This document shows positions 1 through 64,000 of a stretch of 64,000 nt of DNA, one piece after another (position 1 is the first letter of the stretch; every line of letters begins with the position of its first letter). Position numbers and translations under genes: made by a program. This DNA comes from Phyllobates terribilis (lineage: Eukaryota): positions 183,272,001 to 183,336,000 of the forward strand of contig NW_027362763.1 of NCBI RefSeq assembly GCF_046119375.1. The letters are read 5' to 3'. The notes below the pieces were generated by a model, which worked only from the letters and a program-made list of their open reading frames with translations, was not told the origin of the DNA and made no database searches.

Positions 1-1249
1 GCATTGCCGTCCACTGATGACCCTGAACAGAAGAAACCCGTCGGGGGGCAGGCAGGATGATTGTAGGGTATTGTGTGCACAGAGTTAGCTGTGGACTGCC
101 CTTGTCAGGACAGAAGTCTTTGGCTGACCAGATTCTGTAGGACTCAATAGGGCAATTTACAACCCAAGCTCTGCTCGTAAAGATGGCCAGGTCTCTGCAG
201 TATTGATCGATGTACAAAGACCCCCTCCTTTGGATTTGACAGATGGGTGAGATGGTTCCACTTTCTTTATACTGTTTCCCATAAAACTCATTAATGCTGT
301 TATAGACGGTAATGTTTTACATACCTATTAAGAGGGTCTTTCATGTTTACGGACGTTCTATGGTTGGCGGACCACTGCGAGTTTATGTTTAGTCTCTCGC
401 TGATATAAGTGACAGTATCTGTCATGTGTATATCCATCACTGTGGATTGGACACCTTCGTCTTTTTGCCTGTTGCATACGGGTACATTTGTGTGATTTTA
501 TATTTTTTTTAAATAATTAATTAAAAGTTATATAATGGGAGTAATGGGAATCTGCGTTCAGCACTGCGGAACTTATCTGCACTACAGTATATACAGTATA
601 TACAGCAATAGACAAAATGAAGGGAATCATCTAGTAAAACATTTTAGTTAGAATTAAGGTGGCCATAAAGTTTCAATTGCTCTTAGCCAAATACTTCTTT
701 GAGACGTGAACAAAGAAATAGGAAAATATGGCTTAATAGGGCAAACATACGTTCACATTAATAGGAGGCCGTTTTTTGGGAGGTGATTCTGCTCACCTGC
801 TGGTGCTGGGTTAAGGATACAACATCTATACTCGTTTGGGAGATGAAACCTGGGAGTTGCTGCAGTGTCCTTGTCTGGATCCAATGTGGGCCGTTGGTCA
901 GCAGGAGTTCGCTGTAAGGGATTTGTAGGATTCGGCGTGCTGCGCTGCTATGAATGAGTCCTAACCAGTATTAAATTCCTTTATGGTATTAAATAGTCTT
1001 GAATACGAGATAGTTCGATACGGAAATGCATTGACTTGTCTTTTATGAAATTAAGTAACTATTATTTAAAGGGAATCTGTCACCAAGTTTTTACTACCTC
1101 ATCTGAGAGCAGCATAATGTAGGGAAAGAGACCCTGATTCCAACAATGTATCACTTAGTTAACTGGGTGCAGCAGGTGTGACACAGAGATCTTAGATGTA
1201 ACATCAAGCAGAGCTCTGAAAGCTTCCCCCATCCACACCAGGCTCTCCA

Positions 1250-3888
1250 CAGTGGCATGTAAAAGTTTGGGCACCCCTGGTCAAAATTACTGTTGTTGTA
1301 AACAGTTAAGCAAGTTGAAGATGAAATGATCTCTAAAAGGCCTAAAGTTGAAGATGACACATATATTTTGTATTTTAGGCAAAAAAAATATATATACAGT
1401 ATAATACAGTGCTCAAAAAAATAAAGGGAACACACAAATAACACATCCTAGATCTGGATGAATGAAATATTCTCATTGAATACTTTGTTCTGTACAAAGT
1501 TGAATGTGCTGACAACAAAATCACACAAAAATCAGCAATGGAAATCAAATTTATTAACCAATGGAGGCCTGGATTTGGAGTCACCCCCAAAATTAAAGTG
1601 GAAAAACACACTACAGGCTGATCCAACTTTGATGTAATGTCCTTAAAACAAGTCAAAATGAGGCTCAGTATTGTGTGTGGCCTCCACGTGCCTGTATGAC
1701 CTCCCTACAACGCCTGGGCATGCTCCTGATGAGGTTGTGGATGGTCTCCTGTGGGATCTACTCCCAGACCTGGACTAAAGCTTCCGCCAACTCCTGGACA
1801 GTCTGTGGTGCGACGTGACATTGGTGGATTGAGCCAGACATGATGTCCCAGATGTGGTCAATCGGATTCAGGTCTGGGGAACGGGCGGGCCAGTCCATAG
1901 CTTCAATGCCTTCATCTTGTAGGAACTGCTGACACACTCCAGCCACATGAGGTCTGGCATTGTCCTGCATTAGGAGGAACCCAGGACCAACCGCACCAGC
2001 ATATGGTCTCACAAGGGGTCTGAGGATCTCATCTCGGTACTTAATGGCAGTCAGGCTACCTCTGGCGAGCACATGGAGGGATGTGCGGCCCTCCAAAGAA
2101 ATGCCACCCCACACCATTACTGACTCACTGCCAAACCGGTCATGCTGAAGGATGTTGCAGGCAGCAGATCGCTCTTCACGGCGTCTACAGACTATGTCAC
2201 GTCTGTCATATGTGCTCAATGTGAACTTGCTTTCATCTGTGAAGAGCACAGGGCGCCAGTGGCGACTTTGCCAATCCTGGTGTTCTGTGGCAAATGCCAA
2301 GCGTCCTGCACGGTATTGGGCTGTGAGCACAACCCCCATCTGTGAACATCGGGCCCTCATACCACCCTCATGGAGTCGGTTTCTAACCGTTTGTGCAGAC
2401 ACATGCACATTTGTGGCCTGCTGGAGGTCATTTTGCAGGGCTCTGGCAGTGCTCCTCCTGTCCCCCTTGCACAAAGGCGGAGGTAGCGGTCCTGCTGCTG
2501 AGTTGTTGCCCTCCTACGGCCCCCTCCATGTCTCCTGGTGTACTGGCCTGTCTCCAGGTAGTGCCTCCAGACTCTGGACACTACGCTGACAGACACAGCA
2601 AACCTTCTTGCCACAGCTCGCATGGATGTGCCATCCTGGATGAGCTGCACTACCTGAGTAACTTCTGTGGGTTGTAGAGTCCGTCTCATGCTACCACGAG
2701 TGTGAAAGCCCACCAACATTCAAAAGTGACCAAAACATCAGCCAGAAAGCATTGGTACTGAGATGTGGTCTGTGGTCCCCACCTGCAGAACCACTCCTTT
2801 ATTGAGGGTGTCTTGATAATTGCCAATAATTTCCATCTATTGTCTATTCCATTTGCACAACAGCATGTGAAATTGATTGTCATTCAGTGTTGCTTCCTAA
2901 GTGGACAGTTTGATATCACAGAAGTTTGATCCACTTGGAGTTATATTCTGTTGTTTAACTGTTCCCTTTATTTTTTTGAGCAGTATATATATATAGTCAT
3001 TTTTTTCATTTTAAAAATTAAAAAAAGGAAAATGGGCCTATGCAAAAGTTTGGGCACCCTTGGAGATTTGTGTGCTCAGATAACTTTGACCAAGGTTTCA
3101 GATCTTAATTAGCCTGTTAGGGTTATGTCTTGTTCACTATCATCGTTAGGAAAGGCCATGTGATACAAATTTCTCAGCTTTATAAAAACTCAGCCTCCTC
3201 AAGCTTGTGCCAAAAAACAGCAGCCATAGGTTCTTCTAAGCAGTTGCCTAGCACTCTGAAAATGAAAATGGCAGAGGCCGAAAAAGCAGGAGAAGGCTAT
3301 AAGAAGATGGCAAAGTGTTTTCAAGTTGCCCTTTCCTCAATTCAAAATGTAATTAAGAAATGGCAGTTACCAGGAACAGTGGAGGTCAAGGTAAGATCTG
3401 GAAGACAAAGCAAAATTTCAGTGAGAGCTGCTTGTAGGATAGCTAGAGAGGCAAATCAGAACCCCCGCCTGACTGCAAAAGACCTTCAGAAAGATTTAGC
3501 AGATTCTGGAGTTGTGGTACATTGTTCTACTGTTCAGAGACACCTCGGACAAATATGGCCATCATGGAAAAGTCATCAGAAAAAAAACTCTCCTGCGTCC
3601 TCACCATAAAATTCAGTGGCAGAAGTACATCTAAACAAGCCTGATGCATTTTGGAAACAAGTCCTGTGGACCGATGAGGTAAAAATAGAACTCTTTAGCC
3701 AAAATGATCAAAGGTATGTGTGGAGAAAAAAGGGCACAGAATTTCAGGAAAATAACATCTCACCAACCATTAAGCATGGGGGTGGATCAATCCTGCTTTG
3801 GGGTTGTGTTGCAGCCAATGGCACGAGGAACATTTCTCAAGTAGAGAGAAGAATAGATTCAATGAAATTTCAACAAATTCTTGATGCA
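1250..3888 (+). mobile_element. 3'-truncated Tc1-like element (IR-DR type), degenerate transposase ~3227-3888
   Basis: Left end CAGTGGCATGTAAAAGTTTGGGCACCC, with the same direct repeat again at ~3045. Translated fragments: GEGYKKMAKCF..RSGRQSKIS, WTDEVKIELF, KHGGGSILLWGC. Frameshifted; the catalytic C-terminus and right TIR are missing. Confidence 0.85.
1407..2985 (-). mobile_element. Full-length Tc1-like element with frameshifted DD34E-type transposase, inserted in the element above
   Basis: TIRs TA|CAGTGCTCAAAAAAATAAAGGGAAC and GTTCCCTTTATTTTTTTGAGCAGTA|TA. ORFs 2357-2719 (HTH) and 1758-2474 (FTDESKF, MQDNARPH, SPDLNPIDHIW). Confidence 0.92.
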
Positions 3889-5327
3889 AGAATTGGACTA
3901 GCAAGCACATGAGTCCTAGCCCTAGCAGTGATAATGTCCTAGTGATAAAACCTTAATTGTAAGTAAACAACAGCACATAGCCTAATAAGTGACACATTGC
4001 GGAAATCAGTGTCTTAGCCCCTATCTCCTGTTGTCTTCAAATTACATAGCAAAATCCTGCTGACAGATTCCCTTTAATTATGGTTAACGCTGATTTATAC
4101 CTCTACACGCAGGAGCGGCACAGCATGCTGAACCCTACCAATCTCTTACAACTGGTTGAGGGGACGAGGGGAGTAAGCTACTGCCATACAGCTCTGCTGG
4201 CAGCCTATCTACCTTGGGAACGTAGTATAGGGCATTTTGAAATACAACAAGTCCTATTCTTTTTCCTCTGACATCCGTAAACGAATGTCAGACAAGATTC
4301 AAAAACAAATTTGATGGTCAGCTGGTCCCACCGAAATTACCAGGTTCAACCAACTTTAGCTTAGTGTGAATGGCCACCTATAGAGAGCATAGAGCTCAGC
4401 ATTTCATCTGTCCCAATGATCTATTATTTGTGTAGGTCCTCACTATATGATCTTACACCTCGAGGATGCTTTATGTTTCTTTATTCTTCAATTAAACCAT
4501 TCCTGCTTTCAATGTTAAAGCAATGGACTAACAAAGAATAGATTGTCTGGCTGGAGATGGTGATACTGACTCCTTTATGGGCTTGCAACATCTAGAATAA
4601 GATGAAGCCTCCTGGCCAGGAAGGATTTAGTCAGTGCTCAATGCGGTATTGGTCAGCAGATTACTTTGTGGATATTGACTAGAACGCTCCATAGAGGGTC
4701 AGAAATGACTGCGCAATTGCAAAGCTCGGCTTCTGTACAGCTCCTTACTCTGCAGTGGTGTTAGCAGCATCCTTAGAGTTAACCTGCAATGAGCTCGCTC
4801 AACTCCCAAAGTAATAATAATGCCATTAATATTACATGAAAGCTGTGGTATAACCTTTGGGGACAGAAGAAGAAACGATGGCTCCGGTGTTATGTACGAT
4901 GGCAAATTTGTAAATTCATTTCCCTGCTAATAGTACAAAGCTGTGAAACAAGGTCAGAAGGGGCTTCCAGAGAGATAATAAATGTGTTTCATTGTGGAAC
5001 AGGAGCCGTACTCCGCAGATCTGCAGGGTCACAAGCTTTTCTTTTTTTCCTAAAAATTGTCAAAAATAAAATTTGAAGCAAAGCTGAAATTGGCCTGTGA
5101 GGCTGATATAAACTATCGGAGAAAAATGCACAAAGCACAGACCTCGTACACTACATTATACTACCCCGCTACCAGCATACGGCACAAGCCATAACTAAGC
5201 TATACAGAAGTCGGATGTTGCATCCTTATATACAGTGCGCAATTAAGACAACCAAAGAAGTACAGAAACAAAACCAGCAGCTGCTGCACCATAAGGCTGA
5301 AACAATCACCCCAAGAAGGCTTATAAC

Positions 5328-5601
5328 TAGGCATGAGAGGACCCATGGAAGTTTGGGTTCTGATATCCGACCTGAACTTTATTCCAAAGTTCAGTTCGGG
5401 AACCAGAACTTGAATCAGAACCTGAATTAGGACTTTTGACCCGGAAAATATTCTCTCGCTCTTTATCTCTTCTCAGTCTCCCTTCGGAACTCTGAACATT
5501 GCAACAGACCTCCGGGAGAAGTCCATGTTCGTCGTTTGCTACCGGACAGTAACTGTACGGTATGAACGCAGAACTTTTAAGCTCGGGTTCGCACCTCTTT
5601 A
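5328..5601. mobile_element. hAT-type MITE (TAGxGATG ends)
   Basis: Decayed terminal inverted repeats; 8-bp TSD cttataac/cttatagc. Related to the copy at 42543-42781. Confidence 0.7.
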
Positions 5602-6493
5602 CTTATAGCTAAAAATGAGCAAGTTGAGTTTTGCCATTTGCAAATCACTTCATGATTCATCAGCAATTAAAATGCTCTGGAGAAGATGCAAATTTGAAAT
5701 ATTCCGCATCTTCAATTTATGAATTTAAGTATATGTCCATCATCCTCAACACCATTTTTTTCCACCTAAAATGATTTAAAATAGCGAAAAACATTGGAGC
5801 TAAAAACAGCACAGTGAGTAGATTTACTAATATGTAGGGACATTTTGGCAAATAATGCTATATCAAGCTTTATACCTATTTATAATGTGTTTTAGACAGT
5901 TGTAGCGCCTCATTTGACATAGGGGTGTGGCTTAGAGGAAAAGAATTATGTCTTAGAGGAAAAAGTTCATGGCTTAAAATGGAACAAAATGCACCAACGT
6001 GGAGTAATTTAATCCAACCAAGACATGGTGTAAAGATAGACAAAAGTGTCTAAAGATGCACCAAAACTATCATCCATGATACATTTTACACTATTTACTC
6101 TACATAATAGACAAGATTAGTAAATGTGTTCCGGTGACATTGAGTATGAGGGAACATAAGAGTTATTAGAGGTTTATTCATAAAAGTGTTTTTGCATGAA
6201 CACTGGCATAAAACGTCGTAAAATTTTTGCACAAATTTTTTGCAACTTTTGGCATTTTCACTCCAGGTTCAAACGGCTTTGCCAAAATGCGAGGAGATGG
6301 GGAGAAGCCGGAGTATTTCACCAATTCATTGAAACTTGTGAAATACATTATTAATAGACAGAAACCTGGGAAGCAAATAAAACACAATAGGGTCTCATCT
6401 AGTGATGAGCAATGGTAAATGCAACAAAACACTTTCTCACCTGGGGCAGTTGTGTACAAGAGCTGCTGCAGATCCAGTGCTAAAACCAGAAAT

Positions 6494-6655
6494 ACCAAGG
6501 GTCAGATAATGTGGTTCCGCTGTCTCGCTGGTGAAAATCCACAGGAATGATCCAGGAAACTCAATAAATGATATACGGTAATTTACTGAGTCTCCTGGAT
6601 CATTCTTGTCAGTTTTCACCAGCAGCGCAGAGGAACCACATTATCTGACCCTTGG
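6494..6655. repeat. Palindromic (fold-back) MITE core
   Basis: ccaagggtcagataatgtggttc...tgatccaggaaactca pairs with tgagtctcctggatca...gaaccacattatctgacccttgg. Confidence 0.7.
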
Positions 6656-6793
6656 CATTACCCCAGAAAAGTTATTCCAGTCCTAGACTAGAGTAACATT
6701 TGTGGCGAGGCACACACACTGATAAGATAATGGTGCGCATCTGGTAATAAATACGCTGAATCTTATTCTTGCATGCCCCTTATTAACACGTAG

Positions 6794-7360
6794 AGGGGTT
6801 TTCTCATGTACAATGTTAATTTTAAAGTTGATTTTAATCAATAGATCTTGGAATAATAACAATTTCCATAATTGGATGTGTTCAAAAATAATGTTCTTGT
6901 GATGAGATAATCTTATAAATGTGCCCCTGCTGTGTACTGTGTAATGGCTGTGTCTGACCGTGCAGGAACATGGTCTGATCATACCACATCTCCTGGACAG
7001 GGGAGGAAGCAAATGAGTATACAGACAGGACAGCAGGGGATCACAGCTGATTCTTTTTGTGAAATAAAGCATTTCCCTGCCTATTTTTTAAAAAATGTTT
7101 TAGTTCAAAGAAAGAATCAGCCGTGATCCCCTGCTGTCCTGTCTGTATACTCTCTTCCTTCCTCCCCTGCTCAGGAGCTGTGGTATGATCAGACCATGTT
7201 CCTGTACGGTCAGACACAGCCATTACACAGTACACAGCAGGGGCACATTTATAAGATTATCTCAGCACAGGAACATTTATTAAAACACATCCAATTGTGG
7301 AAATTATTATTATTCCAAGATGCATTGGTTAAAATCAACTTTGTTCGTGGGACAAGCCCT
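6794..7360. mobile_element. Palindromic T2-type MITE
   Basis: Near-full-length inverted repeat starting AGGGGTTTTCTCATG; same family as 45892-46450. Confidence 0.8.
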
Positions 7361-7716
7361 GTAATGAATTGGGGAAATGAACCTATAGCCAGAAATTTGA
7401 GCAACAAGGTCCCCTATGTAGGGTTATCGGATCCTCTCATGCACCAGGCCCTAGTGCCATTGTGACTTCGGCATCCCTTGTACCAAGACTCTTCTACTGG
7501 CGGACAAGAGGTCACGGAATTGAAAAGACACTTAATTGTGAAAATGTCCACTTGGAACTGTACACAACATTGTATATATCAATGTTATTCTATTTTTTAA
7601 AGTAGCCTTCTGCTTTATTAGCAGTTGACCACAAAAAATTATCTAGGTGGAAAAGTGGAATGAGAATGAAATGAAGGAAAAGGAGGTTTGTGGTTTTGAA
7701 CATTCATAATACTTAC

Positions 7717-7872
7717 TGGTGCACGTCGCCTCGGCTGGATCAGTATCTGCCCTATAATATCCATTGCGGCACACACAGATCGGGGAGGCCTCGGCGGTAG
7801 AACGACTGTTGGCAGGACAGGGTGCACAGATTCCTAGGCCTTGATTAGCTTTAAACATGGCAGCAGGACAGG
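7717..7872 (-). CDS. ephb1: Internal exon (exon 4 equivalent) of ephrin type-B receptor 1, Cys-rich/EGF-like region
   Basis: Minus strand reads (A)CPAAMFKANQGLGICAPCPANSRSTAEASPICVCRNGYYRADTDPAEATCT(S), matching the EphB1 motif CPxNSRSxxEASPICxCRxGYYRAD. Acceptor is ttctctcttttctccAG (intron ends 7873) and donor is GTAAGT (7716-7711). Length is 156 nt, phase 1/1. Paralog assignment is from recalled sequence. Confidence 0.92.
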
Positions 7873-8290
7873 CTGGAGAAAAGAGAGAAGATAAATCAGG
7901 ATATTATTTCATGCTACTTGGGGTTTATAGCACAACATACAAGAAATCGGAAGCACATGGCTGGAGGCATGGGATACTTTCCAAGTGTCACCGTGTCTAG
8001 ATGACAACCTGAAGGTCACTGAAAGTCAGACAGTTATGGCTGACGCAGATAATCAGTCGGTCAGACTCCTGTCTCCATTCAATGTCAGATTTGGAATCGA
8101 GGCAGGTGAATCTGACAGACTGAGTCAGGGATATGTTTGCTTGTGTTTCAATTGATTTCCAATCTACTGTCTGTGTCAACACTTCAATATGAACTGCGAC
8201 TTAATACTACTTAGTAAATATGTCTTCTAATGCATAAAGCAGCCGTGTGTTGTAATCCTTACCCTGCTCATTGGCATCTATCTACCATCT

Positions 8291-9157
8291 GGCTATGTGT
8301 CCACGATACAGAAATGCTGCGGATTTTTTCCGCATCTCCCTGGCAGGAAAAACGCATGCAGATTTTACATGCGTTTTTCCCGCCAGGTAGAAGCGTTTGT
8401 CAAGCGTTTTTGCATGCATTTCTGCATGAGGGTTATCAAGCGCTTTCCAAGCGATTTTAGCATCACTTGGAAAGTGCTTGACAACTTGGTCACACTGTAT
8501 AAATCCATGCAACCGGCATGGATTTATATAGTGTGACCAAGTAATAGTTAAAAAAAAAGAAAAAGAATGGAAAAAAATAAAAAATAAAGATTACACTCAC
8601 CTTCTGATGCCCCCCGGTCTTTTCTCCGCTGCGTCTGGTCTCTTGTACAGCTCGCGGTGGTGTGAAAGGACCTGCCATGACGTAATTTAGTCATGTGACA
8701 GGTCACGCTACCGCCGAAATCAGCGGTCGCATGACCTGTCACATGACTAAATGACGTCACCATCGCAAGCCATACGAGAGACCGGACGCAGCGGAGAAAA
8801 CACCGGGGGCCATCGGAAGGTGAGTATAACCTTTATTTTTTATTTTAAATTCTTTTTTTTAACAGTTTCTATGGTACCTAGGTCTGGAGGAGAGTCTCCT
8901 CTTCTCCAGACCCGGGTACCATCCGCACATTGAACCGCATGATATCCGCATGTGCACATGTAGTCATGCGGATATTATGCGATTCAATGCAAGTCAATGG
9001 CGCCAATTACGCTGCGTGTCCGCAAAAATAATGGACATGCTGCGGATCCGCACATGCGGATTATCATTGGGGACCATGGGGCACGTATTACCAAGCGTTT
9101 TCGCTGCGGAAATTCCGCAACAAAAACGCTTGATAAGTGCATAGTGGGCACGCAGCC
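8291..9157. mobile_element. PIF/Harbinger-like MITE with internal palindromes
   Basis: Ends GGCTATGTGTCCAC and GTGGGCACGCAGCC; long internal inverted arms at ~8580-8650 and ~8770-8840. Confidence 0.65.
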
Positions 9158-9274
9158 TCTATGTCCATTCTAATAAGTTGCAATAAGTGAAAGAAAATTA
9201 ATTTTTTCTTGTAAAATAGTATAGACTTAGTGGTTGTATATACTAATAGTAGTGGTCAGAGCTTGTATTAGGAG

Positions 9275-9562
9275 TAGTGATGAGCGAGCGAGCGTGCTCG
9301 GTTAAGGGGGTAATTACCGAGGATCTTCAGCCTGCTCGAAAACTATGTTCGAGTCGCTGAGGCTGCATATCTTTCGGCTGTTAGACAGCCTCAACACATG
9401 CAGGGATAGCCTGTTTGTTAGGCAATCCCTGCATGTGTCACAACTGTCTAACAGCCGCAAGGCATGCAGCTGTGGCGACTCGAACATAGTTTTCGAAGAT
9501 CCTCTGTAAGCGCCAAAGCGTGCTCGGTTAAACCCTTAACCGTGCACGCTCACTCACCACTA
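9275..9562. mobile_element. hAT-type MITE
   Basis: TAGTGATGAGCG...CACTCACCACTA with a perfect 8-bp TSD ATTAGGAG; palindromic interior. Confidence 0.85.
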
Positions 9563-9844
9563 ATTAGGAGTCAAATCTACAGTGGTGCATGAAAGTTGGT
9601 GGACCCTTATGTACAATACCATACCATAAGTGCAATCTGTGCCTCGGAAGAAGGGCCCAAGGCCACTTCTATTTCCAAAGCAGGTGGAATTCTGAAATAT
9701 GATGAGCTGTTGAACTGCAAAGGGTCCATATAGTGTTCATGCAAAGGGACCCTCTTCTATCTGTGTTCACTCATGGGTGGATTCTTGAACATTAACTAAT
9801 GTGAAAAAAAGCCTTTAGTTGCTTAGAGGGTACCTTGAGTTCTT

Positions 9845-10210
9845 TTGAAACCTTTCAGACTATTATAGCCGACACCCGGCACCCCTGTCGATCAGCTGTT
9901 ATTGGCGTCGCTGCTGGCTGTAGGCACTTACTTGCGGATCTGGCCGTCTACTTGTAGTGGCCGCCGCAGGGTACTACACATCCGTCTCCTATTGATTTGA
10001 CTAGAAGGCGGATGTGCAGTACCAACCCTGGGTCACTACAAGTAGTCGGCCAGCTCCGCAAGTGAGCACTTCCGGACGGCGGCCGCCGCAACCGACACCG
10101 ATGACAGCCGATCGGAAGCGGTGCCGGGTGTCGGACCCCGGCTGATCAGATATTGATGACCTATCCTAAGGATAAGCCATCAATGTAAAATTAGTGGACA
10201 ACCTCTTTAA
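9845..10210. mobile_element. T2-type MITE remnant
   Basis: Palindromic interior and right end GTGGACAACCTCT|TTAA. Confidence 0.55.
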
Positions 10211-10424
10211 ATAATGTGTCAGAGCACACTGCAAAATAGTGAACCTATTAACAATAAAATGGCGCTTTAAAAAAAATGAAGATATGGCCTCATTCAGACA
10301 TCTAGTTCTAATGTATATATTCTATTCCTGTTGTTCACATATAGAAAACATATCCATAGTAGTCTATGGGGTTGTTGACATGTCTATGATTTTTTTCAGA
10401 GCAATTAGTTTATAGCTATAAGGT

Positions 10425-10875
10425 TGACGGTAGACTTAAGCCAGTTGAGTTCAACTTATAGCCTAACATGATGATCCAGAGGAAGGCAAAAACCCTACGG
10501 GGCAGACATTACTAGCTCCATATTGGGGGAAAAATTCAGTCCCCGACTACACATACAACAATCAGACTAGTTCCCTGGATCAACGTCCCATCACAGAATC
10601 TAGTGTCCATAACCAGTAATATTATATTTTACATGAAAGGCATCCAGGCACTACTTGTACTTTTGTAGTGAATCAACCATTACAACATCATGCGGCAGAG
10701 AGTTCCATAGTCTCACTGCTCTTACTGTAAAGAATCCGCGTCTGTGATTATGATTAAACCTCCTCTCCTCTAGACGTAGAGGATACCTCCATATCCCTAT
10801 CGCAGGCCAAAGTGTAAAAAGCCCATTAGAAAGATCTCCGTACTGTCCGCTCATATATTTGTACATTGTAATAAA
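10425..10875 (-). mobile_element. CR1 LINE 3' fragment
   Basis: Translates as YKYMSGQY...LRLEERRF..HRRGFFTVRAVRLWNSLP, the typical CR1 ORF2 C-terminus, followed by 3' UTR. Confidence 0.88.
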
Positions 10876-12155
10876 ATCTAATTACATTGCAATTATCCAC
10901 AAAAAAAAAAAAAATCAGTATGTCATCCAAGTGTTGTCCAGTTTGCTTCTTTAATGGTCTAGGATAGTCTTGAATAATAAAATACGAATTCTGCAATGAT
11001 GGCAATAATGGACACAGACCAAAAATGGAAGAAAATCAGATCCATCACCTAAAAAAAAAAGAGGCTAGATGAGGACTAAATTACTATTTCATGACGTCAA
11101 AATCAGTTGCAAACGCATATTGATAATTTCTTCTGCCAAGCTATTGTCATCATATTCATATTCTCTAATAATCTTTTTGCTTTTAACCCTGAGAGAAATG
11201 CAAAAAGGAAAAAAAAAGGCTAAAAGCAGTCGCGGCTCCTGACACTGCAATCAATTTCTTCTCATCATCAACTAATATCCAGAAAGCAGCGGAGAGTGAC
11301 AGGTTAAAGGGCTTCAATAAAGATTAGCCAGACCATATCTTCAAAAGGAAATTGCTTGAAAAAGTGGTTATTCCACCCGCTCCTATTAATTTCCTTTCTC
11401 CTGGTTACCTGAAGGAGACTCATATCCTGACATGGAGGAGATGGGGAATGCGGCCTGTTCCCTTATCCCAATCAGAAGCACAGAAGCACTCGACACTTAA
11501 CCCCATCAAGGCACCCATAGCTCACAGCTCTGCAATCAGCGAGCTCCCTATGCAAGGACACAAGGTGATCACTCTTACTGCGACTACATTTGCTGGAAAT
11601 GCATTAAAGCAGAAATTCGCAGTCATCTATCTTCTCGTACAACCTTCACCAAGATATTACTACACGGAAAAGTAATATAGTGGGATACACACTCAGGAGC
11701 GCAGTCTTCAATGCAGACACGAAGAGCGAACAGTGGCAGCGTAGACCTGCCCTTGTGGTGCTGCAAGTATTCGAGCTTCTGTGGTAGTGCCCTGTTATGG
11801 GGACCCCACCTACTATTTATAATAATGGGGTCTCCTTGTGTGCCCTGTCTATGAGCGTGTTCATATGTTTTGTTTTTTTGCAGACCGTCTGTTTTTATCT
11901 GTTTTGGTTCAATTTGCATATCAAGCTCGCCCATTTAAAGGTAATCTGACGGCAACTTTTTTTCCATGTAATCTGAGAGCAGCATGATGTAAGGGAAGAG
12001 AGCCTGATTTCAAGGATGTGTCACTTACTGGGCTGCTTGATGTAGTTATGATACAATCCCTGCTTTCTCTGCTGTAGATGTAATAGTGCTCTGAATGCTG
12101 AGCTCTGTATAACCACGCCCACATCCCTGATTGGCAGCTTCCTGTGTACACTGTA

Positions 12156-14819
12156 CAGTGGGTCTGGAAAGTATTCAAACCCCTTTAAATTTTTCACTCT
12201 TTGTTTCATTGCAGCTGAGGCGCCCCCTGGGCCATGGGGTACTCAGTAGCCAGGCCGGTCATTGCTAGGGGAGATGTCACAGTGGTAGTGACCCGGTCCG
12301 TGACCGAGGGCGGTCAATAAAAGGGGAATTTGGGAAAGGGGATTATAGTTTTTATATAATGTTCATGACGCCACCTGTGGTATGCGGCTATATGGAGCCG
12401 CCGCTGCGGTGCAGATCCTCTGGAGCTGATGATGACGCAGCAGAGTTGGTTCAGCTCTCCACAGGCAGAGCTTAGCTCCAGGGCAGGAAATGGTGATGTT
12501 ATAGATGTTGCTGAAAAGTGTAATGCAGGGGATGGCGCAGTTAATAATCAGTCTACAACTTAATGGCGGTTTCCTCTTATCTTTACTTGCGGTGGTTAGG
12601 CAGACCGGGGCACGGGTACTAGCTGGTAGTAGAGGTCCGGAAGGCCTGGAAGCAAGTTGGGAATCCACCTCGCCAGGTGAAGTTGGAGGCCTTCCCTTTG
12701 CGCTAAACTCTTTTGGCCCTGCTGTTTGTAGCTATGCTGTGGCCCTCGTCCCTGAGTAAAACGTCTGTTCCTCACCCGTATGCCAGGCAGCTCGGGCCTT
12801 CCTGGAGTGCCGCTCCCATGTGGCGGTGCTGGGCCCTATGTGCTGCTGAGCCTCCGGGCGTCTGATGGGGTCAGCAGACCTGCAATCTCCTGCCCTCCGG
12901 TTTCTGCTGCTGGGCCTTCAGTGCCCCACAACCTCAGACTCCGGTGTCCAGTTCTTTTGCGCTTCTCTCCTCTGGGGTGAACTGCCGTGCAGCTCCACTC
13001 CCTAGATCTTTCCTCGTCGACGTCCTGACTTCAACTCCTCTCTGCTCTCCTCACACTAACTAACCCCACCTCCACATCCCAGTTGCTAAGGGGAGGAGCT
13101 CCCGTTGCTGGTCTGGAGCCAGAAAATTGTTGCATCTAGAAAAACCTGATTAGGGGACCCCTCCTTGCTTCCAGGCACGGCATCACCCCCTTGTGAGGTA
13201 GGCAATGCCAATGTGGCAACCGGACTCCTGGGGTGCCACACAGCCATTTGGTAAATTCTAAAAAGTTCATTTTTTTCCTCATTAAAGTACACTCTGCACC
13301 CCATCTACACTGAAAAAAAACAGAAATGTAGAAATTTTTGCAAATTTTTAAAAAAGAAAAACTGAAATATCACATGGTTATAAGTATTCAGACCCTTTGG
13401 TCAGTATTGAGTAGAAGAACCCTTTTGAGCTAGTACAGCCATGAGTCTTCTTGGGAATGATGCAACAAGTTTTTCACACCTGGATTTGGGGATCCTCTGC
13501 CATTCTTCCTTGCAGATCCTCTCCAGTTCCGTCAGGTTGGATGGTGAACGTTGGTGGTCAGCCATTTTCAGGTCTCTCTTGAGATGCTGAATTGGGTTTA
13601 GGTCAGGGCTCTGGCTGGGCCAGTGAAGAATGGTCACAGAGTTGTTCTGAAGCCACTTCTTTGTTATTTTAGCTGTGTGTTTAGGGTCATTGTCTTGTTG
13701 GAAGGTGAACCTTCGGCCAAGTCTGAGGTCCAGAGCACTCTGGAAGAGGTTTTCATCCAGGATATCTCTGTACTTGGCCGCATTCATGTTTCCTTAAATT
13801 GCAACCAGTCGTCCTATCCCTGCAGCTGAAAAACACCCCCATAGCATGATGCTGGCCCCACCATATTTCACTGTTGGGATTGTATTGGGCAGGTGATGAG
13901 CAGTCCCTGGTTTTCTCCACACATACCACTTACAATTATCACCAAAAAGTTCTATCTTCGTTTCATCAGACCAGAGAATCTTATTTCTCATAGTCTGGGA
14001 GTCCTTCATGTGTTTTTGAGTAAACTCTATGCGGGCTTTCATATGTCTTGCACTGAGGAGAGGCTTCTGTTGGGCCACTGTGCCATAAACGCCCGACTGG
14101 TGGAGGGCTGCAGTGATAGTTGACATTGTGGAACTTTCTCACATCTCCCTACTGCATCTCTGGAGCTCAGCCACAGTGATCTTGGGGTTCTTCTTTACCT
14201 CTCTCACCAAGGCTCTTTTCCCACGATTGCTCAGTTTGGCTGGACGGCCAGGTCTAGGAAGACTTCTGGTGGTCCCAAACTTCTTCCATTTAAGGTTTAT
14301 GGAGGCCACTGTGCTCTTAGGAACCTTGAGTACTGCAGAAATTCTTTTGTAACCTTGGCCAGATCTGTGCCTTGCCACAATTCTGTCTCTGAGCTCCTTG
14401 GGTAGTTCCTTTGAGGTCATGATTCTCATTTGGTCTGACATGAACTGTGAGCTGTGAGGTCTTATATAGACAGGTGTGTGCCTTTCCAAATCAAGTCCTA
14501 TCAGTTTAATTAAACACAGCTGGACTCCAATGAGGGAGTAGAACCATCTCAAGTAGGATCACAAGGAAATGGACAGCATGTGACTTAAACCTTAGTGTCT
14601 GAGCAAAGGGTCTGAATACTTATGACCATGTGATATTTCAGTTTTTGTTTTTTTATAAATTTGCAAAAATTTCTACATTTCTGTTTTTTTCAGTCAAGGT
14701 GGAGTGCAGAGTGTACATTAATGAGAAAAAAAAAATTACTTTTTAGAATTTACCAAATGGCTGCAATGAAACAAAGAATGAAAAATTGACAGGGGTCTGA
14801 ATACTTTCCGTACCCACTG
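12156..14819 (-). mobile_element. Tc1-like DD34E element, degenerate, with a solo LTR in its TIR
   Basis: TA|CAGTGGG...AAAGTATTCA and TGAATACTTTCCGTACCCACTG|TA. ORF pieces 14139-14552, 13794-14126 ([10 protein letters not shown]) and 13401-13787 (FQQDNDPKH...SPDLNPIQH; catalytic E is Q). Confidence 0.92.
12216..13240. mobile_element. Solo LTR (Ty3/Gypsy-like)
   Basis: TGAGGCGCCCC...GGGGTGCCACA (TG..CA, imperfect inverted repeat) with 4-bp TSD CAGC; the Tc1 TIR resumes exactly after it. Confidence 0.85.
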
Positions 14820-15282
14820 TACATTGTCAGCAATCAGCCAATCAGTGGTGGGTGCGGGGTTATACAGATTAGCCTGACTGTCCTCTAGTCATACTCTCCT
14901 GCTTGAAAAAAAAACTGATTGTATTGAAACTACAGCACACAGCCTAATAAGTGACACATCTCTGGAATTAGGCTCTCTTCCCCAACATTACGCTGCAAAA
15001 AGATACTAATAATTCCCTTTAAGTGAACGGGTCAATTAAAATAATGGACATCACATGAATGGCATTTGTGTGTCATTCAAGTGCTGACTGTTTTTACTAT
15101 TTAATTGGTAAGAGAAGTTTCAAAACTTTTTTTTTTTGTATACAAGAAAAATGGATGCCGCACTGAAGGTAAAATCGAACACACGGACCAAAAATGAATA
15201 AAAATCAGGTTGAGCACAGTGATGAAAAATGGTTTTGTAATTTTATTGCATAAAATAAAAAATGGACCCAAAGAGGCCTTAA

Positions 15283-15646
15283 AGGGGTATTCCCATCTCC
15301 AATATCCTATCCCAATATGTAACAGGTGTAATAATAATAATATTAGCAAATACCTCCAATTAGAAATGTAGTATAGTATTTATGATTCGCTATGCCACTT
15401 ACCTCATGTGCCGGCAATACAGGACCTTAGGTATCCACGGTTACGACCACTAGCAGCTAGCTAACTGTCACTTTATCAGTGGATGTAACCATGGATACCT
15501 AAGGTCCTGCAATGCCTCCACATGAGGAAACAGACATAGCGAATCAAAAATACTATACTACATTTCTAATTGTAAGTATTTGCTAATATTATTATTATTA
15601 CACCTATTACATATTGGGATAGGATCTTGGAGATGGGAATACCCCT
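15283..15646. mobile_element. Palindromic T2-type MITE
   Basis: TTAA|AGGGGTATTCCCATCT...AGATGGGAATACCCCT|TTAA; near-perfect fold-back. Confidence 0.9.
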
Positions 15647-17061
15647 TTAAGCACAAAAGCCTGGGAGTGGATCCTAAAGTCATGACCCTGTACTAATATA
15701 CACAAGGGGCTCAGCACACAGCCATATTTGTGATTTATGTTGCCTCTATACAAAAATGAGCTTGAAAACACATATAGGAAAAATAGGAAAGTTTTAATAC
15801 TTCTAGGTGGTAAGATCTCATTCTTATTTTTTGTCAAAATTGTTCAGGTGACAGCAGGCACTGTGCACCTTATACATTATGAGAGGCATTGTCGGGGGTC
15901 CTGGGCTGTACTGCAGACGAGAGCCACATTCATGTGCCAGGCCACCAGCTGGTCACCGAACCAAATCACCAATGCAACTGATAATTATCATATAGTCTAT
16001 AGTCATAGAAAATTTATACGAATGGAATTTACAATATCTTAGATCATTGGACATGTGAAAAATTGCCAAAAATTACTTGCATTAACATGTGTGCACATAG
16101 GGTAGCGGTGCCCTGTGTAGAAGACAGGAAGGTCCAGCGTTTTTTTTTTATCGTAAAGTTTTATTTCTTATAGAACAGAAAAGCAATATAACGTTTTGTT
16201 GGTTGTGATATTGTTTCCTAATGTCAGAATGTATTTGGAGATACATTCACGCTATCCATGGAGCCAACATGAGCTGTGGCCTTTCTCTCCAACGTCCCAT
16301 TGTCCTCTGAATATGGACAACCATGAACATCTACCTTCTGCTCTAATGCTTGGACATCGTCCAGCCTGAGTCACTTACATACGGCCAAAGCAGACTCCCA
16401 TCCAGAGCCGAGCATAAGGACAGGCAATTAAAATATTGTATTAATATTAAACATAGCTGAAAACACATACGTAAAATGCAATTACAGCTCGTATTGCCCT
16501 ACAGAGCCTCGTTGCAGCAGCGTACACATTAGAAGACCATATGAGATTGCTTGTATTAAGGCAGGGCGGCTTATATAATTTATTAAGGCTGTATAAAATA
16601 ACGATACATTCCACATCTTTTGGTTAATCACTGTTCTACTGCTGTCTAAATGTCATCTTCAGTGCTGTTATTTGTGAGGCTGGCGGTAAAAGGTAGCAGT
16701 TAGTGACAGTAAAAGAATATGATGGAATAAAAAAAAAGCAAAACTATATTATTAGACACATACTTTATTTTTGATAGTTTACAGCAGTTCTGGATCCAGC
16801 AAATGATTTACTATGAGATCAGTCCAAGCATAAAATAATAATAATAATTACAAATCCTGAAATTCTAAAGTAGCATATGATATAAACTGTACTACCTAAA
16901 GAAGCAACCAGTCTAACAATAGGTCACTAAATGAAATTAAACACAATTTTTTGCCCTTTTTTGCAGTAACACTGTCACTCTTGTGGGCTGTGCTTTACAT
17001 TGTAGTACATTCACAATAGCTCGTTCCCCAGACAGTCCTAAAATAAAGTGAAATATATATA

Positions 17062-18687
17062 CAGTACAGACCAAAATTTGGACACACCTTCTCATTTAAA
17101 GATTTTTCTGTATTTTCATGACTTTGAAAATTGTACATTCACACCGAAAGCATCAAAACTATGAATTAACGCATGTGGAATTATATACTTAACAAAAAAG
17201 TGTGAAACAACTGAAAATATGTCTTATATTCTAGGTTCTTCAAAGTAGCCACCTTTTGCTTTGATGACTGCTTTGCACACTCTTGGCATTCTCTTGATGA
17301 GCTTCAAGAGGTAGTCACCGGAAATGTTTTTCACTTCACAGGTGTGCCCTGTCAGGTTTAATAAGTGGGATTTCTTGACTTATAAATGGGGTTGGGACCA
17401 TCAGTTGTGTTGTGCAGAAGTGTGGTGGATACACAGCTGATAGTCCTACTGAATAGACTGTTAGAATTTGTATTATGGCAAGAAAAAAGCAGCTAAGTAA
17501 AGAAAAACGAGTGGCCATCATTACTTTAAGAAATGAAGGTCAGTCAGTCCGAAAAATTGGGCAAACTTTGAAAGTGTCCCCAAGTGCAGTTGCAAAAACC
17601 ATCCAGTGCTACAAAGACACTGGCTCACATGAGGACCGCCCCAGGAAAGGAAGACCAAGAGTCACCTCTGCTTCTGAGGATAAGTTTATCCGAGTCACCA
17701 GCCTCAGAAATCGCAGGTTAACAGCAGCTCAGATTAGAGACCATGTCAATGCCACACAGAGTTCTAGCAGCAGACACATCTCTACAACAACTGTTAAGAG
17801 GAGACTTTGTGCAGCAGGCCTTCATGGTAAAATAGCTGCTAGTAAACCACTGCTAAGGACAGACAACAAGCAGAAGAGACTTGTTTGGGCTAAAGAACAC
17901 AAGGAATGGACATTAGACCAGTGGAAATCTGTGCTTTGGTCTGATGAGTCCAAATTTGAGATCTTTGGTTCCAACCACCGTGTCTTTGCGTGATGCAGAA
18001 AAGGTGAACGGATGGACTCTACATGCCTGGTTCCCACCGTGAAGCATGGAGGAGGAGGTGTGATGGTGTGGGGGTGCTTTGCTGGTGACACTGTTGCGGA
18101 TTTATTCAAAATTGAAGGCATACTGAACCAGCATGGCTACCACAGCATTTTGCAGCGGCATGCTATTCCATCCGGTTTGCGTTTAGTTGGACCATCATTT
18201 ATTTTTCAACAGGACAATGACCCCAAACACACCTCCAGGCTGTGTAAGGGATATTTGACCAAGAGGGAGAGTGATGGGGTGCTACACCAGATGACCTGGC
18301 CTCCACAGTCACCAGACCTGAACCCAATCGAGATGGTTTGGGGTGAGCTGGACCGCAGAGTGAAGGCAAAAGGGCCAACAAGTGCTAAGCATCTCTGGGA
18401 ACTCCTTCAAGATTGTTGGAAGACCATTTCCGGTGACTACCTCTTGAAGCTCATCAAGAGAATGCCAAGAGTGTGCAAAGCAGTCATCAAAGCAAAAGGT
18501 GGCTACTTTGAAGAACCTAGAATATAAGACATATTTTCAGTTGTTTTACACTTTTTTGTTAAGTATATAATTCCACATGTGTTAATTCATAGTTTTGATG
18601 CCTTCAGTGTGAATGTACAATTTTCATAGTCATGAAAATACAGAAAAATCTTTAAATGAGGTGTGTCCAAACTTTTGGTCTGTACTG
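17062..18687 (+). mobile_element. Full-length Tc1-superfamily DD38E (Intruder-like) transposon; one premature stop in the transposase 17475-18527
   Basis: ~210-bp TIRs TA|CAGTACAGACCAAAA..TTTTGGTCTGTACTG|TA. The two ORFs are in frame across TGA 17991-17993. Motifs WSDESKF and FQQDNDPKH-x-SPDLNPIE, with 38 residues between D and E. Confidence 0.93.

Positions 18688-18689
<2 letters not shown>

Positions 18690-18740
<51 letters not shown>
18690..18740. repeat. (TA)n microsatellite
   Basis: About 25 TA units directly abutting the Tc1 TA target site. Confidence 0.95.
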
Positions 18741-18743
<3 letters not shown>

Positions 18744-19744
18744 CATTCCAATGGGTTGGCACAGACTAGAGAGCTAAGCCTGCAACATCCTCTGCGGGTG
18801 TCTGCTGTGTCACACAGTTGACACCCTGCTGTAATGGAGTTAGTTTAACCTCCTAATGCTGTTTGTATAACTTCTTAGATGCCATTGTTAATTATGACCA
18901 TTGCATCCAAGCTGTTAGACTGCATTTACACTGGTCAACTATCATGAACGATGAACGAGCGTTCCTAGGACCCAGGCCGTTTCCTAATAATCGGCCAGTG
19001 TAAAAAGCCTGCCAATCACCCTAATGAGCAGGTCGTTCATTTGTTGGGTGAAATTATTGTTTTGCTTAAAAATCATGGTTTTCGGCAGCACATTATCCTG
19101 TGTAAGCAGGACATGTGCTGCCGAGTACAATGACAGTCTATGCCCACAAATTAATGTATTACCAATCATTGTGAGCACCTGTCTAAAGCTATTAAATGAA
19201 GCTGATTGGTAAACGTGTAGACAATCAGGGGTAGAGTAACACCACAAGTCGGCCAAATTAGACAAAAGGAGTCTTCATGTAGTGGTTGTGGAGTCCTGCG
19301 GTTTTTATGGCAGTCAGTGTCTCCTATAAAATTTGCACAGTTAATAGCATAGGAATAAAGCCCGAAAAACAACAGCGGAATTGCTGTTTTTTCTCTATTT
19401 CCCCCCCTCAATAGGAAAGATCTTACTTGACTCTCATAAAGGAAAAATAAAAATGTCAAGGATGCAGCATTTTTATTAATCTCTATGTTTCAAATTGTCT
19501 GAAGAGTCTTCTGCCTGAAAAACTGATGTTTTTGACATTCAGAAAAAATGTAGTGTGAATACAAGTTTACGCTTTACTCACAAGGAGGAGTTTCTTGGCA
19601 CAGATTTTATCCAAAATTATCCTCTAAAACGGCTTAAAAAATGCTTGAAAAAACTCTTCCTATTCAGTTCTGTGGGAAATCCCCCTTGCTATTTATTTGA
19701 GAATTTTTTTAAGCATTTTTTTCCCTGAAGAACCAAAAAATAAG

Positions 19745-20241
19745 AATAAAGGCTCTTCCAAAAGATAACTGGGAGATAACTCTGCCTCTAGAGCTTATTG
19801 TGTATGAGAGGGGGAGTTACCAGTGTGAGACAAGTAACTAACACAGAACAAGAGAACTGAACTTTGTCTCCTTACAAACACATTTGCTGCAGCTCTCACA
19901 GCTCTGCTGTATTACAAAATTGGCTGCTTGAGAGCTTGAAGCTGAGAGGAGCCTGCAGATGTGTCAGGTATAATCACACAGCTCTGCAGTGAGATCAGGA
20001 GAGCGGCCATTACATATCACACTGGTAACTCCCCCTTTATGTATAATAATCTCTGGAGGCAGTTATCTTCCAGGCAGCGTCCTCCCCATAGCCTGGAAGA
20101 GGTCATTCATAACAAGATGATTTCTCAACAACAACACATCTGATATAAGACATACAAGGATCACTCTCTTCAGTTGTCTATAACCTGTATGCCCATATTA
20201 ATAGTTTACATTGGTCAAATGTGGTGACAGATTCCCTTTAA
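19745..20241. mobile_element. T2-type MITE (left end uncertain)
   Basis: Right end GGTGACAGATTCCCT|TTAA; internal inverted segments at ~19750-19850 and ~20010-20100. Confidence 0.55.
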
Positions 20242-22887
20242 GTGATTGACATTAAGCAGTACTACCTGAAACCACTTAGAGGCGCTGTCTCTGTAAGAAA
20301 ATAAGTAATTTTTCTTTTCTAATATTATACAGGCCTTTAAGGCAGCTTTCAATGGGAACTTCACATTATTAGTGAATTGACTTAGTAGTAGGATCCCTCT
20401 AACATTGGCATCACATTATCGCCTCGGTCACCTTAGTGCGCGGAGGAAAGTCTATATTGTGACATTGGTGTCTCTTTATTCAGTGACATCATCAAAAAGA
20501 ACAAATGAAAAATTACACTTCTCCAATTATCTATAACTTGAAGTGGATATTACATGTCAAGACAAGTAGACAGAGGACCGTTCTGAACAGAAAGGAACCA
20601 GAATGATATAATGTCTCAATTTTCTACAGCGGAGAAGGAAATGTGCAGACCGGAGAGGACTGAGTGAGCAATTCTTATCTGTCATACAATTCTGTATTCG
20701 GAAACTCATTAAAATAATAGTGTGAAAGAAAAAGAGAAACTTTAAAAGCAAAACTTCAAAAAAAAAAAATTTATTTTTTTTTTTGTAAATGTGAAATGTG
20801 GCCGAATTCCCTGTAGTGACAGAAAGGTGAAGCTCGGAAAATGCTTGTTTGTAGGTTTCACGCGACATTTCTAAAGATAATTGTGTTAAACACAGAAGAG
20901 ATAATAGCAAGGAAAACGGCTGGACTGGAAATAGATAAATAATGACTGGCAAAAGGGGTGTAATTAGTGGCACGGACAATCAGACGGATTCACACAATAT
21001 TGTTCTTCATTATGGATGGGGCTGCGCGGAGCGATTGTCCTGCCATACACATAGACAAACACCAGCACTATTAAGGGCTATCAGCTTGTAATAGCCATAA
21101 TGGAGATGACCAGGAAATGAATGAATACCAAATACAAGGTGATTAGCGATGGACGGGGAGATGGTGATAGACTTGGTGAAGGAATTAGAGGGAAACGTGA
21201 CACAAAATACTTAGGATGGACGACAATGGCTTCAATCATTTACAGGGTAATTTGCTGTGAGCTGAGAAAAAATACTGACTAAATACTGACAGTGGGGCCG
21301 TGGCCTTAGTCAGTGGCTTCAATCTAAGGACGATGAGACTGTCCCAGACACATAACTGCAACCATAAAATTATCGCCTATCAATGGCCACAGACTAGACA
21401 CTAACGGGTGTAAAAAATGGAGACGTGTCTGGTTTTCATCCGAGTCACAGATGAGACGCCCATTCAAATGAAAAAACAAAACAGACAGCACGAAGATGCC
21501 ACCTATGTATCGCCTGAGTTCAGTCCTGATTTCTTTTACTGTGGATAGATTATTTTTTGGGGGAGGTGGAGGGCCTACGAGAATAACGGATGTCACAGTG
21601 ATGGTAAAAATGGACACAAAAATCAATAATGGATGAAAACTGGATCCAAAATAAAAAACAACATGGAGCATTTCGGTGCCCACCTTAAATAGGTGGATAC
21701 CACCAAATAAGATGTCCAGCAGAGTACATAGTATCTCCTCCAGCCCCTCATAAGCTCCAGTGGAGCCACTGACAAGTGGATAAAAGTGGTGTGGTCAAAT
21801 CCCTCAGACCTGATGAGATTGGTGTACTTTAGAGTCGGTGCGGATCAATGCGCAGGACGTGGTGCAGCAGCCTAGTCAGTAATCCGTGGTCGCTGGACAG
21901 GAGCCCTGAGAAACGCCTCTCCGCTTACACTTCTATTTTTTTTTAGCCCGTCTGGAGTCACATACAAGACATCAACACTGATGTCGCACCAGGCCGGCTA
22001 ATCAAAAGAAGAGGAGAGGGTGCTGGGAGGTAGGAGGCAATCCTCTGGGCTTCCATACAATGGCCACAGAGTATTGACTGGCTGGTGTACTTACTTTGAA
22101 AATTCTTGTCTGAATGTCAGTATTACTCTTCAATTAAAATTACATTTTAATATTAGACAATGAAACATTCAAATGATTATAGTCTCAAACTGGATATGAT
22201 ATTGGATAGATCTCTTAGACCTGTTGAGATGGCTTTATTTACTTTGAAAATCCATGTCAGAATGACTGTATAGTCCTTCATTTAATATAAAAAATATATT
22301 ATTAGGTAGTGAACCTTTCAAGCTTACAATATAGTCATTCTCTAAGCATACCAGTATCATAGTATCATCAGGTCTAAGAGATTTATTTAATAATGTGTGA
22401 TGTATGATTTGAGAAATCTAGTGACAGAGCCTTTTAGATGTAGCTTAGTCTTCATGTGCCTGAGAATCTCATATATATATATATATATATATATATTATC
22501 TGTAAGTTAGTGGATGTCATTATATCTATACATTGCTGGTAATTAAACAGTCTAGCGGTTTTATTGCGACACCCTAAATCTAGGCTACAACTCAATTAGA
22601 AAGCGTATGTATTTCATGCTTGATTTATAGACTGGAGCATTTGCCAGGTCAGTCATGTGGAAATGGACACTTGGTAGAAGCATATGCCGTATACTTTCCA
22701 TGTAACATCTGCACACGTGCGGGCTGCATCTGATCTCATTTCAAGATGGTTGAATGGGCAAATCTATTTCTTTGTCAATTTTACTTCCTAATTCTTATAA
22801 TATTCTAGATAAAATGGCAAATTTGTACAAGATTAATTGAAATATAAAGGGTATATAGGTGGCGGCTATTTACCATAAGAAGCCCAA

Positions 22888-23245
22888 GGGCAGGCGCAGA
22901 TGAGCTTATTTTTGGTCTGAGTGTGATCCAATAAAACATCGGATTGCACCCGGACCAATGTTAGTCTATTGGCCGTGCACATGTCCAAATAAATCGCTGC
23001 ATGCCTGAGTTTGATCAGATATTCGGATCACACTCGGCCATGCAAGTCAATGAGCCTGTGGAAAACATTGGACTGCACTCAGATGACAACTGAGTGCAGT
23101 CTGATTTCCGTGCACTCGCAGAATGGATACATTTTTTTTCTCCATCTTCTCATCCGAGAGAATCGGATCATACTGTGATCACACTCAGAGTGTCGTTGGC
23201 ATAATCGACCCGATTCTCTCGTATGTGAGTCGTCTGTCCCTGCCC
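22888..23245. mobile_element. Harbinger-like MITE
   Basis: Ends GGGCAGGCGCAGA and TCTGTCCCTGCCC|TTA; palindromic interior. Confidence 0.55.
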
Positions 23246-26200
23246 TTAGAGTGGATTATCTACAATGATATGTATAATGGCTCTGAACTTGGAGCGGGTG
23301 TAAATATTAAGACTTGGCATTCTGAAGTTTGGTAAAGTTGATTGGAAACCTCTCGGGAGGCTGCAATGGTGGAAACTTTGGCTACAAGCCAGTTTTTATT
23401 ATGTAACAAAGCTAATTCAAGGACATAAATAAAAAAAAAATTATTAGAAATGTATTAGAAACGCTATAGGGCCCACCTTAGGATTGTGGGGTCTGTGTAA
23501 TGGCGCACAGTGCCCGAGAAGGTGCCACTAATGGCTTGGCACACAAAGCCAGTGAACACCTCCAATCTCAATGCTGATTGAACAGAAGTATTAAATAGAC
23601 ATTGTACAGTAATATTATAATACTGTACATTAAATAGTATGTATGACCTGTGTTTACACAGTCATTGTACGGGCACTACTACTGGACATGATATTGTCAT
23701 TTCAGAAGTTTTATTGCTCTCAGTAACAGAAACATAATAATAATAATAATAATAATTTTGTAGATATGATGCCCTAAAATAGCTAACAAATAAAAAGAAA
23801 TCATGTTATGGAGCCAGCTTTCAAGACTTTCAGCTCTAAACTTCAATCTTGCTAAATTCAATTCATGCAGATTCGCTCCAATCAGTGGGGAAATTCAAAT
23901 TGTATCGAATAAATTCAGTGCACAATGAATTGGTTGGGAAGGGGTTAAGAAAATCTAATATTTCTTCTTGTTCCTCTACGTAATTGTTCCGCTACTGTCG
24001 GTGCTCATTTTATTCCATTCTTTCTTCCTTCCCGTCGGATCTTCCCTTCACTAGGCCCCATTATGCCCCACATCAACGAGCAGCAGATTCTGGTACCCTT
24101 CATTTAGTTAAAACATGAAAGTTTACTGATGGCTCCTTTGCCTGAAGTTCCACAGCACAAAGGCTGTCAGTCAAACAGGAGGAGGCGGTGCTGGGAGGGC
24201 AATAGAGCTGGAGTGACAGAGGCATATAAATAGTTTGGGGACGTGAAATAGCTCTAAAATTCCCTTTTAATGGGAAATTTTGATCTGCAAATTGGTCCAC
24301 AAAAACAAAAAAAGGACATGCCATAGACTATAAAGAGTACATGCTCTATCCATGAAAAAACGGCACAAGTATCTATGGATTTAGTCTAAGGGAAGCAAAA
24401 TAATAATCTTGTTGAAATTAAACATTTTAGCAGCTAGGGAATTACTGGCTAACATGGTACCAAATCCTTTTTTTTCTTTTGTTACTGCAGAATATGATGG
24501 AAGTGATAATATATTAGGTCAGACACTCCCTTCCCAGGAGATGTGCACCCAACATTGGCCACTGTCAGGATGAATGTCTAGGCATTCATATACCTTAGGG
24601 ACCCATTGTAGAAAAAGCATATACCAGTGCTTACTGGCCAGACCGAAGCTGAAAGAAAATACTTTTGCCCTCCGTCTGGTGAATGGAAGCTTATGGGAAT
24701 GTTACCGTATACGTCGGGAAAAGCTCCTGATGTATACCATCATGTTTTCCTGAAAATAAGCATGATTTTACGGGATTTTTGGAGTATGCTTGAAATATAA
24801 GCCCTACTCCAAAAATAAGCCCTACTTACAGTCAGGGCTGGCATTGGAGGTGAGAGGGGGGAAAACTGGGCAATTGCCCAGGGCCCCTCAAACATAGGGG
24901 CCTCCAGAGTTTCTATTCCGAAGTTAAGACTGCTTAAGGACCTTTAGTGACATCACAGTTTGCAACCATGATGTCACCAAAGGTCCTTCAACTGCGGAAG
25001 TCTATAGGAACTGAAGAGGAGACGGGCTGGTATGTACCATATGTACAGTGTGAGTATATACATGTGCATGTATGTGAAGTGTGTGTACAAACATGTGTGT
25101 GCGTGTGTGTGTGTATATATGCATGTGTATGTACAGAGATGATTATATTTGAATAAAGGATGATTTTTTGTTCAAGAATAAATGTAGATTGTTGTTCATG
25201 GAAAAAAAAGTATGAAATCCTCTAAGAATAAGCCCTAACCTATCTTTCAGAGCTAAAAATAATATGAGCCGGTCTTATTTTTGGAGAAAGCGGTTAAAGC
25301 TTAGGGCACATTATTTAGACAACTTTATGGAAATGTGCACCATACAGTATCGTGCTGTATTGGTATTTTTGCCATCCATACCAACATAATTTTTTTTTTG
25401 TAGTTTTTATGATAATGAGTTGCACGAAGTGTCAAATAATTGGCGGAATTTGTGTTTGACGATGACAGTAAAATTCCAACCATGCAGCTCACATCTTTGG
25501 CTGTCAATAGTTTGCCATTGGATATCATGAACAATCGTTTGTGTTTCATTTTGAAGCAATGGTTGTCTGAAATAACCAAAACCGGCTTTTTTCAGCGGAT
25601 ATTTATCTGATGTGTGTAATGCACACGCCCGGGCTGAGCGGCGTGTGCGTGTGATTCCACTGGGCCGTGCCGGAGAGTGAATGCCTGGAGGGGCGTAACT
25701 AGGTATTCACCCGATCCGACCAGGGTCGCACGACGGCATACGACGCCAGTGCACCAAGGAGGAACCGAGAAGAGGGACCAGGTGCTACTCCAGGACAGAC
25801 CCCGGACACGGCTGTTGACCCACACAGGGGAATACAGGAACAGACTGGTTAGGCTGGCGCACAGACTGGTGGGTATAGGCAGGCACGACTGGTATGCAGG
25901 CAGGCGGGTATGCAGGCAGGGGGGTACAGGCAAGCACAGCTAGAGTGCAGACAGGGAGACACTAGCAGGTAGGAACACAGGCGGGATAGGACCCAGTACA
26001 CACTGGGACTCAGGAACAATACAGGCAGAGGGGTACAGGCGAGCACAGCTAGAGTACAGAAAGGAAAGCACTAGCAGGTAGGGACACTGGCGGGATAGGA
26101 CCCAGTACACACTGGGACTCAGGAACAGAACCACAGATGTGGCGGACAAACACAGCAGAGTGAGGCCGTCCAGAGAGATGAGCGAGAACAGGGCAGGACA

Positions 26201-26460
26201 AGACCGCCTGGAGCGGTGAGCAAGAGCAGAGCAGGACAAGGCCGCCAGGAGCGGTGAGCACAGGGTCAGAGCTGAGCGAGACTGCCGGAGCAGTGAACAA
26301 GAGTAAAGCAGGACGAGGCCGCCTGGAGCGGTGAGCAAGAGTGGAGCAAGACTGCCGGAGCAGTGAGCAAAAGGATAAGAGCGGAGCGAGACTGCCGGAG
26401 CAGTGAGCAAAAGGGTCAGAGCGGAGCAAGGCTGCCGGAGCAGCGAGCAAAAGGGTCAGA

Positions 26461-26812
26461 GCAGGCCAGAACCGCCGGAGCGGTAAGCAAAGGAGTCAGA
26501 GCAGGCTAGAACCGCCGGAGCGGTGAGCAAAGGAGTCAGAGCAGGCTAGAACCGCCGGAGTGGTGAGCAAAGGAGTCAGAGCAGGCTAGAACCGCCGGAG
26601 CGGTGAGCAAAGGAGTAAGAGCAGGCTAGAACCGCCGGAGCGGTGAGCAAAGGAGTCAGAGCAGGCTAGAACCGCCGGAGCGGTAAGCAAAGGAGTCAGA
26701 GCAGGCTAGAACCGCAGGAGCGGTAAGCAAAGGAGTCAGAGCAGGCTAGAACTGCCGGAGCGGTGAGCAAAGGAGTCAGAGCAGGCTAGAACCGCCGGAG
26801 CGGTGAGCAAGG
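26461..26812. repeat. 40-bp minisatellite in the 3' LTR (9 units)
   Basis: Unit GCAGGCTAGAACCGCCGGAGCGGTGAGCAAAGGAGTCAGA. Confidence 0.95.
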
Positions 26813-27632
26813 CAGAGAAGGGGGGACTGGGCTCTGTTCACACGGAACAGACAGGAAGAGAAAGGCAGAGCCAGATACCCACAGGGTACTTGCAGTGAAG
26901 TAACGAGTGGACCACAAACTCACAAATGGGAGTACAGAGACAACAAGCAGGAGTTAGGTACAAGTTCAGACTCTGCAGAAAAAGGAAAGGAACGGACATA
27001 GAGGCAAAACAGGTAAAGGATAGGAGAGAGTTCAGACTGGAACTGAGTGTACGGAGGAGACCGACACTGCAGCGGGATACAGGAGCGGGTCTGGGAATAC
27101 GGGCCCCAGAGAGGCGGGACGAACAGGCAAGGAGCGAGTTCAGACAGGACAGACAAGATACAGGAGCGGGTCTAGGTAATCGGCCCCTAGAAGGCGGGAG
27201 GAACAGGCTAGGAGCGTGTTCAGACAGGACAGACAAGATACAGGAGCGGGTCTAGGTAATCAGCCCCTAGAAGGCAGGAGGAACAGGCTAGGAGCGTGTT
27301 CAGACAGGCCTGGAAATACAGCCTCCAGGATAGGCAGACAAGAGAACACAGAACGGGACCTGGCACCTTCAGAGTGCGAGCACACACTGAAAGAAACACT
27401 ATGCTCAGGCAGGGATTGATTGGAGCAGCTGAGCTATATAGCAGGTGACAGACAGCAATAGGCTGAGGACGCACAAGGGGTGTGACCCACAGCAGGTACA
27501 AAAAGCAGGAAGTGATCGGGCGCCGCCCTTTAGCAGCAGAAACAGACACAAACAGACAGCATGGAGGGAAGCCAGAGAGACATTCTGGACAGGAGATCAA
27601 GTGCGCGCTCTTGCACAGTGGGAGATGGACCA

Positions 27633-29692
27633 CTATGCAAGGACGCCGCCAGGTATGTTACAGTAACCCCCCCCCTTACGCCCCCTCTTCTTCAGGCCTG
27701 CCAGAATCTTCCGCAGGGAATTCGAGGGCCAATTCTTCACTTCGAAGAGATCACTTCCACTGTCCACCGGAAAAACTGGTCTCCTCTGGGTAGCTAGGAT
27801 GCTACCTCCCATCCAGCCACCCTTAGCAACAGACGAAACGGGTGGAGTACCAGGAACAGCACACAAGGAAGTCTCTCTCCACATATTTTCAGCTGGCACC
27901 CCAGAGGGTACAGGAGACAACTGGAAGTCCTCCACCGGGTTGGAGGGGGACAGAGACTTGGGGGTAATCTCTGCTTCGAGGTACATCTTGTCAAACTCAC
28001 AGGAAGAAATAGACGGGTTATCAGGTACATAATGAGGAAAAGTCACTGTCTCTTTGTTATCTGGTGGTACCCCGGAGGATTCAGGAAACAACTGGAGGTC
28101 CTCCGCCGGGTCAGAAGAGTGCAGAGGCTCAGAGAAAACATCTGCTTCAGAGTACACTAGGTCGGACTCACTGGACAAAGCAGGCGAGGTATCGGGTACC
28201 GAGTATAGGAAAGTCTCTGTCCATTCACCACCAGGTGGCACCCCGAAGGGTTCTGGAGACAACTGGCGGTCCTCCGCCTGGTCAGAGGGGTGTAGAGACT
28301 CACGGGTAACCTCTGCTTCAGAGTACACTAGGTCGGACTCACTTGACGAAGCAAGCGAGGTATCAGATCCAGGATATAGGAAAGTCTCTGTCCATTCACC
28401 ACCAGGTGGCACCCCGAAGGGTTCTGGAGACAACTGGAGGTCCTCCGCCTGGTCAGAGGGGTGTAGAGACTCATGGGTAACCTCTGCTTCAGAGTACACT
28501 AGGTTGGACTCAGTGGACGAAGCGAGCGAGATATCAGGTACAGAGTATAGGAGAGTCTCTGTCCTTTCACCACCAGGTGGCAGCCCGAAGGGTTCTGGAG
28601 ACAACTGGCGGTCCTCTGCCTGGTCAGAGGGGTGTAGAGACTCACGGGTAACCTCTGCTTCAGAGTACACTAGGATGGACTCAGTGGACGAAGCGAGCGA
28701 GGTATCAGGTACAGAGTATAGGAGAGTCTCTGTTCTTTCGCTTCCAGGTAGCACCCCGAAGGGTTCTGGAGACAACTGGAGGTCCTCCGCCTGGTCGGAG
28801 GGGTGTAGAGACTCGGGAGTAACCTCTGCTTCGGAGTACCCATTGTCAGGCTCACAGGACGAAGCGGACAAAGTATCGAGTACCGGGTGTAGAGAAGTCT
28901 CTCTCCATTTGTCATCGAGTGGTATCCCGGAGGATTCAGGAGGCAACAGGGGGTCCTCCGCCAGGTAGTAGAGGTGCACAGACTCTGAGGTAACCACAGC
29001 TTTGGAGCATCCTTGGACATGCACACCGGTTAAAGTGGGTGAAGCATCTGATGCCGGGTGCAGGAAGTTCCCATGTGTGGAGTCTGGATGGGCAGAAGTC
29101 TCTTCGGGCAGGAGAACTGGTGCATTACCCGTTGGGGCTTCTCCGGGATACAGGGAGATGAAGCTTCAGTAGGGACTTCAAGGTTGGGGTCAGGAGGTCT
29201 CAGGGAGGACAGACCCTGGCGTGACGGCTTGCCTCTACGTCTAGCACGTCTGGACTGCCTCTTGAGGTTGGGAGAAGTATTCCGGAAAGCGTAGTCACCC
29301 TGAGAGGATTCTGGGTGGGCAGTAGTCTCATTAGGCTGGAGGACTATTGCGCTACCCACACATATTACCCATTGGGGCTGCTCCGGGATATTGGGAAGTG
29401 AAGCTTCAGCAGGAGCCTCCGGGTTAGGATCATCGAAGACCATTAGAAAGGCCACCAGGAAGGCCATTAGGTCCAGAAGGATCGGATCCTGTGTTTCATA
29501 TAGGGGGTTGATCCATTCCAAGGCATCACCCGCCAGGTAAGACATAATGAATGCCACCTTAACCCGATCGGTGGGAAAACATAGAGGGTAGAACTTGAAG
29601 TGTAGCAAGCATTGCTCCACAAATGCACGACTTTGTCTTGAATCCCCATAATAACGTAGCGGATCCGCAGGAACGAGAGCAGATAGATCCAT
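27633..29692 (-). pseudogene. Gag capsid-like (PEG10/RTL/LDOC1-type) ORF plus acidic Pro/Ser/Glu repeat domain, one frameshift near 29125
   Basis: PLRYYGDSRQSRAFVEQCLLHF...FPTDRVKVAFIMSYLAGDALEWINPL...FDDP is a sushi-type gag. The frame of 27633-29024 is open upstream to NAPVLLPEETSAHP, where a 13-nt deletion relative to the sister repeat explains the shift. Confidence 0.8.
27790..29010 (-). repeat. 171-bp (57-aa) coding tandem repeat, about 6-7 units
   Basis: CTGCTTC anchor at 27971, 28142, 28313, 28484, 28655 and 28826, an exact 171-bp period. Confidence 0.95.
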
Positions 29693-30679
29693 CTGGACGG
29701 GTGCGTAATTCGCCTGGAACTCAGCTAAAGGGAAAAAAAAAATTATTTATTTATTTTAATGCATGTATTCGCTGGAAAACTTCTCAGAGAGCGAAGGCCG
29801 TGGGGCTCAACGGGAACCATGGCCTGAGCATGCTGTAATGCACACGCCCGGGCTGAGCGGCGTGTGCGTGTGATTCCACTGGACCGTGCCGGAGAGTGAA
29901 TGCCTGGAGGTGCGTAACTAGGTATTCACCCGATCCGACCAGGGTCGCACGACGGCATACGACGCCAGTGCACCAAGGAGGAACCGAGCAGAGGGACCAG
30001 GTGCTACTCCAGGACAGACCCCGGACACGGCTGTTGACCCACACAGGGGAATACAGGAACAGACTGGTTAGGCTGGCGCACAGACTGGTGGGTATAGGCA
30101 GGCACGACTGGTATGCAGGCAGGCGGGTATGCAGGCAGGGGGGTACAGGCAAGCACAGCTAGAGTGCAGACAGGGAGGCACTAGCAGGTAGGAACACAGG
30201 CGGGATAGGACCCAGTACACACTGGGACTCAGGAACAATACAGGCAGAGGGGTACAGGCGAGCACAGCTAGAGTACAGAAAGGAAAGCACTAGCAGGTAG
30301 GGACACTGGCGGGATAGGACCCAGTACACACTGGCACTCAGGAACAGAACCACAGATGTGGCGGACAAACACAGCAGAGTGAGGCCGCCCAGAGAGATGA
30401 GCGAGAACAGGGCAGGACAAGACCGCCTGGAGCGGTGAGCAAGAGCAGAGCAGGACAAGGCCGCCAGGAGCGGTGAGCAAAGGGTCAGAGCTGAGCGAGA
30501 CTGCCGGAGCAGTGAACAAGAGTAAAGCAGGACGAGGCCGCCTGGAGCGGTGAGCAAGAGTGGAGCAAGACTGCCGGAGCAGTGAGCAAAAGGATAAGAG
30601 CGGAGCGAGACTGCCGGAGCAGTGAGCAAAAGGGTCAGAGCGGAGCAAGGCTGCCGGAGCAACGAACAAAAGGGTCAGA

Positions 30680-31071
30680 GCAGGCCAGAACCGCTGGAGC
30701 GGTAAGCAAAGGAGTCAGAGCAGGCTAGAACCGCCAGAGCGGTGAGCAAAGGAGTCAGAGCAGGCTAGAACCGCCGGAGCGGTGAGCAAAGGAGTCAGAG
30801 CAGGCTAGAACCGCCGGAGCGGTGAGCAAAGGAGTAAGAGCAGGCTAGAACCGCCGGAGCGGTGAGCAAAGGAGTCAGAGCAGGCTAGAACCGCCGGAGC
30901 GGTAAGCAAAGGAGTCAGAGCAGGCTAGAACCGCCAGAGCGGTAAGCAAAGGAGTCAGAGCAGGCTAGAACCGCCGGAGCGGTAAGCAAAGGAGTCAGAG
31001 CAGGCTAGAACCGCCGGAGCGGTGAGCAAAGGAGTCAGAGCAGGCTAGGACCGCCGGAGCGGTGAGCAAGG
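30680..31071. repeat. 40-bp minisatellite in the 5' LTR (10 units)
   Basis: Same unit; the one extra copy accounts for the 40-bp length difference between the LTRs. Confidence 0.95.
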
Positions 31072-32283
31072 CAGAGAAGGGGGGACTGGGCTCTGTTCAC
31101 ATGGAACAGACAGGAAGAGAAAGGCAGAGCCAGATACCCACAGGGTACTTGCAGTGAAGTAACGAGTGGACCACAAACTCACAAATGGGAGTACAGAGAC
31201 AACAAGCAGGAGTTAGGTACAAGTTCAGACTCTGCAGAAAAAGGAAAGGAACGGACATAGAGGCAAAACAGGTAAAGGATAGGAGAGAGTTCAGACTGGA
31301 ACTGAGTGTACGGAGGAGACCGACACTGCAGCGGGATACAGGAGCGGGTCTGGGAATACGGCCCCCAGAGAGGCGGGACGAACAGGCAAGGAGCGAGTTC
31401 AGACAGGACAGACAAGATACAGGAGCGGGTCTAGGTAATCGGCCCCTAGAAGGCGGGAGGAACAGGCTAGGAGCGTGTTCAGACAGGACAGACAAGATAC
31501 AGGAGCGGGTCTAGGTAATCAGCCCCTAGAAGGCAGGAGGAACAGGCTAGAAGCGTGTTCAGACAGGCCTGGAAATACAGCCTCCAGGATAGGCAGACAA
31601 GAGAACACAGAACGGGACCTGGCACCTTCAGAGTGCGAGCACACACTGAAAGAAACACTATGCTCAGGCAGGGATTGATTGGAGCAGCTGAGCTATATAG
31701 CAGGTGACAGACAGCAATAGGCTGAGGACGCACAAGGGGTGTGACCCACAGCAGGTACAAAAAGCAGGAAGTGATCGGGCGCCGCCCTTTAGCAGCAGAA
31801 ACAGACACAAACAGACAGCATGGAGGGAAGCCAGAGAGACATTCTGGACAGGAGATCAAGTGCGCGCTCTTGCACAGTGGGAGATGGACCACTATGCAAG
31901 GACGCCGCCAGGTATGTTACAATGTGTATGGCAACTGGACCATAATATGGTACAAGACAAGACATTATACAGAGATGTACAAACAGAAAAAGAAAAATGG
32001 TGCTACAAACTATCTTACACATATAGCAACTTTATTAAATATAAGATATTATAAAAAATGTTGTTAAAAATAGAGTATCTCAATGGAGGGCTAACAACAA
32101 CCCCCCCTCAAGGCTTTAAACATTATATAGTTAGTATGCCCTCATATCTATTGAAGTACATTCCATAGTGGTGTACATATACATCATATAGAAGAGTATA
32201 GGATGAAAACTTACATAGTAATGATATGGAGCCTGTTAGGTATATAGCCCTGTGCCCCAACGCGCGTTTCACCCAGCTTCACG

Positions 32284-32318
32284 CCCCCTGATGAACCTTG
32301 GTGAAACGAGAGTTGGGG
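32284..32318 (+). ncRNA. Minimal type I hammerhead ribozyme motif (Penelope-like)
   Basis: CCCC-CTGATGA-ACC(TT)GGT-GAAAC(GAGA)GTT-GGGG: intact core, stems I/II/III, GUU cleavage triplet. Confidence 0.75.
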
Positions 32319-33789
32319 ACAGGAATACATCTCATGATATTTAGGTACATCTCTCTTATTCAGCCAAATACTTTTGCTTATATTGGTTGACCCAGACATC
32401 ATACATGTCTATTGTAGTATTTTATCTTCTATAGTCAATATAATAAGGGAATACAGTTATCCTGGGACCATTAGCTTCAACGACCGACAAAATATTCAAC
32501 AAACAACAAAGCAATAGATTGATTTACCACACATGACTGAGAAATGCTGCAATAATACTTCTCCAGGAATAGCACCGATGCCCCTGACACCGCTTATGTA
32601 TAGACGGGAAACCTCATAGAAACTACACAGTCAGAACAAATCAATTAGATGATGAAGCATGTCGTCCTCACTGACATCTCGTTCCTTCTAAGTAATTCAA
32701 GTGTTGATTTCTTGACAATCTGCAGAGCTCCTGCCCCCGTGCCGATAACCTCTCAAAATCGTTCCTTATTGATCACAACACGTACAGTAGATGAAAGCCA
32801 CTCGTATTCACAGGCTCACACCATTGGGGGAGGCCAGACCACATAAAATCGGATAGCTGCCTATTGTGATGGGTACGGTTCCTTGGCAGAACTATCTGGT
32901 ATATTTGTATCATGTGCATCTCACTGGAAAGATGTCCATAGATGCCGGATCCAATATAAATGCAGATCACAAAATGCTGCTTCAAGGAAATATGTATGCA
33001 GACATCACTTTACAGTCTTGTAAATCACAAATAAAAAGAGCAACAAAGTTTATGATATTTTGGATGGATATTATTGCCACTATGTGACATGTAGTCAGCT
33101 TTCACACTTGGTGACCATATAAATAATGTTCTTTAAGATGGCCCATTTTAGACTTCTCTGGTTTGTTTGTGAGTTTTGTGAAGGTGTTTGTCCGGTTTTC
33201 CTTTATAAAGAATTGTCTCCTCAATATTATTCAGCATTTTAAGGTAAAAGATCTTATTAGAAGTTGTGCAGTCTCGCTCAGGGCGTGATCAGTATCTGCA
33301 GAGGTCAATAGTAGTAAGGGAGAGAGGACTTGGATATGTTGGTGTATGATATAGACCATCACATATATATAAAGCCACAGTCAGTCAAATCCCAAGAAAC
33401 AGTTGCAGAAAAATAAAAAAAGAAAAACGTACTTTATTGCGTTTTCATGGTAAAATATCACATAGTAGGCAGATAAAAAATTGACACATTTTGATCGTCC
33501 AACAGTCTGAGTCGTAACTCGTCAACTTTCTACCGCCCCACTATGTGATATTTTAACATGAAGATGCATTAAAGAAAGTTTTCATTTTTTGCAAGATACA
33601 CGTCATTTTGTTTTTCTGCATCTGCCGAGGACACTAGACAAACATTGTGTGAGGCTTCCTATAAAGTTTTGGAGGTTTTTCAACAGCCGATAAATTAAAA
33701 TTGTGGATTACCCTAAAGCAACAAAGTACATTAGTCCCATTGCCGAGAGGCTCCACAATTAGCGATTTTCACATCAATTTGGGAAGATT

Positions 33790-34620
33790 GATAAACTACA
33801 TTAGATTCTGGATCATTGCTGAGGTGAGGCAGAGGAGACCAGGATGATTCTTTGTTCCTGTTAGATGGAGGCAGCAAGAGGGGTGATGCCTATTTTTTCT
33901 CTCAGCTCCAGGCCGTACCACTTGTTGGATGGCATGGCCTGGAGTCATGAGGACCCAGCCTCGTAGCATTGGTGTTGTGGGGCACCAGGTCACTTGCCCT
34001 GTTGGTGTGCTATCACCATGAAGGTGGTTGGCGCATGGCCCTGCATCTTTAAGGCTAGGGACCCACTTGGAGGTTCGCCATGATGTGGCAGTGGGCTTCA
34101 TACAGTCTGATCAGAATGTTAAACTAAGAACCTCTTGTTCAGATTTGTACATTTTTACTTAGCCGCCAATGCACAAGTTTTGGATATGCGGCCCATGTCT
34201 TTCCCTACGGTCATGATATGATGCTTTATTCCTGGTCTGGTTCTGCTCAGAAGACAGGGAACAAGACTTGAGTGAGTGGTGGAGATCCTGAAACAATTGC
34301 CTCTTGTGCAACTTCTGTGCTTTGGCCATATTTATAGAGTATTTACCCAGTGGCATAACCTAACGCTGGTGGGCAAAGTCTCCAACATGGCAGTGAATTG
34401 TTGTGGGTCTTTAATAGTAAAGATTTTGTCACATGAGCTAAAAGGGCTTTTCGGCCCCCTATGCTCCAGGTCCCCAGTGCATTTGCAACCCATGCACCTA
34501 TTATAGTTACACCCGTGTATATACCTCCCAGCATACCTAATTTAATAAGAGTGCTCAACACAGAACTTGATATAATCATACCTCACAATAGGACTTAGTA
34601 ATAAATGGACAAGGTCCATG
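33790..34620 (-). mobile_element. Possible highly degraded L1 ORF1 fragment
   Basis: Fragments such as DLEHRG and QLFQDL resemble L1 ORF1 motifs (DLENR, LFQDL). Heavily frameshifted and weak. Confidence 0.3.
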
Positions 34621-36799
34621 AGGTGGCCGTAACCTGAAGATTTCAGAGAAGAGGTTGAGCATTAAATGTATATGGACATGGGGATGTCCCAATTTCACCC
34701 AACTGCAAATGTTGAGTGAAAGAAGGCCGGACATGATGGATTTCAGGATGCCAGATCTTTACGTTCTCATGAGACCTAAGCTGGTAACTGTTTGGCAGTG
34801 GCTTTTTCACCCTCTCTTCATGGAGAACACTTACACTCTAGGCCAAACCGAGCATGTATATATATGAGGTTGTAAACAAGAGACAACTGTTCGGCCGACA
34901 GCTATCTAAGGTGTATGACCCCATGTTGAGACGTGGATCTGCCACATGGACAAGATAGGCTTTGGGTATAGTTATTACTATTTGGTAGACAGAGGTATGG
35001 TGTATGTAGATGTATTGTTATACACTGTAAATTACTGCACATATTATGCAGTATAATTGACCTACTATGTAATTAGTTCTTCTCATTAAGTGATCAGAAC
35101 CTATTACTGTAGGGGTAGCATCCATTGCTACCCTTAACATGTGATCAGACTTCACAATAGGTGATGGCTAGCAAAGCATGCTGGGACAGTAAATCCAACG
35201 CCATCTGCAGAGCCACAGGTCACCTACCTCTCCTGTGTTTGGTGGATTCCTGATATATCTTGTGCACTGTGCATTAAATGCACTCCGGTCCCCTTTCCAA
35301 GTGACAGCACTGTAGAGACAAAGCTCCATACACACGGGTTACAGAAATCTCTGTGCTCGCCTGTGTTTGCTCTGTAAGAGCCCACATTATTCTATGGTAT
35401 TATTATTGAATTATGCTAATGCCATCATCAAGCCTGGAAGAGTCCCAGCTAATGCACAAGGACGGCACTCGCCTACAAATTGGGAAAAGCCACTAGCTTG
35501 TTGACTGGGAAAACAGCCAATTAAAGGTCTGGAAAACACCCAACTAGGAAGGGATTCAAAGCGTTGATGAAGGAGTCACGCTTTCCAGTAAACTGAAGAT
35601 GCACCCAACTGTGGCGCTGAAGGAAAAGGGACTTGATGTGATTGAATCAACCGAGCAAGCCCAACTCCTAATCATGGGGAAAATCACTGAGATGCATAAA
35701 TATTAGCTCGCAATCCCCAGGTGTCATGTCAAGCCATTTAATGACCAGACCACAAACTGTTTGGTAAATGTCCTCGGGCTAGCTTATGCCCATCTGTTCT
35801 TCAACCCTAAACAGTAAGGAAATGGTTAGGAAACTTTGTATTTATATCAGCACATAATATTATTTATTCAGATAGTAAGGGGCTCATTCAGTGATTTTTT
35901 TTCATATGCAATAAAAAAAATATATTTTCATTATTGTTTTGAATCAGATTTTCATCAGTGTTTTGCTTGTGTGTTAGTTTTTACATCAGTGTTTCATCAG
36001 TTTTTTTTTTATTTTGCATAAGATTTTTCAAGCATCTCCCATCAAACATCTGAGGGCTCTCTAATTTTTTCATGGACCTATGGACTAGCATCAGCGAGTT
36101 TGATCTGTGACTCAGTGACATAAAAAATTGATGTCTGAATGAGGCCTAAAGCTGAATTTAGACCATTTTTATGGCTGAGCTCATAGTAGGGTTCTTACTA
36201 ATGTTAAACATGACATGGAGACCGGATCTACAAGAGGCCAATTAGTGAATATCTATCAACTCATTTATCCAATTTTGTTTGACCTTTAAATTGTCTCTAT
36301 GTTGACTAAGTTATTTCACGCTAAGTTTACAATCTATAAAAGATAAACATTTCTCTACAGGTTGTAGAGTCCTTTCTAGGTCTGCTCATGAAACTAACTT
36401 GAGTTTTCACACTATATCTTCTACTTCAGTTAGCATAATATCATATAAGACATCTCATCTGGCCATTGAAATTGATATATTGGCTAGATATCCATTGGAT
36501 ATTGTAATAGCCTGAATGTCACTCATCCTTCATGACTCCTGTGCCGATCTGCGTGTCTTCAGGTAGCAAGTGCACGCTACTATCATTTGCTTTCACTGTT
36601 CCTGTCCACAAGAGAAACTCAGTTCTGCTATCCCTGGGCTCTGCTAATTTCCTTAATGTGTGCTTCCAGTTACCCAGCACTGCTGTTCCTAGGTGCTGTC
36701 CACACACTTGGATCTGCTATACCAAAGTACCTATTTGCCTAAATGGATCTACCGTTCAAAGGCACTCAGCTTTGCTATATTAGGGTGCCTGTCTGCCAA

Positions 36800-37946
36800 T
36801 GACGCGCCCAGGGGATGGGGAGGAATCGGCGACCGGGCCTTGTTGTTGGTTTTGGGGGATGTCGCGGTAGTCGGCTCCTGGGCCCGTACCCTGGGCCTCT
36901 CTTTAAAAGGGTGGATAATTATATGAAAGTTTGTGACGCCACCTGTGGTGTCTGGTGAGGATCACCAGCGCTGCGGCAGCCCACTGAGGCCGGTGTTAAG
37001 GCAGCTTGGGTGGTATAGCTCCCCACAGGTGGAGCTAGGCCTCAGGGCAGAGTGGATGTAGTTATGCAGGACAGGGGGGACCCAGCCGGGTCTGAAGAAG
37101 GATAGGCAAACACACAGTTCACTTCAGTACCTTTTACTGATGGATGTTCAGGCACATTCCGGAGCACTGTCGGGTGAAGGGTGCATATCAGGATTCTCCC
37201 CAGTGAGCGGGTATAGGGCCTCCTGTTTCTTGCCTTTGTGTAGTAAGTTTCTGACCTGCCTGGAGCTAGGCCTAACTTTGTCTCTGTCCTGCACCGGCTG
37301 ACTTTGTGGTAGGGCCTTCTCTTGGAGTACGCGCTCCCAGCTTGCGGGGCCTCCGTGACTCCTGGCTCTGGTACGTATCAGCTCTTGGGTGATCCTGGGA
37401 CCTGAAGTCTTCCAGGGGTCTCCGGTTGTCTCTACAGGGGGATATACGGCCCTGTAGACGCGGACCCAGTGTCCGCTATATGTTTTCTGGGGTGAGCTTG
37501 TACAGCTCCTCTGCCCCCAAAGCTACTCACTCCTCTAGCCTTCGGCCTCACTTGAGGTCTTCACTAGGCTATACACACTAGCGGCAGCTTGCCGCGCTTC
37601 ACCGCTCTTATGGCGTCGACAGCGCCTTGGGCTCACTAACCTGAGCTCTCTGAGTCTAGCTTGCAGGAGCCTCGTGCTCCACTGCTGAACTATTAGCTGT
37701 GTTCTCTAGACTAGACTGAGCTCCACTGCAGGCTGACCTCTCTCAGGCTTCTCTACTGCAGGAACTCTTCAGAGGAACTACTGACTGCCTAGCTCCACCT
37801 TCCCTATTTATATCCCTAATGGGCTCCCACTGGTGGTCTGAGGTGGAAGGTGGAGGTGTGTGTATGCTGTGGGGGCCTCTTGTGGAGAAATCCGTTCATG
37901 CACCCCTCTAGGATCTGTGGCACTCATGCGCAGCAGGGGCGCCACA
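36800..37946. mobile_element. Solo LTR, related to 12216-13240
   Basis: TGACGCGCCC...GGGGCGCCACA with 4-bp TSD CCAA; shares TGACGCCACCTGTGGT and AGCTC(C/T)CCACAGG blocks. Confidence 0.82.
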
Positions 37947-39944
37947 CCAACATAGCTCTACTGTTCCAAGGTGCTGTTCGCACACTTGGCTCTGTTGCAT
38001 CCAGCTTATCCATCTACGCTGTCCTACACCATGCCGGGAGTCAACTTGCTATCTAACTTTGCTGTTCCACTTGCTGTCCAGTTATCCAGCTCTACTGTAT
38101 CTCAGTGTACCAATGCCTTTGATCCAAGTTGTTCATGTCATCTACAGGTTGCAGAAAATCTTACACTTGCATTACAGCGCTTAAAACCAGTGCATGCGTT
38201 CAGTGTTGCCGTTGTGTGGACAGAGCAATCAATTCTGGACTGTGCATGCATTGGTTCCGGTTGCCTAGGTAGAAACGCAGACCAAAATTGAAAAATTTCT
38301 CCACACAAGCGCACTGTGCATAGGCTGGTTTTCAATTCTACGGCAATCAATAAACAAGTGGTGGATCTAATGAGAATTGACCAAGACATTTAGACGATCG
38401 GGATATGCCTAGCAGGTACTTAAGCCCTCATCTGCATGCAGTGTACTCGCAAATGGTGGAGAGAGTGGTTTATAGGACATATGTGAACATGTTCCCAATT
38501 TAAATTATGTCCAACCGTGGAGACCCATATATTAAAAGAATTAATAGTGTTCACTGTATTGTGGAAAAATAACTGCATTGCGGTAGACAAAATGGGATCA
38601 AATGCAGTCAGAGACAGAGACACAGAATTTAGGACTAAATAGGGCTTCTCCTATTCTTTATTGTTGGTGAACAAAATAAATGTAAAGTCTTTACATCCAG
38701 GAACAAAATGTAAATTAATTCCTGCTTGGATGAAAACTAAGTACATCAACTACCCTGACTATAGGAGCGACCCTTCTGGAGGTCTGTGCACAAGGAGTTT
38801 TTTGAATTTTGAGGGATTTTTTAGCAAATTCACTATAAAACTGCTGAAAATGGTTTTGAAAACTCTTGAAAGACTCTTCTTATTCATTTCGACTTTAAAA
38901 ACAATGTCCTGTCCATATGTTCAGTCTATTGAGTGTTTTTTCTGCTTCAGACTTTGAAATAACTTTGGTGGGAAAAAAGAAAGTAGCTATGTACACACAG
39001 AGTTTTCCGAGGAGTTTTTGGACCTGAAATGGAGTGGAAACTCCAAGATTTTGAGGAATTTTGAGTTTTTGAGGAGGATTTGCAGAGTTTCCCCTCAGTT
39101 CCCATCTCCAAAAAGACTCTGTGTGCACATACCCACTTCCTGATTAAATCCGCTAAAATCTAGGCACTAAAATCTTTTTAAAAAATTAAAAAGGCTGCAA
39201 AAAAAACACTTTAGGGCTATCTGCATGTAGAGTTTTTCAAGGAGTTGTTGGAGCAGCACCTAAGCGAAAGGTGTGTTGAAACTCTCCAAATCCTCCTCAA
39301 AAGCTAAAAACTGCTCAAAAACTTTGACATTCTGCTCAGTTTCTGCACTAAAATCTCAGCAAAAAGACTTTGTGTCAAAATAGCCTAGGAAAATAAAGTC
39401 TTTAAAAATACTTCAAGACAAGAAAAACATCTCCAAAAACTCCTCAAAGAAGTAGTTTTCTGAAAGATTTTGCACTTGAAAACTCATGGTTTTTGACTGC
39501 CTCCAAAAAACTCTGGATGCACATACCCAACAGTCTCTTGAACCTTCTGTCCCAACAGTTTTTCACCTGTAATGAGTTACGGTAGCTCAACATCTATACT
39601 GACAGGTCTACAGAGAAAACCAGGCCCGGAAGCAGAATTTACTAAAGCCCTTAGCAAAACGATACTTTGCTAAGTATATCCAGCTTTCTTTGATGCATTA
39701 TATAGTTAATGGAGCCTAGTATGATTCTTCAGGAAATTTCGCAATTCCCAACCAACTGTCCTTTCACTCTCTCTGAGTACGTACAGCAAAAATCCAGTAA
39801 TTCATCATTTTGGCAAAGTTTCATGTCTATTAAACTTGTAAAACAAAAGTCACACATGTTATATATCTAGAACATATTTTCCACATGCCCTTAATTCCTC
39901 CTTTTGGGAGTATGGCCCATTCAAAGTATCAAGACAAGGCCCTA

Positions 39945-40800
39945 CAATTATTATTATTATTATTATTTATTTTTAGAATACCATTGATTTCATGGTGCTT
40001 TATCGTGTGAAAAGAGCTTACATACAAAATACAAGTATAAATTACAATGAACAAACTAACAATGATAGACTGGACCAAAGGGGGAGAGGGAGTAATGGAG
40101 AAGGAGATAGCAGGTTCGGAGGTTGCAGTTGCTCCGGTGGTGGTGAGGTGGCAGAGGGGTTATTGCAGGCTGTAAACTTTCTTGAATAAGATGGGTTTTC
40201 AAGTTCCATATGAATGTGGTGGATAATTGGACATGTTAGGGCACGGAATTCCAGAGAATGGAGGATACTCGGGAGAATTCTGGGAGGCAACTGGGTAAGG
40301 AACGTATGAGTGTGGAGGAGAGAAGATATATGGAGGAGACAGATTATGGATAGCCTTGTAGGTCAGTGTTAATAGTTTGAACTGGATTTGTTGTGGAATT
40401 GGGAGCCAAAGAAGGGATTGGTAGAGGCGATAAGTGGAGGAATAAAGAGGAGAAAGGTGGATTAATCGGGCAGCAGAGATAAGGATGGACTGAAGAGGTG
40501 CAAGAGTGTTAGTTGGGAGGTCACAGAGGAGGATATTGCAGTAGTTGAGGTGGGAGATGATGAGGGCATGCACTAACATTTTAGTGGATTCAGGGTTGAG
40601 GAAAAGACGGATTCTGGAGATATTTTTGAGTTGGAGGCAGCAAGGGGTGGTAAGGGCTTAGATGTGTGATTAAAAGACATGGCAGAGTCAAGGGTTACTC
40701 CGAGGCAGCAAACTTCTTTTTACAGGGGAAAGTATGATGTAATTTATTGTGATAGATAAATCGGGGTAGGAGAGTTGAATGTGGTGAAGGAATTATGTCC
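39945..40800 (-). mobile_element. L2 LINE 3' fragment
   Basis: LVHALIISHLNYCNILLCDLP...LQSILISAARLIH is the L2 ORF2 C-terminus; (AAT)n tail at ~39945-39970. Confidence 0.85.
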
Positions 40801-42542
40801 CATTACCATATACTAAATGGATTTGATCTGCGATTTTCTGATGGCTTTTGTCTCCCTAGTAAACAGGTAGCAGGATGTTTGTGGATTTTTGGCAATTAGT
40901 GTGCGGTAAGAACTCTGATTAAATGACCACAACTTATAAATGTTGGCCAGCCGACCGGGAACTCTTCCCATCCTCACCGCCATCTGAACACTGAGGAAGC
41001 AGGAGATCATACACAAGTCAGGTTTGGCTGAATGCTGGAAGGAAATGTAAGGATTTGGTTACTTGTTTACTTGGGCGCTTAGATGTGCGTATTCGACAGA
41101 AGCGAATGCATGGTGTGCTTCACATGTAGACCATTCATAGGTGTATATGACCTGTACCATGTACTGACACATCATCTTGTCTCAGATCCTCCAGACTGAC
41201 ATCTGAAAAGGTTGCCGGCACCGGTGTCTTCCTCGCTAGCTTATTCCGGCTGACCTTTCTTTGTAACAGTGTCACTTGCAGTGTATGCAGTTGTGGATCC
41301 TCCTGAGATTTGTCTCAATGGAGATGATTTGATGTGAAGTGACATCCAGTCAAGAAAAAGGGGAGCATTAACTCCATCTTTGCCAGGTTTTATTGTGATT
41401 GGGAATAATAAACTATACTGTATGACATCATTCAACTCATCCTTCGCATTGCCCGTCACTTTATGTAGGCGTGATAAATTAAATTGGACATTTCAGTTGG
41501 TTTTTTTTTGCACTTATTGCTGTAGGCATTGCCTTAGCAAGAATATGATAAAGTGTTATGGTAGAGATAAGGAAGATGAACAGGAGACAGTAAAGGAGAG
41601 AGGACAAGGAATGTGTATGGGAGATGTAGAGAACTTAATGGTCCTCCAGGGAAAAAAAGAGACCACAACATATCTGGCTGCAGATTGTGCAGGCACCTGT
41701 CACAGACTGAAAGACGCCCGGCAAACCCAGGAGACTCGCATACCTTCAATGTAATAGTAAAGAAACCTTTTCTACAGAACCCTTTAATGCACCGCATCCC
41801 CCTGTCACAATACGATGTCAGCAGTCATCTGATTTCTGCCGCACCAGTAAAGAATATCGGGACAAGATTAAAAAAAAATAATTAAATCAAAAAATATAAT
41901 AAAGTCTTTTCTACAATTTAATAGATAATTGGGAGAGGTGAATATTAAAGTTATTTGACAAAAAAGATATTTTCTGAAAGTATTATTATCTTGCAAAACA
42001 GAAGACAAAGCGTGGAATCATCAGATCTAGGATGAGCGCTGGCCCAGATCCTAATCATAACTCTATGGGGAGAATGGAAAACTCCACAGTCATAAATCTC
42101 AGCCCACACTCGGGCAGCTCCGTAATCAATTCCTGCGAGCTCGCATCCACTGAATAAGCAGCTCTCATCTGCACTGTTACTGTATACACCATGCATAAAG
42201 TGAAGAACGGTGGAAGGATCAGGCCTCATTCACAGGGGGGGGGGGGTTGCAACTGTTATGAAATGCCATTAATTACCCATGTGGTGTTTTTCTTGCAAAA
42301 TATTAAATAAACAACAATAGTAAAAAAAAATAAAATGCATCACATACAAGGCTTTCTTTTTGCTCTTTTGGTGTGTTTTTTTAGGGGCTAATCTGTAGGG
42401 ATTTTTTTTTTCAAAATCAGAGTTTCAGGAGATTGCTAACATAATTCTGGTAGGTTAGGGTCACACAGTATTTTCTCTCATCCAAGAGAATCGGGACGAT
42501 TAAGCTAATAACACTCTGATCAGAGTTTTATAAGAGTATGAC

Positions 42543-42781
42543 TAGGGATGAGTGGACTCGTGAAAGTTCGGGTTCTGGTACTTGACCCAAGCTATATTCC
42601 AAAGTTTGATTCGGGTACCAGAACTGTACCTGATCTTGAACTAGAACCCGAAACCCATTGAAAACAATAAGGACCCAAACTTTTGAGCTGGAAAATTTTC
42701 TTTCTCCTTCTCCTTTTCCCGGAACTCCGAACATTGCAATGGACTTCCACGGACTTTTAAGTTCGGGTTCACTCATCTCTA
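42543..42781. mobile_element. hAT-type MITE
   Basis: TAGGGATGAG...CTCATCTCTA with TSD agtatgac/agtatgat. Confidence 0.8.
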
Positions 42782-44446
42782 AGTATGATCGCAGTAAGAT
42801 CCAATTTTCCCGGATGAAGGGAATATGGGAAAAAAATTCTCCATTCTGTTAGTCAGTGAAAATCGAACTGTACTTGAATGCACTCAGATGTCATCCAAGT
42901 GCAGTCCAATGTTTTCCACTGACCCGATGGCTTGCATGGCAGAGTGTCATACAATAATAAGATCCAACTCCTGCACGCTGAAATATTTTTTTAGGACAGC
43001 CTCTGTCCGAGGAAAAAATCATGTACACGGCACAATAGAATAACATTGGTCGTGTGCAAGAGCCCTTAGGCTTCTCTATTGGACTTGATTAATGCTTTAT
43101 ATGCAGTAAATATTTTTGAAATTGCAGAAAAAGTTCCCAAATTTCTCACCTCCAAATTTTATAAGATGTGCACTCACCCCCTCCTCAGCTCTTTAAAAGT
43201 TGTGGCAATTTGAAGGAAGTGAACACCGATTCTGCTCTGGACCTGAAACATCAATCAGGCCCGTGGCAGCGCTTCCTCTTCTTTTTGTTATATTACAGTA
43301 TGTTTATGTGGTTTTTTTTTAGTAGTCGCACATATATCTCAGACCTAACGTGACGCGGGTAGAGCCGGCACTGCAATATGTCATATCCCAATGCTTGACA
43401 GATATCATCAAATACAAATTCTACATCTAAACTTCCTCCAGAGATGTATTTTACACCACTACAGCTGACACTTCTGCTCCTGCAGATAATTTCTTCCAGA
43501 ACGTTGTGTCGTTCTCCTCTACATCTGCTACAAATCTACTCGGTCAATAAATATAAAAGCCAAGCTACACAGCTCTGATACAACCGGATTTTCAGATAAG
43601 AGATACCACCTCCACAATCAATCCAGAAACTCTGTAGGATGAAAAACCCCACAAGTTCTTCATCAGGTACCTATTAGTGCTTGTCCAGCGCTCCACGTCG
43701 CCCCCTGTCTGTCACCAGTCATCTCTTCTTATGGTAGATTCAAGTGACTCCTGTGGCATAGACGGGATAATGCGATATGACATATGTGGTAGATCTGATG
43801 GGGCAGCCGCGGACACAAATGCCATCTTATCAGCTGGCAGTGTACATATGGCGTCCCGTCTCTCCTCCCTGCAGACCAGCTGCTCCCCACTTGACTCCTT
43901 ATCCCCATGCTGTCATCTCTTCTCTCTGTCACTATGATGCCAATTAACCTGTGTACTGGGACATTGCGGGAGAGAAGACCCTCAGCAAACATGCACTCTC
44001 TGCTGATTTATTCCTCCCTCTACTCAGCCTCTTAGCACCATGACGGCTGTGACAGCGGGCACATCCCAGCGACATATATCAGAGGTGTATTAATAATTAA
44101 TAAATGTACGTATTACTGGATGCAATTTACTCCCAAAATGCATATTTTCACTGGGCCAAAAAGAAATTCTAGTTTCACCATGTACATTTCCAATATATTC
44201 AGCACGTATAAACCAAACTAAAAATAGAATTCATGCAGTTATTTCAGATTTTTTGTTTTTGGAGTTAAATATGGATTGTGATTAGTGATGAGCGCAAGTG
44301 CTCGTTACTGGAGTTTGCCGAGGGTGCTCGGGTATGCACCGAGTATCGCGGGTGCTCGAGTGACGTGTTCGAGTCCCCGCGCCACCAGGTTCCCGACGCT
44401 GTTAGAAAGCCACAAAATGTGTAAGGGGTAAAAATCAGAATCTCAA

Positions 44447-44491
44447 TTTGCAGACACGGTGTTTTGGGCTATTGCCCCTCTTCAGTGCAAA
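44447..44491 (-). ncRNA. Hammerhead copy with a G12-to-A change (predicted inactive)
   Basis: Reverse complement reads TTTGCA-CTGAAGA-GGGGCAATAGCCC-AAAACACCGTGTC-TGCAAA; GAAA has become AAAA at 44465. Confidence 0.8.
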
Positions 44492-44724
44492 GTATGAGAA
44501 CTGATTTGGCTAGTTGAGTGGCTCTGCACTGAGATCTAAGGGGTAACGTTTCTCCTTGTGGAGAGTGACACACCGGCTCTGGCACGTCAAGGTAAGGAGG
44601 CTTATTCGTCGTGCAATGCTCCTCTGGGAAATTTAATATGTAAATTGCCTCTTCAGAGAAAAAGAGGACTCAAACTCTATAGCGAGAAACGTTACCCCTT
44701 AGACCTCACTCCAGAGCCTCTCAC

Positions 44725-44769
44725 TTTGCACTGACGAGGGCCAACAGCCCGAAACACTGTGTCTGCAAA
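44725..44769 (+). ncRNA. Type I hammerhead ribozyme, copy 1
   Basis: TTTGCA-CTGACGA-GGGC(CAACA)GCCC-GAA-ACAC(T)GTGT-C-TGCAAA. All core nucleotides present; predicted cleavage after C44763. Confidence 0.9.
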
Positions 44770-44902
44770 TTGAGATTCTGATTTGTCTTTTATCCTAAGT
44801 CATATTGCACGACTCGTTAAAGGATTGATTGTGACTTGTAGGATTGCTGCTTTCAAAAGATGGTGCTATAGAGTACAAGTCCTCTTTTTCTCTGAAGAGG
44901 CA

Positions 44903-44995
44903 ATTTGCATATTAAATTTCCCAGAGGAGCATTGCATGGCAAATAAGCCTCCTTACCTTGACGTGCCAGAGCTGGTCTGTCACTCTCTATAAGGA
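44903..44995 (+). promoter_or_regulatory. Candidate snRNA-type promoter module inside the 332-nt unit
   Basis: Perfect octamer ATTTGCAT (44903-10), then SPH/ZNF143-like TTCCCAGAGGAGCATTGC (44918-35; one extra nt versus consensus), then a weak PSE-like CTCTC(T/C)A(T/C)AAG near 44982. Confidence 0.4.
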
Positions 44996-45056
44996 GAAAC
45001 ATTACCCCTTAGATCTCAGTCCAGAGCCACTCAACTAGCCAAATCAGTTCTCATAC

Positions 45057-45101
45057 TTTGCACTGAAGAGGGGCAATAGCCCGAAACACCGTGTCTGCAA
45101 A
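45057..45101 (+). ncRNA. Type I hammerhead ribozyme, copy 2
   Basis: TTTGCA-CTGAAGA-GGG(GCAATAG)CCC-GAA-ACAC(C)GTGT-C-TGCAAA; predicted cleavage after C45095. Confidence 0.88.
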
Positions 45102-45891
45102 TTGAGATTCTGATTTGGCTTTTATCCTAAGTCATATTGCACGACTCGTTAAAGGGTTGATTGTGACTTGTAGGATTGCTGCCTCCAATAGGTGGCGCTA
45201 TAGAGTACAAGTCCTCTTTTTCTCTGAAGAGGCAATTTGCACACAAAATATGTAGAGATTGCAAGACAATCATGGGCAATCCCCGCATGTTTTGTGGCTG
45301 TCTAACACGTGGCCAAGGGGACGCGAACATCTCACCGGCGTCCCTACGATACTCAGTGCATACCCGAGCACCCAAGGCAAACTAAAGTAACGAGCACTTG
45401 CACTCATCACAACTAATTGGGATGAGATAATACATCAGATCTCCGTGAAGTCCCATGTAGAACCCGATGATATAGAATATCATAATGAACTGTGCCTTAG
45501 GGTCTGATTACCGGGACTGATCGGCGGCTCTAAATATCTACCGATTGGCGGTTGTTTATTTGCTGTTTACATAGGCAGACTGCTTACTAAGATGAGAACT
45601 GACCGATAAATTGCTCTTTGCGCCTAAGCTACTATTGTTCTCGGCAGCACAATTCATGTTTACACAGGACGATGTGCTGTCGAGAACAATAATTATTTTT
45701 AAGCCTGCTTAAAAATCATTTCACCAGACAATCGAGCATTTTGCTCATTTAGCGGGTGATCAGCAGCCAGTTTACACTGCAGGATTGTCGGGAAAGAGCG
45801 TGGTCCTAGAAACGTTCACGATAACCTTTCAGTGTAAATGCGCGTTAAGTCATCTACTAAACATAACTGACACTTAAAACTGTATACGTAA

Positions 45892-46450
45892 AGGGGTTCT
45901 CCCATGAACAAAAGTACAGTTTAATCAATAGATCTTAGAACAATAATAAGTTCTACAATTGGATGTGTTTAAATAAAAAGTTCCTGTGCTGAGATAATCT
46001 TATAAATGTGCCGCTGCTGTGTACTGTGTAATGGCTGTGTCTGACCGTGCAGGAACATGGTCTGATCATACCACATCTCCTGGGCAGGGGAGGAAGAAAG
46101 AGAGTATACAGACAGGACAGCACAGGATCACAGCTGATTCTTTTTCTGTAAGGTAGAACATTTCCCTGCCTGTTTTTAAACAATGTTTTACCTCAAAGAA
46201 AGAATTATTTGTGATCCCGTGCTGTAATGTCTGTATACTCTCTTGCATCCGCCCCTGCCCAGGAGCTGTGGTATGATCAGACCATGTTCCTGTACGGTCA
46301 GAGACAGCCATTACACAGTACACAGCAGGGGCACATATATAAGATTATCTCAGCACAGGGACATTTTAATTAAACTCATCCAATTGTGGAAATTATTATT
46401 ATTCCAAGATCTATTGATTAAAATTAACTTTTGTTCGTGGGAAAACCCCT
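45892..46450. mobile_element. Palindromic T2-type MITE
   Basis: AGGGGTTCTCCCATGAAC...GTTCGTGGGAAAACCCCT|TTAA. Confidence 0.88.
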
Positions 46451-46514
46451 TTAAGGAAATAAAGCTGAGGATCAGCTGACAGGACTGACATCTGTCTGAG
46501 ATGGTTTAGTGAAT

Positions 46515-46590
46515 CCTGCATTGAGCAGGGGGTTGTACCAGATGACCCTGGAGGCCCCTTCCAACTCTAACATTCTAGGATTCTATGATC
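46515..46590 (+). mobile_element. CR1 3' terminal fragment
   Basis: GGGGTTG...AGATGACCCTGGAGGCCCCTTCCAACTCTAACATTCTAGGATTCTATGAT has the CR1 3' UTR and ATTCTRTG tail. Confidence 0.8.
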
Positions 46591-48559
46591 AACTGTAAAT
46601 GGTCTCTGTAGTTTCAGACAACTTGATCTCAACTGATAGAAAGTGTGTTAAGTAGGCAATCTGCAAATCATTATATGTAAATATAATGTTGCCTTACCCC
46701 AGAAAAATCCATCCAAAGTGCCGATCACTAAGTGTTCCCTTGCTCTCAAGTGTAATTTGTCTCTACCTACACACCCCCAAATACAGATTACAAGAAGGGG
46801 GACTTTGCTTTATCTCTCTACAGGAAGTGGGATGGAAGTCCTTATCTCTACAGGAAGTGGTGGCCTGTCATTCTCTCTCTGCTCCTGCTCTCCTGTCTGA
46901 CAGACTGCATCAGGGCATAACAGAGACACAGGCTTTCAGTTCAGGGTAGCCATACCATTGGATTATGCCAGTAACAATCCATGCTGGGAAGAGAAAGGTA
47001 GTTCCTGCTCCTATAGTGCTGACAATATATTGATCAAGAAATGCCCATTTAAAAAGACTAGAGGTCAAGTTACAGAGCATGAGAATTGTGACATTTCCTG
47101 TACATGTCAGGCAAGTATGTGCCCAAAAGTAGTTTTAACTTGTTTGGGGTGATAGAGGCAACAAGACCATGCTTGTCTGCAAATTTTGTGTGAAAGAACA
47201 GACATGGGGCACACCATTCTACCTGCAATCTATAACACATATTGTCTAGACCAGGGTATCCCAAACTCCAGCCGTCACGGCCCCCCACAGTTCATGTTTT
47301 CAGGATTAATTGATTAATTTTGGAAAATACATAGACTGGTCTAGGAGAGATACCCATTATATACATGAGGATGTGCTGCTTGGACTGTAGTTGCATTAGC
47401 ACAAGCTACGGCTGCACAGTGACAAGTCTTATCTATGTGCACGGACATAATGGAGGATCGCACATGACATGATTAATATCGTGCTCATGTAATGACATGA
47501 ATATACTGTATATCTATTCTTCGATAGACTGAACCCAAGACCCGACCTTATACACCAGTCTATAGATAAGGGTGGCGTCTCCATCCACCTGACCGCTCTT
47601 ACCTCCAAACAGCTCGTCAGCTATTTAGCATTTCAATGTGGTGACATAAAGGCTCGATAACCCGAGGGGTCAATAATTAATTAACGTTCAGAGTGATTAA
47701 TGGGAACAGCTATAGAGCGCGGTATGCAATATGAAAGGAGGTAGGGCCTGAACATCGATGTCCATATAACCCGATGACACGGCCGCAAGGTTGTTGGGAT
47801 TGATGGGAGGTTGATGTAGAAAGGGGGCTGGGAGACCCTAATGGAGTTGCAAGGATAATCCCAGGAGACAGATAGCAGGTTTAAAGTGCAAATTGGAGAA
47901 ATTAAGCAGAGAATATCTGCATCGGAGCATGAATCTGTAATGAGCCCTGGGCCACCTGGAGCCATATGGGCGTACAGGAGTGTCAGGTCAATGTGTGGAG
48001 AAGAATGATCCATGGCTGTACTCTTCCTATGGTGAGATAAAGATCACATTAATACAATAGGATGCATGTGCACAGGAGACATATACATTTATATTCTGCA
48101 TGCGCCGCACATGTAGTGCCGCCATAAATCTAACGTCCGGCCAACAAATCTCTGTAAGATATTCTGGCTTGAATGAATAAAAATGATAATGAAGCCAGAG
48201 GGTGCTGGTTCATGGAGGGGGGTAAATTGAGTATGATCTCATAAATCAGGGGGCAATAATTTATTTTTACTCATCCTTCCTCACATTACAAGCTTCCTGG
48301 TGATAGAAAAAGTCATGCTGACATTAGAAAATGTGAGGATGGGGGGTGATAATGATTTTAGTATTACTTTGCTTACGGTCATTCATTATGTCACCTTAAT
48401 CTCATTATTTCTATGCAAACACTTCCCCTGCTATGAGAGTCCACATATTGTCTAGCTGAGCCAGATCATGGCTAGATCAGGCTTATACACGTCTCCTGAT
48501 GGTTTGTGTAGACACTGTTTGCTGTCTTAGGCTTTGTATGTGACGCCTACTTACAAAGT

Positions 48560-48995
48560 GCAGAAAGGATCAATCGTGGAACCATTGATACGACCATTTC
48601 TCCACAGTGCCCCAGGAGCCGTTTTTCAACATGACAAGACCAGGCCATGAGCAGCCTGTGTGGCCTTAATGTGCTCCCATGGCCTGCAGCGTCTCCGGAT
48701 TTATCTCCTATAGAGCATATCTGTCATTGACTGGAAATTCCAAAGGGAGCTGCCAGCAGCGGATCTTGATGATTTCCCCAAGTGCACTCACTGTGGCAGA
48801 ACATTCTCCAGACAACTATTAACAACTTTATTGATAGCAGCCAAGGTGTGTAAGTGCAGGGATTTCTGCTTGTGGCGTTCATATTCTAAACTTAATAAAT
48901 AGAGCTGTTTTGAAAAATTTGTTTCCATTTTTTTATCATTTACATATCATGAACATCCATCCTGTGATTTCCTTCTTGGTGTTGCAATTTTTATG
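48560..48995 (+). mobile_element. Degraded Tc1-like 3' fragment
   Basis: Translates as GAVFQHDKTRP and WPAASPDLSPIEHI. Confidence 0.72.
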
Positions 48996-50711
48996 TTGAG
49001 GAGTGTGGCTATTTCTTTAGTTATCACACTGGTCCTTGTCCCAAGTGGGGCTCACAGAAGCCAATAACCTTGTTTAGATCAGTCTTGACCGGTCTTCTCC
49101 ATGCAGTGGCTCCCCGGCAGTCATTAGCACCTCGCATAGCAAAATAATGGTCTTGATTCTAGGTTCTTGACATGTTATGTGTACCTCAGTTGGCACAGTA
49201 CATGCCATTGTCCACAATGTGTGGTTTTCATAAGTACAGAACAGTATACAGATATATTCTTTCTTAATATGACAAAGATATCAAGAAGTGTAACACACCA
49301 TCGGACTTTAACTGAACAAGCTCAATGGCTTTTGTGGAGATAAAGGGAACCTGTTATCTGATTCATTCTGCTCGAATCACTAGCAGAATAAATTATTACA
49401 ACTGTATATGTTTTAAACCTCATTTAGATGTCGTGAAACATGGTCTGAATAAGAACCGCGATGCACAAATCGGCTGACCTGAATCTAACAGCTTCATAGG
49501 CATAAATGAGGCTGTTGAGTTCAGGTAAGGAGACCCGCGGCCAGTCCTTATTCGGACCATGTTTCCAATACATCTGAATTTGGCCTTACTCTGATACGCT
49601 ATGGCATTTCATTGCAAATATACTTTGAAAAGCCACCCAGGGATTATGTTTCTGCTTATCACCATCCCGCTCCCTTAGGGCGCCTGCAGACGAGCGTATG
49701 GAAAATTGTCCAAGTTTCATCCAAAAAACTTGGATGATTTTTTTTCTGATTTTCATGAGATTTTCATCCATGTGCCACCCGTGTGTCCGTTTTTTATGTC
49801 CGTGTCACGTCCATGTGTCCGTTTTTTATGTCCGCGTGATGTCCGTGTGCGATCCCTGTGTGGTCCGTTTTCATACTTCTACATTAAAACAAACACTTGA
49901 TCACAGACAGTTTCCTAGGTTTATAATAAAAATCTATCCATAAAAATTGGATATCACTCTGAAGGTCGATGTGGAATCCGATTTTTCTCTTGCACCCATA
50001 GACTTGAATGTGTGAGTCTCACCCAAGACTCAGAAGAAAGTAGTGCATGCTGCGATATTTTCCTAGCAGACACTCGAACCCAGAAACTAATCATTCATCT
50101 GAACAGCCCTATTGAATAACACGGGTCAGTGTCTTGTCCAATTAAACATTTACATTCCGTGAAAGAGACAACTTATTTTTCTAATAAGTTTTCCGCCCTC
50201 CCACCCCAAAAAAAGAAACAAAAATTAGGATGGTAACCCGGGTCTTTACCCAATAGTTGTGTCCTCAAGTCATTTTCAAGAGCAGTATGTTAAAAATATT
50301 GACTTAGGACGCAGTCAGACAACCGTATAAATTGGACTAAGATCAGACTGTAAAGCACGGACTGGCCGGCGGCTCTCCCGACCTGAGCGTCACACTTGCA
50401 TAAAAAGCTGTTACGCTTGGGTCGGAAGAGCCGCCGGCTAGTCCGAGCATTGCTGTCCGATCTCGGTCCGATTTATACGGCCGTCTGCACACTTATTGAG
50501 TGACTTTTCTCATACGTGAAAAAAACAGACCAGTGTTTTTGATCCAATTTTTATCAGTTTTGGGACAGTGCGTCTGTTTTTACCACCATCAGCGATTTTC
50601 TCATATGAAAGAAAAAAAATGCAAAGATTCTCATACATTACAATTCTAAAAACGGACAGCACACAGATGGCATCTATGTACCGTCTGGGTTTTCACAGAC
50701 CCAAAGACTTA

Positions 50712-51218
50712 CAGTACAGACCAAAAGTTTGGACACACCTTCTCATTTAAAGATTTTTCTGTATTTTCATGACTGTGAAAATTGTACATTCACACTGAAG
50801 GCATCAAAACTATGAATTAACACATGTGGAATTATATACTTAACAAAAAAGTGTGAAACAACTGAAAATATGTCTTATATTTTAGGTTCTTCAAAGTAGC
50901 CACCTTTTGCTTTGATGACTGCTTTGCAAACTCTTGGCATTCTCTTGATGAGCTTCAAGAGGTAGTCACCGGAAATGGTCTTCCAACAATCTTGAAGGAG
51001 TTCCCAGAGATGCTTAGCACTTGTTGGCCCTTTTGCCTTCACTCTGCGGTCCAGCTCACCCCAAACCATCTCGATTGGGTTCAGGTCTGGTGACTGTGGA
51101 GGCCAGGTCATCTGGCGTAGCACGCCATCACTCTCCTTCTTGGTCAAATAGCCCTTACACAGCCATTTTCATGAAAATACAGAAAAATGAGGTGTGTCCA
51201 AACTTTTGGTCTGTACTG
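50712..51218 (-). mobile_element. Internally deleted copy of the DD38E element (507 bp)
   Basis: Both termini with TA. It retains one full TIR and the transposase C-terminus (ORF 50875-51147, nearly identical to 18012-18527), joined at ~51165 to the outer ~55 bp of the other TIR. Confidence 0.92.
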
Positions 51219-52020
51219 TATATGAGTAATTTGTATCCATGACTCAGATCGAAAACCGACGTGTCTCCATGATTTTTTTTTTACTAAATCACGGTCAGCA
51301 AGAAAAACCCACGGAAATGTGAACAGCTCCATAGACTACTATGGGTACGTGTTCTATCCATGAAAAACAGACATTCGTATGAGGCCTAATAGGGTTAAAT
51401 ACGAGAGTGTAAGATAATGTCATATCTGATTGTGACCTAATTAGATCCTGGAGGATGAATACATGCATTGGAGATCTATGGCAGAAATCTACAGATCATT
51501 CCTTCTTTTTATGACCCAGCGATGGAAACAGCATGCAATCTCCCACTATGTACCTAATACTTCTCCCTTTCCCAGTGTAGCGTTCACACCGCTGATATCA
51601 TTGCAGATGGAAATCAATGTAGCTATAACCAAGCAGAGGTGCAGAAGAAGGGTTAACCGCCCCCACTATGACATCTGCTGAATACTGACTGCGTTTCTGC
51701 CCATAATTGGTAATTAAAAACCTCCATTAAAAGTTCATTGCACTCTTCTTAAACTGGTAAAAAAAAGCTTTATTCTTGGATGTCTGCCTTGTGAAATTAT
51801 GACAGCAGTTAATGGGAATCTTAATTAAAAAAAATTGTACTCTTTTGCTACTCCCATTTTTTTCCTTACTGTGCCAAATGTTTATTGTGTTTGACTGTGG
51901 GGCTTCATCTGCTTGCGTGAGGATTTCATAAGGTCAAAGCGGGCCACCCTCCTTTCTCTTTGCACATCGGAGGGCTACTTGCGGTATATTCGAGCCATAT
52001 CTTTCATACATGTATTGTAT

Positions 52021-53271
52021 TGTGGCGCCAGTGAGGGTTCAGTCGCCACAGAGGTAATGCACCTCACCCAGAGGTGTGGTGTCTCCTTCTCTCAGGTAAG
52101 GAGGGAGTGCTGCCCGGAACCCCAACACCTGCATCCAACACTACACTGCTCCAGGCCGGCTGGAAGGGCAACGTACATGTGCGCAGTGCTGAGCCCTGTC
52201 CCTGGCTGGAGTGGGGGGAACCCAGAGGTAGGGGGAACCAGTAGTGGGTGTGGGTGGAGGAAGCAGTTTAGGGGAGCACCATAGTAGTAGGTATTTAAAG
52301 GGAAGCCATCTTAGGGTGGCAGAACAGTTCGTTCACTGAGTGAGGACAGTCAGTCAGAGAGCAGAGTCTCGTCAGGAGCTCTGCTCCACAAGTGGGGCCT
52401 AGTAATAGAGGCCCAGGAGGGGAGCAGAGGAGAAAGTCTCCGTTCTATTGAAGGGACCCCAGGGGGTACGGCGAGTGCAGGACGGCAGCCGTATGCCCCG
52501 AATCTGTCAGAAGACAGAGGGATCAGGCCGCAAGAAGGGGACCGGCCCCTGGACCAGCCGTGTTACTCCAGGTCTCGGCTGGAAAAACCGGAGGCTTCTG
52601 GCTTTTTTAGTTCAGTTGCCAAAGCCTCATTCTAGTCACCGTGAGGGTCAAGCAGGTCCGGGAACTCCAGTTTGACAGGAGGGACTTCAGAGCACCCGAG
52701 CGGGACTGTGAGTGGGGAAGCGCAGGGCAGGAGGGAGAAGACCCAGCGTGAAGACGGTCTAGAGAGGAACATAAGAAAGCGGGGTTCCGTCAGGTGCTCC
52801 TAACCTACCTGAGGAAGAACTGAACCCCTGGTCTGGTGAACGCAGCGCGACGTGGGAGGCTGACACCCGCGCAGTGTATCAGTGGAACGTACATGAGAAC
52901 TGTGAGTAAAGACTCGGATGACTGCACCGCACTGCCTCCGTCCATTATTTCAGCTGCGCCATCTTTCCCCCTGCACTACAACGCCCAGCACAACCAACAA
53001 TATCTACACTGCCCTGGAGCTAGCTCTTCCTGTGGAGAGCCACACCATCCCTGCTGCAGTAACATCAGCTTCAGAGGACTGCTCCGCAGCGGCGGCTCCC
53101 CTAGCCGCATTCCACAGGTGGCGTCACAAACTTTATAAATTCCCTATACATAGAAAACCGCCCTTTTTATTGACCGCCCTGGGTCACGGACCGGGCCAGC
53201 CATCGTGATATCCCCCACCAGCATCCATAGGCCCGGCTTCCGAGTACCCCCACGGCCCAGGGGGCGCGTCA
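52021..53271. mobile_element. Solo LTR related to 12216 and 36800, opposite orientation
   Basis: TGTGGCGCC...GGGGCGCGTCA with 4-bp TSD GTAT; contains CCACAGGTGGCGTCACAAAC, the reverse complement of the shared block. Confidence 0.85.
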
Positions 53272-54414
53272 GTATTATCACAGACTTCCAGTTTACCTGC
53301 TCTGAGACTCAGTAAACTCATTAATCCAAACCTGGAGATGCGGGCTCTTGCACAGCAGATACCTACTAGCTCACATATGAGGCAGCTTCAGGTACATTAA
53401 TCCTCCATATTCTTGTGTAAATCAGGTTTCAGCTTTGTGGTAATGATGAGCAGTTCTTCTAATATCTTAGATATCCTCCAATCCATGATTTTTATGTCTG
53501 CTGTTTCCCCATATCCTGCATGGTACAATGTTATTAAATATGATTTTAAAGGATTTTTCCCACTAAATACATTTATGACCCATATCCACACATGATAAAT
53601 TTATGATTGCTGGGGGATTAATTGCTTACCACCACCTCCACCAATCATAAAAACATGGGTCTAAAAGTCCCCTTTTGAATAGAGTGGTAGAGTATAGGCT
53701 CAACCATTGCATTCACTTCTATGGGATTGACAGTACAGCTAGTCTATCTTCAGCAGTCCCATTGAAGTGAACAGAGGTGTAGGCGAGCATGGAAACTGCA
53801 GTCCCAGCGATCATATACTTATACACCAACCCTGAGGATTGGTGATTAACAGAGTCGAGCACAAAGATTTGCAGGACCCTGGTCTGGTAGCCATGTTAGT
53901 AGTCCGTGGCTGACAGAAGAGAGACCTGAGAAGCTCCTCTTACCTGCCGGCATCTTCGACGCCTCTTCATCACTGCAACACATGTCTGATATCGAAGTCT
54001 CTCTCACGAATCAGAAAAAGTGCCGTGAATGCCATCAGCTAGGAAGAGGTTTGCAGCGCTCTGGTCTGGCGGCCATGCTCAACTATTTAGTGACAAAACC
54101 CCTTAAATTAAAGCCGGACTTAACTTAAACTGGTTGAATTTAAGCAGTGTATAGCGCCATTCACTGTGTAGTGGCCGTTCATGGGTACTGCAACTCATCC
54201 CTATTGAATTATATAGGAGCTGAACTGCAGTTCTCAGACACTTTACTTTGTACAGAGCTCTGGACACTAACTAGACTCAGCCACAAGAGCTGAAAACAGC
54301 TGATCGGTTAGGACCCCCAAGGATATGATATTTATGACCTATCCTAAGGATGTCATCGTTCCTAAGGTGTCAGAATAGATCTGGAATATCAAAAGCCCAG
54401 ACAACCCATTTTAA

Positions 54415-54739
54415 AGGGAATCTATCACCAGGTCTTGGTTTTTGGCATGATGTAGGGACTGAGAGCCTGATTCCAGTGATGTCTTACTTACTGGGCTGTT
54501 TGTTATTGTTTAAAAAAAAAATCTGTATTTTATCAGCAGGAGATTATCACTAAAGGACTAGGAGTCTTGTGCCACTTGTCTGTGTAACGCCGCCCCCACC
54601 AGAAAATCTGCAGCAGAGAAAACTTGCATCAAAATGAAAGCAAGCAGCCCAGCAAGTGACACATGGCTGGAATCAGGGTCTCCGCCTCTACATCATGCTG
54701 CTCTCAGATCACATGGTATAATCTGCTGACAGATTCCCT
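54415..54739. mobile_element. T2-type MITE, abutting another T2 end at the same TTAA
   Basis: TTAA|AGGGAATCTATCA...TGACAGATTCCCT; the upstream CAGACAACCCAT|TTAA is the end of a second MITE. Confidence 0.8.
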
Positions 54740-55690
54740 TTGAAGACTATTGAAGAAAAAAATTACACAATCGATTCCCAAGAAAAATTATTCATTTAAC
54801 CCTTTATATCCTTTACGCAATCCAAAACACATTTCAAAGCTTGGCTTTGATTTCTCTATCTGAGCTTTGATATATATGAAAGCCTTTACAATAACACTAC
54901 AGAATCTTCCCCTACAGCAAGGCAACGAGTATAAATTGTTAATATAGACAGCGCATAATCAAACTTTATTGCTTATTCCCACACGACAAGCCGAGGATGC
55001 ATTATTCAATTACGGCTGTTTGTACAGTTCTTAGTATCTTGTCCTATTTTATTCCATCCTTCAAAGCATCCGGATTGCACTGATTTTTATTACAAAAAAA
55101 TATTTCCATTTGGAGGAAATAAGAGTTTGAGTTCTGAAAATATTATTCAACACTAAGCCGTTTACAGCATCGCCTTATCATGACTCGGGATTGAAGATCT
55201 TTGTTTCATACAAAGGCTTTATTGGAATCTGGGGGGTTACAAATGTACAGTAGATATAGTGGAGCTGAATTTGGATACTTTAATGGATGATCTCTTTTAA
55301 ACATGGTTTTTAGAGTAATTTTTTACTCAAGTGGTCTTAATATTTGCAGCCCACCCTTTCAGTCCTGAAGAAGGTGGCCAGTCTTCTGTCATTTCTGAGT
55401 ATGTTTCTTTTTAATGCACCATTTTGTAGGAAGTGATAGAGAACTAGCAGGGAATGTGTTATGTGTCTGAAGTTTCACAGTTTGCGATCTGTGATTACTC
55501 TCCGAATCTGATACATCCATCAAACTCAACTGTGCTACATTGGAATTATGGGCAAAATGCCATACCGGGTGAACAGACTCAGCCATAACTGGGCACTTGC
55601 TATTACACTTAGTTCATCAAGGGGTATGGTTTTTAAAGAGAGTGTTGCTTACCCATGATGAGGGAGGATAAAAATGAGCCCACCATGCTG

Positions 55691-55728
55691 CCCCGACGTG
55701 CGTTTCGTGTATAATCTTTCTCAAGGTG
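55691..55728 (-). ncRNA. Minimal hammerhead with U3-A8 core, stem II decayed
   Basis: CACC-TTGAGAA-A-G(ATTATACA)C-GAAAC(GCAC)GTC-GGGG. Confidence 0.55.
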
Positions 55729-56323
55729 AAGTATGTCAAAGTCATTGGAGTCAGCACATACTTATCAACATGTCCATTCATACTTTAAAATGTTTAAGCC
55801 CCGACTAAGGCGAGAAAATCCTATTTCGGTGAGGTCTATGCAAAAATTACCCTGTTTATGCCCACTACTTTCCCAAATTTGTTGGGAGAGTTAAAAAAAA
55901 ATTGTAATAGTTCCAGAAAATTTGTAGAATACAAAAAAAAGATCCGGAACTCCAGATGTGCAATGAAGAACGTCTAGCTTTATTGGAACCGTAATCCAGA
56001 TTATTATGCCGTTTTGACTACAAAAAGGAACCAACGGACTAACCATAAACTACCATAAGGTTAAAACATAGTTTGTTGAAAAAATGTGTATTAAAAAGTA
56101 ATTACCAATAGGTCTACCAAGGAGGAAAGGAAGTGGGGAGCATCAAGAATCTAATATACAATACAACACTCAACAAAAGATCACCTTTTAAAACGGTATA
56201 TGCCAGACACTTAGCATTATAGAAGCCAAGTGGCCATGAACAATAGGTGAAAAGGAGTATGGTTATTAAAGAGAGTGTTGCTTACCCATGATGAGGGAGG
56301 ATAAAAATGAGCCCACAACGCTG

Positions 56324-56361
56324 CCCTGATGCGCGTTTCGCATATAAGCTTTCTCAAGGGG
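56324..56361 (-). ncRNA. Minimal hammerhead with U3-A8 core, stem III mismatch
   Basis: CCCC-TTGAGAA-A-GC(TTATAT)GC-GAAAC(GCGC)ATC-AGGG. Confidence 0.55.
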
Positions 56362-56609
56362 AAGTATGTCAAAGTCCTTGGAGTCGGTACATACTTATCA
56401 ACATGTCCATTGGTACTTATGTTTAAGCCCCGAGTAAGATAAGAAAAGCCTATTTTGGCGAGGTTTATGCAAACGTTACCCTCTTTATGCCCAGTACTTT
56501 CCAAAATTTGTTGGGGAAGTATCCAAAAATTTGAAACAGTCCCAGAAATTTTGTAGAATACAAAAAGAAATCAGGCACTCCAGATGTGCAATGAAGAAAG
56601 TATAACTTT

Positions 56610-56856
56610 GGTGGCTCAGTGGTTAGCACTATAGCTTTGCAGTGCTGGGGTCCTGGGTTCAAATCCCACCAAGGACAAGATCTGGAAGGAGTTTGTATGT
56701 TCTCCCCGTGTTTGTGTGGGTTTCCTCCAAGTTCTCTGGTTTCCTCCCAAACTCCAAAGATGTACAGATAGGGAATGTAGATTGTGAGCCCCAATGGGGA
56801 AAGTACCGATAATGTCTGTAAAGTGCTGTGGAATTAATGAGTAAATAAATAAATAA
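56610..56856 (+). mobile_element. tRNA-derived V-SINE
   Basis: A box TGGCTCAGTGG, B box GGTTCAAATCC (56656-66), V-domain GAGTTTGTATGTTCTCCCCGTG...GGTTTCCTCCCA, (AAAT)n tail. Confidence 0.88.
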
Positions 56857-57075
56857 TTGGAACCTCAATCCAGATTATTATGATGCTTTGGTCTAATAAC
56901 AAGAGCTTCCTCAGATGGATTGCTAATCAGATATTCGAGTAGACAGTGGGATGGAGTATAGCGCAAAATAGAGGAGGGTTATCAGCACAAACGATGAGAT
57001 CACACCACTTGGGCTAATACCAGTCCTCTGTTTTGTGCCACATTCAGTCCCACTGGCTACTCGATTATCTGATTA

Positions 57076-57134
57076 GCAATCCATCTGAGGATGGTCTTAT
57101 TGTTAGACCGAAACGTCATAATAATGTGGATTGC
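57076..57134 (+). ncRNA. Minimal hammerhead (Penelope-type, palindromic ACGT stem III)
   Basis: GCAATCCA-T-CTGAGGA-T-GGTCT(TATTGTT)AGACC-GAAACGTC-ATAATAATG-TGGATTGC. Intact core; stem I is interrupted by an internal loop. Confidence 0.7.
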
Positions 57135-57527
57135 AGTTTCAATAAAGCTATACTGTACTTTCATCATTGCAAGTCTGGAGTGCTGGATCTCTTTTTGCAT
57201 TCTGTTTATGGATTGGTATCCTATCTGAGCACTCGAAACTACAGAGTGACGTATAGCTTTTTTCTCCAGAAAATCCGAAAATGTGTTATTGCTGCTAAAA
57301 ATGTCAAAACCTCCATGATAACTTGATGCACCCTAATTGTAAGTCAACTTGAAAAACAGATCAGGCATAGCTGTCTATTATAAGTGAAAGCCTTGGTGCT
57401 AATGCAAGCAGAACTATATATGTAACAAAAAATAGTAAAGTCGTATGTCGGCTCACCAACTGTTGAAAAATGCCCTGAATCGAGGTGCGGTGCACGGAGG
57501 CTCCAGACCAACTTCTGGGTGTAAATA

Positions 57528-57834
57528 CAGCAGCAAAATGGAAAAATCCAGCATCCGAAGGAAATGAGGTAAGTATATTAAAACATTATATTATTAGCAA
57601 CATAGTTAAGAAAAGGGAAAAATTAAAAGAAACATAATAAAAAGGAAATGGGTCTACATGTTTCGAGCATAACCGCAGTATGCTCGAAATGCGTAGACCC
57701 GTCTCCTTTTATTCTTTATTTGTTTTTATTTTTAATATTTCCCTTTTCCTAATATATATCCTTTTGCTAATAAAATAATTTTTAATATACTTACTTCATT
57801 TCCTCCGGATGCTGAATTTTTCCATTTTGCTGCT
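57528..57834. repeat. Fold-back of a Penelope-like 3' end
   Basis: About 145-bp imperfect arms with loop 57672-57678. Both arms start at CGAAA(T/C)(G/A)(C/T)GTAGACCC, the 3' half of a hammerhead. Confidence 0.7.
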
Positions 57835-58308
57835 AGAACTATATACAGTATGTACTGATAGAGGACACCCTACATATACGTTGCGAAGAATACCAAACAT
57901 ACCCATCTTAGAAATATTAACTCCCTTTTTGGATGCAGATAAAAAAAAACTATTTCTGTTCCCAGTTTTACCTCCTCGCACTCCTCACCTCATAATGAGT
58001 GCCTCCATGCTATGCTCCCCAAATGAACATGACGTGTCAATACAGATCATTGAGAACCCAGTGATGCTGAGATGAGTCTCCAACGGTGATGTCAAAGTAG
58101 ACTAGTAAACTCAAGAAGCCGTTAATGGACTTCCCGCTGCACAATTCAGCACTGATCCCCATACACTATCAATACATAAGCTACGAGCTGTTCACAGTGC
58201 TCCTGAATGGTATTCCGGGACATACAAACATGTTCACATCTCTAGATAGAGAATAGCACTCTTGGTGACCCAGAAAATTCTAAAATTTCTTATATCACAT
58301 ATTTGTAC

Positions 58309-58619
58309 TAGTGATGAGCGAGTATGTTCTGTTAACCCTTTCGTCGAGCATGCTCGGGTGCTCGCCGAGTATCTTCAGAGTGCTCGGGCATTATGTTTTA
58401 GTCACTCCGTGCGCATGATTTGCGACTGTTTGACAGCTTTAATACATGTGAGGAATGCCTAAGAAACAATCATTCCTCACATGTATTAAAGCTGTCAAAC
58501 AATCGCACATCATGCACATGGTGTGACTCAAACATAACACCCCAGCACGCTGAAGATACTCGGAAAACACCCTTGCATGCTCGTAAATCTCGAGTAACAA
58601 GCATGCTCGCTCATCACTA
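58309..58619. mobile_element. hAT-type MITE
   Basis: TAGTGATGAGCGAG...CTCGCTCATCACTA with a perfect TSD ATTTGTAC. Confidence 0.9.
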
Positions 58620-59614
58620 ATTTGTACCCATTTGTGGTCAATGGCACATAAATAATGCAAAGGGAGGACAAAGCAGGAGCAGAATGCGCCCCTCCATGAC
58701 CAATGATGCTACTGCTGCACAGGTTCTCACCATCCAGTAGCAGAGGAGACGGGACAACGATGCTCTTCTTTACATGCGCCACACAACAGTCTCATCACCT
58801 GACTCTGATACGTTCTGCAGTTATACAGATTTTTTTTGCATAATAGCAAAATATGCATTTAATAAATCTGGAAATGTTGGGAGCTCCAATGGCAAAATGT
58901 TAATGGTCATCCATCTTTTTCTCAAATAACTATGGATGCTTGCCAAAAGAGGACAAACACTTGCTGAACTTAATTTTCTTTACTTTTTTTTTCACCCATT
59001 GGGGCCTATTCATCAACGCTTTTATGCCAGAAAACTGGTGTAAAATGCTCTGAAATGTTTCAACATTTTTTTGAAAATTAATTTGAAGCAGCTCCGCCAC
59101 AATGGATGGATGCACCAAGGTCAACCACATTTGTGCCCCAGCACTCTACGCCAATGGAGACCAGTACCGTAAATAAAAGTCATGTTTATGGGACCCTGTT
59201 ACAGATTATGGGACCTTGTTACAGATTTTGTACCTGGACGCAGCAGCTTAAGAGGGTTGTCTCATCGTTTTAAATGGATAAAGGTGCAGAGCACTTATAA
59301 AAATTAGCAACTTTGCAATTTATCTCTCATTAAAAATCCTCTGCAATTTCAAGAATGAAGGATTTTCTAATTTTTTAGTTTACTGGTCATTTCCTAGGTT
59401 ACGGTCCACCGCCTGCAGTCTATCAGAGGTGGCTGGTCTTCAAGAAAAGGAACATACAATTAAAAGCACTTTGCTATAGTGGTTTCAATTGCTGCTCTGA
59501 AGCTGGGTGTGTCACTGGATTCGGTCTGCTCCCGTGCCCCTGACCTCTTTCTGTGCTAGGAGCATTGAAGAGAGCAGAGTTTGGGCCTGCGACACTCTGA
59601 TGGCACTGCTCCTA

Positions 59615-60028
59615 ACGGAATCTGTCAGCAGGTTTTTGCTACATCATTTGATGGCAGCATAATGTAGGTAAAGAGACCCTGAATCCAATGATGTATCACT
59701 TAGTTTACTGGGTGCAGCAGTTGTGACACAATCAGAGCTCTTAGATGTAGCATGAAGACGAGCTGAGAAAGCTTCCCCTGCTCATACCATGCTCTGTATG
59801 TACACTGTCTATAGACAGTGAGCTGCTTATCACTGAGGGGGGCGGAGTTGGACGACTTGGCACGAGGCAGCTAGTCAGGGCAATGATAATGTCCTGGTGG
59901 TAAAACCTTCATTGTAAGTAAACAATAGCACACAGTCTAATAAGTGACACATCGCTGAATTCAGTGTTTTAACCCCTACCTCATGCTGTCCTCAGATCAC
60001 ATAGCAAAAACCTGCTGACTGATTCCTT
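59615..60028. mobile_element. Uninterrupted T2-type MITE (reference for 1070-4073)
   Basis: GGAATCTGTCAGCAGG...CCTGCTGACTGATTCC ends. Confidence 0.8.
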
Positions 60029-61350
60029 TCAACTGTTACTCATCTTACGGACCACCCCCTGACAAGCAGAAAGCCAGGAGGCAGAAAAGTGATGCACTCG
60101 TAAGGATTGAAAGTGAGACACCTTTAATGCTACGCCTACGTACAGACTCCCATGTGCATGACGCCTAAATAACAAGTGGCGCTTTAGTAGATTGCCCATC
60201 AGGTCAGAATATGCACACTTGATGGGACTTTTTATTGAATTAACTACATTTTGCAGATTTTATAAAGCATTTCTTCCACCGCATAGATGATTTCATACTA
60301 AGCGAATTACAACACTTTGCACTATGTGTTCGGCTGCTAAAACAAGGTAGATGTGAACCTTTACACATCCCACAGAGCAGCAAATAGATTTTCCTCCTAT
60401 CTTTAATAACATTACCCTATTATCTTCTCTACCTCATCAATTCTGCGAGCCGTTCGGCTGATATGGCAAAGTAAGGGAAAGAAAGAGATCTTTATTTAAT
60501 GAATATAATAAAGGCACATTGCAGTTAGTGGACATAATAATATTAGGAGCTTAATTCAAATTACATATTAACCTCTGCAAGGTTTAATACTTTTAATTGC
60601 AATGATTCATGCTAAATTGTTGGCATGGATCCAGGCGTGGGCAAAAGAGCTATTCGATTTCTCAATTGTTAAATTAAAATTGTAAAATCGGCTAAGTCAG
60701 GGGTGGACATATCATCGGTGCAACCTGGCCCAAGAGGTAAGGGGGCCACTACTACCTCCAAAACGTGTGGAATTGTGCATTATGATCCTCTATGGGACCG
60801 CAGAGGGTTCTTCTACTGTTCTTGCACGGGGGCCCTTTTCTGTCTCTGTTCTCCAATGAGCCTGGAACATTCTAGAAAATAATAGAGGAGATGACGTCTT
60901 TGTAGGTTTCAATGTCCAACCCATGAATACTGATTATAAAGGAATGACTGTGATTTTGTGCCTATGACGCTATAACTTCAGCTATGTACAAATGCAGCGT
61001 ACAGTGTATGAATCTGCTTACACGTCACGCGGCTGCATTTTACAGCTGCAGCAGATAAAAATTCTCAGTCCTTAAGTCTTAACATGGAGGGGCACACGGT
61101 CAGTCTCCATGGGTTCCAAATTCTTACTGTTCCCAAAATTTCAAAGAAAAAAAAGAAAGTGGTACTGAAAAGTGGAGTCGCTATCACCAAAGTTCCAAGC
61201 AAGTACATTTTCCCAATATTTTTGGCTGGGTGCCTGGATTTCCAAGCACGCACCACTTTGATTTTTTTAACATGACGCCAAGACAGTTGATTCCTTTGGT
61301 AGACCAGAGAGCCGAAGCCTCCCAGTCCCACCACTCCATGTCCTGTAGAC

Positions 61351-61536
61351 CAGGGTTCCCCAACTTCAGTCCTCAAGGTCCACCAATAGGTCATGTTTTC
61401 AGGATTTCCATAGCATTGCACAGGTGATGGAGTTATTGCCTGTGCATGTGATGGAGTTATCACCTGTGCAATACTAAGGGAATCCTGAAAACATGACCAG
61501 TTGGAGGGTCTTGAGGACTGGAGTTGGGGAACCCTG
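61351..61536. mobile_element. hAT/Charlie-type MITE
   Basis: CAGGGTTCCCCAACT...AGTTGGGGAACCCTG with TSD ctgtagac/ctgtggac. Confidence 0.88.
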
Positions 61537-61844
61537 CTGTGGACCACAGGCTACTATACGCCTAGAGCCTACAAGATGTCAGCGTTGCGGTGCAATGATG
61601 TCACTGCATTGTGCTGTCTGTGCCAGGGGAGAAGAGGACTTGTTCACTCCAATTAAGGGGATATAAATGTATTCTTAGTGGAGAGATGGCACAAAGGAGG
61701 CGTTATTATTTCTATTTATAGGGGCTATAAGGGGGGCATTAATACTTTTTAAAGGAAGCACTTGGAGCATTGTATGTTTTAAGGGGGCACTTTGGAGGCA
61801 TTATTACTGGGATGGCGGAAGTATTACTTGCCATGCCCTGGGTA

Positions 61845-62592
61845 CTGTCAACCCACGCTACGCCACTGCTGAGCCCTTCTGTATGTATTGAGCTAAGCTA
61901 CAAATACCCAGACATGGTAGACAGCTAGGATACAGCACGCTGCCCATCGCCATGGTAGACCTAATTCCCAAATCGGATTCCAACTGGCAATAATGAATAA
62001 AGTAACAATACTCATCTCAATCATTCCCTGCCACTCTAGTACCAGCATATCCCAGATCCAGGCTGGTCTTTGCTTCCTGATCCTTCTTGGCGCACAGGAA
62101 ATGTTTCCGAGGCAGTCACTGGTTTTGTGGACATTTTTGGGAAGTAGAGACCATCACCCTTGGGACCTCGGGATGGACGTCGGGGCATTTGGGTGCACTA
62201 AGCCTGCGGAGCTGCAGGGAAAGATGGACTCAGACTCTCAGAGGCGGAAGTTAATGGAATCCGGGTGCACTGCCTTAAGTGGAGAAGAATTCCTAGTGCT
62301 AGAGGAGCTAGCGAGAGGGATACTCTACCCAGACTGAGTGTTAGGGCTGAAGTTATGTTCGGTAGACTGTAACCTTTTGTGCCCTATCCTATATGCTTCA
62401 TTGTAATGACTGTAACCTGATCAGTAAAAGTCTGACTGTTATAAAGTATTCTGTGTCCTCTGGATTGTGTGCTGCAGTTCCGGAAGATGGAAGCCTGGAG
62501 CCAGTGGAGGCCTATGGACCAAAAGTAAGTGTGATGCCACCCGCACGTATCAGCACACCAGGAATGGGATACGATTTTCCTATAGGGTGTCA
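61845..62592. mobile_element. Possible old solo LTR
   Basis: TGTCAACCC...GGGTGTCA ends and LTR-like composition; no TSD found. Confidence 0.3.
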
Positions 62593-64000
62593 GAGCATGC
62601 AGAATCAGCAGCTCTCCCACGACTACCTTGCTCAGATACCTTACATGTGATCTGTCAAAACCACAGAGAAGACTAGTTCGATTTATACAGTCGTGTGCAC
62701 AAGCCCTAATTCACATGTGAGGTCCTCCAGAGTGAGAGGTGCTCTGAGGAGCTAAAGAAAGAGAATTGACAGCAGCAGAAGTAAAGCTCCTATATAGATG
62801 TCATCTAAAAAGTAGTAGGCAAAAATATCTGATCCTTCTGCAATCTTCTGGTGAATATCCTGGTTTGGACTATTTGTATCCAAAAGTCACATGGATATAT
62901 TAGTCTGAGATGTTTCATCAAATTTGTATCTAATATATATTAGGATATTTCATAACAAATTTGACTGCAACCAGGGCTGAGCTGTAATACCGGACGTGGC
63001 CTATGGTCAAGAGTGGCAGCATTTCTGGAAAAATGCTAATGCTTCATTCTAAATCCAGATCAATAGGGTGAAATGTCAGCTAGCAAATCTGTTAAAAACT
63101 AATGAAGCCTTTGTACCCCCACCGGCCTGCAAAGGTCACAATTTTGGGATCCTCCAATGCAGAATTGATTCTCTCTCTTATCATGATCATACATTGCCAG
63201 GAAGGATTTTTAGGAGAGCGCAGAATCGTATGAAATCCACTGAACAGTCAAAGATCAAAACTGTTTAGAAATCTTGCAGTTCGTCTGAGAAAATCTGCAG
63301 TGCTTTTAATATGACAGCTTTTCACGTATAAAAAGGCGTGAGTTTTGTAACCAAGGGCTGAAGGGCATAACGGCAAGACAGTGAGCAAATAAGAAATTAA
63401 AGAAAAGATGAAAGAAAAGACTGCAAATCCATCAAGAAGGGAGGGCTGCCCTACAAAGAGCAATTACTTTGATCTACTGTAGAGGTAGTGGGGGAAAAAA
63501 ATCAATAAATAATTCAATTTCCCAGTGAATGAAGGCCGACCGCAGCGCTGAATGGATGAAAATGAATAAAGTCAACATCACCTTTGACTCTGACAAGACG
63601 ATCCTGCACTTAGAGATTTTGGTTCCCCCCTAACGTTTAATCTGTCAACAGCAGAATCTGTAGATTTAACCCCATAATGCAAGGTGACACCGCGCTGTCA
63701 AATCTGCACAGAGCGCGACTTATCCCGGCGAAATAAATCCTCTCTATGATTTCTCAATCATGTTCATCTTCATTACACAGAGCACAATCTCCTAGGACAG
63801 AACACCGTTACTGTATGTGTATGCGCACAGAGTTTGGCTGAAAAATCAACATCTAAGAAAATCACTTCTAAAGGACGTGTGGTTTTTGTTGTGGGTTTGT
63901 AAGGACACGCACTTTTTGGTGCTGTTTTGATGCGGCTTTTGACATAATTTTTTTTTTTCAGTGTGGTTTTTTTTATGGGTTTTCAGTTATAATATGGGAT

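Follow-up and report, generated by a model that had tools for sequence, protein, structure and literature searches.

Insertion ends of a 332-nt hammerhead repeat in the frog Phyllobates terribilis point to a Penelope-type route of insertion

In a stretch of DNA from the frog Phyllobates terribilis (hereafter the window: all 64,000 nucleotides analysed, whose numbering is used throughout), a 332-nt unit with hammerhead motifs stands in tandem and once inverted. The question raised by this locus is by which enzyme, and from which form of RNA, a repeat that encodes no protein could have been inserted in such an arrangement.

The locus and its host sequences

A descriptor scan of both strands found exactly two type I hammerheads in all 64 kb, the same two that the initial annotation had described, with 0 matches in 50 block shuffles of the window. 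Hammerhead 1 (44725–44769, plus strand) is typical of the family; hammerhead 2 lies at 45057–45101, also on the plus strand. Their CUGA starts are at 44731 and 45063, and the predicted cuts fall after 44763 and 45095, 332 nt apart. Both possess the full core (CUGANGA, GAAA, NUH), a 6-bp stem I and the palindromic stem III ACAC-N-GTGT with its 1-nt loop, as had been described. Stem II has four pairs in hammerhead 1 but three, not four, in hammerhead 2. The palindromic stem III can pair between two hammerhead copies, with a predicted duplex of −7.4 kcal/mol. Around hammerhead 2, stem I is prolonged to about 24 pairs in the predicted fold (45037–45120, plus strand; z = −4.6, 0 of 200 shuffles as stable), and two of these pairs show compensatory changes in the sister subfamily described below. 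The 332-nt unit folded as a circle was no more stable than shuffles (z −1.0), and neither was the segment between the two end sites. The Rfam check that had been recommended gave no hammerhead match over 10 kb; over 431 nt the RAGATH-1 hammerhead scored 19.4 bits, below the gathering score of 56.3. A sigma-70 promoter scan of the window returned nothing, the bacterial model being irrelevant to a vertebrate host.

The whole insertion covers 818 bp (44424–45241). Its right end was correctly placed by the initial annotation, which had started the element at 44431; the insert begins 7 nt further left. It is flanked by a duplicated target at 44411–44423 and 45242–45254 (both plus strand), which proved real, with a length of 13 bp and one mismatch rather than the 14 bp first given. 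From the left, the insertion opens with an 8-nt stub on the minus strand (44424–44431), corresponding to unit positions 240–249 at end site 2 and measuring 10 nt if the last two bases of the target duplication are counted. The inverted arm follows (44432–44683, minus strand; unit positions 102–332 and 1–21), a two-haplotype mosaic 94% complementary to the forward copy. Within the arm lies the announced third hammerhead (44447–44491, minus strand), which is predicted to be inactive, its core GAAA being mutated to AAAA. On the plus strand come a partial first forward unit (44684–44763) with a 22-nt deletion present in no other locus compared, the complete 332-nt unit (44764–45095), delimited by the predicted cuts, and a partial third unit (45096–45241) which stops at end site 1. 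In the complete unit, end site 1, the commonest 3′ end in the family (unit 146–150), is found at 44909–44913 and end site 2 (unit about 247–253) at 45010–45016, both on the plus strand. The direct repeat has 92% identity at a spacing of 332.

The insertion splits a MITE (44283–45412, limits approximate), about 310 bp long when empty, of which the genome holds 2,400 first-look candidates. In 11 other aligned copies the target is present once, showing that the 13-bp duplication arose on insertion, and the nesting originally described was thus borne out. A second long inverted repeat at 45889–46453, with 260-nt arms of 89% identity, is probably another MITE.

An EphB-type receptor exon was found by its cysteine pattern at 7717–7872 on the minus strand, with EphB2 as the best solved relative, and a ligand-binding exon, also minus, is located about 80 kb beyond the right end of the window. 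No Eph kinase or ligand-domain motif was present within the 64 kb. Since these exons lie on either side, both minus, the retrozyme insertion is intronic and antisense. The intron proposed earlier therefore stands as that of an EphB-type gene, while the paralogue name EphB1 is kept as an assumption. Both intact ribozymes run antisense to the host gene, whose pre-mRNA therefore cannot be the plus-strand transcript proposed for the double hammerhead; the mutated third hammerhead is the only one in the sense of the host gene. The insertion is probably a passive relic, with no evident effect on the host gene. Elsewhere in the window, two long direct repeats (about 25.9–27.3 kb and 30.1–31.6 kb, within 25879–31567), built of 16-, 109-, 40- and 80-nt tandem units, surround a 171-nt tandem array with a 510-codon open frame. 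Broken transposase-like frames, presumably of the Tc1 type, are visible at 1758–2719 (minus strand) and 3121–3912 (plus strand).

A dispersed family of the retrozyme kind

First-look candidates for the 332-nt unit number 3,929 and are distributed over all large contigs. A 33-place core pattern had 1,180 exact matches genome-wide (control, 0) and a 31-mer at end site 1 had 2,628; the copy-number check proposed at the outset thus revealed thousands of copies. The copies diverge on average by 3.8% from the column majorities. A sister subfamily (loci L264–L293 and L060), about 75% identical and with 938 exact core matches, has a unit of about 318–332 nt and a GGGG/CCCC stem II. The core pattern with another stem II start had 205 matches, and the 100 listed all appear to belong to this same superfamily.

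Comparison of the two subfamilies bears on the stems, whose covariation had also been proposed as a check. Pair 4 of stem II is C-G in the main subfamily and G-C in the sister, and in the extended stem I of the sister two pairs differ, U-A being replaced by C-G at one (23 of 30) and by A-U at the other (16 of 30). The covariation score of 29 distinct rows was above all 500 shuffles and all slid controls, with two qualifications: the sister rows were chosen for a changed first stem II base, which biases that pair, and stem III, which does not vary and was itself part of the search pattern, is uninformative. Support for the stems from covariation is thus real but thin, amounting to three compensatory events on one branch.

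The element has neither a coding frame, as originally annotated, nor an LTR; its copies are many and carry target duplications longer than 4 bp. Its unit lies within the 150–400-nt retrozyme range, with one hammerhead per unit and two or more in a row. This supports its assignment, as a sequence, to the protein-free non-LTR retrozymes with dimer-type hammerheads, a known kind with a predicted ribozyme, as first suggested. Like axolotl Rtz331/353 and newt satellite 2, it is a protein-free tandem unit of about 330 nt with one type I hammerhead each, a weak, palindromic stem III of the kind suited to cleavage as a dimer, a GC content below 50% and target duplications longer than 4 bp (PMC7229834); the likeness is one of sequence, cleavage and circles being predictions here. 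Stem III is made of 3 bp and a 1-nt loop in the frog, compared to one pair and a tetraloop in the metazoan retrozymes of that paper. Unlike the latter, the frog copies are mostly of one to two units and dispersed, and in the passages of PMC7229834 consulted we found no description of the fixed ends and inverted arms presented below.

The family also resembles in layout the vertebrate retrozymes studied in Xenopus and other species, with an amphibian mean unit of 316 bp, few units per locus and many intronic copies; non-LTR retrozymes were present in all seven amphibians surveyed (bioRxiv 10.64898/2026.07.22.740005). The proposal of an undescribed frog family must be restricted accordingly: the kind is already described in amphibians. 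A related family may be contained in the supplements of the same preprint.

The comparison with satellite 2 had also suggested a locally amplified array, and the array growth modelled in bioRxiv 10.64898/2026.07.22.740005 suggests a satellite reading. Amplification by unequal crossover would agree with two units of one locus that differ at 2 of 332 positions, and with the six rare variants that the window's inverted arm has in common with the neighbouring unit. The copies are, however, dispersed over all large contigs with a median forward length of about 310 nt, and bear target duplications and fixed ends; only 4 of the 80 position-ordered loci defined below are longer than two units. As the principal means of spread, local amplification is thus largely refuted: the element is a dispersed retroposon and not satellite DNA.

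Several observations extend beyond single loci. Contigs of four runs presumed to be RNA cover the unit without flanks, with strand, ends and level unreadable, and were left out of the evidence. Compared with 44380–45300, the contigs of these four runs, which bear four different organism codes, contained related copies of 85–99% identity; the family probably extends to related species. Ten identical hammerhead matches (L250–L259) are spaced about 160–310 kb apart on contig C1 (539.7–541.5 Mb), which suggests a very large tandem segmental repeat. Loci L107 and L108, 1.2 Mb apart, represent one two-armed insertion in an inverted segmental duplication.

Fixed insertion ends, their pairing and the enzyme

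The ends were analysed in three sets. One comprises 28 top-hit loci; the 80 position-ordered loci of the second derive from the 100 leading entries among the 1,180 core matches, and the 66 loci of the third from the 100 leading entries among the 2,628 site-1 matches. The last two sets come from the first part of contig C1 and include a few segmental duplicates. A sharp distribution of 3′ ends was observed in the 80 loci, with 58 ends at unit 144–158 (site 1) and 11 at unit 247–260 (site 2). Together, 69 of 80 ends fell in windows representing 8.7% of the unit; 10 others were elsewhere and one was in an inverted piece. At site 1 the exact ends concentrate at unit 146–150. The 5′ ends were scattered, only 5 of 53 being within the site windows. 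An inverted 5′ arm existed in 27 of the 80 loci, and 21 of these arms begin at a site. The same two end sites were used in 20 of 30 loci of the sister subfamily. Target duplications of 10–17 bp (mode 13) were recognised at 60 of 159 loci, compared to 0 of 400 mismatched flank pairs. Of 56 targets, 24 had AAAT at the right edge and 14 had ATTT at the left edge, against a background of about 9.5%. Among scorable junctions (28 of 52), microhomology averaged 1.9 nt, where 0.9 is expected by chance.

The outer ends of insertions with two arms follow a rule. Forty-four loci consist of one arm and one main segment, and in 40 of them the arm has an overlap of at least half with the main segment. Both outer ends lie in site windows in 26 loci, and all of these (26/26 scorable) combine site 1 with site 2, an outcome with a probability of 1e-7 under random pairing. 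The other 18 have at least one end outside the site windows. The window locus was scored among these others; it would obey the rule if its 8-nt stub is counted. The longest array among the sampled loci (L324:6409–8771, contig C1, about 4.862–4.865 Mb), made of six tandem units and an inverted arm, is one insertion with a single 14-bp target duplication and ends at sites 1 and 2. The two fixed end positions and their pairing rule are absent from the initial annotation.

Fixed 3′ ends with an optional tail, 5′ truncation, an inverted 5′ arm and an AT-rich, duplicated target are, at the level of the family, an anatomy of the Penelope type. We consider that the retrozyme is inserted in the Penelope manner by a borrowed Penelope-like reverse transcriptase/GIY-YIG enzyme, with a probability of roughly 80%. 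The Penelope-like character of the ends had already been perceived at the window locus. The Anolis Poseidon protein, predicted to be dimeric, nicks and extends both strands, prefers ATT, and uses two internal RNA start sites which match the genomic ends (PMC11167929). The frog repeat similarly presents two putative internal start sites downstream of the hammerhead, an AT-rich target and the probable use of both strands (PMC11167929), together with the optional tail at one end, the inverted 5′-truncated arm and the partial tandems of Penelope-like elements (PMC3846280, PMC8557442, PMC4209133); the tail on one inverted repeat is an old observation (PMC3846280, PMC8557442). Retrozymes have been called non-autonomous Penelope derivatives, and the Xenopus families share that proposed origin (bioRxiv 10.64898/2026.07.22.740005). 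The text of that study argues from co-occurrence and pLTR similarity, and holds no insertion-end analysis. Here, unlike in the Xenopus families, it is the end anatomy that points to Penelope-type insertion, no pLTR relative having been found in 60 loci sampled out of thousands of candidates. The frog repeat also departs from Penelope-like elements in having no coding frame, a canonical rather than a minimal hammerhead, and two ends about 100 nt apart instead of 30–40.

Mobilisation by a LINE (L1, CR1 or RTE) instead of a Penelope-like enzyme would account for part of this record, as L1 too produces target duplications of 10–17 bp, 5′-truncated copies and 5′ inversions. The frog ends, however, have neither a poly(A) nor a simple-repeat tail, and the target preference is symmetric. 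The arms, moreover, have fixed starting sites and in 40 of 44 loci show the overlap of at least half with the main segment, which is unlike L1 twin priming. A LINE is thus a highly improbable agent.

A rather unlikely alternative keeps the Penelope-like enzyme and makes the repeat the terminal repeat (pLTR) of an autonomous element, whose copies would be 5′-truncated and whose full-length masters would be unsampled. Fixed ends, an inverted arm and a one-end tail are hallmarks of pLTRs (PMC3846280, PMC8557442), 24 of the 57 retrozyme families in Xenopus have matches among known elements, chiefly pLTRs (bioRxiv 10.64898/2026.07.22.740005), and GIY-YIG elements are numerous in the frog genome. 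On the other hand, copies that exceed one unit continue into a further unit and never into a shared coding body, and apart from duplications and widespread host repeats, sets of 109 and 66 loci showed no 5′ flank in common. A unit near the end of one Penelope ORF was 700 nt off and behind that element's own end. By eye, the sampled Penelope-like families carry other, minimal hammerhead-like motifs.

A frame for reverse transcriptase plus GIY-YIG between pLTRs was looked for and not found with the unit. The unit was not the terminal repeat among the 3′ ends listed for 30 of 63 scored GIY-YIG loci (4,370 candidates), nor in 30 of 150 loci of an abundant GIY-YIG family (28,580 candidates). Four loci of the partner search (L101, L297, L310 and L321) hold the unit as an apparent separate insertion. 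A tblastn search of 220 family loci gave matches in 58, most of them to unrelated repeats; L113 was examined in full. In the abundant GIY-YIG family (L294–L323, the 28,580 being first-look candidates), the 3′ end contains a minimal hammerhead-like motif; by eye, there are apparently two such ends, about 30 nt apart. The 3′ ends of a young GIY-YIG family (several of L075–L100), whose copies are 96–99% identical, fall into two classes separated by about 85 nt, and its hammerhead-like motif is degenerate and contains a CGCG palindrome.

Several findings count against the Penelope-type model. No partner element was present among the sampled loci, and the two end sites are about 100 nt apart, compared to 30–40 nt in described Penelope tails. 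The slight junction microhomology contrasts with the Anolis enzyme, which started without homology, and insertion in the Anolis work was independent of ribozyme cleavage (PMC11167929). The circular fold has no extra stability, and the agreement between units of a locus lies under the single-template value, with haplotype mosaics, as detailed below.

The template RNA and the meaning of the ends

The ribozyme cut is not the end of the copies: 35 of 39 site-1-anchored copies that reach the cut read through it, and a cut linear monomer is therefore not the main template. In the mechanism that we propose, a dimeric Penelope-like enzyme acting in trans would nick the two strands of an AT-rich, palindromic target with a stagger of about 13 bp. 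Each nick would prime reverse transcription at one of two internal RNA sites (unit ~148 and ~250), site 1 serving one strand and site 2 the other, and the two cDNAs would join head to head, or only one would survive. The template RNA would be continuous across the ribozyme cut, as a ligated circle or an uncut multimer. Internal initiation has been proposed for Penelope-like insertion (PMC11167929), as has self-priming on antisense RNA (PMC3846280), and circles have been proposed as templates of more-than-unit copies (PMC4209133, PMC7229834).

Alleles at diagnostic sites bear on the choice between the two forms. Adjacent units share the minor allele in 64 of 92 cases, and arm and main segment in 30 of 44, compared to 15% between loci; one lineage usually supplies both ends of an insertion. 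Within-locus agreement was 0.90–0.92, whereas a single monomer template predicts 0.955, and a succession of subfamilies in time would also raise this agreement. The six-unit array is a haplotype mosaic whose units differ at subfamily-diagnostic sites. In the window, the inverted arm shows four alleles of another haplotype at unit 112–227; the six rare variants in common with the adjacent unit lie at unit 251–314, and possibly reflect later copying between the arms.

We slightly favour a ligated circle, made by dimer-dependent hammerhead cleavage, as the template. A serious contender, held somewhat below even odds, is an RNA made from a few master arrays as a linear multimer and left uncut, with no circles involved and the hammerhead now a passenger. 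The mixed haplotypes of the arrays agree with it, as does some excess of 5′ ends at unit 3–29, such as stalling at the long stem could produce. The Anolis system did not depend on its ribozyme (PMC11167929), and cleavage in vitro was observed for one of nine Xenopus dimers, the other eight remaining without it (bioRxiv 10.64898/2026.07.22.740005). Against the multimer, subfamilies that differ by 25% have retained the core and stems, with compensatory changes that number only three. No master array was present among the sampled loci, the longest array, of six units, being itself an insertion, and internal starts would shorten linear templates at every round. The search for back-spliced reads proposed earlier cannot discriminate between the two, because a circle junction is identical in sequence to the genomic tandem junction.

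With the ligated circle as template, we tentatively advance a more specific idea, with more doubt than confidence. One RNA circle may offer two start sites 100 nt apart, one for each subunit of the dimeric enzyme on opposite target strands, each subunit running through the ligated ribozyme junction. If true, such twin internal initiation would explain how tandem arrays come from a single insertion, as well as the head-to-head inversion and the one-end tail of Penelope-like elements, and the 332-nt RNA would offer a minimal substrate, acting in trans, on which to test it.

The novelty is not in the retrozyme class; it is in the unusually clean mechanistic record kept by the insertion ends. We found no analysis of retrozyme insertion ends in the literature, mainly the freely readable papers, supplements aside. 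The significance is carried by the end-pairing rule and not by the window locus. The open questions addressed are how animal hammerhead repeats spread and how the inverted arm and one-end tail of Penelope elements arise. The earlier link from retrozymes to Penelope consisted of co-occurrence and similarity, to which this family adds evidence from the insertion ends. The strict rule of one end each (26/26), in a small non-coding RNA, is suited to the existing in vitro assay.
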